DNA from: a phage
Strand: one strand, 5' to 3'
DNA: 64,000 nt
Sequence record: PZ452595.1
The notes beneath the pieces are model-generated. The model did not search any database. It was not told the DNA's origin and saw only the letters and a program-made list of their open reading frames with translations. Both the position numbers and the translations under genes were made by a program. How positions within the stretch are numbered: position 1 is the first letter of the stretch; the number at the start of each line of letters is the position of its first letter. This document shows positions 1 to 64,000 of this stretch, piece after piece.

Positions 1-32
1 AATATATTAAAGCATATTAAAGAGGATTAAAA

Positions 33-2012
33 ATGACTTTATTATCTCCGGGCATTGAGCTCAAAGAAACTACGGTTCAAAGCACCGTGGTTAATAACTC
101 TACTGGTACAGCAGCTTTGGCCGGTAAATTCCAGTGGGGTCCTGCTTTTCAGATTAAACAGGTTACAAATGAAGTAGATTTAGTTAATACTTTTGGTCAA
201 CCAACCGCTGAAACTGCTGACTATTTTATGTCTGCGATGAATTTCTTGCAGTACGGAAATGACTTACGAGTAGTTCGTGCTGTTGATAGAGATACCGCTA
301 AAAACTCATCACCAATTGCTGGTAATATTGAATACACAATTTCTACCCCAGGTAGTAACTATGCGGTTGGAGATAAAATCACGGTCAAATATGTTTCAGA
401 TGATATTGAAACTGAAGGTAAAATTACTGAAGTAGACGCAGATGGAAAAATTAAGAAAATTAATATTCCTACTGCAAAAATTATCGCTAAAGCTAAAGAA
501 GTCGGTGAATATCCAGAATTAGGTTCTAACTGGACTGCGGAAATTTCTTCGTCTTCCTCTGGTTTAGCTGCAGTAATAACTCTTGGAAAAATTATTACTG
601 ATTCTGGTATTTTATTAGCTGAAATTGAAAATGCTGAAGCTGCTATGACAGCGGTTGACTTTCAAGCAAATCTCGAAAAATACGGAATTCCAGGAGTAGT
701 AGCTCTTTATCCAGGCGAATTAGGCGATAAAATTGAAATTGAAATCGTATCTAAAGCTGACTATGCAAAAGGAGCTTCTGCATTACTCCCAATTTATCCG
801 GGCGGTGGTACTCGCGCATCTACTGCTAAAGCAGTGTTTGGATATGGACCACAAACTGATTCGCAGTACGCTATTATAGTTCGTCGTAATGATGCTATTG
901 TTCAAAGCGTTGTTCTTTCGACTAAGCGTGGTGAAAAAGATATTTACGATAGTAACATCTATATCGATGACTTTTTCGCAAAAGGCGGCTCAGAATATAT
1001 TTTTGCAACTGCACAAAACTGGCCAGAAGGCTTCTCTGGAATTTTAACTCTGTCTGGTGGATTATCATCAAATGCTGAAGTAACAGCAGGAGATTTGATG
1101 GAAGCTTGGGACTTCTTTGCTGACCGTGAATCTGTTGACGTTCAACTGTTTATTGCGGGTTCTTGTGCCGGTGAATCTTTAGAAACAGCATCTACTGTCC
1201 AAAAACACGTCGTTTCAATTGGGGATGCTCGCCAAGATTGCTTAGTATTGTGCTCACCGCCGCGTGAAACTGTAGTTGGAATTCCTGTAACTCGTGCTGT
1301 TGATAACTTAGTCAATTGGAGAACTGCAGCAGGTTCATACACTGATAATAACTTTAATATCAGTTCAACCTATGCAGCAATTGATGGTAACTATAAGTAT
1401 CAGTATGACAAATATAATGATGTGAATCGTTGGGTTCCATTAGCAGCTGATATTGCTGGTTTATGCGCAAGAACTGATAACGTATCTCAGACTTGGATGT
1501 CTCCAGCTGGTTATAATCGTGGTCAGATTCTTAACGTTATTAAACTGGCTATTGAAACTCGCCAGGCTCAGCGCGACCGTTTATACCAAGAAGCTATCAA
1601 CCCAGTAACTGGTACAGGTGGTGATGGTTACGTATTGTATGGTGATAAAACAGCTACTTCTGTTCCTTCTCCATTTGATCGTATTAACGTTCGTCGTCTG
1701 TTTAATATGTTGAAAACTAATATCGGACGTAGTTCAAAATATCGTTTGTTCGAATTAAACAACGCGTTTACTCGTTCATCATTCCGCACAGAAACTGCCC
1801 AGTACTTGCAGGGAATTAAAGCTCTCGGTGGAATTTATGAATATCGTGTAGTTTGCGATACAACAAATAATACTCCGTCAGTAATTGATAGAAATGAGTT
1901 TGTTGCAACATTCTACATCCAACCGGCTAGAAGCATTAACTACATTACCTTAAACTTCGTAGCAACTGCTACTGGTGCAGATTTCGATGAGTTAACTGGT
2001 CTTGCAGGTTAA
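33..2012 (+). CDS. 18: Tail sheath protein gp18
   Basis: 659 aa ORF, same length as T4 gp18; N-terminus and position upstream of gene 19 match. Confidence 0.95.
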   Translation: MTLLSPGIELKETTVQSTVVNNSTGTAALAGKFQWGPAFQIKQVTNEVDLVNTFGQPTAETADYFMSAMNFLQYGNDLRVVRAVDRDTAKNSSPIAGNIEYTISTPGSNYAVGDKITVKYVSDDIETEGKITEVDADGKIKKINIPTAKIIAKAKEVGEYPELGSNWTAEISSSSSGLAAVITLGKIITDSGILLAEIENAEAAMTAVDFQANLEKYGIPGVVALYPGELGDKIEIEIVSKADYAKGASALLPIYPGGGTRASTAKAVFGYGPQTDSQYAIIVRRNDAIVQSVVLSTKRGEKDIYDSNIYIDDFFAKGGSEYIFATAQNWPEGFSGILTLSGGLSSNAEVTAGDLMEAWDFFADRESVDVQLFIAGSCAGESLETASTVQKHVVSIGDARQDCLVLCSPPRETVVGIPVTRAVDNLVNWRTAAGSYTDNNFNISSTYAAIDGNYKYQYDKYNDVNRWVPLAADIAGLCARTDNVSQTWMSPAGYNRGQILNVIKLAIETRQAQRDRLYQEAINPVTGTGGDGYVLYGDKTATSVPSPFDRINVRRLFNMLKTNIGRSSKYRLFELNNAFTRSSFRTETAQYLQGIKALGGIYEYRVVCDTTNNTPSVIDRNEFVATFYIQPARSINYITLNFVATATGADFDELTGLAG

Positions 2013-2028
2013 TACGGTGCATTCTAAA

Positions 2029-2046
2029 GGCCTGTTTCGGCAGGCC
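2029..2046 (+). terminator. Hairpin after gene 18 (ggcctg-tttcgg-caggcc)
   Basis: Perfect 6-bp inverted repeat directly after the gene 18 stop; may attenuate rather than terminate. Confidence 0.4.
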
Positions 2047-2047
2047 A

Positions 2048-2055
2048 TATAAATA
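2048..2055 (+). promoter_or_regulatory. T4 late promoter motif TATAAATA
   Basis: Exact TATAAATA about 75 nt upstream of the gene 19 ATG. Confidence 0.5.
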
Positions 2056-2106
2056 CACTATATCCTTAATTCTTTAATTCTATATGCCCTAGGTTAAACA
2101 TAGGGA

Positions 2107-2114
2107 TATAAATA
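2107..2114 (+). promoter_or_regulatory. T4 late promoter motif TATAAATA (P19)
   Basis: Exact TATAAATA 15 nt upstream of the gene 19 ATG, followed by SD AGAGG. Confidence 0.6.
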
Positions 2115-2128
2115 CTACAGAGGCTAAT

Positions 2129-2620
2129 ATGTTTGTAGATGATGTAACACGAGCGTTTGAATCTGGTGATTTTGCTCGACCTAACTTATTCCAAGTAGAA
2201 ATTTCTTATCTTGGACAAAATTTTACGTTTCAATGTAAAGCCACTGCTTTACCAGCTGGTATTGTAGAAAAAATTCCAGTCGGATTTATGAACCGTAAAA
2301 TTAACGTAGCAGGCGATCGTACATTCGATGACTGGACTGTTACAGTAATGAACGATGAAGCTCATGATGCTCGCCAGAAGTTCGTTGATTGGCAAAGCAT
2401 TGCTGCGGGGCAAGGAAACGAAATTACTGGTGGAAAACCTGCAGAGTATAAAAAGAGCGCTATCGTTCGTCAATATGCTCGTGACGCTAAAACAGTAACA
2501 AAAGAAATTGAAATTAAAGGTCTGTGGCCTACTAATGTGGGTGAACTTCAATTGGATTGGGATTCAAACAATGAAATCCAAACATTTGAAGTAACTCTTG
2601 CTCTCGATTATTGGGAATAA
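2129..2620 (+). CDS. 19: Tail tube protein gp19
   Basis: 163 aa, same length and position as T4 gp19. Confidence 0.95.
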   Translation: MFVDDVTRAFESGDFARPNLFQVEISYLGQNFTFQCKATALPAGIVEKIPVGFMNRKINVAGDRTFDDWTVTVMNDEAHDARQKFVDWQSIAAGQGNEITGGKPAEYKKSAIVRQYARDAKTVTKEIEIKGLWPTNVGELQLDWDSNNEIQTFEVTLALDYWE

Positions 2621-2626
2621 AATGAA

Positions 2627-2642
2627 TGGGGAGAAATCCCCA
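2627..2642 (+). terminator. Hairpin after gene 19 (tGGGGagaaatCCCCa)
   Basis: GC stem directly after the gene 19 stop. Confidence 0.45.
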
Positions 2643-2652
2643 TCCTGCTTAA

Positions 2653-4277
<1,625 letters not shown>

Positions 4278-4278
<1 letters not shown>

Positions 4279-4523
4279 TGGAAGGTTTAATTGAAGCTAT
4301 TAAATCAAACGACCTCGTAGCCGCTCGTAAATTATTTGCTGAAGCCATGGCTGCAAGAACGATTGATTTAATTAAAGAAGAAAAAATCGCTATCGCTCGT
4401 AATTTCTTAATCGAAGGTGAAGAACCTGAAGACGAGGATGAAGATGAAGATGATGACGAAGATAGCGATGATAAAGACGACAAAAAAGACAAAGACTCTG
4501 ACGAAGACGAGGATGATGAATAA
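4278..4523 (+). CDS. 67: Prohead core protein gp67 with acidic C-terminal tail
   Basis: About 80 aa between genes 20 and 68; C-terminus is a D/E-rich run. Confidence 0.8.
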
Positions 4524-4948
4524 TGCTTCTGATCCCTGAAACTCATGAATTAGTTCTCGAGAATGTCGAAGCACTTATTCCTGAAGCACAGGGTCGCTTT
4601 GACGAATTGTCTTCTGCTTTAAATAAAGACGATATAAATACAATTGTCGAGAATATGCTTGATGATGAAACTGATTTAGCGGTTGCATTAGCTTCTATTA
4701 ATGAAAATATGCCGTTAAATGAATTCATCGTTAAACATGTTTCCGCCCGTGGTGAAATTACTCGCACTAAAGACCGCAAAACGCGTGAACGTAATGCATT
4801 TCAAACCACTGGGCTGTCTAAAGCAAAACGTAGACAAATTGCTCGTAAAGCTACCAAAACGAAGATTGCCAATCCAGCAGGTCAATCTCGTGCTCAGCGT
4901 AAGCGTAAAAAAGCTCTTAAACGCCGTAAAGCATTAGGATTAAGCTAA
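4523..4948 (+). CDS. 68: Prohead core protein gp68 with basic C-terminal tail
   Basis: 141 aa between genes 67 and 21; lysine/arginine-rich C-terminus. Confidence 0.8.
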
Positions 4949-5586
4949 TGAATGAACCCCAATTACTAATTGAAACTTGGGGTCAACCTGGCGAAATTAT
5001 TGATGGCGTACCAATGCTTGAATCTCATGATGGAAAAGACTTAGGTTTAAAACCGGGTTTATACATCGAAGGAATATTCATGCAAGCGGAAGTTGTCAAT
5101 AGAAATAAACGTCTTTATCCAAAACGTATATTAGAAAAAGCGGTAAAAGACTATATTAATGAGCAAGTTTTAACTAAACAAGCTCTCGGAGAATTAAATC
5201 ATCCTCCACGCGCTAATGTTGACCCAATGCAAGCCGCTATCATTATAGAAGATATGTGGTGGAAAGGAAATGACGTATACGGACGAGCTCGTGTTATTGA
5301 AGGTGACCATGGTCCTGGAGATAAATTAGCAGCTAATATTCGTGCCGGATGGATTCCAGGAGTTTCTTCTCGTGGATTAGGTTCATTGACTGACACAAAT
5401 AAAGGTTATCGTATCGTAAACGAAGGATTCAAATTAACTGTAGGTGTTGATGCAGTATGGGGTCCAAGTGCTCCAGATGCATGGGTAACTCCTAAGGAAA
5501 TTACCGAATCACAGACGGCGGAAGCCGATACAAGTGCCGATGACGCCTATATGGCTCTCGCAGAGGCCATGAAAAAAGCGTTATAA
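4948..5586 (+). CDS. 21: Prohead core scaffold protein and protease gp21
   Basis: 212 aa, same length and position as T4 gp21. Confidence 0.9.
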   Translation: MNEPQLLIETWGQPGEIIDGVPMLESHDGKDLGLKPGLYIEGIFMQAEVVNRNKRLYPKRILEKAVKDYINEQVLTKQALGELNHPPRANVDPMQAAIIIEDMWWKGNDVYGRARVIEGDHGPGDKLAANIRAGWIPGVSSRGLGSLTDTNKGYRIVNEGFKLTVGVDAVWGPSAPDAWVTPKEITESQTAEADTSADDAYMALAEAMKKAL

Positions 5587-5616
5587 ATATTATTATCTAA
5601 ACAACAGGACTACAAA

Positions 5617-6426
5617 ATGCTTAAAGAACAACTGATTGCCGAAGCGCAGAAAATTGATGCTTCCGTTGCTCTTGATAGTATTTTCGAATCAGTTAATATT
5701 TCTCCGGAAGCAAAAGAAACTTTCGGCACTGTATTCGAAGCTACCGTCAAGCAGCACGCCGTTAAATTAGCTGAATCTCATATCGCTAAAATTGCTGAAA
5801 AAGCAGAAGAAGAAGTAGAAAAAAATAAAGAAGAAGCCGAAGAAAAAGCTGAGAAGAAAATCGCTGAGCAAGCTTCTAAATTCATTGACCATCTTGCAAA
5901 AGAATGGCTCGCTGAAAATAAATTAGCAGTTGATAAAGGCATCAAAGCCGAACTGTTTGAATCCATGCTTGGTGGATTAAAAGAGCTCTTTGTTGAACAC
6001 AACGTTGTTGTTCCAGAAGAATCAGTTGATGTTGTAGCTGAAATGGAAGAAGAGCTGCAAGAACATAAAGAAGAATCAGCTCGTCTGTTCGAAGAACTCA
6101 ATAAGCGTGACGCATATATCAATTATGTGCAGCGTGAAGTGGCATTGAGCGAAAGTACTAAAGATCTGACTGAGTCTCAAAAAGAAAAAGTCTCTGCTCT
6201 GGTCGAAGGTATGGATTATTCAGATGCATTCTCAAGTAAATTGAGTGCAATCGTAGAAATGGTGAAGAAATCTAATAAAGATGAAAGCACTATTACTGAG
6301 AGTATAAATACTCCTGATACTGAAGCAGCCGGACTGAATTTCGTCACTGAAGCTGTAGAAGATAAAGCTGCACAAGGTGCAGAAGATATTGTAAGTGTAT
6401 ATGCGAAAGTCGCATCTCGTTTCTAA
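5617..6426 (+). CDS. 22: Prohead core scaffold protein gp22
   Basis: 269 aa, E/K-rich coiled-coil-like sequence upstream of gene 23. Confidence 0.9.
   Translation: MLKEQLIAEAQKIDASVALDSIFESVNISPEAKETFGTVFEATVKQHAVKLAESHIAKIAEKAEEEVEKNKEEAEEKAEKKIAEQASKFIDHLAKEWLAENKLAVDKGIKAELFESMLGGLKELFVEHNVVVPEESVDVVAEMEEELQEHKEESARLFEELNKRDAYINYVQREVALSESTKDLTESQKEKVSALVEGMDYSDAFSSKLSAIVEMVKKSNKDESTITESINTPDTEAAGLNFVTEAVEDKAAQGAEDIVSVYAKVASRF
6303..6310 (+). promoter_or_regulatory. T4 late promoter motif TATAAATA inside the 3' part of gene 22 (P23)
   Basis: Exact TATAAATA about 135 nt upstream of the gene 23 ATG. Confidence 0.5.
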
Positions 6427-6444
6427 TTTTAAAGGTTAACACAA

Positions 6445-8010
6445 ATGACTATCAAAACTAAAGCTGAACTTTTGAACAAATGGAAGCCATTACTGGAAGG
6501 TGAAGGTTTACCGGAAATTGCTAATAGCAAACAAGCGATTATCGCTAAAATCTTTGAAAACCAGGAAAAAGATTTCCAGACAGCTCCGGAATATAAAGAC
6601 GAAAAAATTGCTCAGGCATTCGGTTCTTTCTTAACAGAAGCTGAAATCGGTGGTGACCACGGTTACAATGCTACCAACATCGCTGCAGGTCAGACTTCTG
6701 GCGCAGTAACTCAGATTGGCCCAGCTGTTATGGGTATGGTACGTCGTGCTATTCCTAACCTGATTGCTTTCGATATTTGTGGTGTTCAGCCGATGAACAG
6801 CCCGACTGGCCAGGTATTCGCATTGCGTGCAGTATATGGTAAAGACCCAGTGGCTGCCGGTGCTAAAGAAGCATTCCACCCAATGTATGGTCCAGATGCA
6901 ATGTTCTCTGGTCAGGGTGCTGCTAAGAAATTCCCAGCTCTGGCTGCTAGCACACAAACCGTTGTAGGTGATATCTATACTCACTTCTTCCAGGAAACTG
7001 GTACTGTGTATCTGCAAGCTTCCGCTGTAGTAACAATCGATTCTGGTGCGACTGATGCTGCTAAATTAGATGCTGAAATTAAGAAACAAATGGAAGCTGG
7101 TGCACTGGTAGAAATCGCTGAAGGTATGGCTACTTCTATCGCTGAACTCCAGGAAGGTTTCAACGGTTCTACCGATAACCCATGGAATGAAATGGGCTTC
7201 CGTATCGATAAACAAGTTATCGAAGCTAAATCTCGTCAGCTGAAAGCTGCTTACTCTATCGAATTAGCACAAGACCTCCGCGCTGTTCACGGTATGGATG
7301 CTGATGCTGAACTGTCTGGTATTCTGGCTACAGAAATTATGCTGGAAATCAACCGTGAAGTTGTTGATTGGATTAACTACTCAGCACAGGTTGGTAAATC
7401 TGGTATGACCCTGACTCCGGGTTCTAAAGCTGGTGTATTTGACTTCCAGGACCCAATCGATATTCGTGGTGCTCGCTGGGCAGGTGAATCCTTTAAAGCT
7501 CTGTTGTTCCAGATTGACAAAGAAGCAGTTGAAATTGCTCGTCAGACTGGTCGCGGCGAAGGTAACTTCATTATCGCTTCCCGTAACGTAGTTAACGTTT
7601 TGGCTTCAGTTGATACCGGCATTTCTTATGCTGCACAGGGTCTGGCTACCGGCTTCAACACTGATACTACCAAGTCAGTATTTGCTGGTGTTCTGGGTGG
7701 TAAATACCGTGTATATATCGACCAGTATGCTAAACAGGATTATTTCACTGTAGGTTATAAAGGTCCGAACGAAATGGATGCTGGTATTTACTATGCTCCA
7801 TATGTAGCTCTGACTCCGCTGCGTGGTTCCGATCCGAAGAACTTCCAACCGGTAATGGGATTCAAAACTCGTTACGGTATCGGTATCAACCCATTTGCAG
7901 AATCCGCTGCTCAGGCTCCGGCTTCTCGCATCCAGAGCGGTATGCCTTCTATTCTGAACAGCCTTGGTAAAAACGCTTACTTCCGCCGTGTATATGTTAA
8001 AGGTATCTAA
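6445..8010 (+). CDS. 23: Major capsid protein gp23
   Basis: 521 aa, same length as T4 gp23; characteristic sequence and codon usage of a highly expressed gene. Confidence 0.97.
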   Translation: MTIKTKAELLNKWKPLLEGEGLPEIANSKQAIIAKIFENQEKDFQTAPEYKDEKIAQAFGSFLTEAEIGGDHGYNATNIAAGQTSGAVTQIGPAVMGMVRRAIPNLIAFDICGVQPMNSPTGQVFALRAVYGKDPVAAGAKEAFHPMYGPDAMFSGQGAAKKFPALAASTQTVVGDIYTHFFQETGTVYLQASAVVTIDSGATDAAKLDAEIKKQMEAGALVEIAEGMATSIAELQEGFNGSTDNPWNEMGFRIDKQVIEAKSRQLKAAYSIELAQDLRAVHGMDADAELSGILATEIMLEINREVVDWINYSAQVGKSGMTLTPGSKAGVFDFQDPIDIRGARWAGESFKALLFQIDKEAVEIARQTGRGEGNFIIASRNVVNVLASVDTGISYAAQGLATGFNTDTTKSVFAGVLGGKYRVYIDQYAKQDYFTVGYKGPNEMDAGIYYAPYVALTPLRGSDPKNFQPVMGFKTRYGIGINPFAESAAQAPASRIQSGMPSILNSLGKNAYFRRVYVKGI

Positions 8011-8024
8011 TCTTTGACGATTTA

Positions 8025-8042
8025 AGGGACCTTCGGGTCCCT
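8025..8042 (+). terminator. Rho-independent terminator after gene 23 (GGGACC-UUCG-GGUCCC)
   Basis: Perfect GC stem with UUCG tetraloop, followed by a T-rich tract. Confidence 0.7.
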
Positions 8043-8058
8043 TTAGTTGTTTTTATGG

Positions 8059-8066
8059 TATAAATA
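8059..8066 (+). promoter_or_regulatory. T4 late promoter motif TATAAATA (P24)
   Basis: Exact TATAAATA about 28 nt upstream of the gene 24 ATG. Confidence 0.6.
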
Positions 8067-8093
8067 AATCATATAAACCAAAAGGAAAGCGCA

Positions 8094-9377
8094 ATGGCTA
8101 AAATCAACGAACTTCTGCGCGAGTCAACCACAACGAATAGCAACTCAATCGGTCGCCCAAATCTCGTTGCTTTGACTCGCGCTACCACTAAATTAATATA
8201 TTCTGACATTGTAGCAACGCAAAGAACTAATCAACCTGTTGCTGCTTTTTATGGTATCAAATACCTTAACCCAGACAACGAATTTACATTTAAAACTGGT
8301 GCTACTTACGCTGGCGAAGCTGGATATGTAGACCGAGAACAAATCACAGAATTAACAGAAGAGTCTAAATTAACTCTCAATAAAGGCGATTTATTCAAAT
8401 ATAATAACATCGTTTATAAAGTATTAGAAGATACTCCATTCGCTGATATTGAAGAAAGCGACTTAGAGTTAGCTCTTCAGATTGCAATTGTTCTTTTAAA
8501 GGTTCGTCTATTTTCTGACGCAGCGTCAACAAGCAAATTTGAAAGCTCTGATAGCGAAATTGCGGATGCTAGATTTCAGATTAATAAATGGCAAACCGCG
8601 GTTAAATCTCGTAAACTTAAAACTGGTATCACAGTTGAATTAGCGCAAGATTTAGAAGCAAATGGATTCGATGCTCCTAATTTCTTGGAAGATTTGCTTG
8701 CAACTGAAATGGCAGATGAAATCAATAAAGACATTCTGCAGTCTTTGATTACAGTGTCAAAACGCTATAAAGTTACAGGAATTACTGATAGTGGATTCAT
8801 CGATTTGAGTTATGCATCTGCTCCTGAAGCTGGTCGTTCATTATACCGAATGGTATGTGAAATGGTTTCGCATATCCAAAAAGAATCAACTTATACAGCA
8901 ACGTTCTGTGTTGCTTCAGCTCGTGCCGCTGCGATTCTTGCTGCATCAGGTTGGTTAAAACATAAACCAGAAGATGATAAATATCTTTCACAAAATGCCT
9001 ATGGGTTCTTAGCTAATGGTTTACCGCTTTATTGCGATACTAACAGCCCATTAGATTATGTAATCGTTGGCGTAGTAGAAAATATCGGTGAAAAAGAAAT
9101 TGTTGGATCAATTTTCTATGCTCCGTATACAGAAGGTCTCGACTTAGATGACCCTGAACATGTAGGTGCATTTAAAGTTGTGGTTGATCCAGAAAGCTTA
9201 CAACCGTCTATCGGTTTATTAGTTAGATATGCTTTATCTGCAAATCCTTACACCGTAGCAAAAGATGAAAAAGAAGCAAGAATAATTGACGGTGGAGACA
9301 TGGATAAAATGGCGGGTCGTTCAGATTTGTCTGTTTTATTAGGTGTTAAATTACCAAAAATTATTATTGATGAATAA
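8094..9377 (+). CDS. 24: Head vertex protein gp24
   Basis: 427 aa, same length as T4 gp24; directly follows gene 23 with no intervening gene. Confidence 0.93.
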   Translation: MAKINELLRESTTTNSNSIGRPNLVALTRATTKLIYSDIVATQRTNQPVAAFYGIKYLNPDNEFTFKTGATYAGEAGYVDREQITELTEESKLTLNKGDLFKYNNIVYKVLEDTPFADIEESDLELALQIAIVLLKVRLFSDAASTSKFESSDSEIADARFQINKWQTAVKSRKLKTGITVELAQDLEANGFDAPNFLEDLLATEMADEINKDILQSLITVSKRYKVTGITDSGFIDLSYASAPEAGRSLYRMVCEMVSHIQKESTYTATFCVASARAAAILAASGWLKHKPEDDKYLSQNAYGFLANGLPLYCDTNSPLDYVIVGVVENIGEKEIVGSIFYAPYTEGLDLDDPEHVGAFKVVVDPESLQPSIGLLVRYALSANPYTVAKDEKEARIIDGGDMDKMAGRSDLSVLLGVKLPKIIIDE

Positions 9378-9380
9378 AGC

Positions 9381-9402
9381 AAAGGGACCGAAAGGTCCCT
9401 TT
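9381..9402. terminator. Bidirectional terminator hairpin between genes 24 and rnlB (GGGACC-GAAA-GGUCCC)
   Basis: GC stem with GNRA loop, flanked by A-run and T-run, between convergent genes. Confidence 0.7.
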
Positions 9403-9406
9403 TTAT

Positions 9407-10411
9407 TTAGCTCACCAACTCAATCCAAGCTGGACGAAGTACATCTTGTACCATTTTAACTAATTCCTTTTTAATCAAAGAAGGATTATCTGCTTGAGTT
9501 AGAGTAATACCTTCACGAGAAGTTTCTTCCAAAATATCTTGAACAGTTAGCCCCATCACCTTTCCAAAATCTTTAGGACCAATTTCGCCAATTTTAGAAA
9601 TAACGTTATTTACTCGGTTCAGTGTAACGTAACAAGCTAAAATTCCCACCAATTTGTTATCAGCTTCTGATAGCTCAACTTTAGCTTTAATAGGCTTATC
9701 AGACTTTTTCTTTTCACTAAATTTGGAATTCTTGCATTTAATTGCTACACGATTTCCATTACGAAGCCAAGAAGGATAACAAGGTTTCAATACATATCCT
9801 TCAGCGGTAAATACTTCGCCTTTTGCTTCGGCATTCCAAACGCATTTATTTGCATCAACTAATCCAGCATGGTCTACTGTAAAATTATAATCTTGGACGA
9901 CAGAATCTAAATCATTTGGCAATTTAATAAGCTCTTCAAATTTACCGCGACCTAAAAGTGGAGCCATTTTAAATTTAAATGTATTGCAGAATGATTCCAT
10001 CATATAATCGTCGACATAAGTCACATCACCACTTTCTGTAGTGACAATAATGTCAAATACATAAAAATCTTTATCGCCATAATCGACATTCTTCTGAATG
10101 CCAGGTCCAGCGAATTCGCCAAAGACTTGATAAGATACAACTGCTGAAGTTTCCATAATATCTTGTACTGCTTTAATGGAATCAGCGTAATTCTTTAGAA
10201 TAATTTCATACCCAAAGAAATCTTCAGCAGGAAGAATCGGTCCAGTACGTTTAGCGCAAGTTACTTTATCACGCTCAATAATCAATGAGAAATTTGTGCC
10301 GTGAATCTTTTCACGAGCTACCCATTCGCCGCCAGTCAATCCCAAGATGTAAAGTTTTTCAATAAATTTAGAGTTGTAATGATTTTCAAGACTGCTATAC
10401 TTTTTAAACAT
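9407..10411 (-). CDS. rnlB: RNA ligase 2
   Basis: 334 aa, same length as T4 Rnl2; contains the KxHGxN nucleotidyltransferase motif (EKIHGTNFS). Confidence 0.9.
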
Positions 10412-10420
10412 AATTAATCC

Positions 10421-10699
10421 TCAAAATGTAATTTCTAACCAATCACCATCACGCTGATCACTATTGACTTTAAAGCTAAATCCTTCTTTTCTCAGCCAAT
10501 CACCAATTTCTTCAGTAATCAATTTATCACGAGCAATACAATAATAACTAAAATGTGTTTTACCTTGTTCAGCTGCTTTATTAGCAAGTTCTGAAAAATC
10601 TTTAATAAAACACTCTAGCTTAAACTGTTTACTTTTAAATGCTTTTTCGCGTAATTGATTAGCAAAAGATTCATTTTCATAAAGATCATACTGTTCCAT
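10421..10699 (-). CDS. Hypothetical protein (position of T4 24.2)
   Basis: 92 aa ORF with tight spacing to rnlB; function unknown. Confidence 0.55.
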   Translation of the reverse strand: MEQYDLYENESFANQLREKAFKSKQFKLECFIKDFSELANKAAEQGKTHFSYYCIARDKLITEEIGDWLRKEGFSFKVNSDQRDGDWLEITF

Positions 10700-10901
10700 T
10701 TTTCACCTTTTTATTGATATGTCTTTTTCTATAGACAACTTTTTCTCGAGTTTCAAATTTATTCTTAGCAGTCATAGCTCGAGCCCATAATACAGCCACT
10801 TCTTTTGCCTGTAAGTTTAATTCACGAGCAATTTCAATGAATGACTTTCCAGACTCATGAAGAGTAAACACCACAACCTCAGTTCTCATAATCAATCTCA
10901 T
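10686..10901 (-). CDS. Hypothetical small protein with helix-turn-helix-like segment (position of T4 24.3)
   Basis: 71 aa ORF; segment SFIEIARELNLQAKEVAVLWARA looks HTH-like; start could be an internal Met. Confidence 0.5.
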   Translation of the reverse strand: MRLIMRTEVVVFTLHESGKSFIEIARELNLQAKEVAVLWARAMTAKNKFETREKVVYRKRHINKKVKNGTV

Positions 10902-10969
10902 GTTATCGAGTTGGTGCCATTATATACATCATTTTCTGATTGTGTTTTGTGTGCTTTCAAAATGAAGAA

Positions 10970-10985
10970 AGGGGCCGAAGCCCCT
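10970..10985 (-). terminator. Terminator hairpin after hoc (aggggc-UUCG-gcccct on the - strand)
   Basis: Perfect stem and tetraloop just after the hoc stop; the same 16-mer recurs at 31487..31502. Confidence 0.6.
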
Positions 10986-10990
10986 TATGA

Positions 10991-12121
10991 TTATGGATAG
11001 GTATAGATGATACCAGTTTCTAAAGCAGTTTTATGAATGATGTATCCATTACGCGATTCTTGGACATCAACTTCTGGATAGTCTTTCATCATCTTCTGAA
11101 GAGTGTAACGATGCAGGTAGTATTTACTATCTGGATCTTCAGTTTTCCAATCTTTACCTTCTTCAGTCATTTTTTGAATTTCATCCATAACCCACCAACC
11201 GCACCAGATGTAAGCTGAAGTACGATGTGGAAGAGGATGAACATAAGGTAATTCACCTTCTGGTTCTGGAGCAACTTTATCAGTTACCTGAACTTGACCC
11301 GTCGTTTTAACTGTTTTACTATCATAATCAGTTGCAGTAACAACTACAGTAACTTCAATAGTTTGACTTCCAATAGATGAGGTATCAACTGTATATACAT
11401 TAGTTGACCCTTCTACAGGAGAAGAATCTTTCTTCCATGAATACTCAATTTGCGCTTCTTCTGGAGCATCAGTGACATTAGCGGTAAATGTAGCTGAAGC
11501 ATCTTGCTGAACGTTAATAGAAGGAGGAGTCAATGTAACCTGTGGATTCATTGTCTTCTTATTAACTGTTAATGATACTTCATTAGAAGTAACTTCCTTT
11601 TCATTGTAATTTTCTGCTGTTACTTGGGCTACGCATTTAATTCTTTTTACTCCACTTGTAGTTGGAGTATAGCTAAATGTAGAGTTAGTTTCTCCACCAA
11701 CTTGAGAATCATCTACATACCATTTATATGTAGCAGACGCTCCATCAGGTTGAGAAGCTAAGGCAGCAGTAAATTGAACTGGGGTTCCAATTACTCCAAC
11801 AGCGGGACTATTGGGAGTTACTGCCAATGTAGTTGTCTGAGTTTTGTTTTTGACTGTGATAGTTGTAGTAGCTTCTGCTGTTTCAGCTTCAGATTCTGGA
11901 ACTGTATTTGTTGCAACAACTTTAATAGTCTTTTGACCAGCAGGACCTTTTAATACATAATCAAAAGTTGCTTCAGACCCATCTTGTGGAGCATTATCTA
12001 CACTCCAAGCATAAGTAATAGTTCCACCTCCAGTTTCACCACTGGGTGCAGCAGTAAACTGCTTGGTTTCATCAATAACCCCTGTCGGTGTTTTAGGAGT
12101 TATATCAACTGTAAAAGCCAT
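10991..12121 (-). CDS. hoc: Highly immunogenic outer capsid protein Hoc
   Basis: 376 aa, same length as T4 Hoc; T/S/V-rich sequence typical of tandem Ig-like domains. Confidence 0.85.
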   Translation of the reverse strand: MAFTVDITPKTPTGVIDETKQFTAAPSGETGGGTITYAWSVDNAPQDGSEATFDYVLKGPAGQKTIKVVATNTVPESEAETAEATTTITVKNKTQTTTLAVTPNSPAVGVIGTPVQFTAALASQPDGASATYKWYVDDSQVGGETNSTFSYTPTTSGVKRIKCVAQVTAENYNEKEVTSNEVSLTVNKKTMNPQVTLTPPSINVQQDASATFTANVTDAPEEAQIEYSWKKDSSPVEGSTNVYTVDTSSIGSQTIEVTVVVTATDYDSKTVKTTGQVQVTDKVAPEPEGELPYVHPLPHRTSAYIWCGWWVMDEIQKMTEEGKDWKTEDPDSKYYLHRYTLQKMMKDYPEVDVQESRNGYIIHKTALETGIIYTYP

Positions 12122-12130
12122 AAGTTATCC

Positions 12131-12811
12131 TTATTTTAATGTTACGAAAGAAGAATTGCGTGTTTCACGAATTAAAACTGATCCGTCGCGATTAATGTAA
12201 TAAATTAAGCTAAACAAAGTTTGGTGTGCTGACGCGTGTTCAAAACTAGTTGGATGAGATTTCCAATCAGGAGTTTCAGCGATCCATTGATAAATCCACC
12301 AAGGAACCGTACAGAATCCTGGATTTTTCCCCAATAATTGAAGATTCGGGCTAAAGTTTTCCGGAAGAGTAAATACAGACGGCTTTTCAGATTCAATAAT
12401 CTTATCTACAGCTTGTTCAAACTTTTCTTCAACAAAAGGAGTGTCTTCAATCAAAACATCAGTATTTTCAGGAATTTTATCCGTTTCTACCACTTCAATT
12501 TTAATATCAGATTTAACTGGAGAATCAATCAGAAGTGCTGCTTCTGGATTAACTTCTTCATCGTCATATTTTAATCCCTCTGCAGCATCAGCAGCATCAA
12601 TTAAGTCTTTAATAGATAACCCATCAGTCTCTGGCATAGGTTCACTAGCGAGCTTCTGGAGGGCTTCTTCAATATCAACAACGATATTATCAAAAGATTT
12701 ATTCTTTTTGACCTTTATACCAAATTGCTCAGCATATTCAGCTAATTTAGCTTTAGCTTCTTTATTATCATCAAGAGCCTTTAACTCTGCAATATAATCT
12801 TTATCTATCAT
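12131..12811 (-). CDS. inh: Inh, inhibitor of prohead protease
   Basis: 226 aa in the T4 inh position between hoc and uvsW. Confidence 0.65.
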   Translation of the reverse strand: MIDKDYIAELKALDDNKEAKAKLAEYAEQFGIKVKKNKSFDNIVVDIEEALQKLASEPMPETDGLSIKDLIDAADAAEGLKYDDEEVNPEAALLIDSPVKSDIKIEVVETDKIPENTDVLIEDTPFVEEKFEQAVDKIIESEKPSVFTLPENFSPNLQLLGKNPGFCTVPWWIYQWIAETPDWKSHPTSFEHASAHQTLFSLIYYINRDGSVLIRETRNSSFVTLK

Positions 12812-12824
12812 AATATTTCCTCAG

Positions 12825-12832
12825 TATAAATA
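12825..12832 (+). promoter_or_regulatory. T4 late promoter motif TATAAATA (PuvsW)
   Basis: Exact TATAAATA 30 nt upstream of the uvsW ATG. Confidence 0.55.
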
Positions 12833-12861
12833 TAGATATATTTATTACATGGTATTTAGAC

Positions 12862-14373
12862 ATGACTGACATTAAAGTACATTTTTATGATTTTAGTCAC
12901 GTGAGAATTGATTGTGAAGAAAGTACATTTCATGAACTCCGTGATTTCTTTAGCTTCGAAGCTGATGGGTATCGTTTTAATCCGAAATACAAATATGGCC
13001 ACTGGGATGGACGAATCCGTCTTTTAGATTATAATCGTCTTCTTCCATTCGGCTTAGTCGGGCAAATTAAAAAGTTCTGTGATAACTTTGGCTATAAAGC
13101 CTGGATTGACCCACAAATTAACGAAAAAGAAGAATTATCAAGAAAAGATTTTGATGAATGGCTTTCTAAATTAGAAATCTATTCAGGAAATAAAAGAATT
13201 GAACCACATTGGTATCAAAAAGATGCAGTGTTCGAAGGATTAGTTAATCGTCGTAGAATTCTTAATCTTCCAACATCCGCCGGTAAATCTTTAATTCAAG
13301 CTTTGCTTGCGCGATATTATTTGGAAAATTATGAAGGTAAAATTCTTATCATTGTTCCAACAACTGCTTTGACAACTCAGATGGCTGATGACTTTGTTGA
13401 CTATCGTTTATTCAGTCATGCAATGATAAAGAAAATTGGTGGCGGAGCATCAAAAGATGATAAATATAAAAATGATGCACCAGTCGTTGTTGGTACATGG
13501 CAAACTGTAGTTAAACAACCAAAAGAATGGTTCTCACAGTTTGGAATGATGATGAATGATGAATGTCATCTTGCTACAGGAAAAAGTATTTCATCTATCA
13601 TATCAGGTTTAAATAACTGCATGTTCAAATTTGGTTTATCTGGTTCATTACGTGATGGCAAAGCCAATATCATGCAGTATGTTGGAATGTTTGGTGAAAT
13701 ATTTAAGCCAGTAACGACTTCTAAATTAATGGAAGATGGACAAGTAACTGAGCTAAAAATTAATAGTATTTTTCTTCGCTATCCAGATGAGTTCACTACT
13801 AAATTAAAGGGAAAAACTTACCAAGAAGAAATAAAAATTATTACTGGGCTCAGTAAAAGAAATAAATGGATCGCTAAATTAGCTATTAAGCTTGCGCAAA
13901 AAGATGAAAACGCTTTTGTCATGTTTAAACATGTATCGCACGGTAAAGCTATTTTCGATTTAATTAAAAATGAATACGATAAAGTTTATTACGTATCAGG
14001 GGAAGTTGATACTGAAACCCGCAATATAATGAAAACCTTAGCTGAAAATGGTAAAGGAATAATTATAGTAGCTAGTTATGGTGTATTTTCTACTGGTATT
14101 TCAGTTAAAAATCTGCACCACGTTGTTTTAGCACACGGTGTTAAATCAAAAATCATTGTATTACAAACAATCGGTCGTGTATTACGTAAGCATGGTTCTA
14201 AGACAATAGCAACAGTCTGGGACCTCATAGATGATTGTGGTGTTAAGCCAAAATCTGCTAATACGAAAAAGAAATATGTTCATTTGAACTATCTTTTAAA
14301 ACACGGCATTGATCGTATTCAGCGCTACGCAGATGAAAAATTTAATTACGTAATGAAAACAGTTAATTTATAA
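12862..14373 (+). CDS. uvsW: UvsW recombination/repair helicase
   Basis: 503 aa with SF2 helicase motifs (Walker A PTSAGKS, DECH box); N-terminus matches T4 UvsW as recalled. Confidence 0.93.
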   Translation: MTDIKVHFYDFSHVRIDCEESTFHELRDFFSFEADGYRFNPKYKYGHWDGRIRLLDYNRLLPFGLVGQIKKFCDNFGYKAWIDPQINEKEELSRKDFDEWLSKLEIYSGNKRIEPHWYQKDAVFEGLVNRRRILNLPTSAGKSLIQALLARYYLENYEGKILIIVPTTALTTQMADDFVDYRLFSHAMIKKIGGGASKDDKYKNDAPVVVGTWQTVVKQPKEWFSQFGMMMNDECHLATGKSISSIISGLNNCMFKFGLSGSLRDGKANIMQYVGMFGEIFKPVTTSKLMEDGQVTELKINSIFLRYPDEFTTKLKGKTYQEEIKIITGLSKRNKWIAKLAIKLAQKDENAFVMFKHVSHGKAIFDLIKNEYDKVYYVSGEVDTETRNIMKTLAENGKGIIIVASYGVFSTGISVKNLHHVVLAHGVKSKIIVLQTIGRVLRKHGSKTIATVWDLIDDCGVKPKSANTKKKYVHLNYLLKHGIDRIQRYADEKFNYVMKTVNL

Positions 14374-14386
14374 GGGCTTCGGCCCT
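14373..14386 (+). other. Short hairpin (GGGC-UUCG-GCCC) overlapping the uvsW stop
   Basis: Short stem with UUCG tetraloop between uvsW and uvsW.1; possible attenuator. Confidence 0.35.
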
Positions 14387-14398
14387 TTGGAGAAAAAG

Positions 14399-14629
14399 AT
14401 GTTACTAGAATTTAAACAATTTCTTTATGAAGCTTCTATTGATGAATTTATGGGTAAAATTGCCTCTTGCCAAACGATAGAAGGTTTAGAAGAACTTGAA
14501 GCTTATTATAAGAAAAGAGTTAAAGAAACTGAATTAAAAGATACTGATGACATCTCAGTCAGAGATGCTTTGGCAGGAAAAAGAGCTGAATTAGAAGATT
14601 CAGACGATGAAGTAGAAGAAAGCTTTTAA
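14399..14629 (+). CDS. uvsW.1: UvsW.1 small acidic protein
   Basis: Track ORF starts at TTG 14387; ATG at 14399 with SD GGAG gives 76 aa. Confidence 0.75.
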   Translation: MLLEFKQFLYEASIDEFMGKIASCQTIEGLEELEAYYKKRVKETELKDTDDISVRDALAGKRAELEDSDDEVEESF

Positions 14630-14684
14630 ATTAAAAAAGGCCCAACCAAAAAGGAAGGGCCAAAACTATAGACTAAAGGTCACA

Positions 14685-14852
14685 CTATAGCAAAAGTTGT
14701 GTTTCATTTAATTGTTCTTCCGAACTTTCTGAAACTGGTAGTTCTTTAATGTAATTATAGCAAGGCCCAGGATGTACAGGACCTTTGTCTGTTTCAACAA
14801 CCAATGCAGAATCGATTGGAGTTTTACAGACAACACAAATCTTATCTGACAT
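14685..14852 (-). CDS. Small CxxC-containing protein (position of T4 uvsY.-2)
   Basis: Hand-translated 55 aa ORF MSDKICVVCKTPIDSALVVETDKGPVHPGPCYNY..., below the track length cut-off. Confidence 0.45.
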   Translation of the reverse strand: MSDKICVVCKTPIDSALVVETDKGPVHPGPCYNYIKELPVSESSEEQLNETQLLL

Positions 14853-14880
14853 GATTGTCTCCTCTGAATTATATATCTAT

Positions 14881-14973
14881 TTATAACCCCATCTTAAAGC
14901 GCATTTCTTGTACACGCTTTAAACATGCTTCCATTTCTGCTAAAAGTCTAAATACTTCTTTATAATTTGTCAT
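14881..14973 (-). CDS. Possible 30 aa micro-ORF
   Basis: Hand-translated MTNYKEVFRLLAEMEACLKRVQEMRFKMGL, packed between neighbouring ORFs; weak support. Confidence 0.25.
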   Translation of the reverse strand: MTNYKEVFRLLAEMEACLKRVQEMRFKMGL

Positions 14974-14975
14974 AT

Positions 14976-15203
14976 TTACCCCATATCTCTCATATGCATA
15001 TCAATGCCCATATCTTTAGAATAAAAATATTCATCAAGATATCCGGCAAATTTTCCTTTAATATAAAGGACATCTTCACCACACGGGTGGTCGGCCAGGA
15101 TACGAATATCCTGACGCTTAAGATTATGCTTTTTCATTAAGAATTGAATCTCAGTTTCAAATTCTTCTTCATAATTAAAAGCATCATCAATGTTATATCT
15201 CAT
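14976..15203 (-). CDS. Hypothetical protein (position of T4 uvsY.-1)
   Basis: 75 aa ORF immediately downstream of uvsY on the - strand. Confidence 0.6.
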   Translation of the reverse strand: MRYNIDDAFNYEEEFETEIQFLMKKHNLKRQDIRILADHPCGEDVLYIKGKFAGYLDEYFYSKDMGIDMHMRDMG

Positions 15204-15616
15204 TATTTTCCAGCCTCAAATGCCCGCATGTCTTGAATATGCTTAATAGCAAATCCTCGTGATTTGATAGCATCAAGAGCTCCGCTACAGAAATCTAATA
15301 AAATTCCCCAATATTGTAATGAAGTATCAACCTTTAAAACATCCTTATCAGCTGATAGAACTGTTTTCATTTCTGATTTCTCGTAACGATCCATACTAAA
15401 TTCATCACCATCTCCTCGTCCCGAGTAGTAGTCTAATTTAGCTTTAAGAGCAACTTTTTTCTGTGCATCAATTCTAAGCATTTCCTTTTTAATACTTGAA
15501 TGCTTATTAAGCCATTTACTATATAACATCACATTATTAGCTGCTTCATACTGTAATTTAGTCGAATCTATAAACACATCTTTCTTCAATTCTTCTTGAA
15601 GATCTTCTAATCTCAT
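15203..15616 (-). CDS. uvsY: UvsY recombination mediator protein
   Basis: 137 aa, same length as T4 UvsY; preceded by a MotA-type promoter. Confidence 0.9.
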   Translation of the reverse strand: MRLEDLQEELKKDVFIDSTKLQYEAANNVMLYSKWLNKHSSIKKEMLRIDAQKKVALKAKLDYYSGRGDGDEFSMDRYEKSEMKTVLSADKDVLKVDTSLQYWGILLDFCSGALDAIKSRGFAIKHIQDMRAFEAGK

Positions 15617-15656
15617 ATTGTTCTCTATTCAATTGTTATTGGATGGACTTAGATTC

Positions 15657-15682
15657 ATTATACCACGTTTTAACGTGAAGCA
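15657..15682 (-). promoter_or_regulatory. MotA-dependent middle promoter PuvsY
   Basis: On the - strand: MotA box TGCTTCA (plus 15676..15682), 13-bp spacer, -10 TATAAT (plus 15657..15662), about 40 nt upstream of the uvsY ATG. Confidence 0.65.
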
Positions 15683-16081
15683 TTATACTCTATTACTAGA
15701 AGCCAGTTGCAGTTTTATCTGCTCAATATCATCAGGGTTATCGATGACCGAAAAGCGTATTTCTACTATCAGAGTATAATCATCATAAACGGGTATTACA
15801 TTAACTGCTAATTTATCAATACGTGGATCATAGTTTCTTACTGCGCTTTCGATGTTACGCTCAACCGTATCAGCAGTAAGAGGAGTCATATTTTCAAAAA
15901 GCTGATCTGATAAATCACATCCAAATTCAGGGTCAAACGGTCTTGAACCTTTTCTTGTTGTAATAATTCCCAAAAGACTGTTTTTAATTGACCTTAATCC
16001 AAGTGATCTGGAAACGTCTTTGTTCCAATCCATTTTCATTTCCGGGTCAATGTCAGAATAAAGCTTATTAATATTTGACAT
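15683..16081 (-). CDS. 25: Baseplate wedge subunit gp25
   Basis: 132 aa, same length as T4 gp25. Confidence 0.9.
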   Translation of the reverse strand: MSNINKLYSDIDPEMKMDWNKDVSRSLGLRSIKNSLLGIITTRKGSRPFDPEFGCDLSDQLFENMTPLTADTVERNIESAVRNYDPRIDKLAVNVIPVYDDYTLIVEIRFSVIDNPDDIEQIKLQLASSNRV

Positions 16082-16707
16082 TATAGTAACTCAAAGAACT
16101 CTTTGAGGCCTCTTATTACGTGAGCATGGGTTTTTCCACACTCTGGACACTTAATTGGAACAGCCAAATAAACAGTAGGCTTTAAAAGCATATCTTTTAT
16201 AGCTACAATATCTGACTCTGTGATGATAGAATATAAATCTTCCAGTTCTTTTTCATTTAAGTCTTCAACTGGAATACTTTCACCGTTAGCATGAATCGTT
16301 TCTATGCATGATACTATCATGTGGGCTATATTTTTATCATCAAAAATTTTAGGGTATCGGAATTTAATTTTAATGTCACCCAGTGTATACCAGAGGTCTT
16401 CTGGTGCATCTATTTGTGTATGTAATAGATTTATATGGGTTGGTATTTCAGTTCCACAGGTGCACTTCCAGGAGTTTTCGTGATTAACTTCTCCAAGAGA
16501 ATGTGCCCATAAATGAATCAACAATAGTTCTGATTCTTGGCGGTTTAAATCTTTTGCATTTGTGCAGTCTTTGATTAGCTTTTTAACAATTACTTCTACG
16601 GAACCATTATTTTTGGCAGTAATAAGTTCTAGATATTCTTTAAGCGTGAATGCGCGACAATTGATTATTTTAGAACCAACTCTCACATCAAAATTGTATT
16701 CATACAT
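16081..16707 (-). CDS. 26: Baseplate hub subunit gp26
   Basis: 208 aa in the T4 gene 26 position. Confidence 0.85.
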
Positions 16708-16729
16708 ATTTTAGCTCCTTTATTTATCA

Positions 16730-16741
16730 TATTTATAAATA
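16730..16741. promoter_or_regulatory. Overlapping divergent late promoters (TATTTATAAATA) for genes 26 and 51
   Basis: TATAAATA on + at 16734..16741 and its reverse complement on - at 16730..16737, in a 51-bp divergent intergenic region with SDs on both sides. Confidence 0.55.
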
Positions 16742-16758
16742 GAATAAAAGGAGCATCT

Positions 16759-17508
16759 ATGGCAAACATTATTCGTTGTAAATTACCAGATGGTGTTCAT
16801 CGTTTTAAACCATTTACGGTAGAAGATTATCGAGATTTTTTGTTAGTTCGAAACGATATAGAACATCGGTCACCACAAGAACAAAAAGAAATAATTACTG
16901 ATTTAATTGATGATTATTTTGGAGACTATCCGAAGACTTGGCAACCATTTATATTTTTGCAGGTATTTGTAGGGTCAATAGGTAAAACTAAAGTACCGGT
17001 CACATTTGTATGTCCAAAATGTAAAAAAGAAAAGACAGTTCCATTTGAAATATATCAAAAAGAATTAAAGGAACCTGTTTTTGATGTAGCTAATGTTAAA
17101 ATTAAATTAAAGTTTCCTTCTGAGTTTTATGAAAATAAAGCAAAGATGATTACTGAAAATATTCATTCTGTTCAAGTAGATGAAATATGGTATGATTGGA
17201 AGGAAATTAGCGAGTCCAGTCAAATAGAACTAGTTGACGCCATCGAGATAGAAACATTAGAAAAAATTCTCGATGCAATGAATCCTATTAATTTAACTCT
17301 ACATATGTCATGCTGTAATAAGTACATTAAAAAATACACTGATATAGTAAACGTGTTTAAGCTATTAGTTAACCCAGATGAGATATTTACTTTTTATCAA
17401 ATTAATCACACACTCGTAAAAAGTAATTATAGCTTAAATTCAATAATGAAAATGATTCCTGCCGAGCGCGGATTCGTATTAAAACTGATTGAGAAGGATA
17501 AACAATAA
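16759..17508 (+). CDS. 51: Baseplate hub assembly catalyst gp51
   Basis: 249 aa in the T4 gene 51 position. Confidence 0.85.
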
Positions 17509-18683
17509 TGAGTATGTTGCAACGCCCCGGATATCCAAATCTCAGCGTTAAATTATTTGATAGCTACGACGCTTGGAGTAATAATAGATTTGTTGAATTA
17601 GCTGCTACTATTACTACATTAACTATGCGGGATTCTCTTTATGGCCGAAATGAAGGAATGCTGCAGTTTTATGATTCTAAAAACATCCATACAAAAATGG
17701 ATGGAAATGAAATAATTCAGATTTCTGTAGCTAATGCAAATGATATTAATAATGTTAAAACACGAATTTATGGATGTAAGCATTTTTCCGTGTCAGTAGA
17801 TTCAAAAGGTGATAACATCATTGCTATTGAATTGGGAACTATTCATTCTATAGAAAATCTTAAATTTGGTAGACCATTTTTCCCTGATGCAGGTGAATCT
17901 ATAAAAGAAATGCTTGGCGTCATTTATCAGGATCGCACATTATTAACTCCAGCAATAAATGCTATAAATGCTTATGTTCCTGATATTCCGTGGACTAGCA
18001 CATTTGAAAACTATTTGTCATATGTAAGAGAAGTTGCTCTAGCTGTAGGAAGCGACAAATTTGTATTTGTGTGGCAAGACATCATGGGAGTTAACATGAT
18101 GGACTATGATATGATGATAAATCAAGAACCATATCCAATGATTGTTGGTGAGCCATCTTTAATAGGTCAATTTGTCCAAGAATTAAAATACCCATTAGCA
18201 TATGATTTTGTTTGGTTGACTAAATCGAATCCTCACAAACGTGACCCAATGAAAAATGCTACTATCTATGCTCATTCATTTTTAGATTCTTCACTGCCAA
18301 TGATTACTACAGGAAAGGGCGAAAACTCTATTGTAGTGTCAAGGTCAGGTGCTTATTCTGAAATGACTTATAGGAATGGATATGAAGAAGCTATTCGTCT
18401 TCAAACTATGGCACAATATGACGGCTATGCTAAATGTTCTACTGTTGGTAATTTTAACTTGACTCCTGGTGTTAAAATTATTTTTAATGATAGTAAAAAC
18501 CAATTTAAAACAGAATTTTACGTTGATGAAGTTATCCATGAATTATCCAATAATAATTCAGTAACTCATCTATATATGTTCACTAATGCAACGAAACTGG
18601 AAACAATAGACCCAGTTAAGGTTAAAAATGAATTTAAATCTGATACTACCACTGAAGAAAGTAGTTCTTCCAATAAGCAATAA
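17508..18683 (+). CDS. 27: Baseplate hub subunit gp27
   Basis: 391 aa, same length as T4 gp27. Confidence 0.9.
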
Positions 18684-19161
18684 AGAAGTTTCTATTCCTA
18701 AAATGGGTCTTAAACATTATAACATTTTAAAAGATGTTAAAGGCCCTGATGAAAATTTAAAACTTCTTATTGATTCTATTTGTCCGAATTTATCACCGGC
18801 AGAAGTTGATTTCGTTTCTATTCATTTATTGGAATTTAATGGAAAGATTAAATCTCGTAAAGAAATAGATGGCTATACTTATGACATTAATGATGTCTAT
18901 GTATGCCAAAGATTAGAATTTCAATACCAAGGAAATACATTTTATTTTAGACCTCCTGGAAAATTTGAACAATTTTTAACGGTGAGCGATATGTTATCTA
19001 AATGCTTGCTTAAGGTCAACGATGAAGTTAAAGAAATTAATTTTCTTGAGATGCCAGCATTCGTTTTAAAATGGGCAAATGATATTTTTACAACTTTAGC
19101 AATTCCTGGCCCTAATGGTCCAATAACTGGAATTGGCAATATTATTGGATTATTTGAATGA
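18628..19161 (+). CDS. 28: Baseplate hub distal subunit gp28
   Basis: 177 aa; overlaps the 3' end of gene 27 in another frame. Confidence 0.8.
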
Positions 19162-20930
19162 AAAAGCCACAAGAAATGCAAACGATGCGTAGAAAAGTTA
19201 TTTCAGATAATAAACCAACACAGGAAGCGGCTAAATCCGCTTCTAACACTTTATCTGGACTTAATGATATATCTACGAAATTGGATGATGCTCAAGCTGC
19301 TTCTGAATTAATAGCTCAAACTGTCGAAGAAAAATCGAATGAAATAATTGGAGCAATTGACAGCGTAGAAAGCGCAGTGAGTGATACTACTGCCGGTTCT
19401 GAGTTAATTGCTGAAACTGTCGAAATTGGCAACAATATTAATAAAGAAATCGGTGAATCACTCGGAAGTAAATTAGATAAATTAACAAGTTTACTAGAGC
19501 AAAAAATTCAGACAGCTGGAATTCAACAGACTGGAACTAGTTTAGCCACGGTTGAAAGCGCTATTCCTGTTAAAGTCGTTGAGGATGATACTGCCGAATC
19601 TGTGGGTCCTTTATTACCGACTCCTGAAGCAGTTAATAATGATCCTGACGCTGATTTTTTCCCTACCCCTCAGCCAGTTGAGCCAAAGCAAGAATCACCA
19701 GAAGAAAAACAGAAAAAAGAAGCATTTAACTTAAAATTATCTCAAGCTTTAGATAAATTAACAAAGACAGTTGATTTTGGATTTAAGAAATCCATTTCAA
19801 TTAGTGATAAAATATCAAGCATGTTATTTAAGTACACCGTCAGTGCTGCTATTGAAGCTGCTAAAATGACTGCAATGATATTGGCTGTTGTTGTTGGAAT
19901 AGACCTGTTGATGGTTCATTTTAAATACTGGTCAGATAAATTTTCAAAAGCCTGGGATTTATATGGTACTAACTTTAATAAATTCTCTACCGAAACCGGA
20001 ACATGGGGTCCTTTATTACAGAGCATCTTTGGTTCTATTGATAAAATTAGACAACTTTGGGAAGAGGGAGATTGGGGTGGATTGACAACAGCTATCGTAG
20101 AAGGACTTGGAAGTGTTCTTTTTAATTTAGGTGAACTTATTCAATTAGGTATGGCTAAATTATCTGCAGCAATTCTTCGAGTCATTCCTGGTATGAAGGA
20201 TACTGCTGATGAAGTAGAAGGAAGAGCATTAGAAAATTTCCAAAATTCTACTGGAGCATCTCTCAATAAAGAAGACCAGGAAAAAGTTGCAAATTATCAA
20301 GATAAACGAATGAATGGAGACCTTGGTCCGATAGCAAAAGGATTAGATAAAATTGCTAATTGGAAAACTCGTGCATCTAATTGGATTCGTGGGGTTGATA
20401 ATAAAGAAGCACTAACTACCGACGAAGAGCGTGCGGCAGAAGAAGAAAAATTAAAGCAACTTTCACCGGAAGAAAGAAAAAATGCTTTAATGAAGGCTAA
20501 TGAAGCTCGTGCTGCGATGATTCGTTTTGAAAAATATGCCGATTCAGCTGATATGAGTAAAGACTCAACGGTTAAATCAGTTGAAGCTGCCTATGAAGAC
20601 CTTAAAAAACGGATGGATGACCCGGATTTAAATAATTCACCGGCAGTTAAAAAAGAACTTGCTGCTAGATTTTCTAAAATTGATGCTACTTATCAAGAGC
20701 TCAAGAAAAATCAGCCTAATGCCAAACCTGAAACTTCTGCTAAATCACCAGAAGCGAAACAAGTCCAGGTGATTGAAAAGAACAAAGCACAACAAGCTCC
20801 TGTTCAACAAGCATCTCCTTCGATCAATAATACTAATAATGTTATTAAGAAAAATACTGTCGTTCATAATATGACACCCGTAACGAGCACGACTGCTCCT
20901 GGTGTATTTGATGCGACTGGAGTTAATTAA
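19158..20930 (+). CDS. 29: Baseplate hub subunit and tail length determinator gp29
   Basis: 590 aa, same length as T4 gp29. Confidence 0.9.
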   Translation: MKKPQEMQTMRRKVISDNKPTQEAAKSASNTLSGLNDISTKLDDAQAASELIAQTVEEKSNEIIGAIDSVESAVSDTTAGSELIAETVEIGNNINKEIGESLGSKLDKLTSLLEQKIQTAGIQQTGTSLATVESAIPVKVVEDDTAESVGPLLPTPEAVNNDPDADFFPTPQPVEPKQESPEEKQKKEAFNLKLSQALDKLTKTVDFGFKKSISISDKISSMLFKYTVSAAIEAAKMTAMILAVVVGIDLLMVHFKYWSDKFSKAWDLYGTNFNKFSTETGTWGPLLQSIFGSIDKIRQLWEEGDWGGLTTAIVEGLGSVLFNLGELIQLGMAKLSAAILRVIPGMKDTADEVEGRALENFQNSTGASLNKEDQEKVANYQDKRMNGDLGPIAKGLDKIANWKTRASNWIRGVDNKEALTTDEERAAEEEKLKQLSPEERKNALMKANEARAAMIRFEKYADSADMSKDSTVKSVEAAYEDLKKRMDDPDLNNSPAVKKELAARFSKIDATYQELKKNQPNAKPETSAKSPEAKQVQVIEKNKAQQAPVQQASPSINNTNNVIKKNTVVHNMTPVTSTTAPGVFDATGVN

Positions 20931-20938
20931 GGAATAAT

Positions 20939-22033
20939 ATGGCAATTGTTAAAGAAATAACTGCTGATTTAATTAAAAAGTCCGGTGAGAAAATTTCAGC
21001 CGGACAGAGTACTAAATCAGAAGTAGGAACTAAAACATACACTGCCCAGTTTCCAACTGGGCGTGCTAGTGGTAATGACACTACAGGGGACTTCCAGGTA
21101 ACAGATCTATATAAGAATGGATTATTATTTACTGCATACAATATGTCATCTAGGGATTCTGGAAGTCTTAGATCGATGAGATCTAACTACTCTTCTTCAT
21201 CTTCGAGTATTTTACGTACAGCTAGAAACACTATTAGTAGTACAGTATCAAAACTATCAAATGGATTAATATCAAATAATAATTCAGGAACAATAAGTAA
21301 ATCTCCTATCGCAAACATTCTTTTACCGAGATCTAAATCTGATGTTGATACATCATCACATAGATTTAATGATGTTCAAGAAAGCCTTATCAGTAGAGGC
21401 GGAGGTACTGCTACTGGTGTGCTAAGTAATATTGCTTCAACCACAGTATTTGGGGCGCTGGAAAGTATAACACAAGGTATAATGGCTGATAATAATGAAC
21501 AGATTTATACGACAGCCAGAAGTATGTATGGTGGTGCTGAAAATAGAACTAAAGTGTTTACATGGGATTTGACTCCACGTTCAACAGAAGATTTAATGGC
21601 TATTATTAATATCTATCAATATTTTAACTATTTTTCTTATGGTGAAACGGGTAAATCTCAATATGCTGCTGAAATAAAGGGGTATTTAGATGATTGGTAT
21701 CGTTCTACGTTAATTGAACCTTTATCTCCGGAAGACGCAGCTAAAAATAAAACACTATTTGAGAAAATGACATCGAGTTTAACTAACGTTCTAGTAGTTT
21801 CAAACCCGACAGTTTGGATGGTGAAAAACTTTGGTGCAACATCTAAGTTTGATGGAAAAACGGAAATATTTGGTCCATGCCAAATACAGAGCATCAGATT
21901 TGATAAAACACCTAATGGTAACTTTAACGGATTAGCTATTGCTCCAAACCTCCCTAGTACATTTACTCTCGAGATTACTATGAGAGAAATTATCACGTTA
22001 AACCGTGCTTCTTTATATGCGGGGACTTTTTAA
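20939..22033 (+). CDS. 48: Baseplate tail tube cap gp48
   Basis: 364 aa, same length as T4 gp48. Confidence 0.9.
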   Translation: MAIVKEITADLIKKSGEKISAGQSTKSEVGTKTYTAQFPTGRASGNDTTGDFQVTDLYKNGLLFTAYNMSSRDSGSLRSMRSNYSSSSSSILRTARNTISSTVSKLSNGLISNNNSGTISKSPIANILLPRSKSDVDTSSHRFNDVQESLISRGGGTATGVLSNIASTTVFGALESITQGIMADNNEQIYTTARSMYGGAENRTKVFTWDLTPRSTEDLMAIINIYQYFNYFSYGETGKSQYAAEIKGYLDDWYRSTLIEPLSPEDAAKNKTLFEKMTSSLTNVLVVSNPTVWMVKNFGATSKFDGKTEIFGPCQIQSIRFDKTPNGNFNGLAIAPNLPSTFTLEITMREIITLNRASLYAGTF

Positions 22034-22998
22034 TGTATTCTTTAGAGGAATTTAATAATCAAGCAATAAACGCAGATTTCCAACGTAATAATATGTTTAG
22101 CTGCGTTTTTGCAACAACTCCATCAACTAAAAGCTCTTCGTTGATAAGTTCAATTAGCAACTTTTCTTATAATAACTTGGGCCTAAATTCAGATTGGTTA
22201 GGATTAACCCAAGGTGATATTAATCAGGGAATTACCACACTAATTACTGCTGGCACACAAAAACTGATAAGAAAATCAGGGGTTAGTAAATATCTTATTG
22301 GTGCCATGAGTCAACGTACAGTTCAAAGTTTATTAGGCTCATTCACAGTTGGTACATATTTAATTGACTTCTTTAACATGGCATATAACTCATCTGGATT
22401 GATGATATACTCTGTAAAAATGCCAGAGAATAGATTATCCTATGAAACTGACTGGAACTATAATTCTCCTAATATTCGTATAACTGGGAGAGAATTAGAC
22501 CCTTTGGTTATTTCATTTAGAATGGATTCAGAAGCTTGTAACTATCGTGCAATGCAAGACTGGGTTAACTCTGTTCAAGACCCAGTAACTGGATTGCGTG
22601 CTTTGCCACAAGATGTCGAGGCAGATATTCAGGTTAATCTTCATTCTCGTAATGGATTGCCTCATACTGCGGTGATGTTCACCGGATGCATTCCAATATC
22701 AGTTAGCGCTCCTGAGTTATCATATGATGGAGATAACCAAATAACTACATTTGATGTTACTTTTGCGTACAGAGTGATGCAGGCTGGAGCAGTTGATAGG
22801 CAAGCTGCGCTTGAATGGCTTGAATCTGCTGCTATAAATGGTATTCAAAGCGTTCTTGGAAATAGCGGAGGTGTTACTGGACTATCTAATTCGCTTTCAC
22901 GACTTAGTAGATTAGGAGGAACTGCAGGAAGCATTTCAAACATTAATACTATGACAGGAATTGTCAATTCGCAGAGTAAAATATTAGGAGCAATATAA
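22033..22998 (+). CDS. 54: Baseplate tail tube initiator gp54
   Basis: 321 aa in the T4 gene 54 position. Confidence 0.9.
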   Translation: MYSLEEFNNQAINADFQRNNMFSCVFATTPSTKSSSLISSISNFSYNNLGLNSDWLGLTQGDINQGITTLITAGTQKLIRKSGVSKYLIGAMSQRTVQSLLGSFTVGTYLIDFFNMAYNSSGLMIYSVKMPENRLSYETDWNYNSPNIRITGRELDPLVISFRMDSEACNYRAMQDWVNSVQDPVTGLRALPQDVEADIQVNLHSRNGLPHTAVMFTGCIPISVSAPELSYDGDNQITTFDVTFAYRVMQAGAVDRQAALEWLESAAINGIQSVLGNSGGVTGLSNSLSRLSRLGGTAGSISNINTMTGIVNSQSKILGAI

Positions 22999-23002
22999 CA
23001 AT

Positions 23003-23020
23003 GGGGGCCTTTCGGTCCCC
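23003..23020. terminator. Bidirectional terminator hairpin after gene 54
   Basis: GGGGGCC-TTTC-GGTCCCC stem-loop followed by a T-run, between convergent genes. Confidence 0.6.
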
Positions 23021-23026
23021 ATATTT

Positions 23027-23317
23027 TTATTTACGGAATGAAATGAAAGCAGAAACTGAAGCAACTAAACTGTCTTCAATATAAACTTCAATTTTTACAG
23101 GAGCTTCTGACTCAAATTTACCTGTTACTACACCCTGAAAAATACTTTCAGTCTGTTCTGGCTTTGAAAAATTTTCAGAAGGAAAAATTCCGAACTTTTT
23201 ATCTGTTCCAAAAATTTTAATAAATTCATCGTAAACTGCTTCATTAAAAGCATTATCAGCAGGAATAACGCCTTCAACTACAAGTTCTTGACCTAAAAAG
23301 CGCAAAGAAGATTTCAT
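23027..23317 (-). CDS. Hypothetical protein downstream of alt
   Basis: 96 aa ORF preceded by the conserved early promoter/SD cassette. Confidence 0.6.
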   Translation of the reverse strand: MKSSLRFLGQELVVEGVIPADNAFNEAVYDEFIKIFGTDKKFGIFPSENFSKPEQTESIFQGVVTGKFESEAPVKIEVYIEDSLVASVSAFISFRK

Positions 23318-23324
23318 TTTGTGT

Positions 23325-23378
23325 TCCTCATGTTATGTCAGTAAGACTACTATAACACAACACGAGGGACTTGTAAAC
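23325..23378 (-). promoter_or_regulatory. Early promoter plus 5' UTR cassette, copy 1
   Basis: On the - strand: GTTTAC, 18-bp spacer, TGn-TATAGT, then GAGGA SD before the ATG; 54-bp near-identical copy at 39187..39240. Confidence 0.5.
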
Positions 23379-25435
23379 TACATTTTGAACTTTTTAGACA
23401 TTCCGTTGATGTTAACCAAAGAAGCCAAGATTTGAGAAACTTCGTTTTCCTCTTCTTTTGATTCTTCTACAAGGAATTGATTAAATCCAGCCATTGGACG
23501 AACTTCACCAGTTTCCATTAGATGGTCGCCATCATATACTGATTCTTCTAATTGTTCAGAAGGAGGAACGATTGTACCTTCGATTAGATACTTGTTATAA
23601 GCAGTTTCTTTCATAAAGTACGTACTTACTTTATTAATCTTCAGTAAAATTCCACGAGGTAGAATAACTTCAGCTTCTGATGGAAATCCTGATAAATGAC
23701 CTGGAACGATAACTTTGATTCGCTCAGCTCCTTTAATTACCATACCCACGCTAGTTTCAGCATCTTCATTAGCATATGTAGAATGACTACCCATATGCAT
23801 CAAATCTTCTGCATCAACAGAACCTTCTCCTTCGCCAGAAAATACCGCACCGGAATCATCTAAGGCCATATAGTTTTTACCATGCTCACCGAAGATATTT
23901 GGTTTAAGCGATGTGGATACGAAGTTCTTGAAATAGAACATTTTATTTTCAATATTATGACGTAAAGTTTTAAAGGTAACTTCTTGTCCACGATAAAGAG
24001 TAGTTCCTGGAGGAAGAACTGAACCTTTAGCGAATGCAGAATCCAACGTCTCGATGTGCTTAATAGCTCGTTCCATATATTCTTCACGGGTAGAATCTGG
24101 TTTACCCAAAAGGAACGAGTTCATTTCAACATATGAATCTGCACAATAATCTTCAATTACATCAGATTCAGCTTGAGTTAATCCTTTTGGAGTTACTTCG
24201 GTGCTTGCGTATTCATATGCCTGAGCAGCAGATTCATTAATCAATTTATAAATGCCATTCATGACAAATTGAATAATAGCTGTCTTTTCATCTGGCGTAG
24301 CTTTAGAACCTTTAACCAAATCATTGATAATTTTCTTAATAACATCAAAGCTATTAGAAATATTAATATCAGCAAGATCGCTTAAAATTTTATCAGTTTT
24401 ATAATCAAAGAATTCTTTATTCTTTAAATATTCTTGAGAACCTTGATATGTTATATCGCTCTGCAACTTGATAGATGGATCACGTAAACGCGCATGGGCT
24501 AATGCAATATGATTTCGGAAACTTTCTAGTTCATAATCGCTAGATTTAAAACGAGAAGCACTTCTCATACCACCGATAGCTCCTTTGCTGAAGTTTGAAC
24601 CAATCTGAATAACGCCAGAGTTCATTGGTCCTTCTGCTTTATATACCGGAACTTTAGATTCAAACTCTTGATATTTCTTAGCAGCGAAGCTATCACCCTG
24701 AAGTGAAGCATCGACAGTAGAATATTGAGCTTGTGCTGCTAATCGACGACTAATTTTAGTTTTTTGAATAACAGCTTGATCCGTGCGCTTATCATTTTCT
24801 AAAGCAATAGAAGCAGCAACAGCAACAGCTTTAGGAACAGCATTACCTGTTTTAACATCTACATAAACATCACCGACCTTTGATTCAACTTTTGTGAATA
24901 ACTCAGTTGAAATAGGAGGTACACCTGGAATGTCTTCTAAATTGGCATTTTTACGGTAAACCATAATATATGCGTACTTTTTATCATAGTCCCAGATTTC
25001 CTTTAAAAGAACATATCGACCTGCTCCTTTAGTACGTACTAAACGGTCAGCAATAACTTGCATTTGACGAGCTGCGCCATTTGTTTTACTCTTTAGTACG
25101 CGGAATAAGCATGCGTCAATTTTATACTGCTTCATTGTTTGAAGAGCAGTATCAAAAACAGCATTAATGACGCCAATTGGATTTCCACCCAAGTTTCTAA
25201 GCTTAACCAGCGATAATTTCTCGTTGACGCCTATCATTACGATATGCATCATTTTATCGCCTGGCTTAACGTTTTTATTTGTATCACCGCCAGAGGTGTA
25301 TGTACAAAATCTAAATCCAGGAAGCACACTTTCTTCGCCGGCTTGAATAGCAAAAATTTGTGGTATTTTATGCTTAGGATTTAAGTTAACAACCGGCGCC
25401 GAAGCGCCGTCAAATAATTCTGTAATAAGTTCCAT
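23378..25435 (-). CDS. alt: Alt-family ADP-ribosyltransferase, paralog 1
   Basis: 685 aa (T4 Alt is about 682 aa); C-terminal region carries ART-type R, STS and ExE motifs (YRGQ, FVSTSL, EAEVILPRG). Confidence 0.85.
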   Translation of the reverse strand: MELITELFDGASAPVVNLNPKHKIPQIFAIQAGEESVLPGFRFCTYTSGGDTNKNVKPGDKMMHIVMIGVNEKLSLVKLRNLGGNPIGVINAVFDTALQTMKQYKIDACLFRVLKSKTNGAARQMQVIADRLVRTKGAGRYVLLKEIWDYDKKYAYIMVYRKNANLEDIPGVPPISTELFTKVESKVGDVYVDVKTGNAVPKAVAVAASIALENDKRTDQAVIQKTKISRRLAAQAQYSTVDASLQGDSFAAKKYQEFESKVPVYKAEGPMNSGVIQIGSNFSKGAIGGMRSASRFKSSDYELESFRNHIALAHARLRDPSIKLQSDITYQGSQEYLKNKEFFDYKTDKILSDLADINISNSFDVIKKIINDLVKGSKATPDEKTAIIQFVMNGIYKLINESAAQAYEYASTEVTPKGLTQAESDVIEDYCADSYVEMNSFLLGKPDSTREEYMERAIKHIETLDSAFAKGSVLPPGTTLYRGQEVTFKTLRHNIENKMFYFKNFVSTSLKPNIFGEHGKNYMALDDSGAVFSGEGEGSVDAEDLMHMGSHSTYANEDAETSVGMVIKGAERIKVIVPGHLSGFPSEAEVILPRGILLKINKVSTYFMKETAYNKYLIEGTIVPPSEQLEESVYDGDHLMETGEVRPMAGFNQFLVEESKEEENEVSQILASLVNINGMSKKFKM

Positions 25436-25438
25436 GAT

Positions 25439-27535
25439 TTATCCTTGAACGAACTTGTAAGGCATGTTTGTAATATCTATGCAAGACGCAATAATTCCAA
25501 GAGATGATTCTACTTTCTGTTTAACATTTGATGAAACAAATGATGCAAAGTCAACTCTGTCTTCTATTTCAATATCACCTGTCATTGTAACTACTTCGCC
25601 GGTTTCCATTAGACGGTCACCGTCATAAATTACCGATTCGGTGAGTTCTTCCGTGGTCATAACTTCAGCTTGAATGAGTTTTGTATTATTAGATGTTGTT
25701 CCGTCATTATTAGAAGCATCGGTTATTTTATTAACTTTGACCATCAATCCGCGCGGTAGAATAACTTCAGCTTCTGTTGCTATTCCGAGACTTCCTGGAT
25801 ATACAACATTAACTTTATGTGCGCCGTCAATTGCCCATCCTATTTGAACTTTAACGTATTCAGGATTTTCTTTATACGCTCTTATTTCGTTTGGATTAAT
25901 AGTTATTCCTTCTTCATTTTTATCAACTGTTAATTCATTGCGAGCTTCTGGTTCTAAAAGACCAATACCAGCATGTGTAATTCCAAAACGTCCAAAAATG
26001 ATAGGAGTTAAAGAAGTAGATACAAAATTTCTGAAATAGAACACTTTATTTTTAACTAGCGCTTCGTATATAGGAGCAGTCATACTTTGAGCACGATAAA
26101 CTGTAATGCCTTCCGGTATACGGTCACCATTTTCAAAAGCTGAATCTAAATTATTTATAGCAGATTCAATTTCTTTTTCACTCATTACATCATATCGTTC
26201 TGGATTGTAACGACCTAAAAGAAGATTATTAATATCTGTATATCCTGAGCCACAATATTCTCTAATGCCGCGCTTTTGTGATGGAGTATATTTAGAACCA
26301 TCACGGGCAATAGTAATATCAATCATTGGGCCTGCACCAATTCCAGAAAAACTATAAATCATTCGTTTGAGGAATTTAGTTTTTGCCGCATTCCAGGCAT
26401 TTTTAGTTATTTCTCCCCAGACTTCATCTGACTGCCCTTTACGAGTTTTATTATGTTTATCAAGCCAATTATCTTTGTATTCTTCAAAGAATTTATTAAC
26501 AGCTGCTGCGTATTTCTCTAAACATTTTATTGAAGTAGTTGGTTCATTTTTGATTGCGTTAAAAATTACATCTTTAATTTTTTCTGAAACTTCATCAACC
26601 TCACTTTTTGAAAAGAATTTATAGTCATAGTGAAGTTCATTCGCAGTTCCTTCGGCAATAATTTTTGCTGCCTTAGTTTTAGAAGCTAATGAATTAATTC
26701 CAAGCTTCATTTCTTCTGCTTCGGGAATTAAAGGAGCGGTAGCAGGTTTATTGAAATTAGCTGCGGTAGATTCATACTTCTGGAATAATTCACTTTCAAA
26801 TCTAGAAGACTCTAACGATTGACTTTGTGCAATTGCTCTACGGGAAATTTTAACTTTAACGATTACAGCTTGGTCAGAACGTTTATCGTTTTCTTGTGCA
26901 ATAGATGCTGCAATTGCCTCATTTTTAGTTACTTGAGCCCCAGTATCTTTATTGATATAAACATCACCGACCTTCGATTCAACTTTAGTAAAGAGCTCGG
27001 TACTAATTTCCGGAACTCCTGGAATGTCTTCTAGTGATACATTTTTGCGATGTATAAGAATATATGCATACTTTTTATCATAATCCCAGAGTTCCTTAAG
27101 AAGGACGTATCTGCCACCTGAACGACTACGGATAAGTCTATCAGCAATAACTTGAATTTGTCGAGCTTGACCAGCGGTTTTAGACTTAAGAATACGAAGC
27201 ATACAGGCATCAATTTTATACTGACGCATTGTTTGCATCGCAACAGTAAAAACTGAATTGATATAATTAATTGGGCTTGGACCAAGACCTTTTAATTTAG
27301 CAATTGAACCTTTAGCAGTTAATGTAAAAGGAACAATATGCATCATTTTATCGCCCATTTTTAAATCGCGATTAGTATCACCTCCAGATGTATAGGTACA
27401 TAAACGAAAGCCTGGTTGTTCAATTGCATCATCAACGTGAACTGAAAAAATTTGCGGTATTTTCTTCTTTGGATTTAAGTTTGTAATCGGAAGAGTAGTA
27501 TCTTCGTCAAATAATTCTGTAATGAGTTCCATCAT
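25439..27535 (-). CDS. Alt-family ADP-ribosyltransferase, paralog 2
   Basis: 698 aa; N-terminal 230 aa roughly 60-65% identical to paralog 1 by eye; same R, STS and ExE motifs (YRAQ, FVSTSL, EAEVILPRG). Confidence 0.85.
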   Translation of the reverse strand: MMELITELFDEDTTLPITNLNPKKKIPQIFSVHVDDAIEQPGFRLCTYTSGGDTNRDLKMGDKMMHIVPFTLTAKGSIAKLKGLGPSPINYINSVFTVAMQTMRQYKIDACMLRILKSKTAGQARQIQVIADRLIRSRSGGRYVLLKELWDYDKKYAYILIHRKNVSLEDIPGVPEISTELFTKVESKVGDVYINKDTGAQVTKNEAIAASIAQENDKRSDQAVIVKVKISRRAIAQSQSLESSRFESELFQKYESTAANFNKPATAPLIPEAEEMKLGINSLASKTKAAKIIAEGTANELHYDYKFFSKSEVDEVSEKIKDVIFNAIKNEPTTSIKCLEKYAAAVNKFFEEYKDNWLDKHNKTRKGQSDEVWGEITKNAWNAAKTKFLKRMIYSFSGIGAGPMIDITIARDGSKYTPSQKRGIREYCGSGYTDINNLLLGRYNPERYDVMSEKEIESAINNLDSAFENGDRIPEGITVYRAQSMTAPIYEALVKNKVFYFRNFVSTSLTPIIFGRFGITHAGIGLLEPEARNELTVDKNEEGITINPNEIRAYKENPEYVKVQIGWAIDGAHKVNVVYPGSLGIATEAEVILPRGLMVKVNKITDASNNDGTTSNNTKLIQAEVMTTEELTESVIYDGDRLMETGEVVTMTGDIEIEDRVDFASFVSSNVKQKVESSLGIIASCIDITNMPYKFVQG

Positions 27536-27555
27536 ATCCTCTCTAGTGTTTATTC

Positions 27556-27563
27556 TATTTATA
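27556..27563 (-). promoter_or_regulatory. T4 late promoter motif TATAAATA upstream of the alt pair
   Basis: Reverse complement of TATAAATA about 20 nt upstream of the paralog 2 ATG. Confidence 0.55.
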
Positions 27564-27566
27564 AAA

Positions 27567-27588
27567 TTAAAGGCCCGAAGGCCTTTAA
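27567..27588 (-). terminator. Terminator hairpin (AAAGGCC-UUCG-GGCCUUU on the - strand)
   Basis: 9-bp stem overlapping the stop of the 62 aa ORF, upstream of the alt pair. Confidence 0.6.
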
Positions 27589-27773
27589 TAATCTATCGGT
27601 AAGAGAGTACGATATATTTCAAACTTTGGACCTTTTTCATAAGCATCAAAAGTTTCTGTGAATTTATTATAAGCATATGCATCAATAAATTCAATCATGA
27701 TTTGTGATACAGAAGTAGAAACATCTCCGCCTTCTTTTTGAGCCACAACAATTGTTTCTAAGTAAGCTTTCAT
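27585..27773 (-). CDS. Hypothetical protein
   Basis: 62 aa ORF overlapping the gene 30 stop by 4 nt. Confidence 0.5.
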   Translation of the reverse strand: MKAYLETIVVAQKEGGDVSTSVSQIMIEFIDAYAYNKFTETFDAYEKGPKFEIYRTLLPIDY

Positions 27774-29233
27774 AAACCAGTTACCTCATGAAAATCGCCA
27801 AATACATCTTCGAATGTATTAGCTTTAGTTTTATCTTCACGTAAACGAATCGCAATCGGAAGAAATAATTTAACGTAATCAGTGCGGCCATCGGATTTTA
27901 ACCAACCGTTGCATTCGCACTCTAGAATTTTTCCAATATAATAATTTTGGTTTTCCATAATGCGAGTACGGTCAAGTTCATGCGATTTTACACCGGCTTT
28001 ATCTTTTAAGCCTGAACCAGCATTTACTTTAATTTTTCCACACTCTGACTCAAGAATAAATCCACCTGCTTTAGTAGGGTCTTTACGGTGAGGATAAATT
28101 CCTACAATTTTTAAATCAACATCAATTACTTCTTTAAATTTATAGAGATTTTTTGAACGAGCATTTTCCCATAATCCATCAATATTTTTGAGAATAATAC
28201 CTTCAAGACCTTGGTCAATATACTTTTTATAAATTACCTTAGCTTCATCTAGGTTATTTACTACCTGGTTTTCAATTAAAATTACTTTATCATAGCCTGA
28301 TGTCATTTGTTCTAGTTTAGAAAAACGTACATCATATTTCAAACGAAATGCTGGAAGACCGTATATTTCTACTAATGGAACATAATCCCAGACCTGAAAC
28401 TTCATGCACCGTGCTTCTTTTTCTGAAATAGTTCCCTTTAAAGATTTATTGGCGATTCCATTAGAAGCAGTACGTGATTCAGCTACTTCTGTGAAGTCTT
28501 TAGCTTTACTGTTTTCAGGATGAGCATCAAAAAGAAAATCTAGGCCTTCTGGCTCCTTTTTAACTTGCTCATGGTATACCAATTCGCCATCAATCAACAC
28601 ACCTTCTGGATGAATCTGGCGGGCTTCAGCGGTCATTTTGATTAACTCTTCTTTAAGAAGATCTAATCCTAGATACTCATTACCGGCTCGTGATAAAAGA
28701 CGAACATCATCTAATTCATCACCTCTGACTTCAGCAAAGCACCGAGCTCCATCAGCTTTTAACTGGGCAAAAGCTGGAAATTTGATATTCTTATTAATGC
28801 CTTTTTCATCATAAGAACTTGCAAGCATTTGAGGTTGTTCAGGAATTAAACCTGGCCAAACTTTGTTTGCAATAGATACTGAAGCACCACATTCAAGGTC
28901 TCGCATCATCACTCGACGCAAAACTTCAACATCATCTTTTTTACCGTCAGTAATATAACCTACTAATTCCTCAATTGCTGCATTTCCAGTCAATTTCCGA
29001 GTAGCTAATGTAAATTCAATGAAGTCAAGCATATCGGTAAGAGTCAACATTCCAAAACTCTGGGTAGCAATACCAGGTTTAGGCCATTTCTTGATATAAT
29101 ACTGTAACCCACGAGAATAAGTCAGACGATATACCCGTTTAAGCAATTCATTATCTTTATTCTTTTCAAGAATTGCTTGTTTTTGTTTAGTTGAACCAAT
29201 AGATGCTATTTCATTCAGAATTTTAAGAATCAT
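27770..29233 (-). CDS. 30: ATP-dependent DNA ligase gp30
   Basis: 487 aa, same length as T4 DNA ligase; KxDG adenylation motif (AQLKADGARC). Confidence 0.97.
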   Translation of the reverse strand: MILKILNEIASIGSTKQKQAILEKNKDNELLKRVYRLTYSRGLQYYIKKWPKPGIATQSFGMLTLTDMLDFIEFTLATRKLTGNAAIEELVGYITDGKKDDVEVLRRVMMRDLECGASVSIANKVWPGLIPEQPQMLASSYDEKGINKNIKFPAFAQLKADGARCFAEVRGDELDDVRLLSRAGNEYLGLDLLKEELIKMTAEARQIHPEGVLIDGELVYHEQVKKEPEGLDFLFDAHPENSKAKDFTEVAESRTASNGIANKSLKGTISEKEARCMKFQVWDYVPLVEIYGLPAFRLKYDVRFSKLEQMTSGYDKVILIENQVVNNLDEAKVIYKKYIDQGLEGIILKNIDGLWENARSKNLYKFKEVIDVDLKIVGIYPHRKDPTKAGGFILESECGKIKVNAGSGLKDKAGVKSHELDRTRIMENQNYYIGKILECECNGWLKSDGRTDYVKLFLPIAIRLREDKTKANTFEDVFGDFHEVTGL

Positions 29234-29499
29234 TGTTCATCCTTCAGAGTTTGATTTACAGTTCTATTATAAATCAATTCATCATTAAGCTCAGTCAAAG
29301 ATCTATGATATGTAGTTCTAACTTTATTTCCTTGCATCCAGTGCTTGACGTAAATGAAACCTTGCTCTACGCATTTTTTAAAAATTCGTTCGTCTTTTTG
29401 AGCTCGGAATTCTGGATTGCATCTAAAAAATTGATTTACGTGACCGTAATCACGTGTAGTATTACCTTCATTTTCATAAATAGTATGAACGACAAACAT
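29230..29499 (-). CDS. Hypothetical protein (position of T4 30.1)
   Basis: 89 aa ORF with 4-nt overlap coupling to neighbours. Confidence 0.6.
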   Translation of the reverse strand: MFVVHTIYENEGNTTRDYGHVNQFFRCNPEFRAQKDERIFKKCVEQGFIYVKHWMQGNKVRTTYHRSLTELNDELIYNRTVNQTLKDEQ

Positions 29500-30335
29500 T
29501 AGAATGCTCCTTGGAAAATATTATCACCACAAGTAGGTCTATTATACAAATACTCTATGCCACCGGGTTTAATATAGTTCCATGTCTGAAACGGATGCGT
29601 CTGATATGGATGATATAGATTATAAGGATTAAATCCAGGAGTTCTCCAGGTAGTGTTCCAAGGAAAAGAATCGTTTTTAATCATCTTTTCAATTACATCT
29701 TTTATAGCTTTTTCACTATCAAAGCTTTCTTTATTTTCCTTTGGTGAAAAAAGCTTATTCTCTACATCGTTCCATGTATAAACTCGCTGAGCAGTTTTTG
29801 GAATATTGTCACGCTCTCCTCGAGCCATCCAATAAACAGGAACATTTAATATTTCACTCGCGTGATCGCAGTGGTGAGCGAGATCGTCAATATAACAAAT
29901 TACGTTATATTTCTCTTTTGCCTTTTTGAACAACTCTTCTTTTGAAGAATCATGACCACACATCATTACTTCTGAGAAGGCACCAGGAAAAAGAGCATTC
30001 AAATTAAATTGACGATTCAGCAGAGCGTCAATAGAATCACCCAGTGCTGTAACAGCTACAAAATTATAATCTTCTTTTAATTTGTTAATTACACACAGAG
30101 CATCTTTATATGGAGACAAGTAACGAATAAAATCCGAACGATTGTATTTTTCAATTAACTTGACGCCAAGTTCTTCATCACAATTAAAAAGTTTACCTGG
30201 AGAAATAAATTTCTCATCTTGGATCATTTTTAAAATATGTTCCAACGGAAGGTTATATTTCTGGGCAAAATAAGGAAGGCCTGATTGCCAGCTTAAACAT
30301 ACTCCATCAATATCAGTTAAAATAGTAGGCTTCAT
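29499..30335 (-). CDS. HAD-like hydrolase (position of T4 30.2)
   Basis: 278 aa; N-terminal DxDGV motif (LTDIDGVCL) typical of HAD-superfamily phosphatases/nucleotidases. Confidence 0.6.
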   Translation of the reverse strand: MKPTILTDIDGVCLSWQSGLPYFAQKYNLPLEHILKMIQDEKFISPGKLFNCDEELGVKLIEKYNRSDFIRYLSPYKDALCVINKLKEDYNFVAVTALGDSIDALLNRQFNLNALFPGAFSEVMMCGHDSSKEELFKKAKEKYNVICYIDDLAHHCDHASEILNVPVYWMARGERDNIPKTAQRVYTWNDVENKLFSPKENKESFDSEKAIKDVIEKMIKNDSFPWNTTWRTPGFNPYNLYHPYQTHPFQTWNYIKPGGIEYLYNRPTCGDNIFQGAF

Positions 30336-30796
30336 AGAGAGTCTCTTAATAGGTTTAACACATCAATAAATTCAGCTTCGGTTAGTATTGTATCATCTTT
30401 TGTTAGACCACTAGCCATGCTGTGCTTCAAAACTTTTCCTTTCGAGGCTTGTAATGCATCGCGAAAGCCCCTATTTTGGATCGCTGCTTCAAAATATGCA
30501 TTTGTGTATAATTCTTTCCACGCTGGGGAGTATCTTGAAAATGGAACTCCAAGCCAGAAGAGGGTCCCACGGTCCTGAGCTCTAGCATAAGACCTTCCAG
30601 CTTGTTGGGCGGCAAGCCCAGATAACCCAAATATACGACGTTGTTGTTCAACGTTTTTCACCTTGCATCCTTGGAGGAATCCTTCAAGACCTCCAAATTG
30701 AATACCATCCATAACGAAAGGCCAATGGGCGAAATTACTTAATGCGCATGATGGCCACCTAAAATTGCTTCTAATCTCTAACTCAGACATTTTCAA
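30332..30796 (-). CDS. NADAR-like (YbiA/DUF1768-like) protein (position of T4 30.3)
   Basis: 154 aa; N-terminal LSNFAHWPFVMDGIQF resembles the NADAR signature (SNFxxxP...DG); recalled similarity, not searched. Confidence 0.5.
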   Translation of the reverse strand: MKMSELEIRSNFRWPSCALSNFAHWPFVMDGIQFGGLEGFLQGCKVKNVEQQRRIFGLSGLAAQQAGRSYARAQDRGTLFWLGVPFSRYSPAWKELYTNAYFEAAIQNRGFRDALQASKGKVLKHSMASGLTKDDTILTEAEFIDVLNLLRDSL

Positions 30797-30989
30797 TGCT
30801 TATAATTTCAACATCAGCCCAATGACCATAGCAAGGAAGACGAAATTCAACTGGCCAGTTAGGGTCCTTTTCTAATATAATAGACTCAACTTGTGGTTCT
30901 TCGTGTTCATCAGTATACGGATTTTTATCTGTTACTTTATATGTGACCTTAATGTACTGAATTCCAAAAATCTTATTAATTATATTCAT
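30783..30989 (-). CDS. Hypothetical protein
   Basis: 68 aa ORF in the 30.x early cluster. Confidence 0.5.
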   Translation of the reverse strand: MNIINKIFGIQYIKVTYKVTDKNPYTDEHEEPQVESIILEKDPNWPVEFRLPCYGHWADVEIISIENV

Positions 30990-31183
30990 ACTAATTCCTT
31001 TAATCCGTAGATAGGAGATAATTCATCGCCCATATGAAGGTCTTCATTTCCATCTACCCAAGAAACAATATAAGCCTCTTTTACTTGAACATCTCCCAAT
31101 TTAAATGCGGGTAAAACCTTAGAAATTAATCCAGGTATACCAACTCCCTTTAATTCAACGGTTTGACCTAAAAAGAATTTCAT
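30986..31183 (-). CDS. Hypothetical protein
   Basis: 65 aa ORF in the 30.x early cluster. Confidence 0.5.
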   Translation of the reverse strand: MKFFLGQTVELKGVGIPGLISKVLPAFKLGDVQVKEAYIVSWVDGNEDLHMGDELSPIYGLKELV

Positions 31184-31470
31184 TAGAACCTCATCTGAAA
31201 CCCATGTGATTTAACATTACCGCCATTAATATCAGAACTATTAATTTCGCGTGCAATTGAGGGATCAATGTCAATTTCACGATTGAGTTTAGCGATAGCT
31301 AGAGTATCACGCCCATTTACAGTACGAAACTCTAAAGGGCAGACTGCATTAACATAGTTTTTAATCGATTCACTGGTAGGTTGCAAATGAGCAGGAAGGT
31401 CTTTAGGCGCCTTAGAGAAAACCACTTCACAGAAATTTTTGCGGGTATCAAAATAAGTAGTCATAAACAT
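31183..31470 (-). CDS. Hypothetical protein
   Basis: Track ORF 31183..31521 runs through a terminator hairpin; the ATG at 31470 with SD GAGGAAA gives 95 aa. Confidence 0.55.
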   Translation of the reverse strand: MFMTTYFDTRKNFCEVVFSKAPKDLPAHLQPTSESIKNYVNAVCPLEFRTVNGRDTLAIAKLNREIDIDPSIAREINSSDINGGNVKSHGFQMRF

Positions 31471-31486
31471 AGTATTTTCCTCAGTA

Positions 31487-31502
31487 AGGGGCCGAAGCCC
31501 CT
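31487..31502 (-). terminator. Terminator hairpin (aggggc-UUCG-gcccct), identical to the hoc terminator
   Basis: Same 16-mer as 10970..10985, just after the stop of the upstream ORF. Confidence 0.55.
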
Positions 31503-31510
31503 GTTTTATT

Positions 31511-31876
31511 TTAAATATCAAATTCGTTAAGAACTACATCAAAGATTGCTTCAAGATGCTCAGGTTTAGCTCTGTTACTCAAAATATGACGAATCCAAGT
31601 TTTAACCAGAAGCTTACGATTGACGCCATTCCAGCAAGGATGAGTCCCTAAATCACGTTGACGAAAATCATCATCTAATGCGATTTTAAAAGAAGAACCT
31701 TCTTTCGTGATTGAAACCGTGATGCCATTTTCAAATCGCATATAAACGTAGTTAGGAGTCATATACTGTTCAATTTCGCATACTGATCCATTTTGATGTT
31801 TCCAAAGGCAGATAGTATCAATAGAACCTGCAATACCGTTAGAAACATATTTACGTTCAAAGTTGATGTAGTTCAT
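31511..31876 (-). CDS. Hypothetical protein
   Basis: 121 aa ORF. Confidence 0.6.
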   Translation of the reverse strand: MNYINFERKYVSNGIAGSIDTICLWKHQNGSVCEIEQYMTPNYVYMRFENGITVSITKEGSSFKIALDDDFRQRDLGTHPCWNGVNRKLLVKTWIRHILSNRAKPEHLEAIFDVVLNEFDI

Positions 31877-31944
31877 TTTTATTCTCCGAGATGTTTAATT
31901 GCGGTACAGATATATAATATCATATCTTGTACCAAAGTAAACAA

Positions 31945-32277
31945 TTATTTTACTACTTTCCAATGCTTCATGTCAAGTTTACCAACTTTTTTCATCTTCT
32001 CAATTAAGCGTTCGGCATGTTGGCGAGCTGTAACATAATACCATTCACCTAATTCATTTTGTTCAATTTTTCCAACGATTACTGTATTCAATTCATAAAT
32101 CCAACCAGTAAAGAAATTATGAACTTGGATTGTAAAGGTGAAATCTGTTCCCATACCTTCTGTTGTTTCTACTTCAATAATATCACCTTCAACTGCCATT
32201 AAGAACCACATAGTTTCATCATATTTACCATTGAAGCATTTAGTTTTAACTGTAGCGTTCAGATTAATCGTTTTCAT
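31945..32277 (-). CDS. Hypothetical protein
   Basis: 110 aa ORF with putative early promoter upstream. Confidence 0.6.
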   Translation of the reverse strand: MKTINLNATVKTKCFNGKYDETMWFLMAVEGDIIEVETTEGMGTDFTFTIQVHNFFTGWIYELNTVIVGKIEQNELGEWYYVTARQHAERLIEKMKKVGKLDMKHWKVVK

Positions 32278-32304
32278 TTTATTCTCCTTTGTTTGTGTAA
32301 GATA

Positions 32305-32334
32305 ATACTATCACAAAGGAACCGTACTGTAAAC
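32305..32334 (-). promoter_or_regulatory. Putative sigma70-type early promoter
   Basis: On the - strand: GTTTAC (plus 32329..32334), 18-bp spacer, TGA-TAGTAT (plus 32305..32310); same architecture as the duplicated cassette. Confidence 0.4.
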
Positions 32335-32363
32335 AACTTTGTGCAATCTTTGGAAAATAAAAA

Positions 32364-32383
32364 AGGACTCCCGAAGGAGTCCT
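32364..32383 (-). terminator. Strong Rho-independent terminator (AGGACUCC-UUCG-GGAGUCCU then U-run on the - strand)
   Basis: Perfect 8-bp GC-rich stem, tetraloop and T-tract just after the stop at 32388. Confidence 0.75.
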
Positions 32384-32387
32384 CAAC

Positions 32388-32564
32388 TTATGCTTTCTGC
32401 TTACCAAAACGAGAAGCATCATCTCGAAGAACCGCACGTGCTCGGCGCATGATCTTCTCAACAGTTTGATTGATACGAGAGTTCGACCCACGCTTGTAAC
32501 CAGCGCGTTTAGAATCACCAACTTTCTTTTCAACTGCTTTCTTTGCTTTAGCTTGTTTTGCCAT
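32388..32564 (-). CDS. Small basic protein
   Basis: Track ORF 32388..32606; ATG at 32564 gives 58 aa (MAKQAKAKKAVEKK...), lysine/arginine-rich. Confidence 0.5.
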   Translation of the reverse strand: MAKQAKAKKAVEKKVGDSKRAGYKRGSNSRINQTVEKIMRRARAVLRDDASRFGKQKA

Positions 32565-32852
32565 TATAAATTCTCTTTTAAATGAAAATGCAGGACTTAT
32601 TGGCATTGCCTGCGCAAGCCCTCAAGGGGAACATAGGTTTTGAATATTTACCGACAGGATAACCATAAACCTCGTCAACATACCACCAAGACTTACACAG
32701 ATAACACTTTTCTGACGCATGATAGTAACATTCAAGAGGTACACCATAAAACTGCCGGGGTCTTAAAACTATAATGATTCGCAAATCATTAATCAGACAG
32801 TTCGATGGCTCCTCGATTTTAGCTCACACTAAGGCAGTGAATCTCCAATAAA

Positions 32853-33101
32853 TTACTTCAGTGTTACCACAAAGTGACGAACTGCTTTTCGTGCAGCAGA
32901 AGCCAAAGGCTTAGCATATTTAAGTTCATCTTTTTCCTGAAGCTCAGCAGCTAATGCAGTTTGAGCAGGATTCAGATGTTTGAAATAACGCAGGATTTCA
33001 AGAGCTTCGGCTTCAACATCAATAGATGCGCCATAGTTTTCGTGACCATTATTCCATGCGTTTCGTTGCAGTTCAAGAGCGTGTTGTAATTGTTTAATCA
33101 T
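32853..33101 (-). CDS. rIII: rIII lysis inhibition accessory protein
   Basis: 82 aa, same length and position as T4 rIII. Confidence 0.8.
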   Translation of the reverse strand: MIKQLQHALELQRNAWNNGHENYGASIDVEAEALEILRYFKHLNPAQTALAAELQEKDELKYAKPLASAARKAVRHFVVTLK

Positions 33102-33240
33102 TTAAAAATTCTCGTTAGAGATTAAAACTCGGTAGTCACGTTCTTCTGAATTTCATCTTCTTTCGACAGATCTCTCAGTTGTAGACTACCACATAGAATT
33201 GTTCGGTTAACTTATTATTCCGACACCCAATTCATATTAT

Positions 33241-33248
33241 TATTTATA
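33241..33248 (-). promoter_or_regulatory. T4 late promoter motif TATAAATA upstream of rIII
   Basis: Reverse complement of TATAAATA in the gene 31-rIII intergenic region. Confidence 0.35.
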
Positions 33249-33584
33249 TCACTTATAAAGACACGGAATAGCTTTATAGTGACAGGTAACGAATTTTTGT
33301 TTAATTTCTTTTGGCTGCTTAAGACCCAGAGCTACAAAAGGATGCGGAACATTTCGAATTTGACCAACTGGAAGAGAAGTCAAATCACCAACTTCGCAGA
33401 AACCTTCAGGAACATCAGGACCGACAGAGTGAACTACACACAGTTCAGGAACTTCACCTTGGACACGTTTACCGATAATAAGTCCTGATTCTGTAACTTC
33501 TTCATCACCCGCCTGTGCGGGTTCAGAAACTAAAATAACATATTCACCGACAGCACGAATTGGTAGCTGTTGTACTTCAGACAT
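33249..33584 (-). CDS. 31: Head assembly co-chaperonin gp31 (GroES-like)
   Basis: 111 aa, same length as T4 gp31. Confidence 0.93.
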
Positions 33585-33614
33585 TGTTTTTCCTTTTTGT
33601 TAACAGATGAATTA

Positions 33615-33639
33615 ATAATAACAAATAATTCTTAAAGCA
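33615..33639 (-). promoter_or_regulatory. Putative MotA-dependent middle promoter for gene 31
   Basis: On the - strand: exact MotA box TGCTTTA (plus 33633..33639), 12-bp spacer, -10 TATTAT, then SD AAGGAAA before the gene 31 ATG. Confidence 0.5.
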
Positions 33640-33640
33640 T

Positions 33641-33949
33641 TTATTTACCAATAAATTGAAGCAAATGCTCAACTTTCATACCATTAACGGAAATCAATTT
33701 GTCAATAGAAAAACCTCGCCATGCACCAAGCTCAACATCAAATACTGGAATCATATCAGTAGATTCTTTCCGAGTAGATTCAGTTAATTTACCAGTTTGC
33801 ATGGTTGGCATAAAGTCTGCGTCACGAGTACCTTTCATAGTACGAATAGTACCATCAGACTTTTCAAAAACTACGTTTGAAACACCCATGGACAATTTAG
33901 TTTTCAAAATTTCACGAATTGCTACTTTCTGCTCAGTTGTCAGTTTCAT
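33641..33949 (-). CDS. Hypothetical protein (position of T4 31.1)
   Basis: 102 aa ORF. Confidence 0.6.
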   Translation of the reverse strand: MKLTTEQKVAIREILKTKLSMGVSNVVFEKSDGTIRTMKGTRDADFMPTMQTGKLTESTRKESTDMIPVFDVELGAWRGFSIDKLISVNGMKVEHLLQFIGK

Positions 33950-34189
33950 TTATTTACCTATCACAGTTTTAATATGAGTTGTTCCACGTTCTTTAAGGGT
34001 GGAAAGTAATTTTTGGCATTTTTCTAAATCAGATTTCCAACTATATGGTCTATCAATACTAGTCCAATCAGTTTTATAATACTGTTTCCATTTAGAGAAA
34101 AAATATTTCTTATACTCTACAGCAAATGAGATGTTCTCATTAGAATAAGAACTAATTGCTGTGAGCTTTACCAAACGAAATTTCATCAT
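33950..34189 (-). CDS. Hypothetical protein (position of T4 31.2)
   Basis: 79 aa ORF. Confidence 0.55.
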   Translation of the reverse strand: MMKFRLVKLTAISSYSNENISFAVEYKKYFFSKWKQYYKTDWTSIDRPYSWKSDLEKCQKLLSTLKERGTTHIKTVIGK

Positions 34190-34767
34190 TCACCACAGAA
34201 TTCGTTGATATTTTCCCAGTTTAACTTATTCAAGTTTTTCTTAGGAACATTAAACACTTCAATACCTGCATTTCGCAAAATATCATCCCAACCAGGTTTA
34301 TTTTTGTCGTATGTTTCGCAATAAACTAGTTTTTTAATTCCAGATTGAGCTATCGCTTTTGCGCAATCCGGACATGGAGAAAGTGTTACATACATAGTAG
34401 CACCTTCAATAGAAGAACCATTTCGTGCAGCAAACAAAATTGCATTTAGTTCAGCATGAATTTCATTTTTAGATGACCATTCCGAGTGAGCGCTGCGGTG
34501 TTCTTTCGCCAAGACAAAACGATCAGTTGAACCAAATGATACACATTCAGGCTTATGACCTTGAATGATAGTATGTTTAGGCTTATTCAATAACCAACCT
34601 TGCTCAGCAGCATAATCACAACAGTTCACACCCCCTGCGGGTGAACCATTATACCCAGTAGAAATAATACGCCCATTCTTTTCAATTACTGCTCCTACCT
34701 TCCAGGAGCAACATTTTGATTCCTGCGATACTAAATATGCAATTTGAAGTACTGTACTCGCTTTCAT
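34186..34767 (-). CDS. cd: dCMP deaminase
   Basis: 193 aa, same length as T4 Cd; zinc-deaminase motifs HAE and PCxxC (IHAELNA, SPCPDCAKAI). Confidence 0.93.
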   Translation of the reverse strand: MKASTVLQIAYLVSQESKCCSWKVGAVIEKNGRIISTGYNGSPAGGVNCCDYAAEQGWLLNKPKHTIIQGHKPECVSFGSTDRFVLAKEHRSAHSEWSSKNEIHAELNAILFAARNGSSIEGATMYVTLSPCPDCAKAIAQSGIKKLVYCETYDKNKPGWDDILRNAGIEVFNVPKKNLNKLNWENINEFCGE

Positions 34768-35102
34768 TTCATAATCACCAGATAAGCAGATTTAGCAGTT
34801 TCAACACGATAAATTTCGTGACGAAGTTTAGTTATACTTTTAATAACAGAACTAATTATATTCTGCCCATCTTTAAAGCGGTTTTTCTTATCAATAAAAA
34901 CTGCGCCAACCATCTTTTTGTGAAGCTCAACTGGATACTTCGTCACAATAATAGCATCATACACAGAAGGATGAATACTATTCACCAGAGTATCATTCAT
35001 TAAAGTTATTCTAATGAACTGTGCTGTTTCAGAATCAAGCGCTCTATGATCGCCAGTATCATTTTCAAGACAATTATCAATTATATCAGTTAAATTCATC
35101 AT
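34764..35102 (-). CDS. Hypothetical protein (cd.1 position)
   Basis: 112 aa ORF. Confidence 0.55.
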   Translation of the reverse strand: MMNLTDIIDNCLENDTGDHRALDSETAQFIRITLMNDTLVNSIHPSVYDAIIVTKYPVELHKKMVGAVFIDKKNRFKDGQNIISSVIKSITKLRHEIYRVETAKSAYLVIMK

Positions 35103-35338
35103 AGTACGCCATACACCCTTTGTGCTTCAACTAATCCATCAAAATCCAGTTTAAGATGCGATATTTGATCGCCATCACCTGGATTTACAATTACTAATAC
35201 TGAACGAGGAGTTTCGGTAATAACACGAACCGATGTTTCAGGAAATCGTTCAGAAACCTTATTTACCAATTCCTGTGCAAATAGCTTAACTTTTTCTTGG
35301 AATTCTTTAACAGTAATTGGTTTTTCACTTAGCAGCAT
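35099..35338 (-). CDS. Hypothetical protein (cd.2 position)
   Basis: 79 aa ORF. Confidence 0.55.
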   Translation of the reverse strand: MLLSEKPITVKEFQEKVKLFAQELVNKVSERFPETSVRVITETPRSVLVIVNPGDGDQISHLKLDFDGLVEAQRVYGVL

Positions 35339-35859
35339 GTTGATCCCAGCTCCTTACTTTCAACGTTTTTAACTAATTTGACAGAAACTAATTCAGCATC
35401 TTGAGTAATCATTACCGGACCTTCTTCATACTCTTCAAGATATTCTAGAGCTTTCTTTTTAGCTTCTTCCTTCGTATCAGTTTGAGCATAGATATAAAAC
35501 ATACAACCAGTAATACCTACTACTTTCCACTTAATTTCTTTATCAGCTTTAATTTCAAATTTACTGACAGAATCATCTTTTTGAACTTCTTCGAAAAAAG
35601 AATATTCTAACATATAAGCAATTGAAAATAACGGGCTAACTTTATAGGATTCGCCCATTACATCAACAGCTTTATACCAGCAGTCATCAATTTCGCGTTT
35701 AATGCTAATAACATTTTTCGCAGGATCTATTTTTACTTTAAATGAATTTTCCCCAATAAACTGGGCAATTCGTTTATTAGCCCCGCAAGTTTCATTAAAA
35801 ATATCTTTATATCCAGTTTTAAAGCGATAAACCTTATCTTCTTCAAACCATTCGCTCAT
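35329..35859 (-). CDS. Hypothetical protein (cd.3 position)
   Basis: 176 aa ORF. Confidence 0.6.
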   Translation of the reverse strand: MSEWFEEDKVYRFKTGYKDIFNETCGANKRIAQFIGENSFKVKIDPAKNVISIKREIDDCWYKAVDVMGESYKVSPLFSIAYMLEYSFFEEVQKDDSVSKFEIKADKEIKWKVVGITGCMFYIYAQTDTKEEAKKKALEYLEEYEEGPVMITQDAELVSVKLVKNVESKELGSTCC

Positions 35860-35921
35860 TTCAATTTCCTCATTTGTTTTGGTAGAGCTATAATATCACA
35901 ACTCTACCGTAAAGTAAACCA

Positions 35922-36197
35922 TTAAATCGCTTTGAATTCCGCAGTTTGAGATTCAAAGCGAATGTCGCCTTTGATAACTAGCTCAGCATCAAGACCAAAT
36001 ACGACAATGATATGCGCGGAACCTGGATACAGTGTAATGGCAATAGAATCCACCTGGTCTGGAAGCAAAGTGTTCAATACATGAGTCACTTGAGCATGGA
36101 TTCGAAGCTCAGCTGCGTTATCAAGTTTTTCAAACATATTATTAGCGATAATTTGGCTAAACACTACTTCTACGATTTTAGAGTAAGTCGGAAACAT
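35922..36197 (-). CDS. Hypothetical protein (cd.4 position)
   Basis: 91 aa ORF. Confidence 0.55.
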   Translation of the reverse strand: MFPTYSKIVEVVFSQIIANNMFEKLDNAAELRIHAQVTHVLNTLLPDQVDSIAITLYPGSAHIIVVFGLDAELVIKGDIRFESQTAEFKAI

Positions 36198-36199
36198 AT

Positions 36200-36400
36200 T
36201 TACCTCACATAATTTTCTTCAAGCCAATCAATAACATCCAACGCATTATCAAAAGTTGAACCATCTACTCTGTCTTCTGTTTCATAATCAAGAACATCTA
36301 GGCCTACTCTTCCGTCAACAATAGGCCATAGACAAAATAGATATTTCTTTTCTTTTTCAATTTTATCACAAAGACGATAAATCTTTTCTAGGTTATTCAT
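36200..36400 (-). CDS. Hypothetical protein (cd.5 position)
   Basis: 66 aa ORF. Confidence 0.5.
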   Translation of the reverse strand: MNNLEKIYRLCDKIEKEKKYLFCLWPIVDGRVGLDVLDYETEDRVDGSTFDNALDVIDWLEENYVR

Positions 36401-36589
36401 AAGTTTTCCATGGTAAAGGCAGTTTAGTTTTCTTTACTACTAGTTCAACATCAGGATTCTTTTCTCTTAATTTAAGACATTCCTCCCATGCTCTATTTTC
36501 ACTAGTAAATACACAAAATTGCCCATTACTAGTACCAACTAAACCGCTATTTACAATAACAATAGCCCAAGTTTCATGATGCCAAGCCA

Positions 36590-36590
<1 letters not shown>
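36393..36590 (-). CDS. Hypothetical protein downstream of pseT
   Basis: Track ORF 36393..36620; the ATG at 36590 forms a TAATG overlap with the pseT stop, giving 65 aa. Confidence 0.45.
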
Positions 36591-37808
<1,218 letters not shown>

Positions 37809-37812
<4 letters not shown>

Positions 37813-38039
37813 TTATTTTTCTCAACCAATGATTGAATATAATCATGCAGGTCTTTAGATGCTTTACCCCACTTATTTTGATATTCATTTTTGAGATTAG
37901 CACGTGATTGAGCTAATAAAACATCATTAGTTGGAGGTAAAGATTCTAACCGCTGAATCTGGCGTCCATAAATCATTGCAGCCATCTCGGATTCATAAAT
38001 CAATCCTTTGAGATGTTCAAATTGATGCCATGAAATCAT
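37809..38039 (-). CDS. Hypothetical protein (pseT.2 position)
   Basis: 76 aa ORF. Confidence 0.55.
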
Positions 38040-38335
38040 TTACATTTATCCTCTTTTAACTCTTGGCGATAATAACATATCATAGTTTTCTGGTCATGTA
38101 CATATCGTTTTACATCATTAAGCCAAATACGAAATTCCTGGGAATCTTCAAATTGCATACCGACCCAAGCTTTACCATCAATAACTTTAACTTGCCAAGA
38201 TAGTTTAGCTTCGTCATATGACTTTATTTGTACAGGCCAATTAGGATGAACTGTTTCTTTCTTTACTTCTAGAGGCTTTGTCGAACAACCAACTAGAAGA
38301 CCAATAGATAATATTACTGCTGATAGTTTAATCAT
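38036..38335 (-). CDS. Putative lipoprotein (pseT.3 position)
   Basis: 99 aa; N-terminal signal peptide with lipobox LVGC (MIKLSAVILSIGLLVGCS). Confidence 0.6.
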   Translation of the reverse strand: MIKLSAVILSIGLLVGCSTKPLEVKKETVHPNWPVQIKSYDEAKLSWQVKVIDGKAWVGMQFEDSQEFRIWLNDVKRYVHDQKTMICYYRQELKEDKCK

Positions 38336-38685
38336 TTAGAAAGGTCCTGGATGTCTTCTGCGAACTTGTTGAAGGAGTTGTTAATTTGTTTTTCAACCAA
38401 TCCTGGCTTATGAGCCACCACATCCGCCTTCTTTGCGTCTTTGCGCAGTTTTTCATTTTCACGCTCAATAGCAGCAATTGCCTCACGATTTTTATTATTC
38501 ATCGCATCAATATAATTATACTGAATTCGCAAATTATTTAATGCTAAAGCGTTTTCATTGGCTGTTTTTGTAATTTCAGTAACTGATGTTTCTAATCTTT
38601 CTACCTTATTTTTTAAAATAATAGATGTTCCGCCAAATGCTATTACAAGTAATAGCAATCCAGCTGTAAAATTACTTACATGCAT
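38332..38685 (-). CDS. Putative single-pass membrane protein with coiled-coil
   Basis: 117 aa; hydrophobic N-terminal helix (GLLLLVIAFGGTSIIL) then charged coiled-coil-like region. Confidence 0.55.
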   Translation of the reverse strand: MHVSNFTAGLLLLVIAFGGTSIILKNKVERLETSVTEITKTANENALALNNLRIQYNYIDAMNNKNREAIAAIERENEKLRKDAKKADVVAHKPGLVEKQINNSFNKFAEDIQDLSK

Positions 38686-39182
38686 AAAGTTTTAATAACC
38701 TCTATAATATCGTCTTGAGAAAGACCGTTAATTAAAATATGATGTTCAGCTGGAGATTTAGAAATTTTAAAGCATGCCTCAACATCTTCTGCCATATCCG
38801 ATGCACTACGATTTGGATTACTAATACCAAGGCGGTGTTTTCCCGTCAAAGGATTAACGATGATATAGCATTTGCAGCTATTGATATGAACATTGGGTTG
38901 AGTCTGATTAATGAACACTTCACAATCATACTTAGCGAGTTGATTTTCTAAAAAGACTTTCATCTCTTCAACCGCATCAGGAAGCATATCACGGGCTTGC
39001 TCAAGACGACGATTTCGATATTCTTTAATGGTCGTTTTCCGCTTGACTTGTTTAGCTAAATCTTTCTTAAGATCAGTGATATATCCAACTCGACGATTTC
39101 CTTTGAATACAGAAATCCCATCTGTAGTATCACCGTATGCTTCAACGACCATTTCAGTAGTAATAAGCTGCAAATCCATCAT
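38676..39182 (-). CDS. alc: Alc, inhibitor of host transcription
   Basis: About 167 aa, same length and position as T4 Alc; preceded by the early promoter cassette. Confidence 0.85.
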   Translation of the reverse strand: MMDLQLITTEMVVEAYGDTTDGISVFKGNRRVGYITDLKKDLAKQVKRKTTIKEYRNRRLEQARDMLPDAVEEMKVFLENQLAKYDCEVFINQTQPNVHINSCKCYIIVNPLTGKHRLGISNPNRSASDMAEDVEACFKISKSPAEHHILINGLSQDDIIEVIKTLCM

Positions 39183-39186
39183 AAAG

Positions 39187-39240
39187 TCCTCATGTTATGT
39201 TAGTAAGACTACTATAACACAACACGAGGGACTTGTAAAC
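39187..39240 (-). promoter_or_regulatory. Early promoter plus 5' UTR cassette, copy 2
   Basis: Near-identical 54-bp copy (1 mismatch) of 23325..23378, ending in GAGGA SD before the alc ATG. Confidence 0.5.
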
Positions 39241-39243
39241 AGC

Positions 39244-40831
<1,588 letters not shown>

Positions 40832-40838
40832 AATAAAA

Positions 40839-40852
40839 TGGGCCTTGCGGCC
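40839..40852 (-). other. Hairpin (GGGCC-GCAA-GGCCC on the - strand) in the denA leader
   Basis: GC stem between an upstream GGAG and the AUUUUAUU-AUG start of denA; terminator and/or translational structure. Confidence 0.45.
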
Positions 40853-40858
40853 CACTCC

Positions 40859-42037
40859 TTAAAAGTATTTTTTAAAACTCATCATAACTTTATCATCAAC
40901 ATCATTATCAATCTGTGCAACAAGGTAAGATGACAGTTCTACTTCTTGTGGCGCGGATTGAACATTATCAGAATTAAGATATTCACGAATCCAAGGATAC
41001 GGATGTTTAACCGGAGCATCGGTAATTGGGCATGGAAGACCACACTGTTTCATACGAGATACAGTTAAGTAATCAATAAAGCTCCACATGCTATTTGTAT
41101 TTAATCCAGGAACATCGCCGTCTTTAAATAAATGAACTGCCCAATCTTTTTCTTGGCGGTTAACTTCCATGAAAATATCAACTGCTTCTTGTTCACACTC
41201 TTGAGCAATTTTAACCCATTCATCGCCATCAGTGCCAAGTTGAAGTTGACGAATAATATATTGAGTGCCTTTAAGGTGAAGCTGCTCATCACGTGCAATG
41301 AACTTCATAATCTTGGCATTACCTTCCATGATTTCCATGTTTTTATGGAAGTTAAAGGTACATGCGAAAGATACATAAAAACGAATAGCTTCCAATGCGT
41401 TGATTACATGCAAACAGAGGTAAAGAGATTTCATTAGCTCACGCTTCCAATATGTCTCATGCTCAATAGCATCTTCAATAACGTCTTCGTCTGCATTAAT
41501 TTCTTTTTGGTATTCGATATCAGCTTTAGCGTTTTCCCAATAACGAGTTTTAATCAGAACATCATCATAATAACGTCCAATGGATTCAGCACGTTTCATA
41601 ATAGCTTCATCTAATACAATTTCATCAAATACCTTCGATGGATCAGTATAAAGATTTCGCATGATATGTGTATATGAACGGCTGTGAATAGTTTCACTAA
41701 AAGTCCACGTAGCAACCCATGTATCAAGGCTTGGGTCTGAAATTAATGACATAAGTACAGCAGACGGCGCACGACCCTGAATGCTATCCAAAAGTGATTG
41801 ATACTTCAGATTATTAGTAAAAATATTTTGCTGATACTGAGGAAGCTTATTAAACTGTGCAGCATCCATCATCAAGTTTACTTCTTCAGGACGCCAGAAA
41901 AATGATAATTGCTTTTCGGTTAAATCTTCAAAAACTTTATGACGTTGAATATCATAACGCGCAATACCAAGACCTGAACCAAAAAACATAGGTTCTTTTA
42001 AAACATCAACTGGATTTGTATTAAAAACTGTGCTCAT
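40859..42037 (-). CDS. nrdB: Ribonucleotide reductase small subunit, uninterrupted
   Basis: 392 aa continuous ORF with the diiron/tyrosyl-radical family sequence; no intron-sized interruption. Confidence 0.93.
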   Translation of the reverse strand: MSTVFNTNPVDVLKEPMFFGSGLGIARYDIQRHKVFEDLTEKQLSFFWRPEEVNLMMDAAQFNKLPQYQQNIFTNNLKYQSLLDSIQGRAPSAVLMSLISDPSLDTWVATWTFSETIHSRSYTHIMRNLYTDPSKVFDEIVLDEAIMKRAESIGRYYDDVLIKTRYWENAKADIEYQKEINADEDVIEDAIEHETYWKRELMKSLYLCLHVINALEAIRFYVSFACTFNFHKNMEIMEGNAKIMKFIARDEQLHLKGTQYIIRQLQLGTDGDEWVKIAQECEQEAVDIFMEVNRQEKDWAVHLFKDGDVPGLNTNSMWSFIDYLTVSRMKQCGLPCPITDAPVKHPYPWIREYLNSDNVQSAPQEVELSSYLVAQIDNDVDDKVMMSFKKYF

Positions 42038-42063
42038 AAATTTTCCGCTTAGTTAATAGATAG

Positions 42064-42081
42064 TGACTCGTCCATGAGTCA
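42064..42081 (-). other. Hairpin in the nrdA-nrdB intercistronic region
   Basis: tgactc-gtccat-gagtca inverted repeat in a 51-bp intergenic spacer. Confidence 0.35.
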
Positions 42082-42088
42082 AATTATA

Positions 42089-44353
42089 TCATAATTTACA
42101 GGATGAACAATCTTCAGCTTTTGGAGTTTCTATTTCATAATCATCAGTACCAGAACCATCACGGGTATTATGATAATAGAAATTTTTTCCGCCAAAATAC
42201 CAAAAATACAAAAGGTCATCAATCATTATTGACATTGGAACCTTGCCTTTAGGGAAGATTTGGGGGTCATAATATGTATTCGCTGAAGCTGATTGACACA
42301 CCCATTTCAGCATAATAGCTACCTGCGTAAGATAAGGTTTATTACCTTTCTTAGCTAATTTCCATGTATAATCATAGAGGTCTATGTTATGCTCAATATT
42401 GGGCACGACTTGATTAAAGGAGCCCTCTTTTGATTCTTTAACAGAGACTGGTCCACGTGGAGGCTCGATACCGTTTGTACTGTTAGAAACTTGGGAAGAT
42501 GACTCACATGGCATAAGTGCTGATAATGTGCTATTACGGATGCCAAAGAGCTTAAGGTCTTCCCGCAGCGACGACCAGTCACAAACGTATTTTGGAGCTG
42601 CGATTTGGTCAATCTTTTTATTGTACCAGTCGATAGGTAATTCGCCTCGAGACCAACGAGTGTCTGAATAATATTCGCAAGGTCCTTTTTCTTTGGCGAG
42701 CTTAATGGATGCTTTAATGAGTCCATACTGTAATCTCTCAAATAGTTCATGTGTTAAATCGTTAGCATCTTCATAAGAAGCAAAGTTACTTGCCAGCCAA
42801 GCTGCATAGTTAGTAACACCTACACCGAGGTTACGACGCTTTTTAGCTTTTTCTGCTTCAGGAACTGGATATCCTTGGTAATCCAAAAGATTATCAAGAG
42901 CGCGAACTTGAACTTCTGCCAATTCATTAATTTTATCTTGGTCTTGCCAGTCAAAATTATCTAGTACGAATGCAGAGAGAGTACACAATCCAATTTCAGC
43001 ATCAGGACTATTCACATCATTTGTTGGAATAGCAATTTCACAGCACAAGTTACTCTGACGAATAGGTGCCTTTTCACGAATAAACGGAGTATAGTTATTC
43101 GTATTATCAATGAACTGTACATAAATCCTTGCTGTTCCTGAGCGTTCAGTCATGAGCAATTCAAATAGTTCACGGGCTTTAATACGCTTTTTACGAATAT
43201 TAGGGTCTTTTTCTGCTGCTTCGTATAATTCACGGAAACGGTCTTGGTCTTTAAAATAAGAATAATAAAGCTCGCCACCCATTTCATGCGGACTGAACAA
43301 AGTAATGTAATCGTTCTTTCCAAAACGTTCCATCATCAAATCATTCAGCTGAACACCATAATCCATATGACGAATGCGGTTTTCTTCTACACCTTTGTTA
43401 TTTTTCAAAACGAGAAGATTTTCAACTTCCAAATGCCAAATAGGATAATAAGCAGTAGCAGCGCCGCCACGAATTCCACCCTGTGAGCATGATTTAACAG
43501 CAGTCTGAAAATGTTTCCAAAAAGGAATAACCCCAGTATGGCGTACTTCACCCATGCCAATCTTAGAACCTTCGGCACGAATCATACCAACGTTAATACC
43601 GATTCCAGCTCGTTTGGAAATATATTCAACAATTGAAGCAGAAGCCTTATTGATAGACTTCAGCGAATCTCCTGCCTCAATAACAACGCATGAACTAAAC
43701 TGTCGAGTCGGAGTACGACAACCAGCCATAATAGGAGTTGGCAATGAAATCTGTCGAGTAGATACTGCTTCATAAAAACGAATAACATGTTTTAATCTAT
43801 CAACAGGTTCATCTTGATGCAGTGCCATTCCAATAGTCATAAATGCAAACTGCGGAGTTTCATAAATTTGACCAGTGGTTTTATCTTTAACTAGATATTT
43901 TTCTTTTAATTGCATCGCCCCGGAATAAGTAAATTCCATATCCCGCTCGTGCTTAATTTTTGATTCTAAAAATGTAATTTCTTCTGCTGAATATTTTGAC
44001 AATAATTCAGGGTCATATTTACCTTCATTTACACAGTAAGAAATATGGTCAATAAATGAACGTGGTTCATACTGCCCATAAACATGCTTACGAAGAGCAA
44101 ACATTAAACAGCGTGCAGCTACATATTGATAATCAGGTTCTTCAACCGAAATAGAATTCGCAGCAGCCTTAATGACAATAGTCTGAATGTCATCAGTTGT
44201 CATTCCATCACGGAGATATGATTTAATATTTTCATATAATTCATAAGGATCTACTGATGTTCCCTCAGCTGCCCAAGATAAAACTTTAATAATTTTTTGT
44301 GGGTCAAAGCTCTGAGAAACACCACTACTTTTGATAACATTAATTAATTGCAT
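42089..44353 (-). CDS. nrdA: Ribonucleotide reductase large subunit
   Basis: 754 aa, same length as T4 NrdA; C-terminal cysteine pair (CSSCKL). Confidence 0.95.
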   Translation of the reverse strand: MQLINVIKSSGVSQSFDPQKIIKVLSWAAEGTSVDPYELYENIKSYLRDGMTTDDIQTIVIKAAANSISVEEPDYQYVAARCLMFALRKHVYGQYEPRSFIDHISYCVNEGKYDPELLSKYSAEEITFLESKIKHERDMEFTYSGAMQLKEKYLVKDKTTGQIYETPQFAFMTIGMALHQDEPVDRLKHVIRFYEAVSTRQISLPTPIMAGCRTPTRQFSSCVVIEAGDSLKSINKASASIVEYISKRAGIGINVGMIRAEGSKIGMGEVRHTGVIPFWKHFQTAVKSCSQGGIRGGAATAYYPIWHLEVENLLVLKNNKGVEENRIRHMDYGVQLNDLMMERFGKNDYITLFSPHEMGGELYYSYFKDQDRFRELYEAAEKDPNIRKKRIKARELFELLMTERSGTARIYVQFIDNTNNYTPFIREKAPIRQSNLCCEIAIPTNDVNSPDAEIGLCTLSAFVLDNFDWQDQDKINELAEVQVRALDNLLDYQGYPVPEAEKAKKRRNLGVGVTNYAAWLASNFASYEDANDLTHELFERLQYGLIKASIKLAKEKGPCEYYSDTRWSRGELPIDWYNKKIDQIAAPKYVCDWSSLREDLKLFGIRNSTLSALMPCESSSQVSNSTNGIEPPRGPVSVKESKEGSFNQVVPNIEHNIDLYDYTWKLAKKGNKPYLTQVAIMLKWVCQSASANTYYDPQIFPKGKVPMSIMIDDLLYFWYFGGKNFYYHNTRDGSGTDDYEIETPKAEDCSSCKL

Positions 44354-44670
44354 AAGTCCTCAACTTGAAAATCGTCTTTAAACAATCGGTTAACTATATG
44401 AGCTATTATATCACCATGACACGGCTTTGGTTTACATGTGCATCCTAGCCTCATTCCACGTAAAGGCTCTAAATGTGCTTTAGTTATTTCTCCGGATTTA
44501 ATTCGACGTATAAAATCTTTTTTGAATAATTCAATGGCAGCCTCCCGGCTGCCAGCATCTTTACCGACGTAATTTCCCCAAAATGTACCACGGTGAATAT
44601 TAACATCAAAGTCGGATTTATATTTATTCACTACCCGACATAGACGGCCCGCGCGGTGATAATTCGGCAT
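44344..44670 (-). CDS. Hypothetical Cys/His-containing protein (nrdA.1 position)
   Basis: 108 aa ORF with [11 protein letters not shown] segment. Confidence 0.55.
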
Positions 44671-44899
44671 ATTGTTTTTCCGTTAAAACAGTAATATCAT
44701 AATAACAGTCAGAAGAAATTTTAATGGTGGAAACTTTATTATCAAAATACTCACGGGTCATTTTATGAGTATAATATTTTTTGCCATAAATGATAATAGG
44801 CTGATTTGGTCCTGGAACTTCTAACTCGCTTGGGTTAGGAAGTGTAAAAAGAACAACGTCAGAAGTATCTTTAAATCGTAAAATCATAAATCCTCGCAA
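44624..44899 (-). CDS. Hypothetical protein (nrdA.2 position)
   Basis: 91 aa track ORF; start uncertain, overlaps the previous ORF. Confidence 0.45.
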
Positions 44900-44907
44900 T
44901 AATAAAA

Positions 44908-45767
44908 TTATACCGCCATCTTTCCTTTAATTGGCGGGTGAGATACATAGTCGTTAAGAACAAAATTATGCGGCTTTGCGAATTGACTCAACCAAAATAC
45001 CTGTGATTCTGTGTCCCATTCATCAAATTCATCTGGGAATTTTAATTGTAATTCGCATAAATCCATAGGTTCACGACGCAAAATTTCTTTACATTGTTCT
45101 ACGTGATTCATATAGATATGAGTATTACCGCCAGAAAATATCAAATCTCCCGGAATAAGATTACATATCTTAGCTACAATATGAACTAACGCAGCATATG
45201 ATGCAATATTAAATGGAAGACCGAGGAAAACATCTACTGATCGTTGATACCACTGAAGGTCAAGGTATCCATTACGAACATTAAATTGATAGAACATATG
45301 ACAAGGTGGTAATGCCATCTGCTTGAGTTCAGCTGGATTCCATGCTGAAACAATTTGACGCCTATCATTTGGCAGTTTTTTAATACGATCAATAACTTCT
45401 ATAATTTGGTCTACACCACCAAAATCACGCCACTGTTTTCCATAAATTGGACCAAGTTCACCGCTATGGTATCCTAAATCTTTTGCTTGATTTTCGTAAT
45501 TTTCATCCCAAACTGTTTTGCCTTGGATTAACGAATCATGTTGAATTAATCGCAAATCATTGACATTTGTGCTTCCCGATAAAAACCATATTAGCTCAGC
45601 AATGCAAGCTTTCCAGGCGAGCTTCTTAGTTGTTACTGCAGGAAAACCTTTAGTTAAATCCCAGCGTAATTTAGTACCGAACAAAGCAATTGTTCCTGTG
45701 CCTGTTCGGTCATCGGTTTCGTAGCCATTTTCCAGGATATCTTTAATTAAAAATTGGTATTGTTTCA

Positions 45768-45768
<1 letters not shown>
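44908..45768 (-). CDS. td: Thymidylate synthase, uninterrupted
   Basis: Track start is TTG at 45780; the ATG at 45768 (MKQYQ...) gives 286 aa; continuous ORF with no intron. Confidence 0.93.
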
Positions 45769-46793
<1,025 letters not shown>

Positions 46794-46809
<16 letters not shown>

Positions 46810-47153
46810 TGAAAAGAGCTAGAAGCAAATCCGCTATCTTTAATCATTTTAACTAAAGTTACCATTCCTCTGTTAACTGCTTGTGCGATTTCATCAAAAA
46901 CTTCATCAATATCACCATAAAGATCGCTAAAAAGTTCTAATACGTTCTTCTGAACTTTTAATTTACAGCCAACAAATTCGCCTACAGTAAATTCGTTTCC
47001 GCCAATTCCAGTGTAAAACGTAATTACACCAGTTAATGGTCTTTCACTAGAACATAGGTCGTGTGATAAATTAATATAAGCCGTCCCGGGTGTAGTTTTA
47101 AGTTGGCAACGAATACTTACTCGAGCAATTCCAGCTACACGAATGTCAGACAT
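46794..47153 (-). CDS. Hypothetical protein (frd.2 position)
   Basis: 119 aa ORF. Confidence 0.55.
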
Positions 47154-47163
47154 ATTATTTTCC

Positions 47164-47406
47164 TCAAACAGACTTTTTCACAATTTTCCAATCAGCTTTA
47201 AACTGCTCGACGTCAGAATGGTAAATCCAGAATCCTGCGCTTTCTCCGTCTTCATAAAGAGGACATCCATCGCATTCATCTTCCCATCCCATGTCACGTA
47301 AAAGATGTTCAGCTTTTTCAACAAGCTCAGAATCTTTACCGATGATATTAAAATACCATTTACCTCTAACTTCTGAATCTTTGATGCTCTGGCGTTGTAA
47401 TCTCAT
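47164..47406 (-). CDS. Hypothetical protein (frd.3 position)
   Basis: 80 aa ORF. Confidence 0.55.
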   Translation of the reverse strand: MRLQRQSIKDSEVRGKWYFNIIGKDSELVEKAEHLLRDMGWEDECDGCPLYEDGESAGFWIYHSDVEQFKADWKIVKKSV

Positions 47407-47466
47407 TTTATTCTCCTCAGTAGTTGATAGGGTAATAGTATCACACTACTACCCTGTTGTAAACAA

Positions 47467-47760
47467 TTATTTTTGAATTTTATCGAGCCACTTACCAAGC
47501 TTAATCATTTCTTTAGTAGCCTTTTCCATACTTCTGAACTTAACCAATAGAGGATAGGTATCGACACCCATAACTAAACTGGTTACAAGACTGTGTTCAC
47601 CCACAAGCCATAATGAATACGTTTGAATATCGAGCCCGTAATTTCTGTCTTTATGGACCCGTACACCCATCACTTCAAATTTCTCACTAGCTTTTTCTAC
47701 CGCATCCAGGAAATCATCTTTAGTCATATTAGGCCTTAAAAGTTTTTCGCAAAAGTTCAA
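47467..47760 (-). CDS. Hypothetical protein
   Basis: 97 aa track ORF; start uncertain. Confidence 0.45.
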   Translation of the reverse strand: MNFCEKLLRPNMTKDDFLDAVEKASEKFEVMGVRVHKDRNYGLDIQTYSLWLVGEHSLVTSLVMGVDTYPLLVKFRSMEKATKEMIKLGKWLDKIQK

Positions 47761-48130
47761 TGATTTCGTCTACATTATTTTCGTCAACAATGCAGTGAAT
47801 TTTTGTTACGCCAGAAACCTTGTCTTCGATTTCATCTTCTTCAGAAGTCGGTTCTTTATATTCGCGGAAACAATAAAACTCTTCTTCACGAAGTTCAAAA
47901 TAATCATCACCCATACCATCATCATTATAGATTTCACCATTAGCACAAATGATTTCGGTTACATAATCAAAGCCATCTAAACTTAATATTGATTTAACTT
48001 CAAACCAACCACCATTTTCTTGAATGATGCCGACCATACTAGCATTTGATGAACTAATATCAATGAAAGATTTAATACGATGTGGATTTAACTCGTATTT
48101 TTTGCCGATTTCCATTTTGATTTTCCTCAT
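47729..48130 (-). CDS. Hypothetical acidic protein
   Basis: 133 aa ORF. Confidence 0.5.
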   Translation of the reverse strand: MRKIKMEIGKKYELNPHRIKSFIDISSSNASMVGIIQENGGWFEVKSILSLDGFDYVTEIICANGEIYNDDGMGDDYFELREEEFYCFREYKEPTSEEDEIEDKVSGVTKIHCIVDENNVDEIIELLRKTFKA

Positions 48131-48136
48131 TTTAAT

Positions 48137-48154
48137 AGGGGCTTGATAGCCCCT
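48137..48154 (-). terminator. Hairpin (aggggc-ttgata-gcccct)
   Basis: Inverted repeat between two - strand ORFs. Confidence 0.4.
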
Positions 48155-48160
48155 TGATAA

Positions 48161-48391
48161 TTATTGTTCAATCAGTCCCATGTAAAATTCTGCGTCTTCA
48201 GAATCCATGCCATCACAATATTCATTAGCCATAAAGCGGGTGAGGTCTTCAAGAGGACCTTCAATGACAATAGAAAAATTGCAATAATTGGGATCATCGT
48301 GAATACTTGTGATACTAAGTTCAGGATAACGATTACGAATAATTTCTTCGATATATTCAAAATCAACGATGTCAATATCAACTTTAGCCAT
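48161..48391 (-). CDS. Hypothetical acidic protein
   Basis: Track ORF 48161..48454; internal ATG (MAKVDIDIV...) gives 76 aa. Confidence 0.45.
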
Positions 48392-48494
48392 ATTATTTTC
48401 CTCTTTAATTATCAGCAGTATTGCCGATAGTTTTATAGTACCATGGAAGGACAAGGATGTAAACAGTTTTGCGAAAAATTTTTAAAATAAAAAA

Positions 48495-48513
48495 GGGGAC
48501 CCTAGAGGTCCCC
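48495..48513 (-). terminator. Gene 32 Rho-independent terminator
   Basis: GGGGACC-loop-GGTCCCC followed by a T-run on the - strand, 20 nt after the gene 32 stop. Confidence 0.75.
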
Positions 48514-48535
48514 AATTAATTAGTAATATAATCTA

Positions 48536-49444
48536 TTAAAGGTCATTCAAAAGGTCATCCAGGTCCGTGTCATCAGCACTAGATGAACTGCCAGAGCTTG
48601 AGCTCATAAAATCATCTTCAGTTTTTGTATTGAAGTCATCAACATTGAATGCATCCAAATCATCAGCAACTTTATCAGCTTTCTTAGCAGCAGTTGCAGC
48701 GGCACCGCCCATCACAGCAGTTCCCATAACTTGACCGAATTTAGTGCTCAGTTCTTCAAATGATTTGAATTTATCTTTAGAAGTCATTTCAGAAAGGTCA
48801 ACCATTTGTTCGAACAGTTCTTTCTGGAAAGATTCATCATCAATGTTTGGAATCGCAGATTGATTCAGGAATTTAGATTCATCGTAGTTACTAAATCCAG
48901 AAACCTGTTTAACTTTCAGTACAAAGTTAGCACCTTCCCACGGACAAGTTACATCAACCGGAGTTTCACCCATTTCAACATCAACTGCAATCATTGCATT
49001 GATTTTATCCCAGATTTTCTTACCGAAACGGTATTTAAATACTTTACCTTCATTTTCTGGAGCAGCTGGGTCTTTTACAACAAGAATGTTAGCCCAGTAA
49101 GAAGTTTTACGTTTAACAAGACTGTACTCTTTATTGTCAGTGTTGTACAGATCATTTTTACTGATGTATTGACATACTGGGCAAGAATCGTAATCACCGT
49201 GGGTAGATGAACAGTTTTCAATATACCATTTACCATTTTTCTTGAAACCGTGATTTACAAGAATTGCGAATGGTGCTTGTTCATCATTTTTAGACGGAAG
49301 AAAACGAATTACTGCTTGACCGTTACCCGCATTGTCGAGTTTCAGTTTCCACTCGCCTTTATCTTCAGAAGAAAAACCACCTTTATTTCCAGCCAGTTTA
49401 GCCATTTGCGCAGCGAGTTCAGCAGTAGATTTACGTTTAAACAT
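48536..49444 (-). CDS. 32: Single-stranded DNA-binding protein gp32
   Basis: About 301 aa; N-terminal basic segment, zinc-binding Cys/His region ([14 protein letters not shown]), acidic S/D-rich C-terminus. Confidence 0.95.
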
Positions 49445-49543
49445 TTTTATTTCCTTTTTAATTTAATTAACAGTTGGTGCTATGACGATGTATGACCTCA
49501 TAGCTGGTCAGTAAGATAATTATAATCTATTTATAATAAGCAA
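49445..49543 (-). promoter_or_regulatory. Gene 32 leader with A/U-rich translational operator and late promoter motif
   Basis: Unstructured AUUAAAUUAAAAAGGAAAUAAAA before the AUG; reverse complement of TATAAATA at 49528..49535. Confidence 0.5.
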
Positions 49544-50197
49544 TTAATACTTGCAAGATTTCACAGTTTCAATGAAAACATTTTTAGCTTTCTGTGAATC
49601 AATATTTAAAATTTTTCTATAAGCCTTTAACTTTATAGAATAATTATTCCAGACTAAATTATCAGTCTGTTCATCATGTTTATCAATTATATTTAAAAAC
49701 GAATCAAGCAAGATAAACGTCTCAAACGAAATTATGTTCGATTGCAGAAGTTTAAAAATATAACTTGACTGAACCTTTGGATTATATTCAAAGATTTCTT
49801 TAAAAGCAGAAACTTCAACTTTTTTACTAAAATAGTAAATATTGCGAATATCTTCTTCAAACTTAAATTTAATTTGCTTTAAGCGTCCGATATATTCACG
49901 ATAAAACACAAGTGCATCAGCGTCAGAGATGTCACCAATCCAAGCATCTTGGTTAGCAACCAAATTACTTATAAAGATTAAAGCAAGTTCCTTTAATTTA
50001 TATTTTTCTGATAACTTCTGGAAAAAATACTTATCCCTTCGCTTTTGATAAGCGGCATCAGACACCCGCATGCACCAATTATACTTAATTACATCATACT
50101 TTCCATTCATATGCTGTTTTATCATTAAGTATAATTTATAAACTGATTTACCATCAATGTATCTTTCACCACCAGCAGGCATGCGGAGTTTAATCAT
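49544..50197 (-). CDS. 59: Helicase loader gp59
   Basis: 217 aa, same length as T4 gp59. Confidence 0.93.
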   Translation of the reverse strand: MIKLRMPAGGERYIDGKSVYKLYLMIKQHMNGKYDVIKYNWCMRVSDAAYQKRRDKYFFQKLSEKYKLKELALIFISNLVANQDAWIGDISDADALVFYREYIGRLKQIKFKFEEDIRNIYYFSKKVEVSAFKEIFEYNPKVQSSYIFKLLQSNIISFETFILLDSFLNIIDKHDEQTDNLVWNNYSIKLKAYRKILNIDSQKAKNVFIETVKSCKY

Positions 50198-50532
50198 AGC
50201 AGAAAATCTAATGTATTAGTTTTTTCACAACGAACAACAGAAGGACGTAAAAGATTTTCGTCAATAGCTTCTGACTGAATTTTTTCAATTATACCCGAAG
50301 GAATAAATTTAGCAAATTGAGTTTCAGGAATAGAGTTTTCTTCTAAGAATGCTGTTGTAGCTTCAAGATAACTCATTCCAAACTCTTCTACCATTTTTTC
50401 AATAATAAATCCGTTTTCTTGACGATCAAGAAGCTTTGCTATTTCATCCTTTTCTTTCTTAATTGAAAGTTCTTTTTCTGAAAGACCGGTCTCATCGACC
50501 GGACGAATATCATTTAGAGAAAACTGTGTCAT
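50194..50532 (-). CDS. 33: Late transcription co-activator gp33
   Basis: Track ORF 50194..50541; the ATG at 50532 (MTQFSLNDIRP) gives 112 aa. Confidence 0.85.
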   Translation of the reverse strand: MTQFSLNDIRPVDETGLSEKELSIKKEKDEIAKLLDRQENGFIIEKMVEEFGMSYLEATTAFLEENSIPETQFAKFIPSGIIEKIQSEAIDENLLRPSVVRCEKTNTLDFLL

Positions 50533-50779
50533 AAAGTTCAACTACCTCTTCAGTTTCAGCTTCAAACACATCACGGTTATCTTTATGATACAAAGCTAAT
50601 AGACGATTAAACATCTTACCATCAACGCCAAGTTCATCTTTGGCACGAATTCGAATATCTTTAATCAGTTCATTATAACCGGAAATTTTCAGTTTATGAT
50701 CAGATGCTTCTTTAATAAATTTAGCCAAGTCTTCGCCATGGATAGCTTCATCAAATTCAACCATTTCTTTTTTAGCCAT
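50510..50779 (-). CDS. dsbA: DsbA double-stranded DNA-binding protein
   Basis: 89 aa in the T4 dsbA position. Confidence 0.8.
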   Translation of the reverse strand: MAKKEMVEFDEAIHGEDLAKFIKEASDHKLKISGYNELIKDIRIRAKDELGVDGKMFNRLLALYHKDNRDVFEAETEEVVELYDTVFSK

Positions 50780-50787
50780 TATTCACC

Positions 50788-51705
50788 TCAAAATTCATTA
50801 ATGCTATTAGTTAATTTAGAAAGACCCGCTTTTACAAAATATGAATAAATTTTGCCACGCGGTGGTAATTTATATGAATTATAGTAATTCACAATGTTTG
50901 AAGCAATATTATCAGGAATATAATCAAAATCAATTAGAACTAAATTTTCTTTATAACGATTATATTCAGATTCTGTGAGAAGCACCTTAGCTTGCTCACG
51001 GTCATTAGCAATAGCTTCAACGATTGAAGTTTTCATTGAAGGAGTTCGTTCACCTTCAACTCTGGTAAACCAAAAGTCAGATCGTACTTTAACTGAAGCA
51101 ACGTTATCCTTTTTGTCGCCTTTAAGGATTTTAGTCATACAATCAATTTCAGCAGAACCGCTTTTAATTTTAACCCATTTCTTATGCATCGGAGACCATT
51201 GCTTAACATTTGGATATTTGTGAAGCTGAGTGAAGTCACCATCAGATGAAATGATTAAAATCTTATGTCCTTCTAAAGAGAACTTTTTAACAAGAACAGC
51301 AATGTGGTCATCTGCTTCATACTTATCAATATCCATAACAATGTATGGCATATAAGCTTTTAATTCATCTATAACTTTATGGCTGGATTCAAAATAACCT
51401 TCCCAGTCCCAAGTAGATTCTTCTCGTGCTTTTCCACGGTTTTTCTTATAATAATAGGCGAAATCACGACGCCAATATCCAGATTTCGCGTTATCAATAC
51501 ACAGTACAATTTTAGTGTATCCAAGCGTTTTTGCTTTTTTGACATTAAACTTAATTGAGTTCAATATCAAATGACGAACCATTGATAAATTAATTTTTTC
51601 TTTATCTGGGAAGTTTACAAGAGCAGTTGAAAGCGCAATTTGACTAAAGTCAATAAAGCAAATTCCTTCTTTGTAGTCTTCATCCAGCATCATTTCTAAA
51701 TCCAT
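50788..51705 (-). CDS. rnh: RNase H / 5'-3' exonuclease
   Basis: Track ORF 50788..51720; the ATG at 51705 (MDLEMMLDEDYKEG) gives 305 aa, the T4 RNase H length. Confidence 0.9.
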   Translation of the reverse strand: MDLEMMLDEDYKEGICFIDFSQIALSTALVNFPDKEKINLSMVRHLILNSIKFNVKKAKTLGYTKIVLCIDNAKSGYWRRDFAYYYKKNRGKAREESTWDWEGYFESSHKVIDELKAYMPYIVMDIDKYEADDHIAVLVKKFSLEGHKILIISSDGDFTQLHKYPNVKQWSPMHKKWVKIKSGSAEIDCMTKILKGDKKDNVASVKVRSDFWFTRVEGERTPSMKTSIVEAIANDREQAKVLLTESEYNRYKENLVLIDFDYIPDNIASNIVNYYNSYKLPPRGKIYSYFVKAGLSKLTNSINEF

Positions 51706-51767
51706 ATGAACCTCGTTCAATTAGTGAGATTTCTATTATATACCATCTAAATCTTAAAGTAAACAAG

Positions 51768-51775
51768 TATAAATA
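51768..51775 (+). promoter_or_regulatory. T4 late promoter motif TATAAATA (P34)
   Basis: Exact TATAAATA about 35 nt upstream of the gene 34 ATG. Confidence 0.6.
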
Positions 51776-51809
51776 CTTATTATTGAAAACACAATAGGAG
51801 CCCGGGAGA

Positions 51810-54800
51810 ATGGCCGAGATTAAAAGAAAGTTCAGAGCAGAAGATGGTCTGGACGCAGGTGGTGATAAAATAATCAACGTAGCTTTAGCTGATCGTGCCG
51901 TAGGAACTGATGGCGTTAACGTTGATTACTTAATTCAAGAAAACACAGTTCAACAATATGATCCAACTCGTGGATATTTAAAAGATTTTGTAATCATTTA
52001 TGATAACCGCTTTTGGGCTGCTATAAATGATATTCCAAAACCAGCAGGAGCTTTTAATAGCGTACGATGGAGAGCGTTACGTACTGATGCAAACTGGACA
52101 ACTGTTTCATCAGGACCTTATCAATTAAAATCGGGCGAATCAATTTCAGTTGATACTGCAGCTGGTAATGACATTACATTTACTTTACCATCTTCTCCAA
52201 TTGATGGTGATACCATCGTTCTCCAAGATATTGGAGGAAAACCTGGAGTTAATCAAGTTTTAATTACAGCTCCGGTACAAAGCATTGTAAATTTTAGAGG
52301 TCAGCAAGTACGTTCAGTACTAATGACTCATCCAAAATCACAGATAGTTTTAATTTTTAGTAATCGTCTGTGGCAAATGTATGTCGCTGATTATAGTAGA
52401 GAAGCTGTAGTTGTAACGCCTGCGAGTCTCTATCAAGCGCAATCAAACGATTTTATCGTACGTAGATTTACTTCTGCTGCACCAATTAATGTTAAACTTC
52501 CAAGATTTGCTAATCATGGAGATATTATTAATTTCGTCGATTTAGATAAACTAAATCCACTTTATCATACAATTGTTACTACATACGATGAAACGACTTC
52601 AGTACAAGAAGTTGGAACTCATTCCATTGAAGGCCGTACAACGATTGACGGTTTCTTGATGTTTGATGATAATGAGAAATTGTGGAGATTGTTTGACGGG
52701 GATAGTAAAGCGCGTTTACGCATTATAACGACTAATTCTAATATTCGTCCAAATGAAGAAGTTATGGTATTTGGCGCGAATAATGGAACAACCCAAACAA
52801 TTGAACTTCAGCTTCCAACTAATATTTCTGTTGGTGATACTGTTAAAATTTCCATGAATTACATGAGAAAAGGACAATCAGTTAAAATCAAAGCTGCAGG
52901 TGAAGATAAAATTGCTTCTTCAGTTCAATTGCTGCAATTCCCAAAACGCTCAGAATATCCACCTGAAGCTGAATGGGTAACAGTTCAAGAATTAGTTTTT
53001 AACGGTGAAACTAATTATGTTCCAGTTTTGGAGCTTGCTTATATAGAAGATTCTGATGGAAAATACTGGGTTGTACAACAAAACGTTCCAACTGTAGAAA
53101 GAGTAGATTCTTTAAATGATTCTACTAGAGCAAGATTAGGCGTAATTGCTTTAGCTACACAAGCTCAAGCAAATGCTGATTTAGAAAATTCTCCACAAAA
53201 AGAATTGGCAATTACTCCAGAAACGTTAGCTAATCGTACTGCTACAGAAACTCGTAGAGGTATTGCAAGAATAGCAACTACTGCTCAAGTTAACCAGGAT
53301 ACTACATTCTCTTTTGCTGATGATATTATCATCACTCCTAAAAAGCTAAATGAAAGAACAGCTACTGAAACTCGCAGAGGTGTTGCTGAAATTGCTACGC
53401 AGCAAGAAACTAATGCAGGAACCGATGATACTACAATCATTACTCCTAAAAAGCTTCAAGCTCGTCAAGGTTCTGAGTCATTATCTGGTATTGTAACTTT
53501 TGTATCTACTGCAGGTGCTACTCCAGCTTCTAGCCGTGAATTAAATGGTACGAATGTTTATAATAAAAACACTAATAATTTAGTTGTTTCACCTAAAGCT
53601 TTGGATCAGTATAAAGCTACTCCAACGCAACAAGGCGCAGTAATTTTAGCAGTTGAAAGTGAAGTAATTGCTGGACAGAGTCAAGAAGGATGGGCAAATG
53701 CGGTTGTAACGCCAGAAACGTTACATAAAAAGACATCAACTGATGCAAGAATTGGTTTAATTGAAATTGCTACGCAAAGTGAAGTTAATACAGGAACTGA
53801 TTATACACGTGCAGTCACTCCTAAAACTTTAAATGACCGTAGAGCAACTGAAAGTTTAAGTGGTATAGCTGAAATTGCTACGCAAGTTGAATTCGACGCA
53901 GGCGTCGACGATACTCGTATCTCTACACCATTAAAAATTAAAACCAGATTTAATAGTACTGATCGTACTTCTGTTGTTGCTCTATCTGGATTAGTTGAAT
54001 CAGGAACTCTCTGGGACCATTATACCCTTAATATTCTTGAAGCAAATGAGACACAGCGTGGTACACTTCGTGTAGCTACACAAGTCGAAGCTGCTGCAGG
54101 AACATTAGATAATGTTTTAATAACTCCTAAAAAGCTTTTAGGTACTAAATCTACTGAAGCACAAGAAGGTGTTATTAAAGTTGCAACTCAGTCTGAAACT
54201 GTGACTGGAACATCAGCAAATACTGCTGTATCTCCAAAAAATTTAAAATGGATCGTGCAGAGCGAACCTACCTGGGCAGCTACTACTCTAATAAGAGGTT
54301 TTGTTAAAACTTCATCTGGTTCAATTACGTTTGTTGGTAATGATACAGCTGGTTCAACACAGCCATTAGAATCATATGAGAAAAATGGTTATGCAGTATC
54401 ACCATATGAATTAAACCGTGTATTAGCAAATTATTTGCCATTAAAAGCAAAAGCTGTAGATAGTAATTTATTGGATGGTCTAGATTCATCTCAGTTCATT
54501 CGTAGGGACATTGCGCAGACAGTTAATGGTTCACTAACCTTAACCCAACAAACGAATCTGAGTGCCCCTCTTGTATCATCTAGTACTGCTACGTTTGGTG
54601 GTTCAGTTTCGGCAAATAGTGTACTAACTATTTCTAATACTGGAACAGAAACTCATCTGATTTTTGAGAAAGGACCTCAAACTGGAACTAACCAAGCGCA
54701 GACGGTGACTATTAGAGTGTGGGGTAATCAATTTAGTGGGGAATCAGATACAACACGTTCTACTGTATTTGAAGTTGGTGATGAAACGTCTAATCACTTT

Positions 54801-55679
54801 TATTCTCAGCGTAATAAAGCTGGAAATATAACATTTAATATCAATGGTACAGTAACACCTATAAATGTTAATGCTTCAGGAACATTGAATGCAAATGGTG
54901 TAGCAACATTTGGTAATTCAGTCACTGCAACTGGTGAAATTATTTCTCGAAGCGCAAATGCTTTCCGTGCTATTAACGGAAATTATGGTTTCATTGTTCG
55001 CAATGATGGATCAGTAACGAATTTTATGCTTACTGCATCGGGTGATCAAACTGGCGGATTTAATGGATTGCGTCCTTTAGCTATTAATAATGCATCTGGC
55101 CAAGTAACGATTGGCGAAAGCTTAATTATTGCCAAAGGTGCTACTATAAATTCAGGCGGTTTGACTGTTAACTCGAGAATTCGTTCTCAGGGTACTAAAA
55201 CATCTGATTTATATACACGCGCACCAACATCTGATACTGTAGGATTCTGGTCAATTGATATTAACGATTCAGCCACTTATAATCAGTTCCCGGGTTATTT
55301 TAAAATGGTTGAAAAAACTAATGAAGTGACTGGACTTCCATACTTAGAACGTGGTGAAGAGGTTAAATCTCCTGGTACATTGACTCAGTTTGGTAACACA
55401 CTTGATTCGCTTTACCAAGATTGGATTACTTATCCAACAACTCCAGAAGCGCGTACCACTCGTTGGACGCGTACATGGCAGAAAACTAAAAATTCTTGGT
55501 CAAGTTTTGTTCAGGTATTTGACGGAGGTAACCCTCCTCAGCCATCTGACATCGGTGCTTTACCATCTGATAATGCTATAATGGGTAATCTTACTATTCG
55601 TGATTTCTTACGAATTGGTAATGTTCGCATTATTCCTGACCCAGTGAATAAAACTGTTAAATTTGAATGGGTTGAATAA
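51810..55679 (+). CDS. 34: Long tail fibre proximal subunit gp34
   Basis: 1289 aa, same length as T4 gp34; repeated fibre motifs. Confidence 0.95.
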   Translation: MAEIKRKFRAEDGLDAGGDKIINVALADRAVGTDGVNVDYLIQENTVQQYDPTRGYLKDFVIIYDNRFWAAINDIPKPAGAFNSVRWRALRTDANWTTVSSGPYQLKSGESISVDTAAGNDITFTLPSSPIDGDTIVLQDIGGKPGVNQVLITAPVQSIVNFRGQQVRSVLMTHPKSQIVLIFSNRLWQMYVADYSREAVVVTPASLYQAQSNDFIVRRFTSAAPINVKLPRFANHGDIINFVDLDKLNPLYHTIVTTYDETTSVQEVGTHSIEGRTTIDGFLMFDDNEKLWRLFDGDSKARLRIITTNSNIRPNEEVMVFGANNGTTQTIELQLPTNISVGDTVKISMNYMRKGQSVKIKAAGEDKIASSVQLLQFPKRSEYPPEAEWVTVQELVFNGETNYVPVLELAYIEDSDGKYWVVQQNVPTVERVDSLNDSTRARLGVIALATQAQANADLENSPQKELAITPETLANRTATETRRGIARIATTAQVNQDTTFSFADDIIITPKKLNERTATETRRGVAEIATQQETNAGTDDTTIITPKKLQARQGSESLSGIVTFVSTAGATPASSRELNGTNVYNKNTNNLVVSPKALDQYKATPTQQGAVILAVESEVIAGQSQEGWANAVVTPETLHKKTSTDARIGLIEIATQSEVNTGTDYTRAVTPKTLNDRRATESLSGIAEIATQVEFDAGVDDTRISTPLKIKTRFNSTDRTSVVALSGLVESGTLWDHYTLNILEANETQRGTLRVATQVEAAAGTLDNVLITPKKLLGTKSTEAQEGVIKVATQSETVTGTSANTAVSPKNLKWIVQSEPTWAATTLIRGFVKTSSGSITFVGNDTAGSTQPLESYEKNGYAVSPYELNRVLANYLPLKAKAVDSNLLDGLDSSQFIRRDIAQTVNGSLTLTQQTNLSAPLVSSSTATFGGSVSANSVLTISNTGTETHLIFEKGPQTGTNQAQTVTIRVWGNQFSGESDTTRSTVFEVGDETSNHFYSQRNKAGNITFNINGTVTPINVNASGTLNANGVATFGNSVTATGEIISRSANAFRAINGNYGFIVRNDGSVTNFMLTASGDQTGGFNGLRPLAINNASGQVTIGESLIIAKGATINSGGLTVNSRIRSQGTKTSDLYTRAPTSDTVGFWSIDINDSATYNQFPGYFKMVEKTNEVTGLPYLERGEEVKSPGTLTQFGNTLDSLYQDWITYPTTPEARTTRWTRTWQKTKNSWSSFVQVFDGGNPPQPSDIGALPSDNAIMGNLTIRDFLRIGNVRIIPDPVNKTVKFEWVE

Positions 55680-55687
55680 GAGGTATT

Positions 55688-56803
55688 ATGGAAAAATTTA
55701 TGGCAGAGTTTGGACAAGGATACGTCCAAACGCCATTTTTATCGGAAAGCAATTCAGTAAGATACAAAATAAGTATAGCGGGTTCTTGCCCGCTTTCTAC
55801 CGCAGGACCATATGTTAAATTTCAGGATAATCCTGTAGGAAATCAAACATTTAGCGCAGGTCTTCATTTAAGAGTTTTTGATCCTTCTACAGGAGCATTA
55901 GTTGATAGTAAGTCATATGCTTTTTCTACTTCAAATGATACTACATCAGCTGCTTTTGTTAGTTTCATGAATTCTTTGACAAATAATAGAATTGTTGCTA
56001 TATTAACTAGCGGAAAGGTTAATTTTCCTCCTGAAGTAGTATCTTGGTTAAGAACCGCCGGAACGTCTGCTTTTCCATCTGACTCTATATTGTCAAGATT
56101 TGATGTATCATATGCTGCTTTTTATACTTCTTCTAAAAGAGCTATTGCATTAGAGCATGTTAAATTAAGTAATAGAAAAAGCACAGATGATTATCAAACT
56201 ATTTTAGATGTTGTATTTGACAGTTTAGAAGACGTTGGAGCTACCGGGTTTCCAAGAAGAACATATGAAAGCGTTGAGCAGTTTATGTCAGCGGTTGGTG
56301 GAACTAATAACGAAATTGCACGTCTACCAACTTCATCCGCGATAAGTAAACTTTCTGACTACAATTTAATTCCTGGCGATGTTCTTTATCTTAAAGCACA
56401 ACTATATGCTGATGCCGATTTACTTGCTCTTGGAACTACGAATATATCCATTAGATTTTATAATGAATCGGATGGATATATTTCTTCAACACATGCTGAG
56501 TTTACTGGTCAAGCTGGGTCATGGGAATTAAAGGAAGACTATGTAGTTGTTCCTGAAAATGCGGTAGGATTTACGATATATGCACAAAGAACTGCCCAAG
56601 CAGGTCAAGGAGGCATGAGAAATTTAAGCTTTTCTGAAGTATCAAGAAATGGCGGCATTTCAAAACCTGCTGAATTCGGCGTCAATGGTATTCGTGTTAA
56701 TTATATCTGTGAATCTGCTTCACCTCCGGATATAATGGTACTTCCTACACAAGCATCGTCTAAAACTGGTAAAGTGTTTGGGCAAGAATTTAGAGAAGTT
56801 TAA
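55688..56803 (+). CDS. 35: Long tail fibre hinge connector gp35
   Basis: 371 aa in the T4 gene 35 position. Confidence 0.9.
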   Translation: MEKFMAEFGQGYVQTPFLSESNSVRYKISIAGSCPLSTAGPYVKFQDNPVGNQTFSAGLHLRVFDPSTGALVDSKSYAFSTSNDTTSAAFVSFMNSLTNNRIVAILTSGKVNFPPEVVSWLRTAGTSAFPSDSILSRFDVSYAAFYTSSKRAIALEHVKLSNRKSTDDYQTILDVVFDSLEDVGATGFPRRTYESVEQFMSAVGGTNNEIARLPTSSAISKLSDYNLIPGDVLYLKAQLYADADLLALGTTNISIRFYNESDGYISSTHAEFTGQAGSWELKEDYVVVPENAVGFTIYAQRTAQAGQGGMRNLSFSEVSRNGGISKPAEFGVNGIRVNYICESASPPDIMVLPTQASSKTGKVFGQEFREV

Positions 56804-56808
56804 ATTGA

Positions 56809-56826
56809 GGGAGCCTTCGGGTTCCC
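56809..56826 (+). terminator. Terminator hairpin after gene 35 (GGGAGCC-UUCG-GGUUCCC)
   Basis: Stem with UUCG tetraloop followed by a T-run. Confidence 0.6.
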
Positions 56827-56834
56827 TTTTTCTT

Positions 56835-56842
56835 TATAAATA
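56835..56842 (+). promoter_or_regulatory. T4 late promoter motif TATAAATA (P36)
   Basis: Exact TATAAATA about 24 nt upstream of the gene 36 ATG. Confidence 0.6.
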
Positions 56843-56865
56843 CTATTAAAATAAAGGGGCATACA

Positions 56866-57522
56866 ATGGCTGATTTAAAAGTAGGTTCAACAACCGGAGG
56901 CTCTGTCATTTGGCATCAAGGAAATTTTCCATTGAATCCAGCCGGTGACGATGTACTCTATAAATCATTTAAAATATATTCAGAATATAATAAACCACAA
57001 GCTGCTGATAACGATTTCGTTTCTAAAGCTAATGGCGGTACTTATTTAAATAAAGTAATTTTTAATAAAGGAATGACTGTTCCTGGCGCAGGGTCAGGTG
57101 ATAATGGTATTTTTGCTGGTCCTGGTGATAGTGCCACGTATGATACTACAAATATGGATATTGTTTCGTGGTATGGTATTGGTTTTAAATCATCACAAGG
57201 AACAGCAGGTAGAACTGTAGTAATTAACACACGAAATGGAGATATTAGCTCAAAGGGCGTAATTGAAGCATCACAAATCCGTGTAACTTCGTTATCACCA
57301 GTAAATAATTATGACCTTACGCGGAAAGATTATGTTGATGGAGCAATAAATATTGTTACAGCAAACGCAAACTCTAGGGTATTACGCTCTGGAGACACTA
57401 TGATAGGAAATTTAACTGCGCCAAACCTTTTTTCACAGAATCCTGCATCTCAACCCTCGCATGTTCCACGATTTGACCAAATTGTTATTAAGGATTCTGT
57501 TCAAGATTTCGGCTATTATTAA
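56866..57522 (+). CDS. 36: Long tail fibre distal connector gp36
   Basis: 218 aa in the T4 gene 36 position. Confidence 0.9.
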   Translation: MADLKVGSTTGGSVIWHQGNFPLNPAGDDVLYKSFKIYSEYNKPQAADNDFVSKANGGTYLNKVIFNKGMTVPGAGSGDNGIFAGPGDSATYDTTNMDIVSWYGIGFKSSQGTAGRTVVINTRNGDISSKGVIEASQIRVTSLSPVNNYDLTRKDYVDGAINIVTANANSRVLRSGDTMIGNLTAPNLFSQNPASQPSHVPRFDQIVIKDSVQDFGYY

Positions 57523-57530
57523 GAGGACTT

Positions 57531-60500
57531 ATGGCTACTTTAAAACAAATACAATTTAAAAGAAGCAAAACTGCAGGAGCACGTCCTGCCGCTTCAGTAT
57601 TAGCCGAAGGTGAATTGGCTATAAACTTAAAAGACCGTGTACTTTTTACTAAAGATGACCAAGGAAATATTATTGATCTGGGTTTTGCTAAAGGCGGTAG
57701 TATTGACGGGAATGTTATTCATACAGGCAATTATAACCAAACTGGCGATTATACTTTAAATGGTGTCTTCACTCAGACTGGTAATTTTAATTTAACTGGT
57801 ATTGCTCGAGTAACTCGCGATATTATTGCCGCTGGGCAGATTATGACTGAAGGCGGAGAACTTATTACAAAAAGTTCAGGTACAGCGCATGTTCGTTTTT
57901 TCGATAACAATAGTCGCGAACGCGGAATCATTTATGCCCCGGCTAATGATGGTTTAACTACACAAGTACTTAATATCAGGGTTCAAGACTACGCCGCTGG
58001 TAGCGAAAGCACTTATGCATTTTCAGGCAGTGGACTATTTACTTCACCTGAAGTATCAGCATGGAAATCTATTTCGTCTCCACAAATTCTGACCGACAAA
58101 GTTATTACAAATGGGAAGAAGACGGGAGATTATGACATTTATTCTATGGCAGACAACGTTCCATTGTCTGAAAGCACTACTGCTATTAATCATCTCCGTG
58201 TTATGCGCAATGCTGTAGGCGCTGGTGTATTCCATGAAGTTAAAGATAATGATGGAATAACTTGGTATACTGGAGATGGCTTAGACACTTATCTTTGGTC
58301 GTTTACCTGGACCGGTGGATTGAAAGCAGGCCATTCTATTTCTGTTGGTACTCCTGGTGGCAATAAAGGATACTCTGAATTAGGGACTGCTTCAATTTCT
58401 CTTGGCGATAATGATACCGGGCTAAAATGGCATCAGGACGGATATTTCTATACAGTAAACAACGGAACAAGAACTTTCATCTATGGTCCAGGAGAAACGC
58501 AAAGCCTTAGAAAAATGGTTATGGCTTATTCTCCAGATGGGCTTCTTATGACAACGCCACCGACAGAAAACTATGCTTTGGCTACTGTTGTTACTTACCA
58601 TGATAATAACGCATACGGTGACGGTCAAACTCTTTTAGGATATTATCAAGGCGGTAACTATCATCATTATTTTCGCGGTAAGGGTACTACAAACATTAAT
58701 ACTCACGGCGGTTTGTTAGTTACTCCTGGTAATATTGACGTTATTGGTGGTTCTGTTAATATCGATGGTAGAAATAATGCTTCTACACTGATGTTTAGAG
58801 GTAACACAACTGGTAGTAGTTCAGTTGATAATATGACAATTTCCGTTTGGGGCAATACGTTTACTAATCCTAGTGTAGGTAATCGTAAAAACGTCATGGA
58901 AATTTCTGATGCAACTAGCTGGATGAGTTATATTCAAAGACTTACAACAGGTGAAGTAGAAATGAACGTTAACGGTTCATTTGAATCATCTGGTGTTACT
59001 GCTGGAAATAGAGGAGTTCACACAACGGGCGAAATTTCATCTGGGGCTGTGAATGCGCTTCGTATTTGGAACGCAGATTATGGAGCTATTTTTAGACGTT
59101 CAGAAGGTAGTCTTCATATTATTCCAACTGCTTATGGTGAAGGTAAACATGGTGATATCGGCCCACTTCGCCCGTTTAGTATGGCTTTAGATACCGGTAA
59201 AGTTACTATTCCAGATTTACAATCAAGTTACAATACGTTCGCAGCGAACGGCTATATTAAATTTGTTGGTCATGGAGCGGGTGCCGGCGGTTATGACATT
59301 CAATATGCTCAAGCGGCTCCTATTTTCCAGGAAATTGATGATGATGCTGTAAGCAAATATTATCCTATTGTTAAACAGAAGTTTTTAAATGGTAAAGCCG
59401 TTTGGTCTTTAGGTACTGAAATTAATTCGGGTACATTCGTTATTCATCATCTGAAAGAAGATGGATCACAGGGCCATACATCAAGATTTAATGCTGATGG
59501 TACAGTTAATTTCCCCGATAACGTTCAGGTCGGCGGCGGTGAAGCTACTATTGCTCGCAATGGTAATATTTTCTCAGATATTTGGAAATCGTTTACTTCT
59601 GCGGGAGACACTACAAATATTCGCGATGCGATAGCTACTCGTGTTGCCAAAGAAGGCGATACGATGACCGGTAGGTTGACTTTATCTGCTGGAAATGATG
59701 CCCTTGTTTTAACTGCGGGCGCTGGCGCTTCATCGCACATCCGTAGTGATGTAGGTGGTACAAATAATTGGTATATAGGCAAAGGCGGCGGCGACAATGG
59801 TCTAGGTTTTTACAGTTACATTACACAAGGCGGTGTATACATAACAAATAACGGCGAAATAGCGCTTTCTCCTCAAGGACAAGGAACATTTAATTTTAAT
59901 AGAGACCGCCTTCATATAAACGGTACACAATGGACTGCGCACCAGGGTGGTGGCTGGGGAAACCAATGGAATCAAGAAGCTCCGATATTTATAGATTTTG
60001 GTAATGTTGGTAATGATAGTTATTATCCTATTATTAAAGGAAAATCTGGTATTACTAATGAAGGATACATATCTGGCGTTGATTTTGGTATGCGACGCAT
60101 TACTAATAACTGGGCGCAAGGTATTATTCGTGTAGGTAACCAGGAAAATGGTTCTGATCCACAAGCTATCTATGAATTTCATCACAATGGAGTTCTGTAT
60201 GTTCCTAACATGGTTAAAACTGGAGCAAGATTATCAGCTGGCGGTGGTGACCCGGTGTGGCAAGGCGCATGCGTTGTTATTGGTGATAATGATACTGGAT
60301 TAGTTCATGGTGGTGATGGACGAATTAATATGGTTGCAAATGGAGTTCATATTGCTTCATGGTCTTCATCTTATCATTCTCATCCAGGCCTTTGGGATTC
60401 AAACGGAGCTTTGTGGACAGAAGTTGGCAAAGCAATTATTTCTCATGGTCATTTAGTTCAGGCGAATGACAGCTATTCAACGTTTGTCCGTGATGTTTAT

Positions 60501-60842
60501 GTCCGCTCTGATATTCGTGTTAAAAAAGACCTCGTTAAATTTGAAAATGCTTCTGAAAAGCTTTCTAAAATTAACGGTTACACTTATATGCAGAAACGTG
60601 GAACTGACGAAGAAGGTAATCAGAAATGGGAACCTAACGCCGGTTTAATTGCTCAAGAAGTTCAAGCTATTTTACCAGAATTAGTTGAAGGCGACCCGGA
60701 TGGTGAAGCTTTACTTCGTTTGAACTATAACGGTGTAATTGGTTTAAATACAGCTGCAATCAATGAGCATACTGCAGAAATTGCGGAACTTAAATCAGAA
60801 ATTGAAGAACTTAAAGCATTAGTTAAATCATTGTTAAAATAA
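57531..60842 (+). CDS. 37: Long tail fibre distal subunit gp37 with C-terminal intramolecular-chaperone-like domain
   Basis: 1103 aa; last 120 aa (SDIRVKKDL...YTYMQKRG...coiled-coil end) resemble auto-cleaving fibre chaperone domains. Confidence 0.9.
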
Positions 60843-60846
60843 TAAG

Positions 60847-60862
60847 AGGGGCTTCGGCCCCT
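60847..60862 (+). terminator. Hairpin after gene 37 (GGGGC-UUCG-GCCCC)
   Basis: Stem with UUCG tetraloop between gene 37 and the gene 38 SD. Confidence 0.5.
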
Positions 60863-60873
60863 TGGAGGTTTAT

Positions 60874-61650
60874 ATGGCAGTAACAGGACCGTGGGTAGGA
60901 TCGTCTGCAGTAGTTAATACAGGACAAAATTGGATGGGTGGTGCCGCGCAGAGATTGAGAATGGGAATTCCGTTTTGGATGAGTAATATGATAGGTCGAT
61001 CTGTTGAAATAATTCACACGCTTGGAGCAGACCATAACTTCAATGGTCAATGGTTCCGAGATAGATGTTTTGAGGCAGGTAGTGCACCTATAGTGTTTAA
61101 TATCACTGGAGATTTAGTATCATATTCTAAAGATGTTCCTTTATTCTTCATGTATGGAGATACACCCAATGAATATGTTCAGTTGAATATACACGGCGTA
61201 ACGATGTATGGTCGTGGCGGTAATGGCGGTAGCAATAGTCCTGGCTCAGCTGGAGGTCATTGTATTCAAAACGATATTGGTGGGAGACTAAGAATTAATA
61301 ATGGTGGAGCTATTGCAGGCGGCGGTGGCGGCGGTGGCGGCGGATATTATTCTCCTTTTTCACAAATGAGATTGACCTTTGGCGGCGGCGGTGGGCGTCC
61401 GTTTGGTGCACCTGGCGGATCTATTGATATGCAATCAGGAGCGACTGGCGGTACTATTTCTGCACCTGGCTCAGGATCCGTGAATGGTATCTATAATGGT
61501 GGAAACGGTGGTGAAGTAGGTTCCGCGGGAGGTAGATGCAATATTCGCGGTCAAGGATCTGAATATAATGGCGGCGATGCTGGTTATGCCGTCATAGGGT
61601 CCGCTCCAACGTGGATAAATGTTGGAGCAATATATGGTCCAAGAGTATAA
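60874..61650 (+). CDS. 38: T2-type tail fibre adhesin gp38 with glycine-rich motifs
   Basis: Track start is TTG at 60862; the ATG at 60874 with SD GGAGG gives 258 aa; poly-Gly islands ([37 protein letters not shown]) separated by variable segments. Confidence 0.85.
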
Positions 61651-61680
61651 TTTGAATAAATATCCTTAAAAGGAGGGTCT

Positions 61681-62337
61681 ATGGCAGCACCTAGAATATC
61701 ATTTTCGCCCTCTGATATTCTGTTTGGTGTTCTAGATCGCTTGTTCAAAGATAACGCTACCGGGAAAGTTCTTGCTTCCCGGGTAGCTGTCGTAATTCTT
61801 TTATTTATGATGGCGATTGTTTGGTATAGGGGAGATAGTTTCTTTGAGTACTATAAGCAATCAAAGTATGAAACATACAGTGAAATTATTGAAAAGGAAA
61901 GAAATGCACGCTTTGAATCTGTCGCCCTGGAACAACTCCAGATAGTTCATATATCATCTGAGGCAGACTTTAGTGCGGTGTATTCTTTCCGCCCTAAAAA
62001 CTTAAACTATTTTGTTGATATTATAGCATATGAAGGAAAATTACCTTCAACAATAAGTGAAAAATCACTTGGAGGATATCCTGTTGATAAAACTATGGAT
62101 GAATATGCAGTTCATTTAAATGGACGTCATTATTATTCCAACTCAAAATTTGCTTTTTTACCAACTAAAAAGCCTACTCCCGAAATAAACTACATGTACA
62201 GTTGTCCATATTTTAATTTGGATAATATCTATGCTGGAACGATAACCATGTACTGGTATAGAAATGATCATATAAGTAATGACCGCCTTGAATCAATATG
62301 TGCTCAGGCGGCCAGAATATTAGGAAGGGCTAAATAA
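61681..62337 (+). CDS. t: Holin T
   Basis: 218 aa, same length as T4 holin; one N-terminal TM segment and large periplasmic domain. Confidence 0.93.
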   Translation: MAAPRISFSPSDILFGVLDRLFKDNATGKVLASRVAVVILLFMMAIVWYRGDSFFEYYKQSKYETYSEIIEKERNARFESVALEQLQIVHISSEADFSAVYSFRPKNLNYFVDIIAYEGKLPSTISEKSLGGYPVDKTMDEYAVHLNGRHYYSNSKFAFLPTKKPTPEINYMYSCPYFNLDNIYAGTITMYWYRNDHISNDRLESICAQAARILGRAK

Positions 62338-62610
62338 TTATTTGTTCGTATACATCTCTAGATATCGATATACACCCTCAAAACCCTCGTTGAATTCGTC
62401 GATGAGGGTTTTCTTATCTTCCTGAGTTAATTCAGAAACAATTTTACGGAATGAATTCTGATTTAACTTTCTACCTTCATGCGTTACTCCAATCTCATTC
62501 AGAAATGCAATAAAATTAGCACGATTTTCAACAATATCTTCTCTGGAAAATTTAATCAAAATAGACGCAACAGTAATAATTTCACGAACTGTATCAATGT
62601 TTTTATTCAT
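62338..62610 (-). CDS. asiA: Anti-sigma70 protein AsiA
   Basis: 90 aa, same length as T4 AsiA. Confidence 0.93.
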   Translation of the reverse strand: MNKNIDTVREIITVASILIKFSREDIVENRANFIAFLNEIGVTHEGRKLNQNSFRKIVSELTQEDKKTLIDEFNEGFEGVYRYLEMYTNK

Positions 62611-62622
62611 TAACTATACCAC

Positions 62623-62775
62623 TCAATTAGTTGACTTTGTTATAATATCATCAGACGCTTGATTTGTAAACTGGTCTGTGTTATTTTCTTCAAAAATTTT
62701 TTCTACGAATTCCTTGAACGACTCACGTTCCTGAGCTACATTGTGCTCGATTACCTTTTCAAGATTATGACTCAT
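62623..62775 (-). CDS. Possible 50 aa acidic ORF between asiA and arn
   Basis: Hand-translated MSHNLEKVIEHNVAQERESFKEF...; its ATG overlaps the arn stop as ATGA. Confidence 0.35.
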   Translation of the reverse strand: MSHNLEKVIEHNVAQERESFKEFVEKIFEENNTDQFTNQASDDIITKSTN

Positions 62776-63050
62776 TCGAAATAATCTTCAATTTCGTAAT
62801 CATGGACATAAATCATTATAGTTTTTAATACATCATCAATACTTTTTCCTGGAGCTGGAATTACGTAAAAATATCCTACTTTTGAGAGGTCTTTATAAGT
62901 TCCAATTAAGAAATCGTTATTCTCAAGATGTAGTTCTTCAACTAATTCATTGACAATTGAATGGTATAGATTTGGTAGAAACTTATATAGCTTTTCTAGA
63001 ATATCAATTTTGATTGTGTATTGAACCACGGATTGAGAATCAATAATCAT
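62772..63050 (-). CDS. arn: Arn anti-restriction protein (McrBC inhibitor)
   Basis: 92 aa acidic protein in the T4 arn position. Confidence 0.75.
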   Translation of the reverse strand: MIIDSQSVVQYTIKIDILEKLYKFLPNLYHSIVNELVEELHLENNDFLIGTYKDLSKVGYFYVIPAPGKSIDDVLKTIMIYVHDYEIEDYFE

Positions 63051-63133
63051 AGACCTTCCCCTTATGTTTCTGTTTGCGATTAGATTCTTTAAACGCTTTC
63101 TTCTTATCCTTATGAACAGAAGCTTTATTAAAA

Positions 63134-63352
63134 TTATGTTTTGCGACTAAATTGTTCATAGTGCTGAATTACCTCTCTCAAACATTTGCATGTGAATGAA
63201 AACTTTTTAGCTACACCACATTCAAATATATGTTCTCTTAAATCACATGTATCGGTATATCCCATCTCAACAATAAAATGCCGTATTAGATTTTTATCTT
63301 TATCATTGAGAGAATTAAAATAATCAGATTTTGAATTAATTTCCCTGGCCAA
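63134..63352 (-). CDS. Hypothetical Cys-containing protein (arn.1 position)
   Basis: 72 aa ORF. Confidence 0.5.
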   Translation of the reverse strand: MAREINSKSDYFNSLNDKDKNLIRHFIVEMGYTDTCDLREHIFECGVAKKFSFTCKCLREVIQHYEQFSRKT

Positions 63353-63632
63353 ATTGAATCACCTTCAGTTGACGTTTTAGTTCTTTTATCATCTCTTCGT
63401 TCATTGCAATATAAAGATCGCGTAGAGCAGGTTTTAGCATTCCATTTACCGGAGAACTAAATGGGCATACATAATCTTTTCCTACGAGCTTTTTAGTGAA
63501 TTCCATATCACAGAACTTAAATCCCGGCTCATTGGTATAAATTCCCCAATTGGTTGACATCATTTTATTAGCATATTCCAGTGCCTGGATTTGATTCATA
63601 ATTCCATCAATTTGAAACTTTTTAATATTCAT
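63336..63632 (-). CDS. Hypothetical protein
   Basis: 98 aa ORF. Confidence 0.5.
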   Translation of the reverse strand: MNIKKFQIDGIMNQIQALEYANKMMSTNWGIYTNEPGFKFCDMEFTKKLVGKDYVCPFSSPVNGMLKPALRDLYIAMNEEMIKELKRQLKVIQFGQGN

Positions 63633-64000
63633 TAGTAAAGGTCCTCAGAGTAAAGTTCTTTTTCACTACCACCACGTTCAATACGTACTTGTCCAGCGTA
63701 AGTTGCAATAATCATTGCTTCTTCACGTGTCCAATAATTACTATATTGGTCAATAAACCCTTGGTCATCATCACAAACTTGTTGAGTAACTAATTGAGGT
63801 TTAACTACATCTAAAACTTCTGCCATATCTTTAGAATAATGACGAGCACCTGGAATAATAAGAGTTCGTCCATCTTTTAATTTAAAACGGTTGGCTGCAC
63901 AAACAATTCGTCGTTGATACTTTTGGTTTTCATCCCAATACGCAGTCTGCCAACAGATTTCAGGAACTTCATCTAAAACATTTTGTTCTGTATATTCACC
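63632..64000 (-). CDS. Hypothetical protein, possibly 5'-truncated by the window edge
   Basis: Track lists 63632..63826 (64 aa), but the same frame stays open from the window edge with no stop; true start may lie beyond 64000. Confidence 0.4.

Follow-up and report, generated by a model that had tools for sequence, protein, structure and literature searches.

A nine-codon glycine run built of 9-bp units in a T6-type phage gp38 adhesin gene, and its length alleles in related phages

Is the longest glycine-codon run of a phage gene 38 a fixed piece of scaffold, or is it a site at which the adhesin changes in length, possibly with consequences for the host range? The question is raised by positions 60874 to 61650 of a 64,000-nucleotide stretch of phage DNA (sequence record PZ452595.1), which is referred to here as the window. 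A sequence-only reading of this locus had described a T2-type, receptor-binding gp38 as opposed to a T4-type assembly chaperone. It had also pointed to a near-perfect GGC/GGT trinucleotide run at 61318..61345 as a natural site for in-frame changes in length that would alter the host range. The identity of the gene, the structure of the run and its variation in relatives were analysed computationally.

The locus consists of a 258-aa open reading frame on the plus strand, with an ATG at 60874 and a TAA at 61648-61650, so that gene 38 spans 60874..61650 with the stop codon included. A GGAGG ribosome-binding site, as read from the sequence, is placed 5 nt ahead of the ATG on the same strand (60864..60868). 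The gene order in the window was found to be 36-37-38-t. Gene 36 (56866..57522) is located upstream of gene 37 (57531..60842, plus strand), which was assigned from its reading frame and Pfam to the 1103-aa distal half-fibre that carries gp38. On the other side, gene t (61681..62337, plus strand), which codes for the holin and typically follows gene 38, was recognized by Pfam Phage_holin_T (6e-117).

The gp38 adhesin family (T2/T6/S16 type) is represented by Pfam PF05268 and PF21721 with curated cut-offs. The protein encoded in the window matched GP38 with 3e-71 and 240 bits over aa 45-258, and Gp38_N with 1e-21 and 76.6 bits over aa 1-40, the cut-off being 25 in both cases. Its sequence also matched the solved structures of PP01 gp38 (PDB 9V85, 1e-78) and S16 gp38 (6F45 chain D, 7e-53). 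The Pfam profiles, the fold, the alternation of glycine-rich motifs (GRM) and hypervariable segments (HVS), the three N-terminal tryptophans and the map position all agree with this family. Judged from these matches and from its DNA identity to known genes, 60874..61650 is the gene of a gp38 adhesin of the T6/Tsx subtype, and the presence of the protein at the fibre tip of the virion is predicted from the family. The adhesin class proposed by the sequence-only reading was thus supported by the Pfam profiles, the structure matches and the AlphaFold model; its label of T2-type was right as to the class, while the subtype is more precisely T6/Tsx and not that of T2 itself.

The gp38 of T4, a gp37 assembly chaperone that is absent from the virion, shares with the window the gene name and the map position after gene 37. 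It differs in its protein family, and it has been described as a very different, unrelated protein (PMC6851490). A T4-type chaperone was rejected for the window, since the Pfam scan, with E values up to 0.01 admitted, returned the two adhesin families only. The T4-type arrangement was rejected as well, because gp37 ends here in its own chaperone domain, a C-terminal Peptidase_S74 domain detected by Pfam (aa 993-1052; 60507..60686, plus strand).

Two domains of the protein were assigned a function. The N-terminal attachment domain (aa 1-40; 60874..60993, plus strand), predicted to dock on the gp37 trimer, was assigned by Gp38_N and by W7, W20 and W35. These residues align with the tryptophans of S16 gp38, which serve for docking of gp38 on the gp37 trimer (PMC6851490), and W7 and W20 are conserved to at least 90% in 36 homologues. 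The C-terminal specificity domain (aa 113-258; 61210..61647, plus strand) was delimited by alignments and shows glycine-rich motifs alternating with hypervariable loops, following the GRM/HVS scheme of Trojet (2011). The glycine content is 24% for gp38 as a whole and 33% for residues 121-258. Runs of at least two glycines number 14, the longest being G9 (aa 149-157) and G5 (aa 170-174), and the pattern of invariant glycine blocks and variable segments was seen across sets of 120 and 36 homologues.

An AlphaFold2 model built with the 36 homologues reached a mean pLDDT of 88. The specificity domain was modelled with values of 84-98, while the N-terminal domain, with 51-64, was the less confident part. 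Compared with the PDB, the model matched 9V85 (TM 0.87, rmsd 2.3 Å) and 6F45 (TM 0.76), with TM normalised by the target, and no other fold was matched. The model and the sequence alignments indicate that the fold is a beta-helix with a polyglycine-II sandwich. PP01 and S16 gp38 have this beta-helix, the sandwich and the distal loops in common with the protein of the window. On the other hand, both bind OmpC and carry eight glycines and then a residue with an aromatic or aliphatic side chain where the window has nine glycines, and their loop sequences are unrelated to those found here.

For the prediction of the receptor, the protein was compared in three parts with adhesins of phages for which the receptor has been established by experiment. 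The specificity domain is identical to that of phage FL23 in 145 of 146 residues, to that of T6 in 140 and to those of RB5 and RB27 in 138, in comparison with at most 116 of 150 for the OmpA-type adhesins (FL12, FL18, FL20, M1, FL08 and AV119). The sole difference from FL23 is D235A, where the window has Asp and all the compared Tsx-type sequences have Ala; six residues differ from T6 and eight from RB5 and RB27. The four HVSs are the same set as in T6, RB5 and FL23. FL23 and FL44 have been shown experimentally to require Tsx, T6-like adhesins including those of RB5 and RB27 use it, and so does CM8. The gp38 proteins of all these phages (T6, FL23/FL44, RB5, RB27 and CM8) resemble that of the window in length class, in their five GRMs and four HVSs, in the nine-glycine GRM2 and in the place between genes 37 and t. 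As the specificity domain is one residue away from FL23 and six from T6, the receptor of this phage is probably the E. coli porin Tsx. The assignment is given as a prediction because PST can gain other receptors through as few as three residue changes, located in HVS2 and HVS3; its host-range changes Q167R and M168I map to HVS2. The attachment domain at the N-terminus does not belong to the T6 type: over its first 44 residues the protein equals that of FL08, an OmpA phage (44/44), in contrast to 26 of 46 positions for T6. With an N-terminus of an OmpA phage and a C-terminal domain close to that of a Tsx phage, the attachment and specificity domains thus assort independently.

The long run of the sequence-only reading corresponds to GRM2 (61318..61344, plus strand), which was defined by sequence, repeat finder and alignment to helix 3 of S16. 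Its nine glycine codons are GGC GGC GGT GGC GGC GGT GGC GGC GGA, that is, (GGCGGCGGT)x2 + GGCGGCGGA. Position 61345, which had been included in the run, opens the Tyr codon that follows. Tandem Repeats Finder gave a period of 9 with 2.9 copies and a 100% match, against a period of 3 with 8.7 copies and an 82% match. The run itself is therefore confirmed, but as a 9-bp unit present three times and not as a plain trinucleotide repeat, uninterrupted (GGC)n reaching two units at most. In order to evaluate how unusual this is, nine glycine codons were drawn with the GGC/GGT-dominated usage of relatives at the GRM2 site. In 2.7% of the draws the result was a 26-nt tract with a perfect period of 9, and in 24% it was some tandem tract of at least 18 nt. 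The repeat is thus only mildly unusual, because the two-codon alphabet largely produces it. GGC is nevertheless truly enriched: it accounts for 9 of the 14 glycine codons in the two long runs, compared with 175 of 1059 (16.5%) in the other long reading frames of the window (Fisher p = 1e-4).

GRM2 aligns to S16 151-GGGGGGGG-158, which is helix 3. In a numbering of ten GRMs, the helix at the centre of the three-layer sandwich, a polyglycine-II helix with full hydrogen bonding, is GRM 3 (PMC6851490); this motif was equated with S16 helix 3 and hence with GRM2, which would accordingly form the long central helix in the protein of the window. The run is directly followed by HVS2 (61345..61380, plus strand), a 12-aa segment of T6-type sequence that corresponds to loop B of PP01 and is predicted to be a distal receptor-contact loop. 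In PP01, loop B follows the glycine run, is needed for adsorption and is the place where experimentally evolved mutations fall. In the model of the window protein, HVS2 has the lowest pLDDT of the C-terminal domain (84).

On the other side of this loop stands GRM3 (61381..61395, plus strand), with five glycine codons, GGC GGC GGC GGT GGG, and then a conserved RPFG, as judged from sequence and alignment; G170-G174, R175 and P176 are invariant in the 36 homologues. An 11-nt direct repeat, GGCGGCGGTGG, was found on the plus strand at 61384..61394 and again at 61318-61328 and 61327-61337, so that its copies bracket HVS2. Hairpin formation as an aid to slippage was rejected, since the DNA folded no better than shuffled sequences (z -0.8 and +1.9 for the two strands; G-quadruplexes lie outside the model of the tool). 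Synonymous third-position diversity was 0.23 in GRM2 and 0.46 in GRM3, compared with 0.15 at other four-fold sites. As it is higher in these two motifs than in the rest of the gene, special conservation of their DNA as a recombination linker was also rejected. Relatives hold the nine codons and swap GGC, GGT and GGA synonymously.

The length of the run was evaluated in a census of 120 cluster representatives and 116 members. In most of them the segment that follows AIA/VIC occupied nine alignment columns, and 159 G9 and 39 G8 runs were counted among 228 scorable proteins. The shorter pure-glycine runs were mostly due to substitutions at the ends of the run and not to indels. True contractions with intact flanks (from 9 to 7, 6 or 4) were found in five assembly-derived proteins, nearly all of them from short reads. 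No run of more than nine glycines was present among these 236 homologous proteins. A fixed length was nevertheless rejected, since clustering at 90% identity had hidden 12-glycine alleles that individual phage records revealed.

In these records, PYps14T and AV121 have 12 glycines encoded by (GGCGGCGGT)x3 + GGCGGCGGA, which is the array of the window plus exactly one 9-bp unit. PYps15T carries an array identical to that of the window. PYps32T has 12 codons with one Val at position 11. Among the 60 best-matching phage records, the compared segment measured 207 nt, the exceptions being PYps14T, AV121 and PYps32T with 216 nt, and D5505 with 204 nt, which has four glycines in GRM3 instead of five. 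A spread sample of records agreed with these lengths. The genes of PYps14T (Berlin, Yersinia host) and AV121 (Denmark, E. coli host) are separated by 5 substitutions, and the occurrence of the same allele in two countries on slightly diverged genes shows that it circulates. PYps32T has a different background, with 22-25 substitutions from these two. All the expansions of GRM2 that were seen are of +9 bp (n=3), and +3 or +6 were not seen. Variable-gap DNA pattern scans recovered three viral-contig and three metagenome-contig loci, all with nine codons (6/6), and no loci in genome contigs, a total too small to be informative; a query with a synthetic 6-glycine allele retrieved no phage record with a shortened run. 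The site is therefore open to in-frame changes in length, as the sequence-only reading had suggested: absence of length polymorphism at the repeat, which it had named as the outcome that would speak against it, is not what was found in the relatives. The shortened assembly alleles and the unit that separates PYps14T from PYps15T point in the same direction.

A second type of event was found beside the run. HVS2 together with a glycine linker is duplicated in tandem in ZN18 (51 bp) and in PYps47T (54 bp), and the junctions of both duplications fall in 14-nt direct repeats of glycine codons common to GRM2 and GRM3. The reciprocal form, an adhesin without HVS2, was present in the assemblies P0004, P0009, P0030 and P0114. 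The alleles that are shortened or lack HVS2 stem almost exclusively from short-read Logan/ENA assemblies, and on one such contig gene 37 is truncated to 477 aa. In T6, deletion of whole GRMs or HVSs (HVS2 or a GRM) gave no viable phage (Trojet 2011). Since such deletions could not be recovered in T6, the HVS2-less adhesins are probably defective or artefactual. The length variants PYps14T, AV121, PYps32T, PYps47T and ZN18 share the HVS2 peptide of the window, which represents the common form with nine glycines and a single HVS2. Four of these five were isolated on Yersinia pseudotuberculosis, and their N-terminal domain is of the T6 type, unlike that of the window. A 4-aa deletion described for PYps35T (Hammerl et al.) was considered as a further event of the glycine run and rejected, since it lies in the HVS3 loop (QYGN).

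The tempo of these changes could be assessed from two pairs of nearly identical genomes, which were assembled from 50-kb pieces (four PYps genomes) and compared base by base. PYps14T and PYps15T (166,935 and 166,925 bp) showed exactly three differences and zero substitutions: the 9-bp unit of GRM2, a 3-bp Asn codon in HVS3 and a TT in the tk region. PYps32T and PYps47T (165,733 and 165,778 bp) also differed in exactly three places, namely a C/T change in the capsid vertex gene, the 9-bp unit of GRM2 and the 54-bp duplication of HVS2. In each pair, two of the three differences of the whole genome are located within about 170 bp of gene 38 and both are in frame. By our arithmetic, the chance of such clustering under uniform scatter over 166 kb is about 4e-6 per pair, so that selection, local hypermutability or both must be its cause.

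These observations are probably best explained by a T6-type adhesin whose GRM2 is prone to slippage, with steps of 9 bp and with events that involve the whole HVS2 module. A single copy of gp38 would cap the gp37 trimer through its tryptophan-bearing N-terminal helices. The beta-helix would then present the three-layer polyglycine-II sandwich of GRMs, and the distal hypervariable loops would bind a porin, most likely Tsx, with GRM2 as the long central helix leading straight into loop B (HVS2). The glycine runs use almost only GGC and GGT, which would create short direct repeats, that is, the 9-bp unit three times in GRM2 and 11 nt common to GRM2 and GRM3. At such repeats, in-frame events may arise through slippage in replication or through unequal recombination: plus or minus 9 bp (three glycines) in GRM2, or an HVS2 module that is duplicated or deleted as a whole; from the sequences of the junctions we infer slippage as the mechanism. 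Three residues correspond to one turn of a polyglycine-II helix, and the three expansions that were seen are all of this size, although so few cases carry little weight. Most lineages would be held at nine positions, with longer alleles that are viable and arise faster than point substitutions.

As to where the added residues go, we infer that about eight N-terminal glycines of the run form the buried helix and that any extra residues extend loop B, because PYps32T tolerates a Val at position 11, a bulky residue occupies position 9 of the run in other adhesins (those of the T2-like and S16-like types) and HVS2 has the lowest pLDDT. By feeding into loop B, the extra residues would probably retune the host range and not switch it. 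A stronger version of this proposal can be put forward tentatively and with some doubt: the glycine-codon tracts could act as a built-in generator of indels, in which 9-bp steps of GRM2 and duplication of HVS2 lengthen loop B and retune the host range, for instance from Tsx of E. coli towards Yersinia, faster than point mutation would. Should this be so, a scaffold motif regarded as strictly conserved would also be a source of rapid variation.

The host ranges published by Hammerl et al. for Y. pseudotuberculosis (n=128) and Y. pestis (n=9) bear on this point. The range of PYps14T, with 12 glycines, covered 78/128 and 9/9 strains, and that of PYps15T, with nine glycines and without the Asn of HVS3, 85/128 and 8/9. 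The values were 87/128 and 8/9 for PYps32T, with 12 codons of which one is Val, and 52/128 and 4/9 for PYps47T, with nine glycines and a duplicated HVS2. Of PYps47T the authors mentioned only a "15 aa insertion"; the glycine run does not enter their discussion. All four length alleles are functional, since each of the four phages has a published host range. The host ranges differ within both pairs, and each pair carries a second indel in gp38 (the loss of the HVS3 Asn or the HVS2 duplication). The claim that a change in length of the run would alter host range is therefore not established: the 9-bp change is confounded by this second indel, the host ranges are close in the pair whose main difference is the glycine number, and among the 60 best-matching records only three depart from nine positions. 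An effect of the glycine number by itself is plausible but unproven.

The same figures can be read in another way, which seems to us possible but the less convincing account. GRM2 would be purely a structural scaffold, its DNA repeat a by-product of the use of two codons and its length variants neutral or slightly harmful, while the host ranges of sibling phages would differ through changes in the loops. The similar results of PYps14T and PYps15T fit this view, as does the large gap, 87 against 52, in the pair in which HVS2 is duplicated as well. Nine positions persist in homologues whose protein identity ranges from 49% to 100%, and the run is the central helix, with full hydrogen bonding (PMC6851490); whole-GRM deletions were not recovered in T6, and the periodicity of GRM2 is near chance (about 3%). 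Against this, plaque-forming phages from two countries carry 12-codon alleles, with no fewer than two sequence backgrounds among them, and every expansion is of 9 bp. Moreover, the concentration of two thirds of all genome-wide differences in about 170 bp, in two pairs, would be very unlikely for neutral passengers.

A different role for the tracts was considered with a similar degree of doubt. According to the modular shuffling of Tetart and Krisch, they would serve mainly as patches of homology for the exchange of hypervariable cassettes, and changes in length would be a side effect. A role as recombination linker has been stated by Krisch's group, and CM8 x EV240 recombinants were swapped "from HVS2 onwards". 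In the window, homology to the OmpA-type genes of ST2, FL12 and JE01 is 95-100% up to the glycine run and ends inside it (query position 107/198). The combination of an FL08 N-terminus with an FL23 C-terminal domain (bar one residue) would also follow from exchange. The gp38 cassette is furthermore 100% identical to that of EPIMRB01, with identity breaking at 60479 and 61725; since it spans 60480-61724 only, EPIMRB01 itself is a different phage. However, in the 14 chimeras of Trojet et al. no exchanges were found between GRM1 and GRM5, and the higher diversity of the tract DNA (0.23 and 0.46 in comparison with 0.15) implies that the shared homology is short and shifting. Exchange is in any case compatible with slippage in GRM2, as both roles can hold together.

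That a low-complexity, GC-rich tract has given rise to the length variants through errors of sequencing or assembly is very improbable, for although the shortened and HVS2-deleted alleles come almost entirely from the short-read assemblies, one of them with the 477-aa gene 37, the 12-glycine allele was obtained independently in Berlin and in Denmark with 5 substitutions between the two genes, the HVS2 duplication was found in ZN18 and, independently and with another linker length, in PYps47T, the tract of 27-36 nt is shorter than any read, and all the variants are in frame.

A slippage-prone GRM2 invites comparison with the simple-sequence contingency loci of bacteria. These loci and the tropism-switching devices of phages are well established, and they are used here as an analogy only. 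Like such loci, gp38 has a short tandem repeat within the coding sequence for surface recognition (in the window, 2.9 copies of the 9-bp unit with a 100% match), and in its relatives length alleles separate near-isogenic genomes. The repeat-number alleles in question come from the relatives and not from the population of the phage studied here. Unlike these systems, gp38 has only three units and changes in frame, so that it would modulate without an on/off switch, and no dedicated enzyme takes part.

In the literature the GRMs are treated as an invariant scaffold, whereas GRM2 changes by 9-bp units and appears to seed duplications of the receptor loop next to it. A cheap handle for host-range engineering and phage therapy may lie in how many glycines lead into loop B, or in a duplication of HVS2. 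Likewise, some caution is advisable with receptor predictors keyed on hypervariable sequences alone, which may miss length variants.

The gene is already known, and the family, fold and modular logic of gp38 are well described; what the instability of GRM2 adds to this system is small and testable, and does not amount to a new kind of system. A literature search on gp38 combined with slippage or tandem repeats returned nothing relevant, the older host-range mutant papers of the Henning laboratory on K3 and Ox2 lying outside it. The 777 bases of gene 38 are 100% identical to gp38 of the Escherichia phages EPIMRB01 and AUBRB02 and 99.4-99.5% identical to those of ESh32, ESh34 and vB_Eco_CP, while the best match of the whole 36-37-38-t module was 95.3%. 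As far as these alignments indicate, the gene is a cassette common to several phages within a mosaic tail-fibre module. In a protein collection, the exact gp38 was found on 13 contigs.

The 100% identity of the gp38 cassette to the Escherichia phage EPIMRB01 was found to be confined between window positions 60479 and 61725, and the tail-fibre module diverges from that phage beyond both borders. Over the larger interval 56866..62337 the best match was vB_Eco_CP, with 95.3% identity. The adhesin gene has therefore moved between phages as a single block, and the breakpoints lie within the 3' end of gene 37 and the 5' end of the holin gene t. The gene 36 of EPIMRB01 is annotated in two pieces (L015, 1866..2649), which may reflect a frameshift or a sequencing error. 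Gene 36 of the window (56866..57522) is a single intact open reading frame of 218 amino acids with the canonical start MADLKVGSTTGG.

Tandem Repeats Finder detected a 21-bp repeat in two copies (90%) together with a 12-bp repeat at the very 3' end of gene 37 (60775..60838). These repeats encode the tail of the gene 37 product that lies beyond the Peptidase_S74 domain; inspected by eye, the sequence of this tail was read as coiled-coil-like. Between the stop codon of gene 37 and the ribosome-binding site of gene 38 there is a GC-rich hairpin capped by a UUCG tetraloop (60846..60863, GAGGGGC-UUCG-GCCCCUU). On the + strand the hairpin lacks a downstream T-run, and it was scored as terminator-like on the - strand only; its folding energy was not exceptional (z = -1.3).

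The G+C content of gp38 itself (60874..61650) was 46%, compared with 36% for the whole window, an increase that is due to the glycine codons. In the two long glycine runs, GGA and GGG were found solely as the final codon. Either codon inside a run would generate G-homopolymers or GGAGG-like sites.

When the specificity domain of AV121 (L027, OR352951, 341..1132), which has twelve glycines in place of the nine-glycine run GRM2, was compared with phages of known receptor, 143 of 149 residues were identical to FL23, which uses Tsx, whereas only 120 of 153 were identical to the OmpA phage FL12. The paper describing AV121 nevertheless groups it phylogenetically with OmpA/LPS-dependent phages. Tsx may be the receptor of AV121.

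Length variants in GRM2 or in the adjoining receptor loop HVS2 were found in five cultured phages, of which four (ZN18, PYps14T, PYps32T and PYps47T) were isolated on Yersinia pseudotuberculosis, although Yersinia phages represent only about 10 of the 173 matching records. Since the events are not independent, deriving from two sibling pairs of a single zoo, the association of these variants with Yersinia phages is only suggestive.

A contig from Logan SRR30543803 (L016, 33..2217) combines a gp38 homologue lacking HVS2 (P0004) with a gene 37 of only 477 amino acids. Because large deletions in gene 37 (579-686 bp) recur in laboratory-evolved PP01 (PMC6027323), the contig may not be misassembled but may stem from a phage population that is evolved or defective.

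Outside gp38, the near-isogenic phages PYps14T and PYps15T differ solely by an indel of TT near the thymidine kinase gene (position 132030 in PYps14T, L035, and 132018 in PYps15T, L036), in the region where the annotation of both phages splits tk into two pieces that overlap or adjoin. Either a sequencing error in a homopolymer or a genuine frameshift may account for this indel.

Follow-up and report, generated by a model that had tools for sequence, protein, structure and literature searches.

The analysed window is a stretch of 64,000 nucleotides of phage DNA (sequence record PZ452595.1), and the region at its end is of the T4-type t / asiA / arn kind. The ORF list contains three genes on the - strand at this end, namely asiA, a 50-codon ORF and arn. 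Arn is an anti-McrBC DNA mimic, and AsiA is a sigma-70 binder that serves as a co-activator of middle transcription. The AsiA protein of the window is 100% identical to T4 AsiA in many records. A preliminary description of the locus had reported a small acidic ORF between these two genes, with an ATGA overlap with the arn stop codon and an end 12 nt before asiA. The obtained sequence agreed with the overlap and the spacing, and the two neighbours were identified by Pfam as named. The ORF translates as MSHNLEKVIEHNVAQERESFKEFVEKIFEENNTDQFTNQASDDIITKSTN (50 aa) and is acidic as stated, with a pI of 4.60, 11 D+E vs 5 K+R and a net charge of -6.3. The gap from arn to asiA measures 161 nt. The junction with arn reads ...ttcgaATGAgtcat..., and at the other end the TGA is followed by the 12 nt GTGGTATAGTTA (62622-62611) and then by the asiA ATG (62610). 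The features of the locus are listed in Table 1.

Table 1. Coordinates of the genes, overlaps, segments and signals at the end of the window.
Feature	Position	Strand	Basis or remark
arn (92 aa), upstream gene in the same transcription unit	62772..63050	-	Pfam DM_Arn 3.5e-53; phrog_3151
asiA.1 CDS (50 codons + TGA), 153 nt	62623..62775	-	ORF list; ortholog of T4 T4p256 / NP_049867 / UniProt Q9T0T0
asiA (90 aa), downstream gene served by the promoter embedded in asiA.1	62338..62610	-	Pfam AsiA 1e-42
ATGA overlap: asiA.1 ATG (62775-62773) with arn TGA (62774-62772)	62772..62775	-	Sequence
asiA.1 codons 1-10, MSHNLEKVIE	62746..62775	-	Only segment with clear protein-level constraint across genera
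asiA.1 codons 1-30, predicted amphipathic acidic alpha-helix with conserved F20-x-x-F23-(V/L/M) face	62686..62775	-	AlphaFold2
A6T5 homopolymer run (codons 25-28), indel hot spot, in A/T-rich region upstream of the promoter -35	62692..62702	-	
asiA early promoter, read as codons 36-45	62642..62671	-	Promoter scan, 10/12 matches + extended -10
asiA.1 stop TGA (62625-62623) overlapping the asiA Shine-Dalgarno-like GAGTGG (62624-62619), with the 12-nt spacer	62611..62625	-	Sequence

The description of this ORF as unannotated did not survive comparison with the T4 record. The ORF is the already catalogued T4 gene asiA.1, which has been in the T4 reference annotation for decades and is annotated in most Tequatrovirus genomes. 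In NC_000866 it is listed as T4p256 (NP_049867.1, 'AsiA.1 hypothetical protein') between asiA and arn, and its UniProt entry is Q9T0T0 / Y16A_BPT4. The T4 gene has the same position between arn and asiA, the same length, the same ATGA overlap and the same 12-nt spacer; the two are one and the same gene, the window coming from a phage closely related to T4. The T4 protein, translated from NC_000866 161163-161315, is identical to that of the window at 49 of 50 residues, with the sole difference at residue 32 (N here, Y in T4). Peptides of the protein include VIEHNVAQER and IFEENNTDQFTNQASDDIITK (N32 form here; Y32 form in T4). Over the 713-bp arn-asiA segment, T4 and the window are 97.1% identical.

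The distribution of the gene was assessed in several sequence collections. The profile phrog_3762, labelled 'unknown function', matched asiA.1 end to end (E 7.1e-38, residues 1-50 on profile 1-50/50). An 801-bp query around asiA.1 matched 490 phage records at 90-99% identity; the closest genome was that of Serratia phage PhiZZ30 (99.1% over 801 bp), where asiA.1 is annotated. By tblastn, the frame was found in 485 phage records, all of them Tequatrovirus and nearly all with at least 92% identity, and a CDS was annotated under the match in almost all of these. The frame was intact in 483 of the 485. A search of 5.8 billion proteins returned Tequatrovirus copies alone (14 clusters, identity at least 82%), and scans of IMG/VR and metagenomes added 15 further loci, all but one near-identical; the locus L019 was a chance match. 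As a discovery the ORF matters little, being present in hundreds of genomes, detected by mass spectrometry and screened by CRISPRi.

A promoter scan revealed a single strong sigma-70-type site within asiA.1, on the - strand (TTTACA-17 nt-TATTAT, preceded by TG). Its parts are a -35 element GTTTACA (62671-62665), a 17-nt spacer, TGn (62650-62649) and a -10 element TATTAT (62647-62642), with the A/T-rich tract GAAAAAATTTTTGAAGAAAATAAC upstream of the -35. Within the frame, the -35 is read as F36-T37, TGaT as D42-D43 and the -10 as I44-I45. From these elements, transcription would start near 62635, ~25 nt before the asiA ATG. Orsini and colleagues are said to have placed asiA downstream of a T4 early promoter in 1993. 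The architecture of T4 early promoters (UP/-35/TGn/-10 class) has been reviewed (Hinton, 2010, PMC2988021), and the site belongs to this class by its -35 GTTTAC(A/T), 17 +/- 1 nt spacer, TGn, -10 TAnnAT, A/T-rich upstream DNA and short leader to a Shine-Dalgarno sequence and ATG. The pattern GTTTAC-N17-19-TANNAT occurs eight times in the 64-kb window vs 0.73 expected; seven of the eight are on the - strand, each lies 20-35 nt before a Shine-Dalgarno sequence and ATG, and most have TG two bases ahead of the -10. The asiA promoter shares GTTTACA, the 17-nt spacer, TGn and TATTAT with T4 early promoters and matches the six other - strand sites of the window, but it differs in lying wholly inside an upstream coding frame instead of an intergenic spacer and in having no preceding terminator hairpin.

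The preliminary description had missed this promoter, which accounts for about a third of asiA.1 as the asiA early promoter read as codons. The share of A/T-rich promoter DNA in the gene is ~43%. As roughly the last third of asiA.1 is promoter, mutations there must be read as promoter mutations. This promoter is also found ahead of asiA in every other enterobacterial T4-like genus examined, and phage Lutter carries an annotation for it. In CF1, JD18, Ent31 and STP4-a it is intergenic, and in RB69, dhaeg, RZ, phiR1-RT, Potts1 and LC53 it overlaps the 3' end of an ORF. The -35 is read in different frames: as GTT TAC AAT in RB69 (...VYNQH before the stop) and as cAG TTT ACA AAT in the T4 type (...QFTNQ...). 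Mosigvirus homologs end in ...AVYNQH or, when frameshifted, in ...PFTINTDNGTISISTKWNE, each followed by a stop, the latter passing through the same promoter to the asiA start. Since the lineages read the promoter in different frames, the C-terminal tail of asiA.1 is conserved as DNA and not as protein, in agreement with its low confidence in the AlphaFold2 model.

In 4.2% of shuffles of the 165-nt stretch, the asiA.1 strand had 50 or more consecutive open codons. The frame is only mildly unusual as a bare ORF, so that its standing as a gene depends on comparative and proteomic evidence. Among 1.84 billion representative proteins, a profile search yielded three credible relatives in all, which included one more distant relative of 48 aa (P0039) on the contig L041; a fourth match (P0040) was dropped, as it covers 18 residues of a 2711-aa protein. 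The gene order of L041 matches that of the window (arn.3, arn.2, arn.1, DUF7230, arn, ORF, asiA, with t on the opposite strand). Between the window and L041, asiA.1 shows 48% amino-acid identity and a dN/dS of 0.35 (synonymous 14.5/25.5 vs nonsynonymous 34.5/118.5; Fisher p 0.018), arn shows 49% and 0.36, and asiA shows 68% and 0.09. Within asiA.1, codons 1-10 gave a pN of 0.12 vs a pS of 0.89, and codons 11-30 gave 0.43 vs 0.65.

The N-terminal sequence MSHNL(E/Q) also starts the ORF just upstream of asiA in RB69 (Mosigvirus), dhaeg (Dhakavirus), RZ (Gaprivervirus), phiR1-RT (Tegunavirus), CF1 (Moonvirus), JD18 (Jiaodavirus), LC53 (Winklervirus) and the unclassified contig L041. Across these eight further lineages the MSHNLE codons vary synonymously (AGT/AGC, CAT/CAC, AAT/AAC, CTT/CTA/TTA, GAA/GAG). 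Between genera, codons 2-6 are saturated at synonymous sites with unchanged amino acids, and codons 11-17 are saturated for nonsynonymous change. Because MSHNLE is unchanged despite the synonymous codon changes, the N-terminus is under protein-level selection. MSHNLE is conserved as protein in eight further lineages, mostly distinct Tevenvirinae genera, and the N-terminal decapeptide is the only part demonstrably selected as protein. Conservation in relatives, which had been put forward as a check on the frame, was found in the 485 records, in the 48%-identical L041 ortholog and in the recurrence of MSHNLE. asiA.1 is a genuine gene.

Within Tequatrovirus, variation was analysed on an alignment of 26 distinct haplotypes of the arn-asiA.1-asiA segment, in which distinct variants were counted. 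The ratio of nonsynonymous to synonymous variants was 14:31 for arn (pN/pS 0.11; 12, 5 and 28 variants at codon positions 1, 2 and 3), 4:23 for asiA (pN/pS 0.04; 7, 1 and 19) and 15:6 for asiA.1 (pN/pS 0.55; 6, 7 and 8). The variant spectrum of asiA.1 differed sharply from that of arn and asiA together (Fisher p 1.8e-4). Within the genus it was indistinguishable from neutral (binomial p 0.16), with no excess at third positions. When the gene was divided, codons 1-34 gave 9:5 (pN/pS 0.36; 4, 4 and 6; binomial p 0.07 vs neutral), and codons 35-50 gave 6:1 (pN/pS 1.6; 2, 3 and 2). In its two alternative reading frames, the DNA gave ratios of 0.98 and 0.76. On these counts asiA.1 is weakly constrained, and in the comparison with L041 the constraint is weak outside codons 1-10.

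Length variants were concentrated in the A6T5 run, with a +1 A frameshift in phage a15, a +6 T insertion in frame in phage Lutter and a +3 insertion in P0004. P0013 and P0014 are frameshifted products of 44-45 aa, and in one T2 record a 2-nt deletion shortens the protein to 48 aa. An antisense ORF at 62659..62784 (+, TTG start, 41 aa) was rejected as a gene, being annotated solely in a15, whose asiA.1 is broken by the homopolymer frameshift. An 8-bp inverted repeat around the asiA.1 start codon was not conserved in L041, and an RNA element was rejected, as Rfam gave no match of note and the fold z-score was +0.22.

The time-resolved proteome of T4 (Wolfram-Schauerte et al., 2022, PMC9697503, Table S3) includes Q9T0T0 / Y16A_BPT4. 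It was recorded at t0, 1, 3, 5, 8, 12, 20 and 30 min in triplicate, for T4 and not for the phage of the window. The LFQ value of AsiA.1, given per protein and without a list of peptides, was 0 in the first 11 samples, 3.3e7 in replicate 3 of t5 and 3e7-2.8e8 in 12 of 12 samples from t8 to t30 (PMC9697503, Table S3). In the same proteome, Arn reached 1-3.7e8 and AsiA up to 1.7e9 (PMC9697503, Table S3). Translation, the other check that had been proposed, was thus confirmed by the detection of the protein in all samples between 8 and 30 min, which shows that the asiA.1 frame is translated in T4.

The authors of the proteome classed asiA.1 as 'early RNA / late protein' (PMC9697503). A late promoter behind this class was rejected, since no TATAAATA occurs near the locus. 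The upstream sequence gaaattgaagattatttcga contains no GGAG/AGGA that could act as a Shine-Dalgarno sequence for asiA.1. Given this lack and the ATGA overlap, initiation of asiA.1 is probably coupled to the translation of arn, and such coupling would account for AsiA.1 being less abundant than Arn and detected later. Weak, coupled translation accounts better for the late detection than a late promoter does. In the genome-wide dCas13d translation knock-down of T4 (CRISPRi-ART; Adler et al., 2025, PMC11879866), asiA.1 was scored 'Not Fit' (score -0.44, p 0.87), and its prior essentiality status was listed there as 'UNKNOWN'. asiA.1 is a non-essential, dispensable small-protein gene. The main text of the searched literature held no mention of asiA.1, T4p256, Q9T0T0 or NP_049867 in a phage context.

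The predicted structure of AsiA.1 consists of a single helix, for which AlphaFold2 gave pLDDT values of 87/95/90 over residues 1-30 vs 61/57 over residues 31-50. The hydrophobic moment was highest at residues 9-30. Searches for function gave no family in Pfam, where the only hit was the sub-threshold Thr_dehydrat_C (16 bits vs a cutoff of 27), nothing below E 0.04 in the PDB sequence search and 0 matches in the Foldseek search of BFVD. The homologs of asiA.1 are frequently labelled 'anti-sigma factor' in GenBank and UniRef. An identity with AsiA (PF09010) was rejected, as AsiA.1 had no Pfam AsiA match at E <= 1 and BLASTP against AsiA gave no alignment at E <= 100. Because asiA.1 is without similarity to AsiA, the label is wrong and is an annotation-transfer error. 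As for a DNA mimic of the Arn type (PF22134), no DM_Arn match was obtained, and acidity is the only feature in common. Both Arn and AsiA resemble AsiA.1 in being small, acidic (pI 4.55 and 5.42), early and part of the same transcription unit, but they have no detectable sequence similarity to it and are under strong purifying selection (pN/pS 0.11 and 0.04 vs 0.55). This neighbourhood had led the preliminary description to regard the ORF as a candidate for a host-takeover function. Our best guess is that AsiA.1 is a small helical protein that binds a partner and plays an accessory part early in infection.

The slot upstream of asiA is occupied by several PHROG families. PHROG 3762 is found in Tequatrovirus (50 aa), PHROG 5245 in Mosig-, Dhaka- and Gaprivervirus (53-54 aa), PHROG 24016 probably in Tegunavirus (a tentative assignment), PHROG 7272 in Moon-, Jiaoda-, Karam- and Gelderlandvirus (85-90 aa), and PHROG 25736 in Marfavirus and, by C-terminal resemblance, probably Winklervirus (101-112 aa). 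Each of these families is narrow in the 5.8-billion-protein database. They are joined solely through their first 16-36 residues; profile matches across families cover residues 1-16 to 1-36 (E 1.7e-4 to 5e-2) and give no whole-length homology of asiA.1 to PHROG 5245, 7272, 24016 and 25736. The sequence MSHNLExV(I/V)E, together with the position directly upstream of the asiA promoter, recurs in Mosig-, Dhaka-, Gapriver-, Teguna-, Moon-, Jiaoda- and Winklervirus and in L041. With BLASTP, residues 1-24 of asiA.1 aligned with the Gaprivervirus homolog (E 2e-5). In the Acinetobacter phage Lazarus the slot is absent and motA abuts asiA.

The members of PHROG 5245 (RB69ORF258c, Dhakavirus dhaeg_6 and Gaprivervirus RZ gp004) share with asiA.1 the slot, MSHNL(E/Q), a pI of 4.6-4.7, an F/Y-x-E-(F/L)-(L/V) helix motif and a 3' end that overlaps the -35 of the asiA promoter. 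They are unrelated in sequence to asiA.1 after about residue 25, stop just past the -35 (...VYNQH or ...VYNPEE) and read this element in a different frame. A Shine-Dalgarno sequence of their own is present in some, and Dhaka- and Gaprivervirus have no arn upstream. The long forms of PHROG 7272 (CF1 gp176 and JD18_244; 85-90 aa) and PHROG 25736 (Potts1 gp157 and LC53; 101-112 aa) occupy the same slot. An N-terminal helix is present in all of them, and some begin with MSHNLE(N/S)V(I/V)E, but they carry an extra alpha/beta domain (AlphaFold2 pLDDT 80) that is wholly absent from asiA.1. This domain had no neighbour in the PDB (Foldseek best E 2.3, TM 0.27), and a DUF2829 or Tad2-like fold was rejected for it, with no Pfam match, no PDB sequence match at E <= 10 and a negative Foldseek result.

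Taken together, we consider it fairly probable that asiA.1 is a genuine, weakly constrained, non-essential small-protein gene of the early arn-to-asiA transcription unit, which is translated by coupling, has its N-terminal helix as the working part and a by-product tail, and plays an accessory role. Translation of arn would lead to a coupled start of asiA.1 at the ATGA. The working part would be the N-terminal amphipathic acidic helix of ~30 residues, which may dock on a host or phage protein via the N-terminal decapeptide and the F-x-x-F-(V/L/M) face. The C-terminal 16-20 residues would be a disordered by-product of the ORF crossing the promoter up to the asiA ribosome-binding site. The role of the protein would be accessory and is probably host- or condition-specific.

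Three other explanations were weighed against this reading. The frame could act in cis, such that what matters is the passage of ribosomes through the 161-nt arn-asiA interval on read-through early transcripts, which would protect against Rho-dependent polarity or mRNA decay and bring ribosomes to the start codon of asiA 12 nt downstream, with the peptide as a by-product. Rho-dependent polarity on untranslated T4 early RNA is established (Hinton, 2010, PMC2988021) and speaks for such a role, as do the ATGA coupling at the 5' end and the overlap of the stop codon with the Shine-Dalgarno-like GAGTGG of asiA. The near-neutral substitution pattern within the genus, the tolerance of in-frame indels (Lutter +6 nt, P0004, P0008) and the knock-down without fitness effect (PMC11879866) point the same way, and some ORF fills the slot in every enterobacterial T4-like genus examined, its sequence being replaced between genera. 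However, the frame itself contains a strong early promoter for asiA, and most asiA mRNA should therefore not need upstream translation. In CF1, JD18, Ent31 and STP4-a the upstream ORF ends before reaching the promoter, 55-75 nt short of asiA, and in L041 it stops 20 nt from asiA and starts without an arn overlap; with the stop distances so different and the L041 start away from arn, the coupling geometry is not conserved. A role in cis would also leave unexplained both the protein-level conservation of MSHNLExVIE through synonymous changes and the existence of a stable, detectable protein, and we regard it as unlikely.

We think it improbable, too, that the gene is a decaying remnant, the N-terminal stub of a longer pre-asiA protein (85-112 aa in Moon-, Jiaoda-, Karam-, Gelderland-, Marfa- and Winklervirus) that is fused to promoter read-through, translated and functionless. 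The long forms have just their first 10-36 residues in common with asiA.1 (phrog_5245/24016/25736 cross-matches, E 3e-4 to 5e-2), members of phrog_7272 match the short-form profiles 5245 and 24016, and the alpha/beta domain of the long forms is missing from asiA.1. Decay would agree with the relaxed constraint within the genus, with the frameshift variants and homopolymer indels and with the dispensability of the gene. It is difficult to reconcile with a frame that stays open and syntenic across ~50% amino-acid divergence at a dN/dS of 0.35 and is intact in all but two of the 485 records. Moreover, at least five lineages (Tequatro-, Mosig-, Dhaka-, Gapriver- and Tegunavirus) as a rule have forms of 48-55 aa, and for this reason the short form may be ancestral. 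That the frame is no gene and lies open by chance over a promoter-containing intergenic region is extremely improbable. The ~4% of shuffles that are equally long, the ~43% share of A/T-rich promoter DNA and the lack of a Shine-Dalgarno sequence would fit a chance frame, but this is contradicted by the proteomic and comparative data, with the protein detected in 13 consecutive proteome samples, the N-terminus conserved at the protein level across genera and the frame kept in L041.

The recurrence of MSHNLExV(I/V)E in otherwise unrelated proteins of 48-112 aa from five PHROG families, which always lie just ahead of asiA, may, as a rather doubtful extension of the preferred reading, mark a shared docking helix by which different Tevenvirinae genera attach lineage-specific effector parts to one conserved partner, e.g. 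AsiA or part of the transcription machinery of the host. asiA.1 would then be the minimal form of a modular early-infection factor, and its tail a documented coding sequence born from promoter DNA. A partner found for the N-terminal helix would reveal what a whole group of T4-like orphan genes does. The decapeptide links five previously unconnected PHROG families across at least eight lineages.

The region upstream of arn was found to contain a lysine-rich reading frame of 39 amino acids (phrog_1359), which shares its last 11 nt with the beginning of arn. An identical frame is present in T4, where the reference record (NC_000866) carries no annotation for it and displays a gap between arn.1 and arn. 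The ortholog in L041, an unclassified contig and distant relative with the same arn, asiA.1 and asiA gene order, carries the Pfam domain DUF7230. Comparison with L041 yielded a dN/dS of 0.07; the frame is under strong constraint. In the Dhaka-, Gapriver-, Teguna- and Marfavirus genomes, the 39-aa frame directly adjoins the pre-asiA ORF, the reading frame immediately upstream of asiA, with no arn between them.

The pre-asiA position, held by asiA.1 in Tequatrovirus, is occupied by proteins of PHROG 7272 (85–90 aa) in Jiaoda-, Moon-, Karam- and Gelderlandvirus (JD18_244 at L009 855-1121; P0028-P0036; L006 850-1122). The AlphaFold2 model of these proteins was fairly confident (pLDDT 80) and presented an N-terminal helix followed by a small α/β domain, within which C39, H40, W53 and W85 were invariant. 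A Foldseek search of the model identified no PDB neighbour (best E 2.3), and the long-form protein is proposed from the model as an orphan fold candidate. Upstream of the pre-asiA ORF, Citrobacter phage CF1 encodes a 128-aa protein (FDI95_gp175, L006 474-860) which RefSeq designates as the major head protein; this label looks like an annotation error. The naming of asiA.1 itself is also affected, as many GenBank and UniRef entries (e.g., teqskov, EC121, fPS-90 and N2) call the ORF an anti-sigma factor. Given that the asiA.1 protein displayed no similarity to AsiA, this designation is a carry-over from the adjacent gene.

Features located in and around the arn–asiA region, together with further early promoters of the window.
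Feature	Position	Strand	Sequence or basis
39-aa lysine-rich ORF	63040-63159	-	MNNLVAKHNFNKASVHKDKKKAFKESNRKQKHKGKVYDY; phrog_1359
Perfect 8-bp inverted repeat, bracketing the asiA.1 start codon	62761-62788	-	AAGATTAT...ATAATCTT
A6T5 run, indel hot spot within asiA.1	62692-62702	-	compared loci, including L005 1501-1556 and L004 801-959
Terminator-like hairpin, 14 pairs, then T-rich tail	62380-62412	+	AAAACCCTCGTTGAATTCGTCGATGAGGGTTTT
T4-type early promoter	31914-31942	-	pattern match
T4-type early promoter	32305-32334	-	pattern match; GC-rich hairpin and T-run immediately before
T4-type early promoter	35890-35919	-	pattern match
T4-type early promoter	47435-47464	-	pattern match
T4-type early promoter	48435-48464	-	pattern match; GC-rich hairpin and T-run immediately before
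T4-type early promoter	51735-51764	-	pattern match

Within asiA.1, length variation was concentrated in the A6T5 run. Phage a15 carries one additional A, which breaks the frame and explains why its annotators called an antisense ORF instead; phage Lutter carries six additional T, and several assembled variants show +3 insertions or frameshifts. These indels may represent either sequencing errors or real slippage. A separate 2-nt deletion in an Escherichia phage T2 record (PV648363.1; L027, 701-847) lies within the asiA promoter embedded in asiA.1, inside its -10 hexamer (gatat--taac), thereby altering this element and shortening asiA.1 to 48 aa.

In the minimum free energy fold, the asiA.1 AUG falls in the 12-nt loop of the inverted repeat. 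The repeat was identical across all 26 Tequatrovirus haplotypes of the segment and was not kept in L041; the folding z-score around it was unremarkable. At the other end of asiA, the holin gene t converges on and abuts asiA with zero spacer, and the terminator-like hairpin, which begins 43 nt past the t stop, sits antisense within asiA, towards the 3′ end of its coding region.

Matches to the T4-type early promoter pattern (GTTTAC-N17-19-TAnnAT) revealed six promoters besides that of asiA, each located 20–35 nt 5′ of a Shine-Dalgarno sequence and ATG, and most with a TGn element. At 32334 and 48464, the hairpin and T-run directly before the promoter make up, as predicted from the sequence, a terminator-then-early-promoter cassette.

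Follow-up and report, generated by a model that had tools for sequence, protein, structure and literature searches.

Does the short reading frame at the very end of this phage sequence represent a small gene in its own right, or is it the visible part of a longer gene that the end of the sequence cuts off? The window, by which we refer to the whole 64,000-nucleotide stretch of phage DNA that was analysed (record PZ452595.1), has a 64-aa ATG-initiated ORF in its ORF list at 63632..63826 on the minus strand. The original prediction held that the frame of this ORF continues without a stop to position 64000 and that the real gene may be longer, with its start outside the window. It left the strand unstated, and as the gene is on the minus strand, "outside" in this case means beyond coordinate 64000. 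Translation bore out the open frame: on the minus strand, 63632-64000 encodes 122 amino acids before a TAA, with zero in-frame stops between 63826 and 64000, and the frame runs open right up to the window edge. Each of the other five frames has 4-18 stops in this stretch. The length of the open stretch is by itself not beyond chance: a run of 122 codons lacks a stop with a probability of 1.4e-4 per position, and when 64-kb windows (36% G+C) were shuffled, they held a mean of 1.35 open stretches of 122 codons or longer in the six frames combined. Therefore, it is due to homology and conservation (400 relatives; phrog_839), rather than length, that we regard the stretch as coding.

Identity and genome context of the open frame

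We assign a probability of about 0.9 to the reading that the open frame corresponds to the 3' 80% of arn.3, an accessory gene conserved in the T4-like phages (Tequatrovirus), that the window edge cuts the full 153-codon gene, whose start at ~64093 would overlap the stop codon of arn.4, and that the 64-aa ORF is the portion following an internal methionine. The coordinates of these and neighboring features are collected in Table 1. arn.3 itself is an already known gene of T4-family phages. The confidence placed in its identity does not extend to the functional proposal considered at the end, which is tentative.

Table 1. Features at the arn.3 end of the window, with strand and the basis of each assignment
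Feature	Position	Strand	Basis
arn.3 codons 1-31 (93 nt)	expected 64001-64093, outside the window	minus	relatives
arn.3 codons 32-153 and TAA stop (63632-63634)	63632..64000	minus	translation; identity to annotated arn.3
Linker helix and beta-hairpin, Arn.3 residues 32-59	63917..64000	minus	model elements H36-42, E48-51, E57-60; alignment
T4_Y16D domain (PF26092), C-terminal, Arn.3 residues 60-153	63635..63916	minus	61-homologue alignment; PF26092 matches on homologues; models pLDDT 91
ATG listed as start of the 64-aa ORF, internal codon Met90	63824..63826	minus	alignment; no SD motif
arn.2, 98 aa, next gene downstream; ATG 63630-63632	63336..63632	minus	ORF list; annotation of relatives
TTG-start ORF, 72 aa, between arn and arn.2	63134-63352	minus	
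DUF7230 ORF, 39 aa (RB32ORF249c type), between arn and arn.2	63040-63159	minus	
arn, 92 aa, inhibitor of McrBC restriction	62772..63050	minus	annotation of relatives
gp38 adhesin ORF, T2/T6 type, glycine-rich motifs, TTG start, 262 aa	60862-61650	plus	

A megablast search with the last 1.7 kb of the window returned 638 phage records, 483 of which cover at least 80% of the query, with the best being 97-98% identical. Nearly all of the matches are Tequatrovirus phages of Escherichia, Shigella, and Yersinia and, judged from these matches, the window is a Tequatrovirus (T4/T2/RB51-like) genome. Over the arn.3 region, vB_Eco_Some and RB51 are both 97-98% identical to the window. The best homologue of the window peptide had an E-value of 3e-77 (cluster P0001), and the peptide is identical at 120/122 residues to Arn.3 of RB51, vB_Eco_Some, and Bas36 (BASEL phage Paracelsus), which for RB51 amounts to 98% identity over the visible 122 residues. 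Against T4 Arn.3, identity is 113/121 (93% of the visible part), rising to ~97% for the part that follows the N-terminal cassette described below. The gene measures 462 nt including its stop (153 aa) in RB51, vB_Eco_Some, and Bas36, where it occupies the same strand between arn.2 and arn.4, and 459 nt including its stop (152 aa) in T4.

The gene order of the window, t, asiA, asiA.1, arn, small ORFs, arn.2, and arn.3, follows that of the reference genomes, in which holin t is followed on the opposite strand by asiA, asiA.1, arn, arn.1-type ORFs, arn.2, arn.3, arn.4, and motA, with arn.4 and motA seen in the relatives only. arn.3 is found at the same place in RB51, vB_Eco_Some, T4, and Bas35-39, and its strand and its position between arn.2 and arn.4 downstream of motA are shared by arn.3 of T4 (NP_049871.1), RB51, RB32, RB14, and RB69. 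The window has TAATG (63630-63634) where arn.3 stops and arn.2 starts, with the TAA and the ATG overlapping; in vB_Eco_Some, the start of arn.3 shares the sequence ATGA with the stop of arn.4. Such stop/start overlaps are typical of translationally coupled phage genes. The proposal that the start lies outside the window is likewise supported, as the arn.3 ATG is located 93 nt past the edge in the relatives; for this phage, both the arn.3 start and the CmdA-like module discussed below are read from relatives, with codons 1-31 lying outside the window. In phage T2, arn.4-arn.3-arn.2-arn.1-arn share one middle-period transcript, which is abundant in infected cells and is bound at arn.2 by the host sRNA ArcZ (bioRxiv 10.64898/2026.06.19.733364). 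This 2026 preprint, which states the functions of arn.1 to arn.4 as unknown, was the only mention of arn.3 in the literature searched. Pfam and PADLOC searches with arn.2 were both without a match.

Several further features of the region were recorded. A T2/T6-type gp38 adhesin gene precedes holin t in the window, and the 39-aa DUF7230 ORF lies between arn and arn.2. The true start of gp38 is probably an internal ATG (MAVTGPW...), given that RB51 gp38 is 257 aa. The 72-aa TTG-start ORF is annotated at 57 aa in vB_Eco_Some and is unannotated in RB51. T4 has a different arn.1 between arn and arn.2, which makes this interval a small mosaic spot. Searches of the 64-kb window for tRNA genes (ARAGORN) and for Rfam families at gathering thresholds both gave zero matches. 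In the BASEL records of Bas35-39, arn.3 is located at ~66-68 kb, which suggests that the window is the start of a record having an origin similar to those records.

Two other accounts of the open frame can be weighed against this evidence. The 64-aa ORF is formally complete from ATG to stop, and it might be a real gene with the open frame upstream of it being untranslated. However, the 58 window codons upstream are conserved as protein and include invariant family residues (RIVCAAN, GARH), the start lies 89 codons further upstream in all annotated relatives, and the shorter product would miss half of the Y16D domain. There is also no GGAG-type Shine-Dalgarno sequence at a usable distance in the 25 nt (AGGTGCTCGTCATTATTCTAAAGAT) ahead of the ATG at 63826, and the corresponding Met90 (in RHYSKDM) is kept in at least 90% of 61 aligned homologues. 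Neither an in-frame stop nor a strong SD/ATG context at 63826, the two observations that the original prediction named as telling against a longer gene, was found. A separate 64-aa gene is already refuted by this conservation, and we give it practically no chance. The other account is that arn.3 is a truncated or frameshifted allele in this phage, with the defect being located in the 93 nt past the edge and no full-length protein being made. Short or frameshifted versions of arn.3 are on record (P0088, 104 aa; P0121, 40 aa; and P0021), but no defect is seen in the 122 visible codons, which share 98% identity with alleles that look functional, and the N-terminal query is covered to at least 80% by 798/843 related records, making a defective allele very improbable. 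An arn.3 gene cut by the window edge is the reading that we adopt. The 64-aa ORF is an artefact of the window edge and should not be counted as a small gene, because a known gene is cut at the window boundary. In this respect the finding is an ordinary one, as the gene is annotated in the T-even phages (T4 record NC_000866).

The C-terminal T4_Y16D domain

Arn.3 consists of two modules, an N-terminal two-helix cassette (residues 1-31) and a C-terminal T4_Y16D domain of ~95 aa that lies wholly within the window. Residues 32-59 are specific to the T4-like phages and are missing from short homologues. In a profile search, the window peptide matched phrog_839 at an E-value of 9e-73, a PHROGs family whose function is listed as unknown. 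The homology search with the window peptide retrieved 400 proteins, and a precomputed PF26092 match was present on 118/120 of the homologues listed. The Pfam name T4_Y16D suggests the UniProt entry Y16D_BPT4 for T4 arn.3. The Y16D core measures ~90-95 residues, is always C-terminal, and contains the motifs RIVCAAN, GARH, QGFIDQ, TREEA, GQ, and a terminal LYSEDLY-COOH. It invariably ends in ...SE[DN]LY, with Tyr153 always being the last residue. Sixteen positions are invariant in 61 homologues (V64, A66, A67, R84, H85, Q111, G112, F113, R123, A130, Q135, L147, S149, E150, L152, and Y153), and the window peptide has all 16 of these columns as well as the C-terminal SE[DN]LY end. By its invariant residues and its match to phrog_839, Arn.3 is classed as a member of the T4_Y16D family. 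The conserved residues are mostly polar (Cys/Ser65, Arg84-His85, Gln111, Arg123, Gln135, and Ser149-Glu150), and a Cys occupies position 65 in all but a few members, which have Ser there (P0070, L071).

The domain is widespread. A tblastn search found it in 1602/50,697 phage records (~3%) from many hosts. Most members of PF26092/phrog_839 are stand-alone proteins of ~86-110 aa from many unrelated phages, whereas the T4-like Arn.3 carries ~59 extra N-terminal residues. Full-length Arn.3 had nothing above threshold in Pfam-A (in a copy without the PF26092 model), NCBIfam, or PDB sequences, and no consistent Pfam relative of the domain emerged among the 42 members searched. A Prok-E2_B match was dropped, being weak (E 0.03-0.18) and recurring in just 2/42 members. 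AlphaFold predicted full-length Arn.3 with a pLDDT of 91.0 and a pTM of 0.74 and a 96-aa stand-alone member with a pLDDT of 91.2 and a pTM of 0.81; the predicted topology of the core is beta-beta-alpha-beta-beta-alpha. Foldseek searches of PDB with the full-length and core models gave no match at E < 0.001 (best E 0.045 and 0.39), and the best query-normalised TM-score, 0.36, was to a ribosomal-protein chain with an E-value of 4.2. Weak Foldseek matches to cytidine deaminase, the GlmS N-terminus, and MbtH-like proteins were taken as noise. Matches in BFVD were confined to uncharacterised phage proteins, together with weak matches within proteins described as "large polyvalent protein associated domain".

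We also examined the gene neighborhoods of Y16D members, using five informative loci from public assemblies and 80 IMG/VR loci (85 in total, 78 having a Y16D ORF), which dereplicated into 36 groups. Clustering by BLAST found no neighbor common to more than 4 of the 36 groups. RNA ligase 1 occurs within 8 kb in 5/36 groups and HD_4 in 2/36, and RNA-repair genes are present in 6/36 dereplicated loci, a count that has no control set beside it. Individual contexts (L003:3586-6297; L008:1-6291; L005:6001-6860; L021:3166-5300) include a kinase-phosphatase-RNA ligase fusion directly upstream of one stand-alone Y16D gene, PNKP and RNA ligase 1 within 5 kb of a Y16D gene at one locus, and HD_4 phosphohydrolases adjoining or near a Y16D gene at two loci. 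The association is weak, and we treat these neighborhoods as ordinary phage early or nucleotide-metabolism regions that imply no functional link.

The N-terminal cassette and its relation to CmdA

The first 31 residues of Arn.3 were read from near-identical relatives (L002:4201-4293(-)). Over this segment, the PADLOC profile PD-T4-9_B, which has 77 positions, matches with its own positions 1-31 in register at an E-value of 9e-9, and the match was found in six diverged N-terminal variants with E-values of 2.5e-10 to 9e-4, the T4 variant being the weakest. PD-T4-9 is the CmdTAC operon, which encodes an ADP-ribosyltransferase toxin together with its antitoxin CmdA, listed as a small "unknown protein", and a chaperone resembling SecB (PMC9519451). 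CmdA is described as having an N-terminal helix pair followed by a disordered tail that ends in the ClpXP degron LAA (PMC11618068). To compare the two proteins, we took the 5' end of cmdA from primers CV115, CV127, and CV128 (PMC11618068 supplement), and this primer-derived sequence located the cmdA locus in three complete E. coli genomes. In strain N2250, cmdTAC lies in a P2-like prophage between a replication gene and the portal gene, and its ORFs match PD-T4-9 A, B, and C at E-values of 4e-97, 3e-38, and 7e-61, respectively. The N2250 CmdA (locus L025:2517-2750) is 77 aa and ends in DLAA. Its BLASTP alignment with residues 1-32 of Arn.3 (E 3e-9) has 53% identity and 75% positives, and the AlphaFold model of Arn.3 places helices at residues 4-16 and 20-29. 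From sequence and predicted structure, we regard residues 1-31 of Arn.3 as a two-helix module homologous to the helix pair at the N-terminus of CmdA. The literature searched contained no mention of a link between Arn.3 and CmdA.

The likeness between the two proteins is confined to ~31 N-terminal residues with their two predicted helices (HMM E 2.7e-9), a part of Arn.3 that lies outside the window. CmdA continues into a disordered chaperone-addiction tail and the LAA degron, whereas Arn.3 has neither and instead has the folded Y16D domain and an EDLY end. Similarly, CmdA is encoded together with the ADP-ribosyltransferase CmdT and the SecB-like CmdC, while arn.3 has neither as a neighbor. Since the disordered tail and degron and the toxin and chaperone neighbors are all lacking, we do not consider Arn.3 to be a member of the CmdA family. 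PADLOC searches with arn.4 and arn.2 gave no PD-T4-9_A or PD-T4-9_C match, and Arn.4 was rejected as a CmdT-like partner (CmdT vs. Arn.4 BLASTP E 0.45; no PADLOC match). CmdA was not reached by a word-index search with the N-terminal 49 aa, by tblastn against plasmids, or by blastn against E. coli genomes, and a phmmer search of 1.8 billion representatives with the 40-aa P0121 returned repeat-protein noise and P0123 only.

The cassette appears to be exchangeable. The T4 type (MNPFINRLKMLNVPL...) and the RB51/Bas36 type (MKTFKERLALLDKAL...) agree at 44% of the first 41 aligned residues and at 97% of the remaining 111. The segment of the window that adjoins the cassette is of the RB51/Bas36 type, not the T4 type (YKCTEEDILKEV), and as residues 32-43 are of that type, an RB51/Bas36-type N-terminus is expected beyond the edge, for which the relatives predict the pattern MKTFKERLALLDKAL[SL]RETPESLAAKLASY[GS]. 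arn.3 is mosaic across Bas35-39 and T4 (L016, L017, L018, L019, L020, and L012). One family member of 203 aa (P0014) has two N-terminal modules in tandem. A CmdA/Arn.3-like module is also found internally, at residues 105-132, in the 320-aa gp063 of Klebsiella phage Geezett (L013:2698-3660; PADLOC E 2.7e-9). This is an unrelated 50-kb phage, and in its protein the module is followed by the motif PWDERIHS...DGTWRLRR.

Possible roles of Arn.3

Many GenBank records refer to arn.3 and arn.4 as "anti-restriction nuclease". Arn, the anti-restriction nuclease and McrBC inhibitor, shares a transcript and a gene-name stem with arn.3, but the two proteins have no sequence similarity (BLASTP E 26). We have accordingly rejected Arn.3 as a relative of Arn and regard the label as name propagation rather than evidence.

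As a tentative proposal, with odds that we place well below even for the whole of it, Arn.3 may be a host-takeover or counter-defence protein. Its Y16D domain would then act as a small enzyme or bind a ligand, and the N-terminal cassette, being exchangeable, would attach this domain to a partner, for instance an ADP-ribosyltransferase toxin like CmdT. The CmdTAC system of ECOR22 restricts most BASEL Tevenvirinae 100- to 100,000-fold, the only exceptions being Bas35 and Bas38. Both of these have the MKTF type of N-terminus, as does Bas36, which is restricted even though its cassette is the closest to CmdA. Bas37, Bas39, and T4 have the MNPF type and are all restricted. There is no clean correlation between cassette type and CmdTAC sensitivity among Bas35-39 and T4, and as Bas36 and the MNPF phages are all restricted, the module is no obvious neutraliser of the ECOR22 system.

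More specific readings compete with this proposal, and we consider none of them to be probable. A rather unlikely one is that Arn.3 is a stable antitoxin mimic, in which the CmdA-like hairpin would neutralise CmdT-type mRNA ADP-ribosyltransferase toxins after CmdA has been degraded, with Y16D adding stability or reversing the damage. Its 53% identity to the CmdA N-terminus would fit this role, as would its lack of the disordered tail and LAA degron of CmdA, its operon shared with a known anti-restriction gene, and a cassette that is far more variable than the remainder of the protein, as in an arms race; CmdA sequences are themselves reported to vary widely among otherwise homologous systems (PMC9519451). 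However, most T-even phages, Bas36 included, are still restricted by the ECOR22 system, T4 mutants that escape CmdTAC map to alt.-3 and not to arn.3 (PMC11618068), and the literature searched does not state which part of CmdA contacts CmdT. The presence of the same module in the unrelated Klebsiella phage protein also fits a generic helical hairpin, and a generic hairpin for docking or oligomerisation is at least as likely as an antitoxin mimic. Slightly less likely again is a modular form of counter-defence, in which the exchangeable hairpin would derive from an antitoxin and target CmdT-type toxins, Y16D, as an enzyme or binder of a new kind, would neutralise the toxin or repair the RNA damage that it causes, and the variation of the cassette would reflect an arms race with variable CmdTA pairs.

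Somewhat less doubtful than either of these is the possibility that Y16D serves phage nucleotide or RNA-repair metabolism as an accessory enzyme, with the N-terminal hairpin acting in oligomerisation only. The invariant polar residues of the domain and the Cys-to-Ser swap at position 65 (P0070, L071) suggest a nucleophile, and some homologues adjoin the ligase fusion, PNKP and RNA ligase 1, HD_4, dCMP deaminase, or NAMPT. Arguing against it are the low frequency of RNA-repair genes among the dereplicated loci, which is given above and has no control, fold and profile searches that linked Y16D to no enzyme family, and the location of the T4-like arn.3, which is not near pseT or rnlA. Of the readings set out in this section, the general proposal of a host-takeover or counter-defence protein is the one that we retain, at its tentative strength.

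From these results, two aspects of Arn.3 may be of interest to phage biologists. Y16D is a domain of ~3% of sequenced phage genomes with a confidently predicted fold that has no relative in PDB, and in the T-even phages it bears a cassette homologous to the antitoxin of CmdTAC, a defence that restricts these same phages specifically. The plating data from the one CmdTAC system tested lend no support to a mimic that binds CmdT. If the cassette truly binds CmdT-like toxins, Arn.3 would add one more to the antitoxin mimics that phages encode.
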